DNA from: Octopus vulgaris | Taxonomy: Eukaryota | NCBI GenBank assembly: GCA_951406725.2 | Contig: OX597814.1 | Coordinates: 150,412,001 to 150,476,000 of the forward strand | DNA: 64,000 nucleotides | Direction of reading: 5' to 3' | Part shown: positions 1 to 64,000 of the stretch, in pieces | Layout of the letters: each line of letters opens with the position of its first letter | Numbering within the stretch: the first letter of the stretch is position 1 | Position numbers and translations under genes: made by a program | Notes under the pieces: generated by a model | Told to the model about the DNA's origin: nothing | What the model saw: the letters and a program-made list of their open reading frames with translations, nothing else | The model's database searches: none

Positions 1-1256
1 TTCACCAGCAAGTGTAATATATAAGATATTTACCTACTCAATACTTCAGCTTTTACATCTGCCATTTTTTCTTCATATGATATTAGTTTAAAAATCAAGA
101 GGTGGATTGGCCATTATAGCAACTGACACAATGACTTGCGATAATTATTCAGTCTCGTACATTCTGAATTCACATTCCTCCGAGGTTAAATCTGCTTGTA
201 CCTTTCACCAAAATGTAGCCATCAAGTTTGGAGTTCGATATCATCGACTTCTAAATTGTTCCGAAATGCCACGAACTATCACGTTACTGCTGGACTCATG
301 TTCTTACACGACTATGAGACATCGACGACTGACGACTTGTTAGAAAACGCTACTGTTTCATCACTATTATTTATCTATAAGACAGTACACACATCTTGTC
401 TTTACACTAAAAAATGTGAACAAGGATATTAATAAGCTAACTTTTCCCCCTATTAAATTCTAATAACAATTATAAAAATAATGTGTTTAGAATCAATACT
501 ACGAAGAAAACAAGAATCACAAATAAACAAAGAAATGCTACATTTTCAGCGCAAAGATTTACCCCAGTCGTATATAAAATAGAAAATGCTTTGTGGCAAT
601 GAATAGCAGGGTTGTTAGCTCATGGGGTACTTACTTCATTCTATTTCATATTTTTTCCCCTCAAGCGTAACATTTTTATCTCTATTTTATTGAAGGTTAT
701 CTACAGCGACCGACGCGAAAAGGAATCTGTACATCAAAATGAACTAAAGTCATAAAGTTTAGAACAGTTTAACAATTGTTCTCAAGATACTTTATTTATT
801 TGCTTTGAGTAACTAACATCGTGATATCGGCTTTACAACAGAGCTGGTTCATTGCACAGTAACAAGATGTTACATATACTTTCTCAATTGAATAGTTTCT
901 TCAGTACTTGAATGATTTATTTTCCTAACTAGCGATCATCATAGTCTCTCTCATGGGTAGTGATGACGTCATAGATTTCTTTACTGACGGAAAGACGTCC
1001 ATTGTGATTATCTTATCGTTCGCTGTTCAAATATAATAGCAACAATATAACAAAATTCAAATGCTAGTAATATTTAGCTTCAGATTCAGCTCTGAATAAG
1101 CAGGTATTTGTTGATCAAAGTCCTTCCAACCGTGACCATTTAACATTGACTCTTAACACGATAGGGAGGGTGTCTTAGCGACATTTGGGTGCGGTGTCTA
1201 GAGGTTAAGCAAACGTAATGTCTGCAGCAAGAGAATTCTGAGTTCTAGTAACAAAC

Positions 1257-1487
1257 CTTTTCTTTACTACCCACAAGGGGCTAAACATACAGAGGACAAA
1301 CAAGGACAGACAAACGGATTAAGTTGATTACGTCGACCCCAGTGCGTAACTGGTACTTAATTTATCGACTCCGAAAGGACGAAAGGCAAAGTCGACCTCG
1401 GTGGAATTTGAACTCAGAACGTAACGGCAGACGAAATACAGCTACGCATTTCGCCCGGCGTGCTTACGGTTCTGCCAGCTCGCCGCC
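1257..1487 (-). mobile_element. tRNA-derived SINE family 1 monomer (tail A), 16-bp TSD
   Basis: Minus strand reads GGCGGCGAGCTGGCAGAA (A-box-like)...GAGTTCAAATTCC (B-box-like)...GCCCCTTGTGGGTAGTAAAGAAA. Flanked by the direct repeat AGTTCTAGTAACAAAC at 1241-1256 and 1490-1505. Confidence 0.85.
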
Positions 1488-3056
1488 ATAGTTCTAGTAA
1501 CAAACTCCATAGAAAAAGTGTTAAGCTTGTAATCTTCTGGTAAGCAAAACCTCTAACTTGGTTTTAATACACTACCGAAGTAATTTAATTCACGTTACTA
1601 ATATCATCGATTTATGTATGAAGATCAAAGGTGGCGATCTGGCAGAATCGCTAGCACAGAGGCCAAAATGCTTACCGGCGTTTCATCTATCGTTACATTG
1701 TAAATTCTAATTCTACCGAGGTTGTTTTCGAAATTATTGGGCTTATACCACAACTTGAAACCGATATATGTATGAAAATCACATCATCCAGTATCCCCTC
1801 TATGTGTCCAATGAAAATGCATCAACATTAATTTAGGGTATAGACACAAGAAGACAAATTTTGAGATGGGGCGATCCCAGAATGATGATAGTCCAAGTTT
1901 AACTCGATAGGATTTGTAACGAGGCATATATAATTAGAAATCGAATGATTCCACCAATTCACTGCGCAAAAATGTAGCAAATAGTGATAGCGAGTTAATT
2001 TATTGTGTTTGTATGGAACTAAAAGATTGGATTACCATATGATGAATATATCTGCTAAAAATAGCTGCAAAAATATCACTCATATTACAGTCTACACCTC
2101 ATAAAGTGAAGGACACATTAAATAATCTACTCCGCATCCTGTTGATCATTGTTTTCCTCGTTCGGTACCGACTTGTGGTTAAATGACAATAACAAAAACA
2201 ACAACTCCCCCTCCTTCTACGATACATATTTTGGTTATTTCGTCTCATCAATAGAATTGTATGCTGTATACACACGCACATAGTTTATCGATCTTTGTGA
2301 TATGAAAGTCAAAATCAAACTCAATAGCGTAGACGAACGAAATTAAACTGTATGATATTTACTTCTCTACTCAAATATTTCTGCCAACTAGGTTGAACTA
2401 ACAAAGAATTATTAAATTTTCAGATTGGCAGGAGGTCACGGATTTGGTGAGGAAGAAAGACAAGGTATAGTCGACTAAATCGAATCCAGAGCATGCTATC
2501 ATATAATAATTCCGAACACAGATAAACGCACAGAATAGATTATTGAATAAAAAGATATTTGTTTAACCAGGGACAGCGGATTGACAGAATCTTTTGGTAC
2601 ATAATTCTTGGCAGCATTTGTTCCAGCACAATGCGTTCTGAGTTCAAATCCCTCAGAGATAAACTTTGCCTTTCGTCTTTTTTTCCTGGTTGATAAATAA
2701 GGTATCAGTTGAGTACTGAGACGGTCCTTATTCCTTTGTATTTTAATTACATCTCTAATTAAAAGTGCGAAGTTCTTTTACTGTGTCACGCTAATTAGGC
2801 TGGGAATTCTGTAAAGAATACATATGACCGAGGAATATGTTAATTTCAACATTAGGATTTTCATCGGATAAGTGTGTATAAAATATATTCGCCGGGCATA
2901 AGCGGTGTGTGCGTGTATATATATGTTTATACGTGTGTCTAAACTGTATTGGGCAATACTTGTACGTACAAGTATACTTAGATGTACAGGTATACATAGA
3001 AAGGAATAGATATGCAGGTGACGTGTGCACATATACAACTGATAGGTAAGTAGATA

Positions 3057-3914
3057 CGAGGTCTGATCAATAAGTATCCGGACTATTGCCATAGTAACGA
3101 CGCTAAAGCACGAAGAGTTAAGCCGCTTCGCACACATTGACCTTGAACTGTATTGTGCGTACGCACAAAGTTTTAACGTTCTACTGTTTACAGCAGTGCT
3201 TGGAAGGAAGATATGTAGAGTGTGATCGTCGCATTAACCATGACAGAGAAAGTAGTCACAGCGATTCCAGCTTAGAGTCGTATGCAAAGTTTCAGAGTGT
3301 CTATGGAGAGGAGTGTATGCCGTACACAAGTGTACGAGTGGTTTAGACGTTTCGAAGATGGCCCCAAATATGTCGATATTGACGAAGGTTATGGGAGACT
3401 CGCAACCAGCAGAACTAAAAGCAACACCGCAGATGTCCGTACAGCGGTGAGGGAAAATCGACGAATCACCATTTGTGAATTATCAGAGAATATGCAGATT
3501 AGTTACGGTTCAGTTTAGTCCATTATCACTGAAGTTTGGGTATGAGATGCATGTCGGCCAAGTTTGTGCAAAAGCTCTTTCAGCTGACCAAAAGAACACT
3601 CGGGTTTCAGTTGCACAAGATCTTGATCGTGTCAAGAACAATGAAAACTATTTGAAAACTTTGCGTGGCCTCTGGGTAGTTATCGCCGAACTTTTGGTAA
3701 AATTTGATGCAGATTCTCTGTTCAACTGTCTGCCATAGTTATTGCGACGAACACACGCCACACACGTTCCACCCAGCGAGAGTGAGGTAGAACGTTGAAA
3801 CAAATTGTGCATGCACAGCAGTATTTAGGGTCAATTTGTGCGAAGCTGCTTTAATCTGCGTGCTTAGGATTCGTTACTATGGCAACAGTTTGGATACTTA
3901 TTGATCAGACCACG
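3057..3914 (+). mobile_element. Internally deleted mariner (Tc1/mariner) DNA transposon
   Basis: 44-bp TIRs at 3057-3100 and 3871-3914 (4 mismatches), with TA on both sides (3055-3056, 3915-3916). Frameshifted transposase N-terminal HTH peptides (VYGEEC..RTQVYEWFRRF..GR..TSRT..VRENRRITICELS..ISYGSV). No DD34D domain. Confidence 0.9.
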
Positions 3915-3968
3915 TAACTAGGTAAAAATAACCGATCACAAGAGCAAAAGAAAAATATAGCAAAATAT

Positions 3969-4093
<125 letters not shown>

Positions 4094-4094
4094 C

Positions 4095-5400
4095 ATGAGG
4101 TAAGGAAAATGCACCCAGATTACATAGTTTTAATATATTTTCTAATGTATTGTATAAGTGAAAGAGTATTGCGTTTGTCGACCGGTTTCGCTTTCGCTAA
4201 TCATAACATTGAAATTATTGTAATTTCATATTTTCATAAGAAGATTTTCATCCGTGTTGTGTGTAGAGAAGTTTGTGGTTGAATCACTCAACAAGTTAAA
4301 AAAATCTAAGGGGAGTTAACTGGTGATCGTTATTATTGCAAACAAGGGAGGTAATTGCTTATCTTTCAGGGAGGGGATAAATATATATACAAAACTTCAA
4401 AAGCTAAAGTAGTAAGATGAAATATGTGATCATGAATTAAAAAATGTACTGAGATCAAAGCTGGTTGTGCATTCATATTCAGACATGATGAAGAAATTTT
4501 CTTTAACTGTTCTTGTACAGAAATTGATTCTTTGAACTGGTAGATGGGGAAAACTGTAATGGTTGGTTGGATATTACTTACACATAGTTGTTCACACACA
4601 AACAAACACGCGCGCACACACTGACAAACATACACATATAAATATAAAACAAGTTACAAATAATGGTCATTATTTATTTGAACAAGTTTGGCTTGCAGCT
4701 GTTTGCAGTAGTCATTGTAGGTATATTACTGATATGTTCACTCAAATGGTCTATTGATCAATTCAGGGAAATGGCATGACCTAACAAAATCAATGGTACT
4801 TTCATCAGAGCTATTTCTGGATATTTTTAACTTGATTCTTATATACCACTCTGTGTACATACCAGTTTATCTGAAGCACATCCACAGATTTATAATATAC
4901 AATTGTGATGATCCATAACCGGGGACGTTACCAAAAGATTAACTGGGGTTCTTCACTAATCTCAGTAATATTGTTAGTCTCGTGTGCCAAAGGAGAGCTA
5001 CTGAAATATTTTGCCCGGATTGATAATCCCGCACTATTTGTTCTATATACTTAAAAAACAGTCCGTTAAAAGCGAAAAGTTCTGTAGGCGAAGAGAAAAA
5101 GAACTACACGCAAAACGGCAGAGACTGTAAAAGATCCCATTTTTTACTCTCTTTTCTCTGCTTTCTCTCTCTTGTCCACATATTCTATAACAACTCAATA
5201 TGACCGAACTTTTAGTAATCCACATTTTTTAATATTCTTCGCCGATCATTTTTGATATTATCTACCCCTGTCATTGAGTTTTACGAACATTTAATCATTT
5301 AAACATGTTTCTACTTTATAATTTTAGATTCTGATAAAATCCCATTGTTTTATATACATTTATACCAATGACAAATGAAAAAATTATTGAAACTAGTTTA
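4095..5400 (-). mobile_element. Degenerate Penelope-like element (same family as 40091-41238)
   Basis: Reverse complement of about 4095-4375 aligns by eye to about 40980-41238. Peptide ITVFPIYQFKESISVQEQL resembles FKVSFISQCKETISVQKRL of the 40411 GIY-YIG ORF. The high-coordinate boundary is uncertain. Confidence 0.6.
4176..4208 (-). ncRNA. Minimal type I hammerhead-like motif (A3-U8 variant core)
   Basis: Minus strand TGTT ATGATTA GC GAAA GC GAAA CCGG TC GACA: helix I TGTT/GACA, stem II GC-GAAA-GC, palindromic stem III ACCGGT, GUC cleavage triplet. Confidence 0.55.
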
Positions 5401-5439
5401 GCCTTTATATATATATTCATATATATATAATTTATCGGG

Positions 5440-5623
5440 ATTGGACCGCTGAACTCTACAAGTTTTTTTCATTCTCTCTCTGTTTATTTTCTCTTATTTC
5501 TTTCTGTTGAAGAGCAAAGACTCGGAACGTAAAAGACTTTCATTTTTCCCGAGCGTCAAACTAATACACTTGCTTGTTATTCATACACCTGCCTTCGTCT
5601 CTGGTTTTTCTATAAATTCCAAC

Positions 5624-5625
<2 letters not shown>
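5440..5625 (+). mobile_element. Penelope-like pLTR fragment with decayed hammerhead (5499-5536)
   Basis: Homologous to 25290-25460 (TTTCTGTTGAAGAGC...CGTAAAAGAC...CACCTGCCTTCGTC). Ends in a (TA)n/(TG)n array. Confidence 0.6.
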
Positions 5626-5698
<73 letters not shown>

Positions 5699-5865
5699 GA
5701 GTGTGTATATGTATATATGTATATGTGTATGTATGTTTGTGTGTATGTATATGTATATATATGTGTGTGCGTGTGTGTGCGTGTATGTGTATATATATAT
5801 ATAGATGTATGTGTGTGTGTATATGTATATGTGTATATGTGTATGTATGTGTGTGTATGTATATG

Positions 5866-5912
<47 letters not shown>

Positions 5913-5945
5913 ATACATACATAAATATACATATGTATGTTTTCA
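5626..5945. repeat. Compound (TA)n/(TG)n microsatellite
   Basis: Direct reading of the sequence. Confidence 0.95.
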
Positions 5946-7065
5946 TGTTTGTGTACAATATAAAAATGTGATCCGGCTATCAGGGTCACAAATGTAGTTA
6001 AATGCCGACGTAATTTGATTGGATGAATCAACCGAAAATCCAGGATATATAAGCTTCAAAGTTTCCATTGATGAGCATATAAGCAAAAAACAAGAGATTT
6101 GAGGAAAAGAGCTTAAAAATTTCCTTAAGTGTTAACAGCTGTTATTTCTCTAAAAAACGTGTGTGTGTATTCGTGTACATGCGCATGCGCGTGTTTGCTA
6201 TAATTCGCTGTCATACTCATTAAATACTTTAATAAGTTTTATCAGAAATACTCCGAGATTCTGATGGTATTTTTCCAAACGCTGATATAAACACACACCC
6301 ACGGACATAAATACGTACATAAATATATATTATACAGACATATACGTATACAAGAATATATTGGTTTCATGTTTTGGTACAAGGCCTTCATTTTCTAAGC
6401 TAGGGGTAAGTCGTTCACATAGATCCCAGTGCTAAGCCGATACTTATTTTATCGACCCCGAAAGGATGAAAAGCAAAGTTGACCTCGGCGGGATTTGAAC
6501 TCAGAATGTGATAGACGGATATGATGCCGCTAAGCATTTTGCCTGGTGGCGTAATGACGTTTCTATATAGATATATTGAAATGCATTATATACTAGGAAC
6601 ACCTCGCGTTTCACGTACCTGGATATAGATTAAACAGAGCCCAAGAAGAAAAAAAATTGCCATTCGGTGATATTTCAATGTTTTGCAAATGAATATTAGC
6701 TAGTTCATTTCCAAATTATCTTATTTGTTTTTTGACTCCTAAAAAGGTTCTGCATGTATTAATATAATACAAAGATCCAGTTGCCAGAAAAATTATCATG
6801 TTCCCGATATGTAATTAATTCTTCAAATATATGCGCATGCCTTGAACTGTCCTTCATTTAGTTTTTTATATCATTAAGAGTGTGTGTGTATGTGAGCCTG
6901 TGGGCGTTTGTGTGTGTATGTGTGTATATCTGACTGTGTGTGTTAAGTAATTATAAACAATAACTACCATTCATTTACTAATGACGAAACTCAGCACTAA
7001 AAGCCGTTTCCTTTTCCTTTTTCATTTAGAGCCAATTTTGACCGGCCACCTTCTTAGTAGCCATA

Positions 7066-7645
7066 ATCGTTTCTTCTCTAGGCACATGGCCCGAAATTTT
7101 GGGACAAGGGACCAGTTGATTAGATCGACCTTAGTACGCAACTGGTACTTTATTTGTCGACCCCGAAAGGATGAAAGGCAAAGTCGACCTCGGCGGAATT
7201 TGAACTCAGAAAGTAAAGACAGAGGAAATACCTATTTCTTTACTGCCCACAAGGAGCAACACACAGAGAGGACAAACAAGGACAGACAAACGGATTAAGT
7301 CTATTATATCGACCCCAGTGCGTAACTGGTAATTAACTTATCAACACCGAAAGGATGAAAGACAAAGTCGACCTCGGCGGAATTTGAACTCAGAACGTAA
7401 TGGCAGACGAAATACCTATTTCTTTATTACCCACAAGGGGCTAAACATAGAAGGGAAAAACAAGGACATACATAGATATTAAGTCTATTACATCGACCCT
7501 AGTGCATAATTGGTATTTAATTTATCGACTCCGAAAGGATGAAAAGCAAAGTCGACCTCGGCGGAATTTGAACTCACAACAACGACAGACGAAATACGGC
7601 TGCGCATTTTGCCCGGCGTGCTAACGTTTCTGCCAGCTCGCCGCC
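7066..7645 (-). mobile_element. SINE family 1 trimer (head + 2 tail-A units + 1 tail-B unit), 15-bp TSD
   Basis: About 184-bp units with junctions at 7232/7233 and 7416/7417. TSD TTCTTAGTAGCCATA at 7051-7065 and 7648-7662. Confidence 0.85.
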
Positions 7646-9679
7646 CTTTCTTAGTAGCCATATTGTGAAAATTGCGTTTTGTTCTGTTGCCTGTCGTTTA
7701 AATGTTAAAGTCTTGTAGATCTTTATTGTCCCAGGTATTGTGATAATTTTTAGTGTATGAATTATGGAGTAGCGTTGTCTCTCCAAGAACACAAGTTCAG
7801 CCATTCTTTGCTCTATATATGTATGTAAGCATGTATGTATGTATGTATGTATGTATGTATGTATGTATGTATGTATGTATGTATGTATGTATGTATGTAG
7901 GTTGGTGCGTTTATGTATGTATGTATGTATGTAGGTAGGTTGGTTTATGTATTATGTATGTATGTATGTATGTATGTAGGTTGGTGCGCTTATGTATGTA
8001 TGTATGATCTCTGTCTGAAACAACATTCTCCTTTCTCTCTCTCTCTCACTCGTTTTCTAGTAATTAGGTTTTAAGCACACTGTCACACAGAGCAATTAAT
8101 TGCTTATCAATTTGAAATTCGGAAATGGAAATATTTAGAAAGTGTTCAAATACCACTAATAATCAGGTGCAGGAAGATCGCGTCGTCGACGACGCTGTTC
8201 ACCTTAATATATTATTGTCAATGTAGATGAGAAACAATGAATATAGTTAACAACTGATTAACAGTAATACTCCCACGATGAAGATTAAAACAAAACAATG
8301 ACGTCTTTATGTTCAAATTTCGTAGGAGAAAACAGGATATCGTAAATCATTTCGTTCTACTTTCAGTTTGTTTTTAAATTGCTAATCTGTCAGTAATGTT
8401 ATAAAATCATTTACTGAAACTTTAAATTAGATTACTTAAGTTTTTCTCTAGATCCAATAAAAGACAATTATTTTCAAAATGATCAAATGACTGCGAATAC
8501 GACCTTAATCGATATTAATATATTTGATATGTTAAATGGCAGAAGGGCTGTCATTTATTGCTTCTTCATTGCACGTGAAATTAATATTAAAATGTGGAAA
8601 ATGGGATAAAAAATTCATCGTTTTTGTTTTCAACTCTTTTAATCTCTCTTCTGTTATACTATATTATTTATATCGAGGAATTTTCATTTCTCTTCCTATT
8701 GACAATCTTAATGTATGTACACGTCCTTCCTCTTCCACCACCACCTACTAGCTCTCATTAAATAATGTCATGCCGCTCACAACTTGAAACATTAATTTAT
8801 TAACATTTAATACGGTTTAAATCTCAAATTCTTCACAACAGATTTTGGTAATTTGATTAATTCTATTTAGCAAGCTTTAGTACCTGTCAGATTTTTGCTG
8901 GAAAAAAAAAATCAGTATAATATAAGATTGAATATAAGATTGCAACACAAATAATATATATATGAAAAAGAAAGCATGAAAAATATTTACTAAAAGTATA
9001 AAGATTAAACGCAAGTAGTAATTCATTTATTGTTGTTTGTTTATGAGATTAATTTTCATATTATTGGCATGTGCTATGTGAGTGGCCAATGGGTGAAATT
9101 GAAGTAGATGTGATATAACATTTTTATAATGTTCTAATTTATACTTTGAGATAATTTTATTAATCTTGACATCTGTGGTCAACAGTAGTCAGCACCCTTG
9201 TTAGATGCTGTATTTACGCAAAATATACAAAGACTGGTTCCTACTGTTTGTCTGTGTGTTAATTGATCCACAGTTAATAGGTTCGCAACTAATGGGTATC
9301 TGGATTATGAGATGGTCTATTTCTCAGGGATTGATAGCATCTTCTGGTTAAAGGCCTTCTAAATAATCTTTCTCATAAATAAGAAAATTGAGTGTACGAC
9401 TATTTATAATAAAATTAAGCTGATTTCCAACATTTTAAACTTACCCAACACTAAGACGAAAACGAAAGATTAAATGCATGCAAACATTACTTCGTCTTCT
9501 TATTTATAAGAAGTAGGGGTTGTCATAAAACATTCAGTATTTGAGTGGGAATATATTCTTGTGTTAGAGCCTCTAAACCAAGGAAAGCTAAACCGAGGAC
9601 TAGAAGCTAAATTGAAGATAATATAAAGAATTTGAAGCTTTCACAATGAACTGCACCAAATCACTTGAAGCTAGAAGGC

Positions 9680-10150
9680 GCATGTAAATGTCTTAGGATT
9701 TACTGGGAGATAAGACGCAAAGAGAAAAATTTTAATTAACTTTAATATAGTCCATAATATATGTATTATTTTGGGCAACATTATTCTGTGTCCTGCCGTT
9801 TTAAAAACACTTTTGTGTAATTGATGGAGATATAATTCCTCCTTTTGACAAGTGGTGGAGATCAAATACGCTGTTTCCGCTTCTGCCATGGTCAGGTGCA
9901 AAGTAAAACTAGAACTGAACTTTGCAAAATAACGAATCATATGTTGTAGTGCTCACAATTGTTTGAGGGTAAACCTCTAGAAAGGACCTATTTTCAATTG
10001 AAGGAGTTTTGGTGGCACACTCCAAGCGGTGATAAATTTGACCAAATAAAATTCCTTGTTCTAACTGGGTTCGAGTTTTACATGGGGAAACAGTATATCT
10101 GTCAGCTGCTTGAACGAAGCACGGACTAGTTCCTGATATTTTAGAAATCC
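9680..10150 (-). pseudogene. Possible highly decayed REL-type LINE C-terminal remnant
   Basis: Weak peptide resemblance (C..AADRYT, PD....AYLI..TC..E) to the zinc-knuckle/REL region of non-LTR elements. Many stops and frameshifts. Confidence 0.2.
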
Positions 10151-10589
10151 AAATCGGAGACATAAATGCTACTGAACATCAACCTTATTAGTTCTAGCGT
10201 TGTTGAAAGGCTATGAAGGCCACGAACGTACACTTCTCCTAAGCGATACGTATATAAGATATAAAAGTTCAGCAAAGATATATAAGAGAAACATTGGAGA
10301 AGGAGATGTAGCATAAATAATGTGTAAATTGATTGAATCTAAAACTAATAATATCGCCATTACTAAATATGTGTCAACGTAAACTTTTATCATGAATCTA
10401 CTTGTAATAAGTATTTAATATTTTTACTACTTCTTAGAAAATTTAAAGAAGGATTAAAGATATCTTCAAATCGCAACGAATCTATATTCGTATATTTCTA
10501 ATCAGATTTAGAAAAGTAGATTCGACAAAATACTTTGGTATTTAATGATAAATAGTATTTGATCATTATTTATTTAAATCTTTTAGGTT

Positions 10590-11070
10590 GCCTTTAATTA
10601 TTGAATTGCAGTCATACTGGGCATTTCCTCCTAGGGTTTCTCTCAATTATACTGACTCTGCTATTAGTCTGGCGCTAATTTTATCGATTTCCGGATCCCT
10701 GTTTATTGAGTGGCTGAATTGACCAAAAGGTTGGTTTCGTTCATTTGTTTGGTAGTTGCTACAAGAAAATATCGATTTATGTCGATATACACAAACACTG
10801 ATACACTCTCATACAAACACACATACATGCATGCATGCATACATACATACATACATACATACATACATACATACATACATACATACATACATACCCACAT
10901 ACATTACAGATTTCTGCATAGTTTCCTCTCGACCAATTTTACACAGGAAATATTTGTCAAATTGTGGTTATTGTAGAAGACAGTAACAGTGTAAGGCATC
11001 AGGCAGGCGGATCGGACCGGGAACATATAAATACAGCGAAATTCTTAATCACACAGCCATGCATGTACTC
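10590..11070 (-). mobile_element. Degenerate SINE family 2 with internal (CATA)n
   Basis: Resembles 49195-49604 (CACACAGCCA end, GTAGAAGACA, internal microsatellite). Confidence 0.5.
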
Positions 11071-11129
11071 AGTTATAGAACAATACGAATAAATTCATTT
11101 TGCTTTAAATAAGTTTACATAGACAGGAA

Positions 11130-12140
11130 TGGAAGTGTGCGTTCTGGATAAATCTTCGTATAACGAAGCAGTTCGTAATGCAAAACCTTTTTGTTGATTT
11201 CCATGTCATAAATTGAGATGCATTCCAGTGGATGATTTAGGAGAAAAAGAAAAAAAAAACCAAAACAATAAATCCAGTTTTATGCATGAAAATATTTTTT
11301 AAAACACACACGGTACAGTAAGTATACATAAAAAATTTATTTGAAGAGAAATATATCAGGGAATAAATAAGAATACGAGAATATGGCCACTTCACAAAGG
11401 AAGGTGACTATCGTGTGATAAGAAGACGTGCAGTAGAAGTTACTAGAAAGGAAATGAACATTTTACTCTACTCTGAAGATAACCATTGTCATTAGCATCT
11501 ACTTTAGTGGTGAAGAACTTTTCTTGGGTTATTTGATATTTAAGATGCGCAGTCTCTTTTGTACAGCTCAGTGCCGGAACTGAGATCAATGTGGGCTCTT
11601 TTAATTCTTATTGCACGTTCACAATCAGAATCCTTAACAGCGAAGCCTTGTAGGTCTCTCTCTATAAGTGGCATAATTTTAGCCATAGTCTTTACAGTCA
11701 ACTGAAGGGGAGTAGATGGAGCCTTTATATGCCTTACTTGCACTGTCTACCCACTTATTCTTATTATATCATTACCTCATTAGATCAATTTTCGCTGCGA
11801 AACTTCAGCTTCTAAAAACATCATCTTGCGAACTCTTCAAATTCTGCGTCTTCTTCCAGTGTTGAAATATCTTCTCAACTTCATGCAGAAAACTGCTAAA
11901 GCTACAGAAATATTCTAGCCATATGTTTCGTCAAATACCATTTATAGTTGAAGTTTCCATTTCATCCCAAGACTCAGCCACATTATCCACAATATCCATA
12001 ATGTTGAAATTTTCCCCAAGTTCTCAGACAACATGCCTTGAATCTAATTCTCGTACAGCTGAAGGGAAAAAATATGAAACTTTTCTCGTAACGCCGCAAA
12101 ATCAATCAAGTCACCGGATTGCTTTATATCTTGCCTAAAA
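11130..12140 (-). mobile_element. Decayed Tigger/pogo-like transposase 3' portion
   Basis: Minus-strand peptides DIVDNVAESWDEMETSTINGI*RNIW and LTVKTMAKIMPLIERDLQGFAVKDSDCERAIRIKRA...ELYKR resemble the Tigger1-type transposase C-terminus. Confidence 0.5.
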
Positions 12141-12384
12141 GGAGCAATGCTTTGTTGGTAATATTAAGCTTCTTATTGAAACGGCGAGCTTGTTGCCCAA
12201 AGAAATGCTCAGTAGCATTTTGTCCATCATTATGTTCTGAGTTCAAATTGCGCCAAAATGGACTTTGCTTTTCATCTCTTGGGAGTCAATAAAATTGATA
12301 CCAGCTAAGTACTGAGATGGATATAATCAACTTGCCCTTTCCTCGAAATTGCTGGACTAGCGCCAACATTTGAAACAAATATTA

Positions 12385-12432
<48 letters not shown>

Positions 12433-12829
12433 CGTGATTTAAGTTTCTAAAATTCTCAAAATTTAACCTTGTTTCTGTAAGCAGAATTACAAGCCATGTA
12501 CCGAAATTAGTATTTATACTTTACGGATTGCGTAAGAGACAATTCCAAACCCTATTATCCAAAATGCTCTGGATGCTTGTAATATGACTTCATCATGACG
12601 CAATTGTTTAAATTTCGACAAACAACATGGCTTGTTTAAAACTTTCTACATACACTTTGCCTGTTCATCTTTATTGCCGATGGAATCATATGTACTTCAC
12701 ACCAGAGAATCAGCTTCCAATGATAAGCTTAATTTGCAAGAAATTGCAGCTTAATTCCATCCAATTACACTCTACTAATTTTAAAAAGGGCGGTAATATC
12801 ATATAATGTGGTCTTATATCTTTCATTTT

Positions 12830-13300
12830 TTGCTGATGCACCGCCTTGAAGGGTTTTAGTTGAACAAATCAACCCCAGCACTTATTTTATTAAGCCTAGT
12901 ACTTATTGTATCGGTGTCATTGGACGAACTGCTAAGTTACAGGTATGTAAGTACACAAACGTCGGTTGACAAGCGGTGGGATGGGGAAAAGCATAGACAC
13001 AAAGAGTCACACACTCATCGATATATGCATATACATATGTACGACGGCCTTATTTTCGTCAACCAAATCTACTGACAAGGCTTTGGTCGGCCCGAGGTTA
13101 TAGTAGAAGACACTTATCAAAAGTGCCACGGATTAGGACTGAACCTGGGACCATATGAGTTTTTAAAGCCTCGTACTTATTTTATAGGCCTCTTTTATCG
13201 AACCGGTAGGTTACAGGGATGAAAGTACACCAACACAAGTTGTCAGGCGGTGGGAGTAGACAAACACAGATACAAAGAGACACACACATATGTAGATACT
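12830..13300 (-). mobile_element. SINE family 2 copies (one near-complete plus a partial)
   Basis: ACAAGGCTTTGGTCGGCCCGAGG..TAGTAGAAGACAC..GTGCCACG..GGACTGAACC shared with the copies at 49195 and 55135. Confidence 0.75.
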
Positions 13301-13304
13301 TACA

Positions 13305-13351
<47 letters not shown>

Positions 13352-13376
13352 GCATCTATATATATATATATACATG

Positions 13377-13411
<35 letters not shown>

Positions 13412-13424
13412 TTATATAATACAA

Positions 13425-14074
13425 ATAAGAAAATGGAGGAACAGATTCATTCCAATCATCGACTTACAGATATTACTAATTCATATTATTTATTTATTAA
13501 CTACATAAATAGGAACATCCAAATCCAACAAAACAAAACAATATACAGCAATATGTAAGATAATAATACCATAAAAATAATATACATAAAATGCACATGT
13601 ATGTATATGCATATGAATGTGTTTCTCACCTGTGTATATATATATGTATGTATGCAAAATAAGACTGAAGTTTCGATTTTGACTGTATGATATATGAATA
13701 TAATGACATTATTTGCTGAATTAATGTGCTTGTATCTTTCATAAGCATCTGTCTATATATTATGTTATACTATATTATACATGTGATATATAATATATTA
13801 TATTATATTATATTATACTATATTATATTATATTATATTATATTTTATGTGGTATTTTCCATCTGCTATGTATTGTGAATAGCAGAATGCACATAATCTA
13901 ATATTGGTATTATTATTAATAATAATAATATTAATAGTTTTCGTAATGTAATTAACTTTGTATATGTACACATTGATGTGGATGTATATGTACACTCCAG
14001 TATATATATTTGATTATCTATAACCTTATGTGTATATATATAATAATATATATACTTATATATATCTATATACA

Positions 14075-14137
<63 letters not shown>

Positions 14138-14215
14138 TTGTGTATGTGTATTTTGTTTCATATTTATATTTGCATTTTTATAATTGTACTTTATAATCTC
14201 TGACGAGGCCTTGAG

Positions 14216-14270
<55 letters not shown>

Positions 14271-14746
14271 TAAATATATGAAAGAATGGAGCTGAACGAC
14301 GAATTAACAAAATTCCTTTATTTTCGACATATGTTTCGAAGGCTGCATATTCCTAATTGCGAAGGAATAAGGAGTACATTATGCCGCTTTCTCATCACGA
14401 AAAGCAAGGAACTTATGTCAACATCAAAATGCACAAAAAACTTTTAGATGATTGCTCACACGGAGCCCATAGCTCCGTGTAAGTAACTCATTTTTAACTG
14501 CATATTACCTCAATACATCTGACTAATATAGGCAGAATGAGATACCTTTATCTAAAGGCTGAATCAGCTGTAAGATCCATTTTATGTATATTATTCTTAT
14601 GGTATTATTATCTTACGTATTGCTGTATACTGTTTTGTTTTGTTGGATTTGGATGTTCCTATTTATATAGTTAATAAATAAATAATATGAATTGGTAATA
14701 TCTGTAAGTCGATGATTGGAATGAATCTGTTCCTCCATTTTCTTAT
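13425..14746. repeat. 169-bp inverted repeat pair (13425-13593 / 14578-14746), probably inverted Penelope-type pLTR ends
   Basis: ATAAGAAAATGGAGGAACAGATTCATTCC... is the near-perfect reverse complement of ...GGAATGAATCTGTTCCTCCATTTTCTTAT. A hammerhead motif lies between the arms. Confidence 0.85.
14321..14404 (-). ncRNA. Type I hammerhead-like motif with extended stem II (C3->G decayed)
   Basis: Minus strand TTTTC GTGATGA GAAAGCGGCATA...TATGCAGCCTTC GAAA CATATG TC GAAAA: helix I TTTTC/GAAAA, stem II 10 of 12 pairs, palindromic stem III ACATATGT. Confidence 0.6.
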
Positions 14747-14944
14747 ATATATTATGAATTTGACGTAAAATATGTTACCTTCGCCCATCTAATACAATAA
14801 ATGAATTAATTGCATTGCAATTATAAGCATTTATGTATTTGGCATTTGGGTGCTTCACTAGCAGTATATTGGATAACTGATATCCCATAGTGGGTTACAC
14901 TCATAACCCCAATCTCACTTTGAACTATATATATTTATATATAT

Positions 14945-15108
14945 ATTCTACGGGCTTCTTTCAGTTTTTGCTTATTACATCCACTCACAAGCTTTTGGTC
15001 GGCCTGAGGCAATAGTAGAAGGCACTTTCCTAAAGTACCACGTAGAGGGGCTGGACCCCGTAACTATGTGGTTGGTAAACTTCTTACCACACATCCACAC
15101 CTGCACCT
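14945..15108 (-). mobile_element. SINE family 2, 5' half
   Basis: CGGGCTTCTTTCAGTTT...CCACTCACAAG...CTTCTTACCACAC matches other family 2 copies. Confidence 0.7.
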
Positions 15109-15440
15109 ATATACAGGAAGGTGGAATTGTTATGGCTGGGATACTTTCATAATAAATCTGTTTATTCAGAGTCTACTTGGAGAGAAAAATGAACAATAAC
15201 AAGAAAGTCCAAAATGTACTTCAGTTGTTACATCACAGAAATACGGCCTAGAAATCCACGTTTTTCATCTTACATAGCATTTATAATATTTTAGAAAAAT
15301 TTAATTGAGTTTTTTATTTCACCTAAAAGCCTAACAAAGATAATATTAAAGCGATTACAATAGTAAACGTAACGAATATTTTTTAAAGCAGAGGTTAGAT
15401 ACAAATTCAATTCTTTTCCTATTCAATCAATTGTTACAAA

Positions 15441-15468
15441 CCCGAGCAACGCCGGGCGATACTGCTAG
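15441..15468 (+). mobile_element. Helitron-like 3' terminus
   Basis: GC-rich hairpin CCCGAGCAACGCCGGG, an 8-nt spacer, then CTAG followed by T, which is the canonical Helitron 3' end. The 5' end was not located. Confidence 0.55.
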
Positions 15469-15895
15469 TTAAAGATAAACAGAAGTTGTGATGAAAACAA
15501 TCAAACATCGTGTCGTCGTCGTAGCCATCATCATCATCATCATCATTATCAATATCATCATAACCATCATCACTGTCATCATTATATTATCAATGTTAGA
15601 AATCAAATTAAATTTGAGAATAGTTTATTGTTTTTTAGAACTTAAAATCTGGATAAGATTCTAATTTTCCTTCCAAATACATTAGTAACGTTAAATCTTT
15701 TCCAAACACTTTCAATTTAATTAAAGTTATTTTAATAACAAACATTGGTTTATCTACAAAAGACTGATTATTTTGTTTATTTTACTATACTGACTTCTTT
15801 AATATAAGGCAATTTAGCGGAGACTGTTGGAAAGGTTTTTGTTTTTTAAATATGGTTTTCTCTAAGTCGGCCTTGTGAAGCTCGTTTCTGTAAGC

Positions 15896-16190
15896 TAGCG
15901 ATTCGCAAACACTGCGTCACAGCGCCTAGGTGGTCTCTAGGTGCACCAGCAGGTTTGAAAAATATTTTGTCAGGTTTTAGAAAATCTATATTGATACTAG
16001 ACCATCTAGGAACAAATGTGCTAGTAATAATTTTGTTACACACATGAATAATTATTAAAAAAGTAGTAAACAATAGTTAAGAAATATTTTTCCAAATTTT
16101 AAAACTTTAAAACAGTTTCTTTTTAATTTAAAGTGCACTCTTCATTTGATTTAGTGAGTACCACGAACTCAAAACACTGAGAACCATTCA
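15896..16190. mobile_element. Possible decayed hAT-type MITE
   Basis: Ends resemble CAGTGTTTCTCAAAC / TTGAGAACCACTG hAT-like termini. GC-rich subterminal sequence around an AT-rich core. Confidence 0.25.
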
Positions 16191-19100
16191 TCTAAGTTAT
16201 GTCTTATATACGGTTTTGTATTCGATTTTACAAAGCAATAAAACACTTCTCGGTTATATAGCATTTTTCTGTGTTCAGAATTGAGCTTTACACCAGCATG
16301 ATGTATAGATATGATTAGGTAAATTGGGGATGTCTTAGTAATAGTCAGAAGACAGCCTTAATAAAATTATATATATCCTCAATCCATTAACTAATGGCAA
16401 GTCATTCTATTTATTCTGCTAGGTTTCTCTGCCGTTATTTCTCTAGTGTGACTAACGGAACAAACGATTGTAATTTTTCGGACACACTTTTTGGAATAAA
16501 ACGTTTCTTATTTTATTAGCTAAAAGTGTTTTTCAAGTATGATATTAATAAAATCATTTATACTCCCAGTAAAATCTGAGGCTTTCTAGCAATGACAAAG
16601 ATTTATATTTATATCTACATTACGTTTCGATCGTCACTAGTAATAAAACACCTGATAAAAACCTGAGACAAAAGCAATCGAAATTTAATGTACATATAAA
16701 TATTGGGTTTTAACATTTGCTCAAGGGTAAAAGTGAAGTTAACATGGACGTCATTTGAATTTAAAACTAAGAGGAACGTAACTAAATACCGCGAGTCATT
16801 TTGCCTGGTAAGTGAACGATCTCACAACATTAGAATTTTGGTTGAATGATGAGTGAGTTATCTCTACCTCGATACTTGATTGGTTCTTATTAAAAAGTGT
16901 ATCACTATGGATAGAGTTGGTAGTCTGAAAAATCTATAAACTTATTAATAACAACATTTCTTATATCTAAGAAAGATGTCTCTTAAAAAGGAATGTAACT
17001 TATAATATAAAAATACATTTCGATAAAATGTATGTTTTTAAATGATAGGATTGAAATTTTGTTAATAAAAAATAAAAAAAGCAAAGTATGATAAAATATT
17101 TTGTACATCACAATGTGATGTTTTCAAGTGACAACACACTTTAAAAAGAACCATTTGCATTGCATTAATGCTAATTACAATCATTGAATATTTTTTAAAG
17201 AAACAAACGGAAAAAATAAATAAATGTCCAATTTAGTTGTAACATTCCTATTTACAGAGTTAATATAAAAGACCTGATGATGGTGTAGTACTGACAGATA
17301 TCTGGCCCAGGTCAGTATTGATCGATTAGATCTATCATTGAAAGTGATCTATTAAGACCAGCAGGTCTGTTTATTTTTAGATATTATATATCAAATGTGG
17401 GTACAGTATGATCAAATGTCTAAGAAGTTCACTTCGTAATCACGCGTTCACGATAAATGGAAACTGTAAAGATGCCTGTCGGTTGGATTGGACGTGTTAT
17501 TTAACAGGCGCAAAATTTGTCACACTGTGTCACGCTTATTTCGTCTATGAATCATATTAGGGTTAGACACATAACTGTGGAATACTCAGTCGCTCATTCG
17601 CTAGTTCATTAAGCTCAATTGATTGAAAAACTGAAAACTCATGGTTTGTAATTGTAACTGCAATGAATATATCTAATTCTACATGATCCGATGTAATTTT
17701 AGCAACAATTTGTTTAAGACTGTAGGGTACGATTTAAGTGAAATTAACTACTACAGTTAGCAAATCCAGCGGTCGAGGCACCCTTGTTTATTCATTGTAA
17801 TTTTGATATAAGGTTAGCAATTTAGAGAGGCGGTAGAAGCCTATTACAGCAATACCAGTACTGAACTGGTACTTATTTTATAGATCCGGAATTGATGTAA
17901 AACAAAATCAACCTTGGATTCATAAGAACGTAAAAAGCTGGTAGAAATGCCGCCAAGAATTTTGTCCGACGCGCTAACAAGTCTGCTAGTTCACTGCCTC
18001 CAGTCACAATGTGCTATTAAAAGAATATCATGAAATATATTGATTTATTTTCTATACCTCTTCCAATAATTTAACTAGCCATTCAATAATTAATCTGATA
18101 TTAGTCCAGTAGCTCTGCAATACTGCACACTATATTTTTACTTTCGCATATAGAAATCCTTTCAATGTTATCAATACCAAATATCTTGTGATTGCCTAAG
18201 CTGCGATATTGATTATTGAATTTTAAAATGTCATTCAAGGTTTTTTTTATTATATAAATGATAAACGTGGATATTGTTCGACATCGAGAATAGCAACAAA
18301 AATCAACACTCTACACATTTGACCCCCAAAACATTTAAAGAAGTGTGAATACATTGGGTTCAAAACAATAAGAAAATCACAACAGTAACATCACTGAGCA
18401 CAAGTCTGCCCATGCAGGGCGAAGCCAATGGGGACTGAGCAACAAACACATTGTGCATTTCTAGTCAGCCTTAACCTAACTGTACGAGACACCTAATTGG
18501 TTGTCGACAAAGATAGGTTAACTCCGTACTCCAGACACGTCTGTCCATGAGACTTTAGCGAGTAAACATTTGTCTGCTGCTGTGTTCCAAACAATTGTTT
18601 TGTTTCTCTGTGAATGAAACAAAAGGTTAATTATTTCACCGCATTTCTTCAAATTTTCGATTATCTTGAAAATTAATTTTAGCACATAGACAGTCTCTTC
18701 ATGAAGGAAATAAACAGTTCCTCAGAAACCTCCCTGGTGATTAGTACGATAGCAAATAATTAAAAAGATTCGAAGTGTGACTGATTTGTGAATCATTTCG
18801 AAGTCGTAGCATTTCAATAAGTTCCACAAAACTTTAATATATTATTAAGATTTCTATCGAATATTTACAAACACACGTATTAATAGATATACACACTGCA
18901 CCAGAAATAATTACACATGCATAAGCTTAGACGGAGTCTTATTAGCACTTAATTCATTTACGGTATTCATCAAAGTTACTAAATTCAATATAATTCACCT
19001 TACTCCAAAATAATAGAGATTAATTTGAAAAGGAAAAGTGCAACATTCGTATATGTATAAGATTCCCCTGAGGGCACGAACGAGAACAGAACTCTCTCTC

Positions 19101-19219
19101 TCTTTCTCTCTCCCTCTCCCTCTCTCTTTCTCCCTCCCTCCCCCTCTGTCTCACACACACACAAAATACACACACGCACACACACGAATACATAAATACA
19201 TACATAACGATTGCTCCAA

Positions 19220-19440
19220 CTTCACAGATGATTACCGCCTCTTTGTGCTCCCTCATTGTCAATGGAATTTCTGACTTTCCGTCCATGCAGATCTGCATGG
19301 TTTGACGCATATATTGTCATACAAAAATTGCAACATCTCCACTGTAGTTGGTCCCTGACACGGGAAAACACAACAACGTTAGGATATGAGCCATGCCGAC
19401 TTTGTACAGATTTGTAACTGTGCACTAAAAACATAGATGC
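19220..19440 (-). pseudogene. Possible decayed RTE LINE endonuclease N-terminus
   Basis: Weak peptide resemblance (NV.....VEML....ICV....W) to the start of RTE APE domains. Confidence 0.2.
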
Positions 19441-19949
19441 ACATGTCACCTCTCTTCCATCGCCATAGGGCTTTCATTAGGTGGAATGAGAAATGAGACC
19501 ACCAATAATGAGACATCTGTACTCATCGGATTATAGTGATATACGTTTGAACATCACCAGTTTTTGTCATTGGTACCTAGTGACAAGCCGAAGCGATATG
19601 ACCAGTAATCACACGAAACAGCAGATTTCACATCACAGTGTCCTTCTCCTAGAAGAATGCTGTGACAACATCTCCTAGAAGAATACAGGGAGAACATCAC
19701 TCACTCATTGTAACTTTAGTAGTTGAGTGGCTATTGACTCAACAATGTTCAATGACCCTTTGACATACTTTGCTTTTGTTACTGCAGAGTGTCCAGTCCA
19801 ATAAAAGCACTCTATTTACAAGCAAAATTGGTAGGGATGCTGGTTTAGTCAACAGCCTGACCATGCGACAGGTTGTGCTGGGTTACTCGGTACCAGTATG
19901 AATGTATACATACCTACCATACATACATACTACATATATTATATTATAT

Positions 19950-19994
<45 letters not shown>

Positions 19995-22584
19995 TGCTCA
20001 CATGCATATTTATTTGTACATATATATGTGTGAATGTATAACCTTTTATCGCAGATTCATAGAGATGATAGAAAGGCAACAGAAGAGAAACAGTTCAGAC
20101 ACAAAAGAAGGTATTTTGTTTTCTCACATGCTACACGCAGATCTCATGCTTAGACAACGCGCACAACAAAATAAAAACACTAAGAGAGCAACACAGCATG
20201 CATTGTGCAGAGCTTGTTATTGCAGTAAACTCTAATCCCTATAGTCTTCTCCAATTCATGCCGAATGATACTACAGCATCCAGAACAATAATTCAACAAT
20301 ATTTTAAAAGCAATATGCTTCTCAATCCAGATCAACATAGAATTCTCGTAAACATGATTACAGCGGCAACACAATGCAGCCAGGGGATTCGACATGATCA
20401 CTTGATCTACTAGCAATAGCGGCGAAAACTTCCTCAATTCATTCAGTACAGCCTTAATAACAGAGAAATAAAAAATTATTAAAATGAATGCTAAAATCAT
20501 TGCCACAACTGAAACGCTTTCAAACACGGTTCAGTCAAACATGGGCGGGAGAAATAACATCACCAACATCACCAACAGCATTATTAGTATCATTTACTCT
20601 AAGTATTATCGAATAATTCTGATAGAATAGTATCTGTCGCTCTCTCACTGAGTGCAACTTGCCCGCATCTATTGTGGCATCATCATATTTTACAGGTGTA
20701 CAACTGTGATTATGTTGAAGTCCCTATGTGTTCATTTGACCTACGATAATCAACAGCCAAATTTCTCACAAATTCTACAGTCTGTCATGTTAAATGAAAG
20801 AAGAATATAGCAGGTAATGTAACTTATAGACAAACTATGCATGATAACTTTCACAGCAAGTCATCTCAAATTGATGCAAGGATCTAAATTGTTTCAGCCT
20901 GAGCAGACATCCCTCTAAGATATTAATTAAATGTGTGTTCTAGATGGATATGCAGGGCTCTGTACGGCTTGTAAGATCCAAGAGAGAATAAGCCCATATT
21001 TTCGGAAAAAGTGACAATATTCAAATAACTCTAGTGTTTGAGATGATATATTTAGTGATTCACAACCTTTTACGATTCAGCATCTCCTTTTCACACAAAT
21101 GCCACCCTTCTCATTTTTACAAAAAAATTAAAGAAGTAGATTATTGTAATCAAACAGAAGGTAATTTAACGCCGTGATTTGTTATCAATAATTATAGTAT
21201 CTTTAGATATTTACAGCTAGTATTTTTTAGATATTTATATAGTGTCCTTTATGGCGATTACCAAACAAGGGCAAGGTTTTATGCAACAAAATGATGTTGG
21301 GCTTTGGCGTGTCAACTCATGTCTTTATTCACGATATCACAGTGTCCTTCGTAATCACTTTTTAATCCAAAGATGATTTTGCAAATGTGCTTATAGTAAA
21401 GGTATTTACATGGTTTAAAATATTTTCTACCATTTAGCATCCCAGCACCCGCAAGATCTGAGCATCCTAAGAGGTGCTACTACACTCGTTAAAAACCACT
21501 GGTCTAAACAGAACATATTTAGGGCCATTTACTTGCAAATAAAGTTAAGTACAAATATTTACACTTATTTTATCTGAGTGGGGTACTGCGTTTAAAATAT
21601 CAGCGTAAACCATTAAAAAATGAAATGGAGAAAAATTCAAAACGTCCGTTAACGAAAAATTAATCAAATATTAATATCAAGCGACGTTATATGAATTATA
21701 AAAACCTCACACACATATCAAAATTTAACGAACGCAAAGATTAAATTCATTATTTAGTTTTATAAATTGTGGAGTTTCAGTTGCTAGGAAATATTTCAAT
21801 CTGCACAAATCATAATATTTATCATTTGTGCAGATTGGCAGTTGCACAAATACACATAACTTAGTTTTCCTTTCTTATACTTGTGCAATTAATATTTTTG
21901 TATTGGCATAACGTTTATTTTACTTCTATTTTTTAGAACTGTACTTGCATAAGTTTTGGAAAAACATGTGAACAGCTATTTGTAATCAGCATTTGTCAAA
22001 ATATTGTACAGTTTCTTGTAACCTTAGAACTTTCAGATACGCGTTGTCTTGTACTAGTTCTGTGTTTCCAGTTTGTGAAATCCAAGAAAGTACCCTTCTA
22101 TTTCCAAATCATTCTGCATCCTACTGTTTTCTTAATGGTTCCAGGTAAAGTGCTCAGCTATGAATAATGAGCTGATAAATATCTGATATTGCTAATACCT
22201 CGTTTCCAGTCAGTTTCTAGGTTAAAATGCTTTCCATGGGGTTAAATAAAAACTACGACTAATCACTAAAGCCAAACTTAACATTTACGGGCTTAAATTT
22301 CAAGTTTAGAGAGAGAGAGTACAGCGTTCACAAAACGAAAGAAAGAAAATGCATTCGAATTTTAACCAGTATCATAGAGAAAATCACAGATATATGCCAG
22401 TTTCTGACACATAGGCATGTCTCCTCTGTGTGCCTTTTCTACCGCTACTATAACAGTCTGACTTGACACATCCTCTTTTCTACTCAAGCATTCTCGACAC
22501 CCACGTACCCCCTCCCCTTACTGCTTGGTATTTTCTAACCCCAATAGGCCTTACCTTAACCACTATTCTTTTATTCGTTTATCC

Positions 22585-22925
22585 TTTTATTCTTTCACTT
22601 GTTTTAGTCATATGACTGCGGGCATACGGGGACAAGTTAAATGTGTCAACCCCAGGACTTATTTTCTTTTTAATCCTGATACTTAGTCTATCGGTCTGTT
22701 TTGCCGAACTGCTAAGTCACGGGGGCGTAAACATCCCAGCACCAGTTGACAAGCAGTCGAGTGGGGAGAAACACAGACACAAAGACGTACACTCTAAGAT
22801 ACATATATACAACGGCCTTCTTTCAGTTTCCGTCTACTAAACTCACTACCGAGGCTGTAGTAAAAGACACTTAACCAAGGTGTCACGCAGTGGGGCTGAA
22901 GCTTCTTACCACACAGCCACGCGCA
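22585..22925 (-). mobile_element. SINE family 2
   Basis: Same motifs as 49195-49604 (GCCGAACTGCTAAGT, CTTCTTTCAGTTTCCGTCTA, CTTACCACACAGCCAC). Confidence 0.75.
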
Positions 22926-23291
22926 TCAAGAAAGTATAAAACATTGCTGAGGATTGGAGCATTTGTTGTTACACACAAAATACAAAGGGAAAATGAGCAA
23001 ATATTTAAACAAACGAAAGAAAATACCTACTCCTTCCTTTCCAGAAATTAGGCCCTCCAGAATTTTCTCTCTGATCATGTTACGCACCTCTGGACTTACG
23101 AAAATTAACGAGAAAATTTAATGGTACCAATCGATCTCGAAGGTTTTGCAAAAGCCATGGGCACTGTCCTTTTCTTGAGATCAAGTAAGTAAAAGAAAAT
23201 ATCCAAAAATTCAATTAGATATAAAAATAAATGATGCAGTATTTCAGCATCACATGCTCATACGCTTGGGAGGGTTATACATTGGCTGTTT

Positions 23292-23319
23292 TTAGCCCCT
23301 TGTGGGCAATAAAGAAATA
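23292..23319 (+). mobile_element. 28-bp tail-A-only retroposed insert with 16-bp TSD
   Basis: TTAGCCCCTTGTGGGCAATAAAGAAATA flanked by TATACATTGGCTGTTT (23276-23291) and TATACTTTGGCTGTTT (23320-23335). Confidence 0.75.
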
Positions 23320-23727
23320 TATACTTTGGCTGTTTACACTATTCATGCAATCGTAATATTAGACAACTCTGGTGAAGTATTCGATATACTGTATCAGATG
23401 TAGACACCATATCAATCCACTCTCCTTGCTTAAAATAAAACTGCAATAAAAGAACATTATTAATTCCTTCATCAATTAGATTATATCAAAAAAGTATAAA
23501 ACATCAATTAAGAGTGGAACATTTGTTGCTGTATACAAAATATAAAGGGACTAATGAGGCAAATATGAAAACAAAGCCTTAACAAAAATAAACATAGGAT
23601 TTTGATATTAATTGTAGATATGTATATACAGACACATTCACAGATACAACGCCTAGACGTCTGCTTGTGTGCCTATATGTGTACATGTGCCTATATGTGT
23701 ATATGTAAATACATATATTGTATTAAC

Positions 23728-23769
<42 letters not shown>

Positions 23770-24013
23770 GTACAAAGACACAAACACACACACATATATA
23801 TATACATATTTATGTCATATCTCATGTCGATATATGTAAATTGTAAATACATCCCGCCTCTATATATATATAATTTGTTGCGGCTGCTACAAGTAGCAGT
23901 GCACTCTGTTCGAGGGATTCGACTTGTGATTAATTAACTCTTGTTCTTCTGTCATTGCTATTATGCTCTCTCTTTTTCTAAGCACACATATATACATATA
24001 TGTTCATATATGT

Positions 24014-24047
<34 letters not shown>

Positions 24048-24584
24048 AAAATATGAAGCAGTAAGGGGATGGGGTACGTGGGTGTCGCGAATGCTTGAGT
24101 AGAAAAGTCGATGTGCCATTTCAGACTGTTATAGTAGCGGTATAAAAGGCACACAGAGGTGACATGCCTATGTGTCAAAAACTGGCATATATCTGTGAAT
24201 TTCTCTATGATACTGGTTAAAATTGCCCTTACCTCTCCAACACCACCCTCCTCACTGGCACCCATCATCGACCCTATCGCATCATCGACTCCTTCACCTG
24301 CACCTCCAGCAATATCATCTATTGCATCTCCTGCTCTCTCTGCCATTCTCTGTACATCGGATAAACGGGACGCCGCTTGGCTGACCGGTTCGTGGAACAC
24401 CTCCGAGACATCCGCCTTGCCAATGACACACCGGTCTCGCGCCATTTCCGCTCCACCGGTCACTCCTTGCAACACCTGTCTGTGTTCGGATTGTCCTTGC
24501 ACAGAGGCCATCCAGATTCCCGCTTGCGCCGTGAACAGGGATTAATCTTCTCTCTTCGCTCTTTTATGCCATTTGGTCTCAACT

Positions 24585-25030
24585 CTCCCCCCCTTTTCAT
24601 CTAACCTCCCCCTTTTCATTTAACCTCCCCCCGACTCCTACTTCTCTTCAGTCCTTCCTCTTTTCACTCCTACTTCCTTTCCCTCTTCTTCCCTTCTTTC
24701 CCTTCTTCCCTCTTCTTTCTTCTTTCTTCTTCCCTCTTCCCTTTCTCTCTTTCTCTCTGCTCCCTCATTCCCCTTCTCTCCCCCTCCCCTCCCCTCTCCC
24801 CATCCTCCTTTCCCATCCCCTTCCTCCTCTCCCATCCCCTTCCTCCTCTTCCCTCCTTCTCCTCCTCTCCCTCCTTCTCCTCCTCTCCTCTCCTTCTCCC
24901 CCTCTCCTTCCTTCTCCTCTCCCTCTCCCTCCTCCTCCCCTCTCCTCCTCATCTCCTATCTCCCCTCTTCCCCTCCCTCCTCTCTCTTCTCTCCCCCTCT
25001 GACTCTCCCCACATCCTCCACTCTACTCCA
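24585..25030. repeat. Long polypyrimidine (CT-rich) low-complexity tract
   Basis: About 440 bp almost exclusively C/T on the plus strand. Confidence 0.9.
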
Positions 25031-25325
25031 ACCCCCAGCCGAACCCACACCCCGCATGGGCTTTTCCCACTTCCCCACAACATCACACCATACTACACTA
25101 CACCATACGACATTACACATCATATCATACATACATACACACGCACCTTCATGTTGGGGCGAGGTCACTGGACCCTGTTATCTCCCCTACTATCCCTCTA
25201 GCGTCTAACGTCTGTCCTCTGACGTCTGACCTCTGATCTCTGACTTTTGCCTGAAATCAGAACGCCATGTTGGATCGTTAGCTCCTACACGTATTTTTTG
25301 TCTCTCCTTGTTTCTTTTCTGTGTA

Positions 25326-25363
25326 TCTTTCTGTCGAAGAGCGTAGGCTCGAAACGTAAAAGA
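25326..25363 (+). ncRNA. Minimal type I hammerhead-like motif (A6->U)
   Basis: TCTTT CTGTCGA A GAGC GTAG GCTC GAAA CG TA AAAGA: helix I TCTTT/AAAGA, stem II GAGC/GCTC, palindromic stem III ACGT. Confidence 0.6.
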
Positions 25364-25459
25364 CTTGTTTTATTTCTATTCCTGAACGCCATACAAATAC
25401 AATTGTTTGTTTGTACTCCACCTGCCTTCGTCTTTTGTTTATTTTCGTATACCTTCCCG

Positions 25460-25544
<85 letters not shown>

Positions 25545-25870
25545 TATATGTCTATATATATACATACATACATATATACATACATACATACAAATATGCA
25601 TACATACATACATACATACATACATACATACATACATACATACATACATGCATGCATTCATACAGGAATATTTTGCATTCACCCTAACTTGTCCAAGATT
25701 TTCCTGTCATCAATTATCGATTTTGAAATCCTCCTCTAGTACACTACCGCCGGCGATGGCAACCTATAGTGATGCTATAAGGGACTGTCAAGGAAATCTT
25801 CCAGCATTGTTGAACGCTTTATTTTTTTCCTTCCTGCTAGCATTGCGGGCATTATATACAGCCAGAGGCA

Positions 25871-25929
<59 letters not shown>

Positions 25930-26525
25930 CATAATATATGTGTGTGTGTGTATAAGGTATATGTTACTTCATAACATTATTAAATGTTATTAACGTTGCA
26001 CATCCTTTGAATGAGATATACTTTGCCCTTTTCTGTTAGTACGTAATTGAAAGCGATAAGTGTTTTCTCTTTTTGATTTTGTTACCATATTTTTCATTAT
26101 CAAATGTGGATATGCTATCAAATTCCTTTTAATAGAGAAAAATTTTCAATCTAGTTTAATCGTTTGTATTTGTTTGTAAGTTGGATATAAGCTGCCAGTC
26201 ACTGCTGTTGAAGAATCACTCTGCAGGGTTTTGAAGCAGACTGCAGAGTGTGTTTTCTTAGGTACTTTGCAGAACATCTATGTGATAGAAATACCCTGAC
26301 TGTTCCAGCCCCAAATGACGAACATGCCAATGAGAAAATTAGGAAATTAATTTGCAGATTTACTCAAAAATATTCCATATAAATAACACCAAAATCATAT
26401 GGTTTTGAAAAGCCTTCTTTCAAATTGAATTTATTTGATTTCAGCTCACGACCGCCAAGCAGATTCAAATTTGCATAACTTCACATTTATCCATCTATTC
26501 ATCCAGTCAGACAGATGGAGAAAAA

Positions 26526-26561
<36 letters not shown>

Positions 26562-27149
26562 GAAAAAGAAAGGAAGAAAACAAGAAAACAAGGAATAGGG
26601 AGAGGAAGGGATTCAAGGTGTGTTTCAAGCTTAAGTTATTTCCAGATATATACTAGAGTGAGATTTCTAAATGGTTCTTCCCACGAGCATTAACAATAAC
26701 TGTTTATGATTCTATATTTAACTTGTTTTCTTTAAGTTGTTTTAAAGTTCACCCTTAAAATTACAGTGGTCCGCTTCTATTTGGTTGGTTTGATGTCTCT
26801 TTTATCACAATCGTGAAACGGGGCTAATGGTTAGGTCACGAATACATCTAATGTAAAAATTGTCAACATTTTCTTAGCTTGTTTCCGACAATTTTCTATT
26901 CATACAGACTGTTCTCTTTTATCCTTAACTCTTAAGCTACGAAACTTTGTTAATAAATATTAGTAAACGGAAATTGTGTTGAAGCTTATCCAGTGATCTC
27001 TTCCTAGTTCTGAGAAAAAGACTTAATTCATTGTTCCACCAAATCATTGTGCGTTTGCAGTATTAGAACCTGTTGTTCAACATAAGGAAGATTTTATTCC
27101 ATCAGTAATGGAGCTCATATAAGTCTGTTGATGCACAGGTATGGGCTTC

Positions 27150-27800
27150 CCCGATCAAACCACCGGCGACAAAGTGCTTAGACAGGCCCAGCTACTGACA
27201 CTACCATGATTAAAGAATCAGTTATGCTCCCCAGTAGCACTCTAGGCCAGGACTGAAATTCTGGACTGAAATTCCTCCGGGGCAGCATTGCTCCTTGGTT
27301 TTCGTCGACGCCCAGATGTTCCTCAAGAAAATCATCGCACTTGCCAGCAACTGATTCTGACCGCACTGTCTAATTTGTAGAGGATTTTGTGCCTCTGGCG
27401 ACATTTCAGATGTCAAGCTCCCTCTTTCAGTCTTCACTTGACTTTGGACTGCAGCTCTGCCAAAGGACGAGTTGTGGACGTACAGCAGCTACACGTGTCC
27501 ATTGTCAAGGAAATTCTGGAGATGCTGCAGCCACAGTGCATGTTTGTACATGTCTGCTGTGCATATCATTAACCATGGCATGCCCAGTGCTTCACTCAGC
27601 TAAGAGTCGCAGCAAGTCTTCAGGGTAATTACTGAAATTAATTCTGCAATCGACCACCCCCACTCTTCACTCTTCTCGAAAAGTCGAACAGTGTGTCACT
27701 GAGAATTTGCACCACATGATCATCATGATCCACTGGATACCCGTTTAACGTTTTGTAACCACGTTGTGCCTCTAACATTCAATCCGATCGAGCGGCTTTC
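27150..27800 (-). pseudogene. Possible decayed RTE-like LINE 3' region
   Basis: GC-richer island. Weak resemblance (YKHAL...RAAVQSQVK) to RTE ORF C-termini. Confidence 0.25.
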
Positions 27801-30464
27801 GTTTGTCTGTCATGGAGCACGTACCTTAATTCTTGCAACACAGCTTTAGCGTATGTCACTGATGAAGTGGTCAAAGGTCAATCTTACTTCAAGCAATGTC
27901 TATCCTGAGCACTTTTTCTAAATTTTTAAGCCTTCTTTTAATTTAGTTTTCTCTATCGCTATTTGTTCACAAAACCTTATCGATCTTCCTCAAATCTCCC
28001 GTTTAAGGAAAAGCCACCATCTGTTATTGACAATTGCTCACGTCAACACCTGCTAAAGTAATTCCCTAATCCAGTCTCTGTAAGTTTGACGTGCTAAGAA
28101 AAACACGTTTAGCTTCCAGTAGCACGAAACTATGTGACATGCACAATTTTTTTTATTCTTGTAAGAACACTTTCCGCTGAACTTATAAAATGTGATGGCG
28201 ATATATTTCAAGAAGCTCTGATTATACATACAAACCGCTGACATCTTGGGAAGTTTTGTTAATTTTCAGCATGATATCGACATTATCTTCCACATTTTCT
28301 CCCTCCCTAAGAGACATTGATAATAGAAACGTATCCTAGACAATTTATTTGACAGGAGTAACACTGTTTATATCATTATATCAACTCCATTACTTATTAG
28401 TTGTTATTAATTTCTCTTAAAACCGGAGAAATATATAATTTTGCTTTATCAGTTCAACATATTATTTTATCAAATTTCTCCGAAGTTATTCCTATATTTT
28501 TGCAATGTAATTTACGAGAGAAAATTCCAGCCAGGTTTTGCCGAAAAGCAAGTTGTTATCAGTGTTATTATGTTATAAATAAGAATCCATTTTTATTATT
28601 TATTACAATTTATTGATTATTGCTGAACAAATTTTGTGTTTGACTTTCTAATATTTCTCTTGTAAATCCGCGTCAATCCTATTGATATCACACATACACA
28701 CATAGACACACAGATACACACACATACAAAATCATGCATACACATATAAATGTCCATACGCTTGGACATTGACTTCAACTTTATTCAAAATTAATTTTTA
28801 TTATTGCACAACAGTTGCCTAACCTCCTTTCGGATTCGGTAATAAAAGTACCAGTCAAGTACTGGGATCTGTATAATCGATGAGACCCCGCAACACAAAA
28901 TTTCAGGCCTCGTGCCTAAAGTACAATGGATTATTACACGACAATAAAAGTAATGAGTTTCTGGAATCATTAGCACTCCGGACAAAACGCTTAGCGGCAT
29001 TTCGCTCGTCAATACTTTCCTAGTTGAAATTCCGCCGAGGTCGGTTAACTTTCATTTCTTCAGGGTCGATAAAGCAAGTACTAGTTGAAAACTGGAGTCG
29101 ATATAATCAACTTCCTCCACTCAATAAATACTCACCGCTTTCGCTAGTTTAAATACTAAAATAATGCTTTTTTTCTAATTTCTGTACAAAGCCAGTAGTT
29201 TTGAGGTTGTTGACCCTGTAGTACTTTTGAGGTTGTTGACCCTGTAGTACTTAACTTCATTTTATCAACACCGAAAATCGCAGCAAGCTGACGAGGTAGG
29301 CATTCAAGTATATCCTGCATCTGGGCTGCTACACGTACCAATCAGACGAGCAAAGTGATACGTTGCACGTGTACCACTCATCCTCGTTCTCCAAAGACCG
29401 AACTGAGGTTTTGTTGAGCGTACTGCTATTGTTGTTTCTGCTACTGTGTAGGCGGTGTCTGCTGCTGTTGTTGTCAACTTTATTGATGATGTAGTATTTC
29501 CTGTTACTCCATCTCTTACAGATGTATTTGTTGTAGGTGGTACTTACATTGTTGCAAATGGGGCTGGAACCACTATTGTTGGTGTTGTAGTTGCTACTGT
29601 TATTGTCGCTGTTGATGTTGTGCTGTTGGCAGCAGTGGAGGCCATTTTCTTTCTATCACTGTCTGTTATAAAAGATGGGTTGCATTGTGTGGCACATTAC
29701 TGGTGTCTAGTCTTCCTACTCTTCACTACCACCTGCATCTGCTGTCTTCTTGGTAACTATATTACGTCGGAGTTCCCATCAGTCTCGCGTTTCAGCTGAA
29801 TCAGGGTCTAACCGCATTTTAAGCTAATTTTGTTTTGAGAATCTTTTTATTTATTAGTTGCAGTGTGGATGAATCGTTAAAACGATGAATTTTTAATGTC
29901 TATATAAGATTTATAGTTCTGATGGATGTTCGCAATTTTTATCTGAACACATCACTGGTAAACTGGTATCAGAGTAAATTACTTATTTCTACATGAGACG
30001 TTGAAGTACTTTTGGGCCAGGATCTAAGAGTGAAATTTTATTCACATAGTCATATCGCCTGAAATTTAGGCAAAGTCCTAGACTCTAGATATACTTTTCA
30101 AGCAGAGTTCACTTCACTCTTACCATTCCTTCATTTGTTTACTCTAGGAATTGTGGGGATATTGTAAGTTTGACTTTGTTACAGAGTTGATTGAAGTATT
30201 TCTCTGGTTGGTCCAGATACAACCTTCTGGAACAGAAAACAAACTTACAGAGCTTCTAAAACACGTCCAGCTACGACAATGAACAAAATAACTGTTTCTA
30301 AGTTTGGTACAAGGCCAGAAATTGTATGGGCGAGGTTAGACGCTATCATGATCCAAGTGCTTGATTAGCATTTTATAAACCCCAAAAGAAACAAATGCAG
30401 AGTTGTTCATATAGGAGAGACCTGAACTGAAAGCGTAAAGGGCCAGAACAAATACCGCAAAGCA

Positions 30465-30828
30465 GAGGACAAAATAAACAACAGTGCAAGATCATAGACT
30501 TTGCGATCCCTTATGATAACAGAGCCGATTCCAATGAAATTGAATAAAAAAAAACGAGAAATATAAAGTCATAACCAGGAGGTTAAAGAAACCGCGGAAG
30601 ACTAATACAATTATTCCTGTGGAAACTCATGCACTTGGTATAACACTCAAGATGCTACCTAAAAGACTGAAAGATATTTGAATTCAGACTCTTATTATCG
30701 ACATACAGATAAAGTACCATACTATATCCTACAGAATATAGAAGAGATTCCTATAGAATCCTAAGAAAGATTTTTGAGACTTGAAGGGATTTGCCGCTAA
30801 CAAACCTCCAGACAACAGCAACAACAGC

Positions 30829-30830
<2 letters not shown>
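30465..30830 (+). mobile_element. Old R4/Dong-like LINE 3' fragment ending in (AAT)n
   Basis: Peptide CKIIDFAIPYDNR...KY.....L....IIPV...ALG matches the REL endonuclease region. Followed by (AAT)n at about 30829-30920. Confidence 0.65.
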
Positions 30831-30905
<75 letters not shown>

Positions 30906-30919
30906 TAATAATAATAGTA

Positions 30920-31180
30920 ATAACTAGAATGTGGAACCAGAGGTAACTAGAATGTGGAACCTGAAAACAGAAACAATTCCTATCATAGTAGGTGCATTAG
31001 GCACTGATAAAAAATTTGAATTCAGACTCTTAAATCGGCATAACAGATAAAGTACCAGGACTATACAAGCACATATGACATACAGAAAGATTCACTACTA
31101 GGCACTAAGAAACAGACTTGAACTTTCCATACACAAACCATCCAGATAACATTCCTGCTAACAAATTAGCATGTACTATC

Positions 31181-31224
<44 letters not shown>

Positions 31225-31251
31225 TAATAATAATAATAATAATAATAATAA

Positions 31252-31291
<40 letters not shown>

Positions 31292-31304
31292 TAAAAATAA
31301 AAAT

Positions 31305-31335
<31 letters not shown>

Positions 31336-31565
31336 GCAACAACAACAACAACAATAATAATAATAATAACATAACAACAACATCAAGACTAAGAGGTATA
31401 TATATCATACACAATAGTACTACTAGACACCGAACATATTCTACATAAAACATTTTCAATACAGTAAAAATGAGAGCATCACATCAAACCACAGTGCGTA
31501 CCCAAGGCACACAGAGCTGCGCTCGGTAGTGCAGTGAAAACATGTGAAGAAAATAAGACTACTGT
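30920..31565 (+). mobile_element. Mosaic R4/Dong-like 3' fragments interleaved with (AAT)n/(AAC)n
   Basis: Pieces match the young copy at 60640-60900 (GAGGTAACTAGAATGTGG, GAGCTGCGCTCGGTAGTG) mixed with pieces matching 30660-30730. Confidence 0.6.
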
Positions 31566-31826
31566 ATAACAACAACAATGACGACGACGACGACGACAAC
31601 GACGACGACGACAACAGCAACAACAACAGCAATAATAATAATAAGAGAGTGCAAACATTCCCCAAAGCAACTCTAACGTCCTCGCGACGATTAGCCAGAG
31701 AGGATTTTTAAAATGAGAATATCTGAAATAAACTCGACAGTTCTGAGAATACTAAAAATGAACCCGACTACTCTCAAAAATTAAATAAAAAAACCGGAAA
31801 AATTATCCAGAATCCTTGTCCGGTTC

Positions 31827-33070
31827 CTCGTTTTCCTGTCCATTTCCTCAAGCACGTGCTTTGTCCACCTAACAACACCTGCGCGATATCGCATTAAGGA
31901 AATAACCCAAGTGTCTATTTCCCCTGACTTGTCTTTTCCATTGTGCCTACATCCCATAATTTAGTTCTGAGATATTATCGCCTAAAGCCTTGCTTCATTT
32001 CGCTTTCCTTGATTTTGTCATATTCCAAAATAACTAGATATTTATATCCATTAGTCTCAATATCTTGATTTTCTTGTCGTTGAGTAGTTCTATGCCATCA
32101 GACGACACTATTTTGCCTTTTTGTATGATAAGCATACCACAATTTTTAGTCCCAAATTCCATTCCGATATTTTTACTGAATATCAGCACTGCTGAAACTA
32201 GGCAATTCATTTCACTTTAGGTCTTCCCAAAGATCTTTAATTCATCCATATATAACAGATGATTTAATTTTCCTCCACTTCCCAAGGTGTACCCCGAAGT
32301 TACTTTCCGTAGTATCTGTGTGAAGGGTATCATACAAATCAAAGACAACAATTGTGATAGAATATCTCTTTGAAATATGCCTCTGTTGATGCTAACCCTC
32401 ACCCAAACTTTTCCACATGAAGTTAAATCTGTATTACAATTTTTCATTCATCTCCTAACAAAATTTAATGTTATTCTGTTATGGGTTTCAGCTCTAAGGC
32501 TGTGGCCATGCTGGAGCACCGCCAGTGACATATGTTATATATATATATATTATATTGCTCAATTCTTTGGTCAGATCGCTTGACCTTTGTCGCTTCAGCC
32601 TGCAATCTTTGTTTCAGCTCTTCAAGAACTGCATTCAGCCCCTTTTTCTTTATCCTACATTTACGTTCCTGATACTTCTTCTCCCGCTTGGCTTCCTTTA
32701 TTTTCTTTCTTTCCAAGGTGTTGATATGTGTTCGTAGTCCGTTCATTGATTGCTTTATTCTTCTTTCCCACCAGGGTTCTATTCATTCATTCCTACATTC
32801 ACGGTTTGGTTCGAGGCCTATTTCATTTCCTATATAAATGATGCAGGCTTTAATCAATCTATCCGTTTCGATTGTATTGTCTGTTTTGATTTCTTTCGGT
32901 ATTTCGGTATTCACCTCAAGGGCCCACCTCCTGGGCAAATTTCTATCTGCTTTCCAGAATCCATTTATTTCCATATCTAGGACTTCCTCAATGATACTAG
33001 GAATGTCTTCGATCATTCCTTTGTCTTCATTATTCTGTTTTCCTCTGCAATCAGGGCTTAAGACATAATA
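31827..33070 (-). mobile_element. R4/Dong-like LINE N-terminal and RT portion (inverted relative to its 3' half)
   Basis: Minus-strand peptides LEELKQRLQA..KVKR..QRIEQY; INRGIFQRD.LS.LL.LICMIP; LNHLLYMDELKIFGK; IGMEFG; GYKYL; WVISLMRYRAGVVRWT..LEEMDRKTR. Confidence 0.8.
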
Positions 33071-33344
33071 CTTCACGCGGTTAGCGAAGGGGGAGGTATT
33101 GTTTTCAGTCAAATTTGTTGGTTTTACTTTGGACAAGATATCTCAAGAACCGCTGAATGCATTCTGATGAAACTTTCAGAGATGTTTGGCCATGTGACTG
33201 CACGAAGTGATGAGGTTTTGGGATCGAACCGGTACCGGACAAGGATTCTGGATTATTTGAACAATTTACTTTGCTTTACACGAAGTATTACAATCTTACG
33301 TTCTTTCAAGTCTTTCTTAGTTGTCTCCATTTCGGTCACCATTA

Positions 33345-34110
33345 ACAAGGGTGACCGAAAAGAATACTGAAAGCCTAATCATCGCGGCCCAGGACCAGGC
33401 ATTGAATACTAACTCAGTGAAAAAGAATATATACCACACAAGTGCATCGGACCTCAGCAGATTGTGTGGGAAGAGGGTCGAAAGTGTGACTCCCATTGTT
33501 AGTGCCTGTGAAAGTCTTGCACAGAAAGAGTACAAGCGTAGACACGGCAAAGTAGCCCAAAACCTCCACTGGTTGCTAAGATGTAAGTATGGATATGAGG
33601 TTACGGATGCTTAGTACCAACATACACCGGAAAAGGTAATGGACGAAAAGGGAAGGCAAAAACCCTCTGGGACTTTGATTTCCAAACAGAGTCTTAGAGC
33701 ACCGAAAGCCGGATATAGTAACCTTTAGGAGGGACAAACAAGAGTGCCTAAAAATCGACGCTGCAGTGCCAGGAGACCAACATATCATCATGAAAGAAAG
33801 AGAAAAAGTTGATAAATATGGAGACCTGAGAATTGAGATCGCTAAGATGTGGCAGCTATGAGAGTCGAACATAAAGGTCATCCCTATATTCATCGGAGCA
33901 TTGGGTTCAATACCACCCAATCTGAAAAAAAAAAACATCTGAAAATTTCAGAGATACACTACAATCTAGATGTACTTGGAATTGCACGCATATTGCGTAA
34001 AGTACTGTCTGTCTGAGGTCCTTGTTGTGACTTGACATACTGTACAAAACCTTGGTAGACACAATATCATCAAGAAACAACCTCACGATATTGTGTATCT
34101 TGTACGACGT
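33345..34110 (+). mobile_element. R4/Dong-like LINE C-terminal portion (zinc knuckle + REL), decayed
   Basis: TESLIIAAQDQALNTN..RLCG.RVESV..IVSACESLAQKEYKRRH; KPDIV..CLKIDAAVP..KEREKVDKY.DL.IEI..MW..IGALG. Ends in (AAT)n. Confidence 0.85.
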
Positions 34111-34111
34111 C

Positions 34112-34163
<52 letters not shown>

Positions 34164-34182
34164 GTAATAATAATAATAATAA

Positions 34183-34480
34183 TAAATACAAAGACCTGGA
34201 AATAGAGGTAACCAGAATGTGGAATCTAAAAACAGAAACAATTCCTATCATAGTAGGTGCATTAGGCATGATAAAAAAATATTCAGACAAATACATAACA
34301 AAAACAAAAGGACTTACAAACACATATAACATACAGAAAATTGCACTACTAGGCACTGCACACATCCTACGCAGAACACTTTCCATACAATAACCATCAG
34401 AGCATCACATCAAATCACAGCACATACCCAAGGAACACAGAGCTGCGCTCGGTAGTGAAGTGAAAGCACGCTATAAAAAG
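34183..34480 (+). mobile_element. Young 5'-truncated R4/Dong-like LINE in (AAT)n
   Basis: KYKDLEIEVTRMWNLKTETIPIIVGALG...RRTLSIQ*, near-identical to 60615-60910. (AAT)n on both sides. Confidence 0.9.
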
Positions 34481-34487
34481 AACAATG

Positions 34488-34579
<92 letters not shown>

Positions 34580-36295
34580 AAGAAGAAGAAGAAGAAGAAG
34601 AAAAAGAAGAAAAAGAAATTTGACCACCAAATCGGACACATGTATTTGGTGCTCATTCTACGTATCTGTCTTGTCCAGCTGCTAAGTTACAGGGTCGATT
34701 TCAAAGAAAAATATCCAGGTGCATGTATGGAAAAAACGAGGCAACAACAATCAAGCTGCAATGATGATGTCATAACAAAATAGATTAAATATTTAATCAC
34801 AGATATAACAAACAATGAACCTACATCGGTAAAGAAACTGTAACCTTTGCAGGATCAGAGCAACACAAATGAACACCTTCCTCTACGAAAGACTTTTCAA
34901 CTCCTGGCTGACAAATAATTACCAGAGCTGGATATATTGATTAACCTGATTTCATAGATACAGGTGAAGATCTGTAAATACTCAGTATGATTTTAATTTC
35001 TATTAATCCGTTTAATAAGATAGACTTCTTTTCAGTTCAAACACATCAGTTTAATTCGTGCCGATAACGTCATGCAATTTTGTTATTTTAAATGTGAAAG
35101 CCGAGGAAGATTAAACCAACAAGAGATGACTGAAATCGTCAATGTAATTGTTTCATTTGTATAACTTCTTTGAGTTAATGAATTTAATCTGTATATAATC
35201 ACAATTAAAATTCAATTGTAGAAAAATATCTGATTTGCTAATTTCGTAGCCATGACACATAACATATAAAATTATAACTTGTTAAATGATGTGTAGCTCA
35301 CGTATTGTTAGTGTGGACTGGATATATTCTCTCAGTACAGGTGAATTTGTTCTATTGTTGTATGATCTGGTCTATTAAGATATTCGTTAACTAATGTTGG
35401 TTTTGCACACAAGGTTTTTCTATTTAAAGGTTCCCCATCGGTTAAATCAAGATGCCCATAAAACAGGGAACACATCACATCTAACCACAAGCTCATAATT
35501 AGAATATATTGCAGAAATGTAAGAATGAAAAGTCTCAAACCTCTTCTTAAACTTGAATCGTCAAACTAACAAATTATGGAATGTACATACGAGAAGCCTC
35601 GTAAGTAATCATTTAAAAATAAACATCAGTACATTCTTGTCGGTTGACTATGCATTTACGAGAATAGTTCCTTACAACTCATTCTATTAAGGCATAGTGA
35701 AAAATGGGAAGAAAACATTAGTTAGTGGAACTGCTCTGTCATATAGAATCCCACGAAAAAAGAGAGAAGAACAATTATGGAAGCTCTACTAGATAAAGCA
35801 AAAATCAGTTCACGGATAAATTGCAACGTAAAATTAATCATAAAATTTATCAAGACTTAATCGTTGTATAATTTGAAATCTAACGTTAGCGTTTTCATAT
35901 ATCACAGCTATTCCCATGATATTGCGAGTGCTGATGCGAAAATGAAGGGATAACTATCACTTCATTCTGATGATGAGAACGTGAAATGTTAATTAGCTAA
36001 CGGATTTAGAACTGATTTACTTCGTAGCTAAATATAAAGGACTACCAAGGATATATGAAATATTCTTTGTAAAAGAAATAAAGATTAAACTCAAACATAG
36101 TCGTGTTATTGAGATAATGTGCATATAATTGTCCCCTATTTACGTATAGATATGCAGTTGTGATTGTGTGTGTGTGTATGTGTGTATGTGCATGGGTGTG
36201 TGTTTGCGTATGTGCGTGTGCTTATGTGTGCATTTGCGCAAGTGTTTGCACGTGTGCGTGCGTCTGTCTCATAAACTTTTAATCTTGTCTTAAAG

Positions 36296-36382
<87 letters not shown>

Positions 36383-37358
36383 AATATTTTGTAAATATGT
36401 ATTTCTGAAAAGTGATTCTGAAGATCACATGATAAACACTTATTTTTGTTCTAAATTTCGATCATGAAATAGTAAGGAGTATTTTGGCAAGTTTGAAATT
36501 AAACATTAAGATAGTGTAAGTGTGTGTGTGTGTATGCGTGTTTGCACGCGCATACATACATTTACACACACACTCATTCACACACATTCACACATGCACA
36601 CACACATACACACACATGCACACACATACACACATCTATGTATACACATGAAATGTAATTTTTATAACTTAACGATGATATACTGTAAGTATATTCACGT
36701 TAAATAAGATACATCGATTACTATTCGGAAGCAATACTTCTTCGGTCACTAATAATGAATGTCTGTGTGTGTGTACATGTGTGTGTGTGTATGTGTGTGC
36801 GCGCGCGCGTGTATTAACCTTTATATCATACTTAACGTTGATGCTTCATAGGCGCACAGTAATATCGCAGTACTCATACAGACTTGTTACTTCTGATAAG
36901 GAATTATAAAATGATATAAAAACCGAGTAAGAATTAAAATTTCGCCGAAACGTTATGGTTTTCAGTGCGAATGCCTCTTCCTCTATTGGACGAGTATGGA
37001 TTACTCTGAGATGATATGGATTATTTTGAAATTTCGAAGACGCACCTGTTTCGCCCCTGCCAAGAGAATTTAAAATTTTTAATCTTTAATTAGAAACTTG
37101 TTTATTTTCCCTCTTCTAATTTATGATTATAATCTGCTTGATTGGAATATAGAATACAGAAAATTGTTTATCGTTTGATCTTTAAATTTCATTGCTACGG
37201 CCTAATTTTACTTAAGTAAGTACTCAGGCGCGCGAACACGCACACCTACACACGTACACACACACATACATACACGAACGCGCATACACATACAAACATG
37301 CATATACGCACACGCGCACTCTCACTCCCACACGCTCGTATATATAAATACATATATA

Positions 37359-37406
<48 letters not shown>

Positions 37407-37505
37407 TGTGTGTTTATGTGTGAGTATGCTACATACCCTTGCCTTTAATACACTGAATTATGTATGTCGTATATATGTATTTGCAAACATACATTTATGT
37501 ATTTA

Positions 37506-37545
<40 letters not shown>

Positions 37546-39221
37546 TTAATATTCATTCAGCTCCCTTACAGATAGCAAAAGATTAGATTTTTCCCCTTCA
37601 ATATGAAATATTTCTGTTCGTGCTTGTGTAAGATTAAGCACTCATTCGTCTGTATTTTTTAAGTGCTCAAGATTTCATACAATGACAAGAGTAGCAAAAG
37701 AAAAAAAAAGGATATGCACTTCATTGAAATTGGAGAGGTCTCTGGAGATTAATGGTACCAGAAGACAAATTAAAAAGACAGAAAATGAGGTCTTTTCGTA
37801 GTTGCTTTCGCTTGGGTGGCGAATTAGTAGAGTCGTTAGAATATCGGATACAATATCCTGCGATATTTCTTTTGGTACTCGAGGTTCTGAGTTCACATAC
37901 AAGGAAAGTCAACTTTAGCTTTCGTTTTTTCGGGTTTGTTAAAAAGAAAAGGAACAATCCCTCACGGTAGATTCGTGGAACTATACGAACGTTAGACCAA
38001 ATGCCTCATGGTCTTTATTCGACAATTTGCGTTATGTATCAAAATCCTGCCGCAGCGTACTCGAGAAGTACGCCTGGTTTAACCCAACACCACCTATTGC
38101 AAATTTTCGAGCTAAGTGTCTGTTTAGAGGAGACCATATTTTCTCGTCTCACTAGTCATTATGAAATCCATGTGAAGCGTGGTGTGATGGGCAATTCCTA
38201 TGTTCTAGACTGAAAAAAGTTTTTAAAACCTCAGATCAACCTTTATCAAGGAGATCTATTACTAAATATGTTCCGGTCGTGACACTTTATTTATTTATTT
38301 GAAATTGCATTGGCCAATTTGTCATTCGTTTTCTAAAACCAATAGGGTGTGAATTGAAGCTGTGTACAGTCCACATGATTCGGCAATAAACAGTAATCAA
38401 AACCTATGGTAAGCTGGCAGAATCATTAGCAAGTTGAATAAAATGTTTAGCAGGATTTCTTCCAGCTTTGTTCTGAGTTCGAATTCCACAGAGGCCAACT
38501 TCGACTTTTCACTGGTGGTGCTCCAGTGTGGTCACAGCCTTAGGGCTGAAACTTATAAAAGAGTAAATGATTAATTAATTTACACACACTAATGGGTTCC
38601 AGTTCTAGCATTTTATATCGATTAATTATTCCTGTGCTTAATAATGTAACAATGTTAAACCTATGGAATATAATAATGTAACAATTATTAAAACAACTAT
38701 GAAAGCGCGTAAAATAGTGGTTAAGGTATTACACATTTGATCATGGTTTCGATTCCTGGGTCAGTCAGTGAATTGAGTTCTTGAAACAAGCGCTTCATTT
38801 CTCATTGCAACAGTCCTGGGAAGTTAGCACTACAATAGTCTAGCGGCCTGTTCAGAGAGGTGTGTTGTGATCTGAGTCCCTTATATGCCACGGAATCTAA
38901 GCTCCGTCTTTATAAGTCTTTTAGCCTCATGAAAGAAAAGCAAAGTCAAAGCAACTGAAACATCCACACATTGTGTTTCTTTCATATTTATCGTTTTACA
39001 AATTTTATCGACAATGAAATTTTATTCATTGAAGAAATTTATGACAAATTTAAAAAGTCAGATTAATCTACACCAGAATCGGAACTTTATCTATAATTCA
39101 GTGAAATCTTAAGAATAACTCAGTTGCATTTGGACTTTATCATATGGTAATTTATAATTATGAGATCCCGAACACAGTGATTATTAAAAGCATTCATAAA
39201 ATGTATATTTCTAAAACAAAG

Positions 39222-39253
<32 letters not shown>

Positions 39254-39271
39254 CATACATACATACATACA

Positions 39272-39307
<36 letters not shown>

Positions 39308-40013
39308 TTTTCAAAAATGCTCATTATAATGCTACCTTTCACTAATGTCTAAAACTTAAAAGCAAGCATTCATGAAGTAAGCATATTTAATTTATGTAGT
39401 TACGTGGATTTGATTATGAATGGTTCAGTATTTGAGAAAATTGAGAAAATATACAATTACACAATTACTTGATATTTGTGTGTGTATGCGTGTGTGTGTG
39501 TGTATGTGTGTGTGTGCACGCGTGTGTGTGTAGGTAAGAAGTAAAATCTCCATTTTAAAGATGTGACCGCTAGTCATATAATAAATATATTCAAACATAA
39601 CAAAGTATACATCTCCCTAGAAGCAGCAGAGAGTAAGTAGAAATTCTTTATAGCGAGAAACATATGAAAGATATTCTGTTCTAAATTGGTTTCAAAATGG
39701 CTGAAGTTTATAGAAATGGGTAATTGATGCTAGACAGCCAAATTTTGCCTTATTTAAAATATTCGTAAATAATTTACTAGTGTACGGCAATTTGATGTAA
39801 GAGAACTCCAAATATGAGTTGAAGACATAATGTCGTATATTATTGTCATTAAAGAGAAACGCTGCTAAGAGAAATATTGTAACATATACTTGTAGAACGA
39901 CGTTGTGAATAAATAAATTCTTAACAGACTACCAATTTAGATTCAATGATTATATAGTTTCTATATATTTAGAATGATTGTATATGTATAAGAGATTCAA
40001 GCTACCAGAATTT

Positions 40014-40090
<77 letters not shown>

Positions 40091-40093
<3 letters not shown>

Positions 40094-41238
40094 TCTGATG
40101 GAAATACCCGGGACCTCCGTTTTCAAGACGTCAGAACAGCACTAACTGAGAGCCAATATACACTCCCTTATAGACGATGGAATTAAGCGTCCCAAGAAAT
40201 TAGGCATTAAAACACTAAGTGAAACAAAATGTAACACCACATCTCAAAACACTACCGTATATATCAACTCAAAACCCCAGAAACAACGAGGCATGCAACA
40301 CTATTGTGAAAAATCTACCTATGCTCACTGGGATCCAAACTTGAACAGCATTCTGAAAACACATAGATTCATCAAATGCAAAAAAACAACACAAATCGCT
40401 GAAACGACTGGTGATAAATGCGAAGCTTTACACAACAATCACGAAACCGGTGGTTAAATGTGTATGCCCAAACTGTGGAACATGCTCCAACCTGTTGGAA
40501 GGTTCGGAATTCCTACTCAAAGAGAGAGGTTTACAATTAAAGCCAACTTTACTTGTGCTAATTTATCTAATTTATGTTATAACTTGTTCAGGTTGTGGAC
40601 ATAACTGTATGGGACTGACAAGTATGGCACTTAGACGGAGAACCACACTACATAAGGAACAGGTCCATTTTCCACAATACAGACAGATTTCTTTGAGTGA
40701 AGACATAGAGAGATGTGAAGGTAATACCCAATCAAACTTCAAAGTTTCCTTCATCTCACAGTGCAAAGAAACAATTTCTGTACAAAAACGTTTAAATAAG
40801 GAAAATGTATTTATCGAAAATACAGAACACACCTAAATATGAACGCATAAACATCTTTGGTTTCAGTATATATTTCAAATCATGCTCACAAGCCCATCAC
40901 TGTAAATACTTCATCCCACTACTTTAGCTTTTGAGGTTTTGCATATTTATCTATCCCCCCACCACACGCGCAAAATATAAACATTTACCTAACCTGTCCC
41001 GAATAATAACGATCACCAATTACCCGAACTTAGATTATTTTTACATGCTGATTCATTTCATTCCCAAACTCCCATACACAACGTGGACTAAAATCTTAAG
41101 AAAATACGAAATTACAATAATCTCAGTGTCATGATTCGCGAAAGCGAAACCTGTTAACAAACAAAATACTCTTTCAATTATAAAATATATTTAAAATATG
41201 TTAAATCTATGTAAACTGTGTGTATTTTCCTCCTTTTG
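40091..41238 (+). mobile_element. 5'-truncated Penelope-like element with GIY-YIG domain, in (TA)n
   Basis: ORF 40411-40836: KCVCPNCGTC...LIYVITCSGCGHNCMGLT..LRRRTTLHKEQ (Cys linker plus degenerate GIY-YIG). Hammerhead-like motif at 41127-41159. (TA)n on both sides. Confidence 0.8.
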
Positions 41239-41275
<37 letters not shown>

Positions 41276-41331
41276 TGCATTACAACTAACTACGTGGGGT
41301 AATCGAAATTCTTCTCCTCTTTAACTCTTAC

Positions 41332-41377
<46 letters not shown>

Positions 41378-41760
41378 TTTGATATCTGGACTTAAGTATT
41401 CGCGGTTTTGAGCTACCCATACATCTTTTTAATATTTTCGATTTTGCAATGCATTGACTGTGAACATGGTGGCCATTCATGTTGTCATTACCAGTAGCAC
41501 GCTCGGAGCAAACCTAGATTTTACACATTTTGTTAAAATTTGAAATCATTTGAGCGTCAATTGGCTATGTTATTAGACTACAAAATAATGTCAATTTTTT
41601 CTTTGGTAGTGGTGGTGGTGGGGTACACCTTGTATGTATATGTACGAGCGGGTATATATATATATATACACACACACACTGGCGTTGCCCCAGCATGGAC
41701 ACTGTCTTTGGGTTGAAACATATAAAAGGATAAAAGAATATATATATATATGTTTGTGTG

Positions 41761-41797
<37 letters not shown>

Positions 41798-41817
41798 ATA
41801 GATAGACAGACAGATAG

Positions 41818-41818
41818 G

Positions 41819-41908
<90 letters not shown>
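41818..41908. repeat. (GATA)n microsatellite
   Basis: Direct reading of the sequence. Confidence 0.95.
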
Positions 41909-41909
<1 letters not shown>

Positions 41910-42712
41910 TGGTTGTGAGTGTTGGTTACTATTTTTCTATTATTCGTCAATCATTCGTTTTCTAGTGTAAAAATTTACATTGACACTGTCTGCCATCAAA
42001 TTTCTATTCAGTAATGTTAACTTACATTTTGTGAACATTTATACTAATGATCTATGCTATTCCTCTAAATGTTTTCGTTCGTGACAACGTCAAAACATTT
42101 TGATGTGAACAATATTCTTTCGTCCCACATCATGTCTTTCTTTTGTGTTTCTTCTCTCTCCCACTCAGTCCATTCTTGATATTAGTTCTTTCTATCTCCC
42201 TCACTCTACTTTAATTTCTATGACTTCCTCGTTATTCGTACCGTCTCCCACTTCACATTGTATTTAACAATATCCTCGCCATAGCCATGTCTCCCTTACT
42301 TTCTAATCATATCACTTTCAGAAATATTCACTTAGTCTATCGCTCTTCCAAGACATTCAAAGTTTTACTTTCTTTTTCTTCAAAATTCTGTATCTGGCTT
42401 TAATTGCATATGGTGGATTTTTTAGCTTGTAAAATGCCGTGTCACAATAAATTACCTTTCAACATATTGTCACTGTCAGAGAAAACATTATGATAAACTA
42501 CCGGCACGCTACTATTTTTAAAGTATAAAACAAGTATATGGAGGTGAGGTGTAGGGTGAAGGGGGGAAAACAGCAAATAAAATCCGTATCAAACCTTATG
42601 AGTTAAACTGCAGTAATATTCTGCATACAGTATTGATTTATATGTCAATAAATACACATGCACACATACACACACACGCGCGCACGCACACATATATATA
42701 AATAATATATTC

Positions 42713-42780
<68 letters not shown>

Positions 42781-42843
42781 GCATATATATATATATGTAT
42801 GTGTACATGCATACATACATACATACATGTATATATATATACA

Positions 42844-42906
<63 letters not shown>

Positions 42907-43269
42907 TTTAAAACAGGATAAAATTGTAAAATTAGAGGAAAACTGTAATGGTCTTTGCGAGTTTTAAAAATGGAACTAAATCTTTAAGAGACAGAAATGA
43001 AAGTAACATCTTTATTTGCTCTTAAACAATTAAACTGAGGATTGTATACAGAACATTTTAAATGTTGTCCTCCAAATGTCGTCTTATTCTCCCTCTCCTT
43101 CCTCTTTTTCTGCTTTTCTTTCTTTTCATACGCACGCGCGCACACACATGCATGTATGCATTTATATGCGTGTGTATATAGACAGATACATACATGCTTA
43201 CATACATATAGAGATACATATATACACGCATACATATATGCTGGAAATATTAACAATGCCAAAAGACAG

Positions 43270-44330
43270 CTGATATTAATAACATTTTCAGCTGGCATAA
43301 CAATGGAATTTGGCCAAAAGGAATGCACATATTAGATTGCTGAATGAGGAAAATTATTCCCCTCCCCCTAGACCCAAAGCTTTTGTATTAGTGGTTTCAC
43401 TATCTCTCTTTTTCCACGCTACAGGTACTTAGGCATTGAGGAAATATATCATAGCAAGGTACTGTGGATAAAGATAGACTGACCTAAGGATATTATACCA
43501 AATTAAAAATATATAGCAGATAGTACTCTCTTCTTACAAGATAATAACCCACAATGCATTTGCAGTACCAGTGTTGATTCCAACTTTTGGGATACTTGAC
43601 TGTTTTTTAACAGAAATCTTCTCCATAGGCCTGAAAACTCACAAGGTGCTGACATCAACCGGAAATCTCCACAGAAATAGTGATACCGACAGCGTCCCCC
43701 TAAGTAAAAGTATAGAGGGGAGAGGCTTCATATAAGTGCATACAGCATTCGAATGTCGTATAATCTCTCTCAGACAGCACTTGCTAAAGAACTGCAGAAA
43801 AATATATACATTAACTTAAGGCTAGAAAGTGGAGGAAACAATTTTCTACGTATCCTCAGGAAGCAAAAACTTCCTGGTGCTTTCCCATACAACCCCGAAA
43901 CAAACGGACTGTCATGTCTCCAAAGAGACCTGGAGTTGAAACACTCAGCATACAAAAAAAAAAGGACTCTGCATGGGTATGTTTCCCGAAAACTTAAAGA
44001 AAACAATATTAGTAGCATGAAGCAAAGGCTCTCTTGGACTTGTGACCGCTACACCACACAGTCAAGTCTACGCATTTGTAATACGAGATCAGAATATTGC
44101 TACGAAATACCTAATAAACAAAAGAGACTCTGATGCCTATAGAGTTCGAAGATGCGAAAAAATGTAGATTATATATTTTTGTGGAAGACGTCACACATGT
44201 GATTAGCAGCTACCCTAAAATGTCATCAAAGTACTACATCCCTTTGCGACACGACGTTGTTGCAAAAAAAGAAACAATATTCAGTGCCATCCGGAACAGT
44301 AAAAATATGCAAGACAATTTTCAAGTATAA
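43270..44330 (+). mobile_element. Decayed R4/Dong-like LINE (RT thumb to zinc knuckle)
   Basis: Collinear peptides MEFG..EC, YRYLGIE, HNAFAVPVLIPTFGILD, KTHKVLT..G..H.NSD, KRTLHGY, KCRL..VEDVTHVISSYP...RHDVVAK. Confidence 0.75.
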
Positions 44331-45122
44331 AATGTGACATTGTTTTCGTTATCTACATACCAAGGCTGGAACTTTGTATCATTGTTAGAAGCCATCTCTT
44401 ACCTCAAACGAAGAATTTCAATTATCAAAAGAACATAAGAGATACATACATACATACATACATACATACATACATACATACATACATACATACATACATA
44501 CATACATACATGCATACATATACGGCTGTGCTGTTGTACTGAGATATATAATTTTGCGTGGGAATAGATTAGGTGGGGACGGTGAGACTGTAAATGTAGA
44601 GAAAGTTAAATTATCAACAATGCAGTGGTGATTGATTGGGAAAAGTAGACGGATGATCAAAAATATATTTGTTTGTGAATTTAGATATATTCATAGGAGA
44701 GGTTATAATGTACTGGTATGAGTCACTCCAGCTGTAGTAGGATGTGTTTGTTCGCAATTTTGTTGAGAATGGCTGGTAAAACTAGAACAAACTAGGTAAG
44801 AATAGTTTCTAAGTTTACCTACGGAATTGTAAGATTGGTGAGATTGGCTGTTGATTAGCAAACGTTTGTTTTCAAAGACTTAAATATAATAGCTTATCGT
44901 TTTTGGCAAAGAATAGTATCGAAATTTTGATGTCTGACTCAGGATAGTAATTATTGGAGTATATTAGAGTAGGCTGCTATGTAGGAAAGTGTTCATAAGT
45001 AAACAATATATATATATATTAGTTTAAATCTAGATCGGAAAAAAATATATGCCGACCAGCCTACACATAGAGATACCTACGAATAAATGCGTGCAAACTT
45101 TACCACACCATACACACACGCG

Positions 45123-45170
<48 letters not shown>

Positions 45171-45344
45171 AGATAAGTAGAATTCTACTTATTATACAAC
45201 ATTACTCTTTTATGTACATTCCTTTATGTACACTGATTTGTTCTGCTTTTTTATGTTTAACCCTACAGTCTTTTATGTGGTGGTTTAATAAAGTATGTGA
45301 TTGAGTATTATCTGGTAATTGATATTTGATTTAGATGTATTTAT

Positions 45345-45520
45345 CCATTTTCTTATCTTGTATTAGTAATTTGTGGTAAATCATTTTACCTTTGCCCATA
45401 TAATACAGTAAATGAATTGATTGCATCGCAATCCTTAACATTTATGTATTAACTTTGTTGGGTACTTCACTAGCAGTATATTGGATATATGTTATCCCAT
45501 CATTTGTTATCCTATCTCAA
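45345..45520 (+). repeat. Dispersed repeat related to 14760-14920
   Basis: Shared TTACCTT.GCCCAT.TAATACA.TAAATGAATT...CTTCACTAGCAGTATATTGGATA. Confidence 0.65.
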
Positions 45521-45522
45521 TT

Positions 45523-45568
<46 letters not shown>

Positions 45569-45631
45569 TATACATATATATATATACATATACATATACA
45601 TATATATATACATATATATATATACATGTAC

Positions 45632-45706
<75 letters not shown>

Positions 45707-46399
45707 CACATACACACAGTTATACTATATACGTATGCGAATTTATGACAATTGAGAGAAACAGATACTACCTGATAACACCCTCTTGTGGGTATCGGAT
45801 ATTGGTTGGGGTAAGTCGTTGTTTAAAGCTTGGCTATATACCTGATAGTATGCCGATTAAAGCACTTTCACTCTCTATGGCTAACTGATATCATTCATAG
45901 TATTGATAGAAATGCCACTGCATTATTTTTATTATTATGTCCGTGTTCATTAATTCCTCAGTGTTCGTCAAATATAGAACAAAGAAAAATAGAAAATGGA
46001 TGTCACGAGATTCTTTATTAATCAAAACAATCGTTTCGACCCGTATTACATTGGTCCCTCACCCGTGAGATACTGTACAACCGGTTTGTGGTGCATCCTT
46101 CGTTGCAGATATGTCATGTCCCGTAACTTTACAAAAGGTACCTCGCTGAATAAACTTGGTTTCGCTTGCTTCGATTATCTTTTAGAGAAACATCGAGTGT
46201 TAGTTTTTCATATATTGAATGTTATACATCGTGGAAACAGCCACAGGACCACGTTCCACTAAACTCATTTTGTGATACAACAAAATAAACACATGCACAC
46301 GCGCACACACACACACACACGTGCGCGCATCCACCAACGCACACGCACACACATACCTGAGCGCGTGGAACAAATGTAGAAAGTTCTGTGCTAGATATT

Positions 46400-46979
46400 C
46401 TTTTCTACTCTAGGCACAAGGCCCGAACCTTTGGGGAAGGGGGCCAGTCGATTAGATCGATCCCAGTACGCAACTGGTACTTAATCTATCGACCCCGAAA
46501 GGATGAAAGACAAAGTTAACCTCGGTGGAATTTGTACCCAGAACGTCAAGACAGACGAAATACCTATTTCTTTACTACCCACAAGGAGCTAAACACAGAG
46601 AGGACAATCAAAGACAGACAAACGGATTAAGTCGATTATATCGACCCCAGTGCGTAACTGGTACTTATTTAATCGATCCCGAAATGATGAAAGGTAAAGT
46701 CGACCTCGGTGGAATTTGAACTCAGAACGAAACGGCAGACGAGATACCTATTTGTTTACTACCCCCAAGGGGCTAAACACAGAGAGCACAAACAAGGACA
46801 GACAAACGGATTAAGTCTATTATATCGACCCCAGTGCGTAACTGGTACTTATTTAATCGACCCCGAAAGGATGAAAGGCAAAGTCGACCTCGGCGGAATT
46901 TGAACTCAGAACGTACTGGCAGACGAAATGCCGCTAAGCATTTCGCCCGTCGTGCTAACGTTTCTGCCAGCTCGCCGCC
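46400..46979 (-). mobile_element. SINE family 1 trimer (head + 2 tail-A units + tail-B unit), 17-bp TSD
   Basis: Units at 46749-46932, 46565-46748 and 46400-46564. TSD GTTC(T/C)GTGCTAGATATT at 46383-46399 and 46982-46998. Confidence 0.9.
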
Positions 46980-47649
46980 TTGTTCCGTGCTAGATATTGA
47001 TAAACAAAGATTTCACTGATTTAAGTGAAATCTAGCCAGACTATACATAAAGTAATACCTGTACTTGAAACAGCCTTATATTAAGATTCCTGTGTATATA
47101 ATATTTATTATGCCTATACAGACGTAGAATGATACGACCTGTAATATTTTATATGAGAGAAATATCTCAAAGTGACTTGTTGTTCCGATATAGAAATCCG
47201 TAAACAAAATATTTACTGGTTTGTGCGAAGTTAGCTTTTTTTATTGTAAGAGGGAGAATCATGTTGTCAGGAGTCAATTTTCATTTAATTTTCAATACTG
47301 AATTAAATTCAAGCTTAATGGAATGAAGTATTTCATATAAATATTATACATATATTTCATTCAATTTTCTTTTCTCGTTTCAACTATGAAGTCTATTTCA
47401 GTTTAACTGAAAAGTAATGAAGGGCCTATTAATTGCATTATAATATTTACTTTACAGAAGAAAAAATAAACATTCTGGAAATGAGAGATAGAGAAAAGAT
47501 ATATTATGGAAGTATACAATGTTTGTAAATGTATAATTATATATGTGTGTTTATGTATAAATTCTAAGCTTCTTAATTTTGATTGATCTTCTGAAGAAAA
47601 TTAAGAAAGCAGATATTTACATGTATGTAGTTGAATATACAAATTTGTG

Positions 47650-48560
47650 GAAATTACTCAATACATAGAGAGTATTGTCGAGTGAAGAAGACATCTGAAA
47701 AGCTGCAGAAAGTTTCTGATTGGGCCAAGAGGGCCGATAAGAAGAAAGCTATTAAACATCAACGGGTAACTTCTAGTGAGGTTGCAAATCCAACGGATAT
47801 ATCACCCTAACGAGTGGAAATACTATTGAAAATACTTTGAAGATGAACGAAGAACTTCAAAGAAGGGATCCAATCGCATCAAGAATTCGTTGAATATTAG
47901 TTTTGTAGCTTATCATCAGATCTGACCAAAGCAAATTTTGCCCATTTTCCAATTCAAAGCAAATATATCTCTGAAACATGGAGAGCTGAATGTCTGCCCG
48001 AAACAGTTGAATATGTTGAGATTTGAGTTATTGTATGGTGGAAGAATAGTTTGGACAACAAATAAATCAGAGCTGATTTTCGTTGGATACAAAGTCAATG
48101 GACCAAAATGCACACAAGTACTTGAAAACAGCCCATTTCCCGTCTATTTCCCATCAATCACGCATTTATGTTAGGATAAGACTTGATAATATCCTTCTAT
48201 TTCAATGAAATTGAGATCCGTGCTAAAGAGGCAAGGTATTACATGCTTGGAAAAGAACTCACGGAATCGAATCTCTGAAATAGATTGTTCTGAATCCAGG
48301 ACGTAATCCGAAAGAAAATATAGGAATTCTTAGCTGAAAGTTGTGAGCAATATCCTCCAAAATTATATGAATTACTTAGATGAGAAAAAAAATTATGACA
48401 GAATTGCTGACTAAATCAAGTCAAATCCATTTGTGTGAAAGCCGTGATATAAGTTCAAGTGGAGCCTGAATAAACTGAGATAAATTTCCATTCATTTTGG
48501 ATAATTTTTTCATAAAATGGAATTAGCGCTGGGTCTTATATACCCTTGCTATAAAGTGAA
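47650..48560 (+). mobile_element. Decayed Tc1-like transposase remnant
   Basis: GGRIVW...ELIFV..KVNG..C.QVLE resembles the Tc1 DDE core. PGRNPKENI near 48296-48322 resembles SPDLNPIEN. Confidence 0.4.
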
Positions 48561-49194
48561 GTCTTTCACGTTTGTTATATTCCAAAAAAGGTTACTATTT
48601 GGTCAAGACTCACACGTAGACACGTACAATAGGCCCACACCGTCCAGCGCATACACATAGTGTGAAAATAAATATATGTGAAAACGAATATATGAAATAC
48701 TCTAGCAATTATTCACTTATACAAGAAACATTGATTTTTTCCCGTTAATCAAAGAAGTTGTTTACTTCGGGATTCTTTTCTTAAGGCTCTATGTGTCTAA
48801 AGTATTTACATCTGTGTATATATTCTCATGTATATACATATATCCGTGAACCTGTCTATTTGCATTTATGTATTTAAAATCTGGCAGTATTTTCTGTCTA
48901 TTTGTGTCATTCTATCAACAAGCGATACGTAGACGTCTGGAGTTTTATTATCCACTCAAGCATACGCCTGGAAACTTTCATTGATTTGCATTTGCGCTCA
49001 CACATATTTATGCACATGCACAGATATGCATACATATACGTACGTATACATACGTATGTTTACAATCATAAAAGCAAGCTTATATATATATACGCATAAA
49101 CTCGGACACACCCACACACTTAAATCAATATTGTTGTTTGTTAACAGATTATGTATCCTTTTCTCTGCATACTTTTCTGTTTAATGTTGCTATT

Positions 49195-49604
49195 CTTTTA
49201 TTTATTTCAGTCATTTAACTGTGGCCATGCTGGAGCACCACCTTTAGTCGAACAAATCGACCCAAGGACTTATTCTTCGTAAACCTAGTACTTATTCTAT
49301 CGGTCTCTTTTTGCGAACCGTTACGTTACGGGAATGTAAACACACAAACATCGGTTGTCAAGCGATGGTGGGAAGACAAACGCAGACACACAAACATATA
49401 CATACAAACACACACACACACACAAACACACACACATATATATTTCAGGTTTTCTTTCAGTTTCCGTCTACCAAATCCACTCACAATGCTTGGTTGGCCC
49501 GAGGTTATAGTAGAAGACACTTGCCCAAAGTACTACGCAATGGGACTGAACCCGGAACCATGTGGTTGGTAAGCAAGATACTCACGCACAGCTTCTCCTG
49601 CGCT
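49195..49604 (-). mobile_element. SINE family 2 (tRNA head, CORE-like box, internal (TG)n)
   Basis: Minus strand GCGCAGGAGAAGCTGTG..GGTTCCGGGTTCAGTCCC..TTGGGCAAGTGTCTT (CORE-like)...CCAGCATGGCCACAG..TGACTGAAA. Many copies in the window. Confidence 0.85.
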
Positions 49605-49615
49605 TATATATATAT

Positions 49616-50090
49616 ATATTATCAGACTATGGATGACTAAATTACAACAGGCATATAGCCCATTGTTTGTACTATAGTGCATTGTTGTATCATTCAAAAC
49701 TTTTTATTCTTTACAAACAATACACAATGCTTCAAGCGAACTACAACATATACATGTATATTTGGGAGAGTATTGTAGTTCGCCTGTAGCATTGTGTATT
49801 GTTTGTGAAGAATAAAAAGTTTTGAATGATACAACAATGCACTATAATACAAACAATGGGCTAGATACCTATTGCAATTTAGTCATACATAGTCTGATAA
49901 TATTTCGTAATAAAATACCTTCTTCAGATACTCTTAGGTGGAGTCGCTGCTAGTTGATAGAATGACACAAATAGACGGAAAATAATGCCAGATTTTAAAA
50001 CCGATTATAGCAGCGACTCCATCTAAGGATATCAGAAGAAGGAATTTTATTCCGAAATATCACCAGACTATGGATAACAAAATTACAATA

Positions 50091-50091
<1 letters not shown>
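49616..50091. repeat. Doubly palindromic unit with terminal direct repeat and hammerhead-like cores on both strands
   Basis: Arms 49616-49746/49773-49903 and 49869-49952/50008-50091. 35-bp direct repeat at 49616-49650 / 50057-50091. Confidence 0.85.
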
Positions 50092-50134
<43 letters not shown>

Positions 50135-50160
50135 TCAATTTATATATATATATATAGTCA

Positions 50161-50195
<35 letters not shown>

Positions 50196-50339
50196 GGAGT
50201 AAACACATAAATGTGAAACAAGGTGGAAAAAGAGTACTCAAATACCAGTGGTATATATATATATATATATATACACATATATATATATATATGTATATTA
50301 TATTCAATTTAACGAACAAACAATTCAAAAAACGGAGAA

Positions 50340-50520
50340 GAAAAGGAAAAGAGAAAAAGTGGGGAAAATAAACTTGGAGACATGCACAAGATTTATATTA
50401 GTTTGACGCTCGGTGAAAGGAAAGAGTTTTTAACGTTTCGAGCATGGCTCTTTGTCAGAAAGGAGAAAGTGAAATGTCCAAAAATGAAGAAGGGAAATCA
50501 CCAACGGTCCACGCGTGGTT
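50340..50520 (-). mobile_element. Penelope-like pLTR fragment with decayed hammerhead (~50428-50463)
   Basis: Minus strand CTTT CTGACAA A GAGC CAT GCTC GAAA CGT TAAAA...CCGAGCGTCAAACTAATA, homologous to the 5499 and 25326 copies. Confidence 0.6.
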
Positions 50521-50830
50521 CCATATATCTATACTTACACATAGTACAGTCATCCATCCACACTCATACATACACACAGACACACACACACATATATATA
50601 CACAGTAAATCAAAATTCCGTAAATACTATCAGTAATTCTGTATTGACTCGAATGGGAAAATTCGTCCCTCAAGAAGGACTTCAGTTTGAACAATTTTCA
50701 TGATGTTTCATATTTAGATGCTTTTATTAAATTCATTCAGTTGTTAAACATAAATTAATCTTGGAATTAAATGGTTTTGATATATTATCAGCTGATTTTT
50801 GGCCAATATATATATATATATATGTATATA

Positions 50831-50931
<101 letters not shown>

Positions 50932-51664
50932 GTGTGTGTGATTGTGTATAGAAGAATATATTAATAAAAAGAATTCCAACCTTGTCTGATTTTCACGTTT
51001 TATTTACAATCTTATAATGATATATTATAAGATAATATATTATAATTGAATAAAATAAAATGAAATAGTAGAATGTTAAATATTCATTCTGATTGAACTA
51101 GTACTTTCATGCATTGAATTCTGCAATCTTCGGGTTCATGTAGTAGTGTTGACAGTCATGCTTCACAATTTTTGACTGTAGCAAGATGAGTGATTCTGTG
51201 CTATAAATACAGCTGGGTAGGCTCCAGAGTGCTAGGTTTTGCAAACTGTATTCTGACCAATCAGTGTGTAGTATCACTCAATTACTTAAGCTGATTGGTT
51301 GGTTGAGCTGATTGGTTTAGGCATCACGCTTTGTTGGACAGGTCAAGAGTCCTGTATCTTGACCCTGGCCGAAGCAGCAATTGTTGGGTTATTTTTAGAA
51401 ATGTTGTAAATATCCTTTGTCAGAGATTTTTATATTTTTATATTTCAATTGTCATCATCATCATTGTCAGCACCTTAATTATTGTTGCTAGTGGTGATGG
51501 TGGTGGCAATAGAACTTTTAACCCTAAATAAGATAATTTTCCTGCTATCTTCGTCTTGATCACCTTTAGTATTGTTGTTGTTGTTAGTGGTCATGGTCGT
51601 AGCAGTGGAAGTAATACCTCTAAGTATTATTATTATTGCTTATTTAGCTTGGGTTCGAATTTAT

Positions 51665-54757
<3,093 letters not shown>

Positions 54758-54775
54758 TCACATATATATATATGT

Positions 54776-55116
54776 GAAGGCGCATGGCTCAGTAGTTAGA
54801 GCGTCGAGCTTACGATCGTGAGGTTGTGAGCTCGAATCCCGGACCGGGCTGCGTGTTGTGTTCTCGAGCAAGGCACTTTATTTCACGTTGCTCCAGTTCA
54901 CTCAGCTGTAGAAATGAGTTGCGACGTCACTGGTGCCAAGCTGTATCGACCTCTGTCTTTCCCTTGGATAACACTGGTGGCGTGGAGAGGGGAGGCTGGT
55001 ATGCATGGGCGACTGCTGGCCTTCCATAAACAACCTTGCGCGGACTTGTATCTAGGAAGGTAACTTTCTAGGTGCAATCCCATGGTCATTCATGACCGAA
55101 GGGGGTCTTTACCCTT
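54776..55116 (+). mobile_element. tRNA-derived SINE family 3
   Basis: A box TGGCTCAGTAG, B-box-like GCTCGAATCC, CORE-like TGTGTTCTCGAGCAAGGCACTT. Related degraded heads near 38705 and 57300-57420 (minus). Confidence 0.75.
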
Positions 55117-55134
55117 TATATATATATAAATTCT

Positions 55135-55490
55135 TTCTTTTATTCTTTTATTCTCTTGTTTCAATCGAACAAATCGACCCCGAGCTTATTCTTTGTAAGC
55201 CCAGTACCCATTTTATCAATCTCATTTTCCGAACCACTAAGTTATGGGAGTGTAAACACACCAGCATCGGTTATAAAGCCATGTTGCGGGGACAAATCAG
55301 ACACACAAACACGCACACACACACATATGACGAGCTTCTCTCAGCTTCCGCCTGCCAAATCTACACTCAAGGCTTTGGTCGGCCCGCAGCTATAGTAGAA
55401 AACGCCTACCCAAGGTGCCACGCAGTGGGATGGATCCCAGAACAACGTGGTTGGTAAGCAACCTATTTATCACATAGCCACTCCTGCGGC
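55135..55490 (-). mobile_element. SINE family 2
   Basis: Collinear with 49195-49604. Confidence 0.8.
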
Positions 55491-55554
55491 CACGTACAAA
55501 TATACAGTAAGAGAGAGAAACAAAGAAACATAGACAGAAGAGGAAGAAAGAGTT

Positions 55555-55611
<57 letters not shown>

Positions 55612-55633
55612 CGATAGATAAATAGATAGATAA

Positions 55634-56420
55634 ATTTCTTTATTAGCCACATAGGGCCGAACACAGAGGGGACAAAATAGAATGTAGAGCTTTTCTTTTC
55701 GAAAATAGAAAAAAAGGAGAAAAATACAATTTCGATCAAAAATGATCGTGTATCACAGAAAATTTTTTAAAGTGTAAAAAGCAAGATTAGATTTATCCGT
55801 GGAAAGAAAAGCCTACGGAAAAAACCAAGGTAGCCTCAGGCAGGGAGGGAATAAAAACATAAGATCAAAGTGCTCTCTCTCTCTCTCTCTCACTCTCTTT
55901 TTTCGATTTATAGTATCATGCTCAAAGTCATTTCATCACTCACTCTTTGCTACATTCACCTACCTTTTATTGAAACTTTCACGAGACAAAACTTTACATG
56001 ATAGACTCGGTCGACAGTCAGACTTGTCCCATACGTGACAGCAGCCGTTCGACATAAGCCCACAGGTCCGAAACGGCTGGACACTGCACGGGTGTGTGCA
56101 GAACCGTATCGTCGCTCTGACCGCATCTCGGGCAAGTCAGTCCAGTGTGTCTCGAACCGTGCCTGTAGAGCTTATCCCGAACGGGTAATGCTTCTCGATA
56201 GCATTGCCAGGCCAGGGATCTCTGGTGATTGTCCATAGGTCACGGCCCGAAAGTTGTCCTGAACAGGCGGGTCAGGTGTCCCTCGTCGACACCCAGATTC
56301 TGCCCGAGAACGACGTCGCACCACACCTCCAAAAATCCTGTATAGAACACCTTTGTGGAAAAATTAATCACCTCTACAGTACCATTTAGAAAATAATTGA
56401 GGGTGCAGGTTCCTGGTTGC
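55634..56420 (-). mobile_element. Tx1/L1-group LINE 3' end abutting (GATA)n
   Basis: LAWQCYREALPVRDKL.....TCPRCGQSDDTVLH..VQCP...LW is the CCHC zinc knuckle typical of Tx1/L1 ORF2. The 3' end AATAAAGAAAT runs into (TATC)n. Confidence 0.7.
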
Positions 56421-56564
56421 TCGATCAAGTGGGAATTGCACATAAGAATCCTTCAAAATACCTCTCAACTTAAAAAGAAGTATTCATCAGATCATCTATT
56501 CTAGCATACACATATACTCGTGAAGATGTAAGAAGCGGTAACATCATTCAAGGCGGGAGAAATC

Positions 56565-57055
56565 TTATGTGTAGCTGTGTGGTACGAGGTTTGCTTCACA
56601 ACTACATGGTTTGCGATACAGTCCCACTGCATAGCACGTTGAGGCAGTGTCCTCAACGATAGTTCTGAGTCGTCGACCAAAGCCTTGAGAGTAGATTTGG
56701 TAGACGGAAACTGAAAGAAGCCCGTCATATATATGTTAATATATATGTATGCATATATGTGTGTATATATTGTGTGTGTATATACAGAATCACACACACA
56801 CACACACATGCACACGCGCACATATATATGTATACACACGCATATGTGCATGTGCGTGAGTCGTTGTGTCTGCATTTGCCTTTGCCCCACTGCTTGACTT
56901 GACAGCCCATGTTTGAGTGTTTAACTTAGCGGTTCAGCAAAAGAGCCCGAAAAGGTACCAGGCTTTAAAAAGAATGTACTGGGGTCAATTCGTTCGACTA
57001 AAATCCCACAACACAGTGACCAGCATGGCCGTAGCTTAATGACTGAAACAAAAGA
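56565..57055 (+). mobile_element. SINE family 2 (plus orientation)
   Basis: GCTGTGTGGTA..CAGTCCCACTGC..GACCAAAGCCTTG..GACGGAAACTGAAAGAAGCCCGTC...CCAGCATGGCCG. Confidence 0.75.
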
Positions 57056-57817
57056 AGGAAAACAGATACCTGCTTAATGCGGGCTGACTTGGTAATAAAC
57101 TGCAAAAACAACAGTGACAAGAATGCTGGTACTCCGTCGGTTACCACGGCGAGTGTTCCAGTTGAATCGATCAACGGAGATAAACTTTCATGTGACTAAG
57201 CATTCAACAGACACGCGTAACTTTAGAGATACAGCGTGATACAGAATGTGACATGGTTGGCCTTTTGAATTACAGATGAGTCATTTTTATCAGTTCAGTA
57301 AATTGGAGCAATGTGAAATAAACTGTCTTATTGAAGGACGTAGCGCGCCACTGGGAATCGAGCTCACGACTGTAAGGTCTTGAGTCGAATGCCCTAATCA
57401 CTAAGCCAGATGCTTTCACAAAAGTAGCAGCAACAGTAGCAGTGCTGATGTTTGCACTGCTTTTAATGCTAAGCCATATACCCCTTCAGAACTAAATGGA
57501 TTCGACCGTTGCGACTGAAGTGTCTTGGTTTCATCAGGTTGTGAGTGACATGGACATGAATGAGCCAAATGTCTCTCAGCAAGATATCTGTTCATTATTG
57601 AATCAGCCGTTAAATTTCCCAGATAAAAATATATTGATCTTAATTAGAGATGTGTACACAAAGATATTATCGATTTTTTCCTTTCGAGATGAAATATCTG
57701 AAAAGCAAAACTCAAACATATGAATTCAAATTGTAACTTAAAGAGAAGTTTCAGAAAAACAGCGGTTCATAGCAGGATGAAGGTAGTTGTGATTTGGCTA
57801 TTATCATTATTATTATT

Positions 57818-58994
57818 GAAAGCGGCACGCTGGCAGAATCGTTAGCACGCCGGGCGAAATGCTTAGCGGTATTTCGCCTGCGTTACGTTGTGAGTTCAAA
57901 TTCCGCCGAGGTCGACTTTGCCTTTCATCCTTTCGGGGTCGATAAATTAAATACCAGTTACGCACTGGGGTCGATGTAATCGACCTAATACCTATGTCTG
58001 TCCTTGTTTGTCCCCTCTATGTTTAGCCCCTTGTGGGTAGTAAAGAAATAGGTATTTCGCCTGCTCTTACGTTCTGAGTTCAAATTCCGCCGAGGTCGAC
58101 TTTGCCTTTCATCCTTTCAGGGTAGATTAGATAAGTACCAGTTACGCACTGGGGTCAATATAATCGACTTAATCCGTTTGTCTGTCTTTGATTGTCCTCT
58201 TTGTGTTTAGCCCCTTTGTGGGTAGTAAATAAATAAGTATTTCTTCTGCCGCTACGTTCTGAGCTCAAATTCCGCCGAGGTCGACTTTGCTTTTCATCCT
58301 TTCGGGGTCGATTAAATAAGTACCAGTTACGCACTGGAGTCGATATAATCGACTTAATCCGTTTGTCCATCCTTGTTTGTCCTCTCTGTGTTTAGCTCTT
58401 TGTGGGTAGTAAAGAAATAGGTATTCTCTCCTTGATACCATCTGAGTTTAAATTTTGCCGAGGTCGACTTTGCTTTTCGTCCTTTTTGGCTCTATCAATT
58501 AAATACCAGTTACGTACTCGGGTCTATCTAATCGGCTGGCCCTCTCCCCACAAATTTCAGGTTTTTCGCCTATAGTAGAAAGGATTGTTATTATTGAAGG
58601 CTGTGAGCTGGCAGAAACGTTAGCACACCGGGCGAAATGCCTTGCGGTATTTCGTTTGCCGCTATGTTCTGAGTTCAAATTACGCCGAGGTCGACTTTGC
58701 CTTTCATCCTTTCAGGATGGATTAAATAAGTACCAGATTCGCACTGAGGTCGATATAATCGACTTAATCCGTTTGTCTATCTTTGTTCGTCCCCTCTGTA
58801 CTTAGACCCTTGTGGGTAGTAAAGAAATAGGTATTTCGCCCGCGTTACGTTTTGAGTTCAAATTCCGCCGAGGTCGACTTTGCCTTTCATCCTTTAGGGG
58901 TCGACTGATTAAGTACTAGTTGCGTACTGGGGTCGATCTAATCGGCTAGCCCTTTTACCCCAAAATTTTCAAGGCCTTGCGCCTAGAGTAGAAA
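57818..58994 (+). mobile_element. Two adjacent SINE family 1 concatemers (head+A+A+A+B; head+A+B)
   Basis: Units start at 57868, 58051, 58236 and 58420. Second head near 58596 with units at 58646 and 58830. Internal junctions read AAAGAAATA|GGTATT (one degenerate, at 58235/58236). Confidence 0.9.
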
Positions 58995-59039
58995 TAATAA
59001 TAATAATAATAATATGATTCTCCTCAAAATATTTTTGTT

Positions 59040-59578
59040 GCTCTGCGGTGGATATTTTGTGATAATCTTCAGATTCAATAAAGCCACTATCGCCTTGTGT
59101 TCATGGTAAACAATTATTCTATACCAAATTGTTAGAGACTCAAAATGCAGTCATTATTTCTTTGTTTTTCTACCTTGACTTACTAGACCGCTTAGTGTTC
59201 ACTTGAGAATATTAAAACTGTAACTTAATTACGGGACAAGAGGTAACTTTTTGTTTTTGCATTTGGTTTTAGGTAGTAATCTGATTGACTAACGAAATTC
59301 CTTCCTAATCTTTTCTTTCATTCGTGTATAATGGATACTATCTAGATAATTGATTAAATATTAATATATGTGTCATTGGTCTAATATTCTTATCTCTGTT
59401 TCTTTATCTGCTCTGTTATCACTCTTCTTAATTAATTTTCCTCTCTTCACGGTCGCTTTGGAACATCCATTAGTTAACACTCAAACGGATTTATGCGGTA
59501 AATCTATGTATTGTCAATGGCATTCCTTATAGTCGCATATCATTTGCAGCATACAACTTGAGATCATCCGTTTACAAA
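59040..59578 (-). mobile_element. Decayed R4/Dong-like RT fragment
   Basis: Minus-strand TDDLKLYAAND, CSKATVKRG, MKEKIRKEF, SYSFNIL, RKTK. Confidence 0.6.
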
Positions 59579-59591
59579 AGATAGTTAATTG

Positions 59592-59724
<133 letters not shown>

Positions 59725-59764
59725 AATTATAATTATTATTATCATAATTATAATTATAACGTCT

Positions 59765-59960
59765 TCAAATTTTGCCACAAGGGCAGCCATTTCGGGGAAG
59801 GGATTAGTCGGTTACTTTGGCTCCAGAGTTCCACTAGTACTTAATTTATCGACCCCGAAAGGATGACAGGCAAAGTCGATCTCGGCAGAATTTAAACTCA
59901 GAACGTTTAGATAAAATACCACTAAGCACTTCACCCGGGGTGCTAACGCTTCTGCCTCAA
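59765..59960 (-). mobile_element. SINE family 1 monomer (divergent tail)
   Basis: GACCCCGAAAGGATGA..GGCAAAGTCGA..CTCAGAACG...GCTAACGCTTCTGCC. Confidence 0.75.
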
Positions 59961-59969
59961 TAATCATAC

Positions 59970-60024
<55 letters not shown>

Positions 60025-60035
60025 TATAATAATAA

Positions 60036-60918
60036 GCAAAGAACCATGATAAAACGATGGCAAGAAAAACCCCTTCATGGAAAATACTGGACTAAACTAA
60101 ATGCAAAAGAAATAGACAAAGAAAAATCCCGGCAATGGTTGAGAAGCTCAGGACTCAAAGCAGAGACAGAGGGATTTTTAATTGCAGCACAAGACCAAAG
60201 CCTCCCCACCAGAAATTACCAAAAACATGTAATGAAAAGAAATATAACAAGTAACTGCAGAATATGTGGAGATGGACAAGAAACAATAAATCATATTATC
60301 TCTGGCTGCCCAGTCCTGGCTAAGAAGGAATATATTCACAGACAAGACAGAGTTGGAACCTACATACACTGGAAGCTATGCCAACATTATGGAATAACAA
60401 CAGAAAAAAGATGGTATAGCCACACACCAGAAAAGGTCACAGAAAACGAGAAAGCAACCATACTCTGGGATATACCGATACACACAGATAGAGAAATTAA
60501 GGCCAACAGACCAGATATAGTTGTCAGAGATCATGAAGAAAAAAATGCTTTCTAATTGATGTATCAATACCGGCAGATGACAACGTGTCTCTAAAAGAAA
60601 TGGAGAAACTTTCAAAATACAAAGACCTGGAAATAGAGGTAACCAGAATGTGGAATCTAAAAACAGAAACAATTCCTATCATAGTAGGTGCATTAGGCAT
60701 GATAAAAAAATATTCAGACAAATACATAACAAAAACACCAGGACTTACAAACACATATAACATACAGAAAATTGCACTACTAGGCACTGCATACATCCTA
60801 CGCAGAACACTTTCCATACAATAACCATCAGAGCATCACAACAAATCACAGCACATGCCCAAGGCACATAGAGCTGCGCTCGGTAGTGAAGTGAAAGCAC
60901 GCTATAAAAATGAAACTA

Positions 60919-60921
<3 letters not shown>
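60036..60921 (+). mobile_element. Young 5'-truncated R4/Dong-like LINE (CCHC knuckle + REL endonuclease) in (AAT)n
   Basis: WQEKPLHGKY, ETEGFLIAAQDQ, CRICG..QETINHIISGC, RPDIVV, LIDVSIP, KEMEKLSKYKDL. Single frameshift in an A-run near 60540. (AAT)n on both sides. Confidence 0.92.
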
Positions 60922-60964
<43 letters not shown>

Positions 60965-61526
60965 GACATAGAAAGACTATATATACAACGTATAGAAGGT
61001 GGTAGAGGCCTTATACAGCTGGAAAACTACTATAAAATGAAAACGAGAAAGCAACCATACTCTGGGATATGCCGATACACACAGATAGAGAAATTAAGGC
61101 CAACAGACCAGATATAGTTGTCAGAGATCATGAAGAAAAAAAAATGCTTTTTAATTGATGTATCAATACCGGCAGATGACAACGTGTCTCTAAAAGAAAT
61201 GGAGAAACTCTCAAAATACAAAGACCTGGAAATAGAGGTAACTAGAATGTGGAATCTGAAAACAGAAACAATTCCTATCATAGTAGGTGCATTAGGCATG
61301 ATAAAAAAATATTCAGACAAATACATAACAAAAACACCAGGACTTACAAACACATATAACATACAGAAAATTGCACTACTAGGCACTGCCCACATCCTAC
61401 GCAGAACACTTTCCATACAATAACCATCAGAGCATCACAACAAATCACAGCACATACCCAAGGCACACAGAGCTGCGCTCGGTAGTGAAGTGAAAGCACG
61501 CTATAAAAATAAAAATAAAACTACTG
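60965..61526 (+). mobile_element. Second young R4/Dong-like copy with internal deletion
   Basis: Starts DIERLYIQRIEGGRGLIQLENYYK then jumps to ENEKATILWD. The remainder is near-identical to 60442-60921. Confidence 0.9.
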
Positions 61527-61634
61527 AATAATAATAATAATAATAATGAGAAGAAGGAGGAGGAGGAGGGGGGAGAAGAAGCAGAAGAAGAAGAAGAAGA
61601 AGAAGAAGAAGAAGAAGAAGAAGAAGAAGAAGAA

Positions 61635-61830
61635 GAAGGAAATTGAAGTATTTAAGCTGTTGGGCATGAAGGTGAAATCAGTATCAGTAATACCTGGAGC
61701 ATTGGTTAGGAAAAATACATGAACAAAAGCATCAAAGCTATAACTGGACCGAAATCCCTACACACTATCAAAGGGTTAACCTGCTGGGCACAGCTCATAT
61801 CCTATGCAAGGCACTATCTATTTCGATAAT
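61635..61830 (+). mobile_element. Old R4/Dong-like 3' fragment
   Basis: EIEVFKLLGMKVKSVSVIPGAL...LLGTAHILCKALSI. Confidence 0.55.
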
Positions 61831-62034
61831 TCAAAACAATCCGCAAACGCAAAACACATTCTATAGAGCAAATACCCAATAAAATAACTAACAACCATAA
61901 CATATACTCTGCAGGCCAAATACCCTGCAGCGGAACACATCTCGCATTAAAAACACAACACACAATAAAAACACTAATGCAACAAAAGACTGCAGCTAAG
62001 CCCTATAACAAAACAAACTGATGCAATGCAATAC

Positions 62035-62510
62035 CTGGAGAAGTTTGCATTTCACCAACAACAGAAAAGTACACACAATGTTGCTCAGTCCCTAGCATCA
62101 CGTAGGTGTTGCCTAATGCACGTATTAGTATGGGGATCATTTCTGCCATCAAGCCCCACATTCGAGTTACTTCTATTTCTAGATCTTTATATTCCACCGT
62201 TTCCTTAAGATTTACATTGTCATCTGCTGGAACTGATATGTTGTTTAGAAGTTACTTTGCTCTTGGTGGTCGCTGACAATATCTGACGTATTAGTCTTGA
62301 TCTCTCTATCAGTGTGTATTGGCATATCTAAGGGTACAGGTGCTTTGTCACTTTCTGAGACATTTTCTAGAGTATTTTTATACCATCTTTTCCCTGTTCT
62401 CATTCTGTAGTGCTGGCACAGCTTCTAGTGTATATAAGTCCCAACTCTGTCATGTCTAGATGTATTCCTTCTTGGCCAGGACTGAACTAACAGAGACAAC
62501 ATGATTTATT
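62035..62510 (-). mobile_element. Old R4/Dong-like REL fragment
   Basis: EYKDLEIEVTRMWGL..IPILIRALG, with upstream MPIHTDREIK and VLAKKE. Confidence 0.7.
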
Positions 62511-62746
62511 TATTTATTGATTGTTATTACTACAATCGCTATTATTACTACTATTGTTATTATTGCTACTACTTACTCCACATTCATCATTACAATTTCA
62601 GTAGCCATTTTTTATTGCCTGTTACTCTGCACAGTCGATTGTAGCTGTGAATTTATATACGTAGTATTGGAAGTACATTATATATGATGTATTTACACTT
62701 TACGTTATGTGTGTGTATATATACACACGTCCATCCTTTTTGCTGC

Positions 62747-62885
<139 letters not shown>

Positions 62886-63467
62886 TCAAAGATATATACG
62901 TATATACGTGTGTGTGTGTTTCTCTGTGTATGCACGTATATGTTTCTAAGTATCTATATATCAGCATCTCACTTTATCATTTTTATGACAGGTACATTCA
63001 TTTCAAGTCCTTCCTACAAGATATCTGTATATCAGACACGCGCACACTCACACAAACATACGCAAAAGGATTCCCCCATTTATTGTCGTCCATGGGAATT
63101 GATACATCGATAAGGAGATATTTCTTTTCCTGTTGGTCTTTGGCAATAACATATTGACCATTTGCCCCAAAGTTGCCTGCGTAAATCGCCACGTTCTCAC
63201 TCATCACCACTACTGCTAACATCATAACATATTATTGTCATTTTACGATTCTCGTTTATCATTCTATCATCCGCTCTGACCTTGCTATTGTACATACTTA
63301 TACCAACTCTTATCTCTGTTACATTATATACTTGTCAGTGTGAATGTGCGCACTTGCTGGCGTGTGTATTTTATACGTATATGTGTCAGGGATTGTGGTA
63401 CACACACACACACATATATATATATATTTATATATATGCGTATATTTATGGGTCTATATGTGTTATG

Positions 63468-63524
<57 letters not shown>

Positions 63525-64000
63525 TGTGTGTGTGTATGTCTGTGTGTTGTATATGTCTATATGTTATGCATGCATATATGTACGTTCTGGATATGACTTC
63601 AAATTGCATCTTGTAATGGGTCTGTGGTTCGAGAGTTCCAAAGTTATGGGAAGAGTGGAACCATCTCTTAGTCACTATTGTTCTCAGTTCTGCTCCGATC
63701 TGAAGTAGTAAAACCCGTCAAGTTCCCCACTACAGGTTACCTAGATTATCTGATGACAATCCCTCTGAGAACGAGGACTTAGAAATACCCTTGGTTAGTG
63801 TCAGAGAGCTCAGTAAAAACAGTTGTCACTACAGCAGTGGAGTACAGAGATTCAGGGATGTAAAACCAGTAGTTTCATGTGATTACTGGTCATCTCATTT
63901 CGGTATATCACTAGATTCTTATCACGGTGACTCAGAGAGTCATACTCGTGTTGTACAGTTGTTTATCACTGTAACCAAATGATGCACAGATGCTTCCTTA

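Follow-up and report, generated by a model that had tools for sequence, protein, structure and literature searches.

Four tandem multimers of a short interspersed element (SINE) occur within 64,000 nucleotides of Octopus vulgaris DNA, the stretch analyzed here and called the window. How does such an element come to stand in arrays of precise units? An earlier note on this DNA offered three models: insertion of SINE RNA into existing copies, reverse transcription from RNAs cleaved at a hairpin or circularized, and descent from one master with an internal duplication. Our preferred answer, to which we assign a probability of roughly 0.7, is that each array is a row of 184-base units that come from one SINE family and meet at a fixed base, and that arrays have grown by reverse transcription of RNA with one particular tail (tail A) into the head of an older copy, by enzymes of an L1/Tx1-like LINE. 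The first of the three models fits best, on the grounds of second heads retained together with target site duplications (TSDs), a gap in age between first and last units, and a LINE at the same base.

Arrays in the window and across the genome

Profiles built from collected genomic copies define a head (H, 47 nt), a body (C, 119 nt), a tail A (65 nt), and a tail B (46 nt). Parsed with these, positions 57818-58994 hold two distinct elements, a four-unit array with its own TSD and an adjoining two-unit array. The four-unit array (H-CA-CA-CA-CB; 57821-58583, forward strand) starts with a head at 57821..57867 that has an A-box-like motif and the 5' arm and loop of a hairpin. Three units of body plus tail A follow, the first at 57868..58050 (body divergence 0.038) and the headless second and third at 58051..58235 (0.013) and 58236..58419 (0.038). 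The last unit, at 58420..58583, combines a body with a tail B of type B2 and, at a divergence of 0.114, is likely an old host copy. The 15-nt TSD of the array lies at 57806..57820, where it contains the AA that precedes most heads, and, with one mismatch, at 58584..58598, directly after which the next element starts. That element is the two-unit array H-CA-CB at 58599..58994 on the forward strand (H 58599-58645, CA 58646-58829, CB 58830-58994), which is followed by (TAA)n and in whose flanks no TSD was found.

The other two arrays are on the reverse strand and have three units each (H-CA-CA-CB). One spans 46400..46979 (H 46933-46979, CA 46749-46932, CA 46565-46748, CB 46400-46564) and the other 7068..7645 (H 7599-7645, CA 7417-7598, CA 7233-7416, CB 7068-7232); comparison of flanks places their TSDs at 46982-46998 and 46383-46399, and at 7648-7662 and 7051-7065, respectively. 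TSDs of 15–17 nt with zero or one mismatch thus flank three of the four arrays; the bracketing claimed earlier is real, but the number had been put at two. The monomer with tail A previously seen at 1257-1487 (reverse strand) parses as H-C-A with a 16-nt TSD at 1490-1505 and 1241-1256. Old monomers with a third tail, D, which belong to a related family and are the kind of copy that would serve as host, occur on the reverse strand at 59761..59967 and 6363..6578.

All eight inner junctions of the four multimers fall at one site, as the earlier note had stated, with the end of tail A joined to body position 1 (in one case with a 1-nt deletion just downstream), and the measured period of 184–185 agrees with the ∼184 bp it gave. 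Its placement of the junction within the head hairpin is right in that the junction sits where the hairpin loop meets the 3' arm (fold z of −2.26; 6 of 200 shuffles fold equally well). Where tail A meets the body (e.g., window positions 58045-58058), the last six bases of the tail and body positions 3–8 make up a head-like inverted repeat, so insertion would rebuild a similar site. In the two junctions folded, this repeat was not the lowest-energy structure.

The fixed position of the junction, which had been set as a check, holds beyond the window. The exact 25-nt junction has 26,982 matches in the 2.8 Gb genome versus 0 for a reversed control, and in collected DNA 167 of 179 A-to-C junctions are exact, in a sample enriched for exact junctions. 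Unselected DNA outside the window contains 10 arrays in 800 kb, or ∼35,000 if scaled to the genome, and most arrays have two to four units. The monomer measures ∼231 nt, and exact head-body sites number 47,438 in two alleles (G 26,590; C 20,848).

Arrays in ∼1.8 Mb of collected DNA (864 kb of it unselected for the SINE) read H(CA)n followed by nothing, by CB, or by CD, with D being the older tail. Terminal tails of 108 headed arrays, a selected sample, are B in 57 (B1 in 48 and B2 in 9), A in 34, and D in 17. A final unit that always ends in tail B, as first proposed, is therefore true of the window's four arrays but not of arrays elsewhere. Tail B is hardly ever internal, and the B-to-C junction has three matches genome-wide. 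An array with four C-B units (L137, 1012-1685, reverse strand) is an exception. The first picture was incomplete in other respects too, having overlooked A- and D-ended arrays, a second junction, a LINE partner, and later local duplications.

The second junction connects tail A to head position 15 and has 2,026 exact matches. Alleles of the tail correlate with the type of junction: allele one is found at 26,982 first-type and 222 second-type junctions, and allele two at 632 and 2,026, respectively (odds ratio ∼390). At ordinary genomic sites, GGT follows the copy in 22 of 46 cases with the first tail alleles versus 2 of 19 with the other, and A follows in 4 of 46 versus 12 of 19. TSDs were found in 31 of 67 monomers and 39 of 81 arrays (10–28 nt, mostly 15–17 nt), compared with 7 of 300 random spans, and across all tail types they show a tendency to TAT at positions 3–5. 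Other arrangements were also observed. Tandem units of 64–65 nt, each a head plus 16 nt of body and AA, occur up to eight in a row (G000:C10:17996023-17996502, L185/L186, and L317). Full elements often begin 8–26 nt past a tail B, where the AT-rich TSD or tail of the preceding copy lies (L050, L091, L116, L126, L134, L139, and window 58584-58598), and three loci (L098, L129, and L123) have inverted, head-to-head SINE joins that fold back around the tail or body.

Variable-length TSDs, high copy number, and short dispersed copies identify the family as a SINE. For two LINE families, the 3' end aligns with tail A at scores of 62 and 63 (maxima of 41 and 45 when shuffled), and no alignment of that kind was found between tails B or D and the same LINE ends. 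Neither ARAGORN nor Rfam returned a tRNA match. A-box-like and B-box-like motifs are seen by eye, and the body may resemble the Nin/Deu central domain. Near known SINEs are the octopus SINEs OK, OR1, and OR2, reportedly described by Ohshima and Okada in 1994, and the tRNA-Deu class. The family may itself be one of the three octopus SINEs, and may already be catalogued. A literature search, which covered papers rather than repeat catalogues, found no description of self-targeting octopus SINE arrays, and they are unmentioned in excerpts of an octopus repeat annotation (PMC13282606) and in excerpts of PMC8967140 and PMC9795677.

Insertions at the junction base

Direct traces of insertion into existing copies are found where a body start is followed by a new head, for which a genome search gave 117 matches. 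End-to-end template jumping was entertained for 30 of these, a reading overturned when the short piece before the new head was set against the body past the junction and proved in many cases to be a TSD. Piece and downstream body have private substitutions in common in L180, L182, L193, L111, L322, and L324, and a deletion in L208. Across 35 cases, the duplicated piece is 13–25 nt long, with 16 nt in 11. When the piece has an older head upstream, it is closer to the post-junction body than to the insert's own body in 15 cases, worse in 2, and tied in 7. With a tail A upstream, four cases speak for the TSD reading, five against, and two are ties; over all 35 pieces the tally is 19 for, 7 against, and 9 ties (p = 0.029). 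The nested form is present in 12 of 133 arrays not chosen for nesting (∼9%), and a second head is missing from the remaining ∼90%. At L111, the nested insert spans three units. At the second junction, one of four loci fits a nested insertion, and the search for nested insertions into C-allele heads gave a single match and no clean case.

Composites of another kind occur at L110, L188, L191, L192, and L207, where H-C-A plus 13–25 nt of read-through runs directly into a full element at its 5' end, apparently within one TSD; end-to-end template jumping fits these better than nested insertion does. L110 and several composites with tail A upstream and inside one TSD fit no model.

A LINE uses the same base. 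In L286, a deleted LINE with a 16-nt TSD is located between SINE head and body, and its relatives, whose tail is similar to tail A, end at body position 1 in all 30 loci that were fetched among 40 listed (29 by script and one by eye). Alleles at the site differ, however. The LINE occupies the C allele in 29 of 30 loci, whereas SINE junctions carry G in 26,982 cases and C in 246, and heads carry C in 44%. The site is thus a shared target, but the mobilizer of the SINE is more likely an older relative than this young LINE. A dedicated pattern for LINE tails at the G-allele junction yielded SINE tails in 26 of 26 loci.

Tail A is also like the 3' end of a very abundant LINE that lands on microsatellites and is represented by 34,883 candidates. 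This LINE is young (L251-L254, L058, and window 55634-56359), with many intact frames of 1,130–1,180 aa; L251 encodes an ORF1 of 704 aa with a weak zf-CCHC match and an ORF2 of 1149 aa with Exo_endo_phos, RVT_1, and zf-RVT domains. This LINE was considered as the head-targeting partner for its A-like tail and was rejected for its landing on (TCTA)n in four of four loci (L251-L254). The LINE 3' fragment in the window at 55634..56359 (reverse strand; 75% identity to residues 936-1056 of L251 ORF2, E = 3e-50) belongs to this microsatellite-landing family and not to the head-landing one; its last ∼45 nt are tail-A-like and end on (TAGA)n. Decayed ORF2 fragments with 25–34% identity to that of L251 are also located at window positions 52732-53547 and 27816-28121 (reverse strand). 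The head-landing LINE matches L251 ORF2 at ∼45–70% over the part fetched. The label "Tx1-like" for the partner follows its order of domains, which is like that of L1/Tx1 elements. A stack of ORF-bearing elements in L285 was set aside as an instance in the present SINE because it lies in a different SINE family. Other non-SINE elements with A-like tails are found at L146, L013, L014, and L022. In L146, sequence resembling head position 17 comes after the element, which is possibly the LINE for the second site.

Ages of units and the growth of arrays

If arrays grow by insertion into older copies, first and last units should differ in age. Divergence from consensus was computed on the shared body only, at 79 non-CpG, non-diagnostic sites. 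In D-ended arrays, last units are at 0.131 and first units at 0.037, with the same direction in 18 of 18; most of these arrays were retrieved with a search pattern in which the first letters of the last unit are set to the D type, and such letters are outside the compared columns. Last units match D monomers (0.137; p = 0.99) and first units match A monomers (0.034). Among themselves, the last units are 0.233 apart (minimum of 0.115) and are therefore not copies of one recent source. The same gap is present in the 11 D-ended arrays that lack a second head (0.129 vs. 0.036; 11 of 11). It is weaker in B1 arrays (0.063 vs. 0.037; of 47, 32 are up and 9 down) and in B2 arrays (0.084 vs. 0.028), and absent from A-ended arrays (0.032 vs. 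0.035). Sample sizes in this and the other comparisons are modest, and some of the samples were selected.

We propose that reverse transcription of tail-A RNA starts at the fixed base inside the host head and that, in the ∼90% of arrays that are seamless, the end of the new cDNA that carries head sequence would anneal to the head of the host, for a scarless net gain of one body-plus-tail unit. Since insertion leaves the site intact on both sides, the same site would be open to repeat hits. At head position 36, the D-type letter is found in 5 of 11 plain D arrays; it is present in 5 of 60 among A monomers (p = 0.006) and in 31 of 39 among D monomers, which fits homology-based joining at variable points of the head. 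The other 6 of 11 carry the A-type letter and count against the proposal.

Transcripts may contribute more than a template. A run of four T is absent from H, C, A, and B, and polymerase III would therefore be expected to continue past tail A. Two monomers (L056 and L058) have 26–29 nt of the next body inside their TSDs and, together with the three-unit insert of L111, they indicate that array RNAs serve as templates, so that some array transcripts would themselves be retroposed. RNA reading through from tail A into the next unit may also pair with the nicked target and sharpen the choice of site. At eight loci where the junction letter could be RNA-templated, evidence is mixed, with the host letter in two, the RNA letter with an otherwise fitting piece in two, and four uninformative. 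We advance tentatively, and with rather more doubt than belief, the fuller reading of an RNA-guided, self-targeting SINE in which the read-through 3' end guides both site and allele, arrays are both product and source of targeting, and homologous 5' joining adds 184 bases per event and seeds satellite-like arrays. This reading leans on the G allele of tail-A SINEs, the C allele of the young LINE, and the second tail allele at a second site 33 nt upstream. The split in alleles and sites could reflect either guiding by read-through or different LINE endonucleases.

Long arrays add a process at the DNA level. Near-identical neighbors, which differ at no more than two sites, make up 17 of 60 pairs in arrays with at least three CA units, compared with 1 of 41 pairs in two-unit arrays and 31 of 5000 pairs between arrays. 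They are present in 11 of 21 arrays with at least three CA units and in none of the window's own arrays. Nested sets of shared rare variants in L101, L081, and L078 are also observed. These patterns point to successive local duplication, by which long arrays would lengthen once seeded, though repeated copying of one RNA or assembly polishing may also produce near-identical neighbors.

DNA-level duplication at L101, L081, and L078 gives substance to an alternative in which recombination accounts for the plain arrays as well. An existing array would serve as template for the repair of a nicked or broken head site, by gene conversion or unequal exchange, and RNA insertion would account for the nested minority alone. 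Such repair would yield the identical difference in age and the mosaic heads, plain arrays copied from a DNA donor would look no different, and haplotypes are recombined within units. The homologous 5' joining of our own model is something that we infer rather than observe directly, and unequal recombination has been proposed for SINE arrays of the blood clam (PMC11481361, in excerpt). We nonetheless consider this alternative unlikely, because tail A is the sole internal tail, as the rarity of B-to-C junctions indicates, new units arise 5' of old ones, and TSD-bearing insertions occur at the same base.

The TSDs bear on a second alternative, that an array lands in one event when reverse transcriptase starts on a tail-B or tail-D RNA and then jumps, in register and inside the body that the two have in common, to the RNA of a tail-A array. 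A single outer TSD is what is seen in those arrays with a TSD, the composites that are not nested and lie inside one TSD (L110 and several cases with tail A upstream) are consistent with it, and so are A-type letters at the start of some last units. A test of TSD age did not separate the classes, but TSDs are kept at 12 of 13 or better in 13 of 54 B1 arrays versus 0 of 16 B1 monomers (p = 0.051). This good retention is in line with template switching, and suggests that some arrays have been retroposed whole. Template switching would, however, require that many different D copies, decayed by 13%, were each transcribed and retroposed, and it leaves D-type array heads and nested TSDs unexplained; we regard it as quite improbable.

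Concatemers copied from RNA that is cut at the hairpin and ligated or circularized would explain a junction at the loop edge of a strong hairpin, and runs of near-identical units could reflect repeated copying of one RNA. But units of two-unit arrays are unrelated, simultaneous insertion is incompatible with old last units, and nested variant sets in long arrays are expected from successive duplications. No described ribozyme family matched the unit in Rfam at E of 5–10, and on that evidence the unit does not qualify as a retrozyme, though it may have a ribozyme of an undescribed kind. A related organism's raw reads (three RNA runs from one study; unstranded cDNA) match both strands alike, at ∼0.7–0.8% of reads, with no pile-up of molecule starts or ends, in a type of library blind to small circles and cut ends. 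Contigs from four RNA runs contain the SINE family and none spans the window locus. This model is unsupported and, in our estimate, very improbable.

Relatedness of units speaks to the last of the models. Over 149 sites, adjacent units of arrays with two CA units show 9.8 differences, as many as units from different arrays (9.7). Among 27 H-CA-CB dimers, the first units represent 22 haplotypes. Diagnostic columns are moderately linked within units, and across the junction linkage is absent in 50 nonduplicate pairs save for one same-column signal, a comparison of low power. Although the junction does not vary and the tail allele goes closely with the type of junction, these haplotypes, unrelated neighbors, and absence of linkage, together with four terminal tail types, two junctions, and unequal ages within arrays, refute descent from one master, to which we give next to no credence.

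Comparison with known systems

The crocodilian pair of SINEU and Tx1-Mar is among the nearest likenesses, for there the SINE and Tx1 LINEs prefer a common site in another repeat, and sequential insertion results in tandem SINEs (Kojima 2015; PMC4494074, in excerpt). In crocodilians the site lies in a Mariner transposon, and a TSD is enclosed between tandem copies, whereas the octopus SINE targets its own head and ∼90% of its arrays have no internal TSD or second head. Features in common are insertion of a SINE and a LINE on one base (30 of 30 LINE loci), albeit with the other allele of the first letter, and a partner built of ORF1 and an endonuclease–reverse transcriptase ORF2, as in L251. The octopus system thus appears to work like SINEU and Tx1-Mar, except that it is self-targeting and usually leaves no inner TSD.

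Tandem SINEs have also been attributed to DNA-level events. TSD1-(SINE)n-TSD1 arrays of the blood clam Scapharca broughtonii, for which unequal recombination is the proposed cause (Martelossi et al. 2024; PMC11481361, in excerpt), share with octopus arrays a full-headed first unit, headless inner units, one outer TSD, and a mollusc host. Their inner units are tailless and the arrays few, with 64 elements in arrays of 4–15 units; octopus arrays differ in having inner units with a complete LINE-like tail, last units of older families, and numbers in the tens of thousands. According to excerpts of the reports, SINE-derived satellites of squamates (Vassetzky et al. 2023; PMC10702118) are ascribed to DNA duplication, and likewise the 179-bp PcH-sat of a limpet, from a Nin-SINE (PMC11121367); the blocks that they form are subtelomeric or pericentromeric. 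These satellites are similar in their tandem units shorter than the SINE, leading and trailing units, and homogenized neighbors in long arrays. Octopus arrays are unlike them in being short, dispersed, flanked by TSDs, and made of mostly unrelated units; in unit number and neighbor relatedness they depart from an sSat, defined by long homogeneous arrays with at least four middle units and a subtelomeric bias.

R2 elements join their 5' ends by homology and have an endonuclease of another kind than L1/Tx1-like elements. Site-specific insertion of R2 into 28S rDNA is aided by pairing of read-through RNA, which raises insertion of R2Ol when it pairs with the target (PMC6530143, in excerpt); for the octopus SINE such pairing is proposed, and R2 differs in being autonomous and in targeting a host gene rather than itself. 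Multimers also constitute a large share of copies of the B2 and Dip SINEs, with up to eight units, but these are full-length and joined tail to head, as opposed to headless units joined at an internal base (PMC8466645, in excerpt).

SINEs usually scatter, and the octopus SINE provides landing sites for itself and for LINEs on the scale of the genome. It offers a concrete path from an interspersed element to tandem arrays, with targeted insertion first and DNA duplication second, where the cited studies invoke recombination. The split of alleles at one base constitutes a natural test between endonuclease preference and RNA–DNA pairing in the choice of targets by L1/Tx1-like elements. Caution is also needed in dating such SINEs against a consensus, because differently aged units at one locus are blended.
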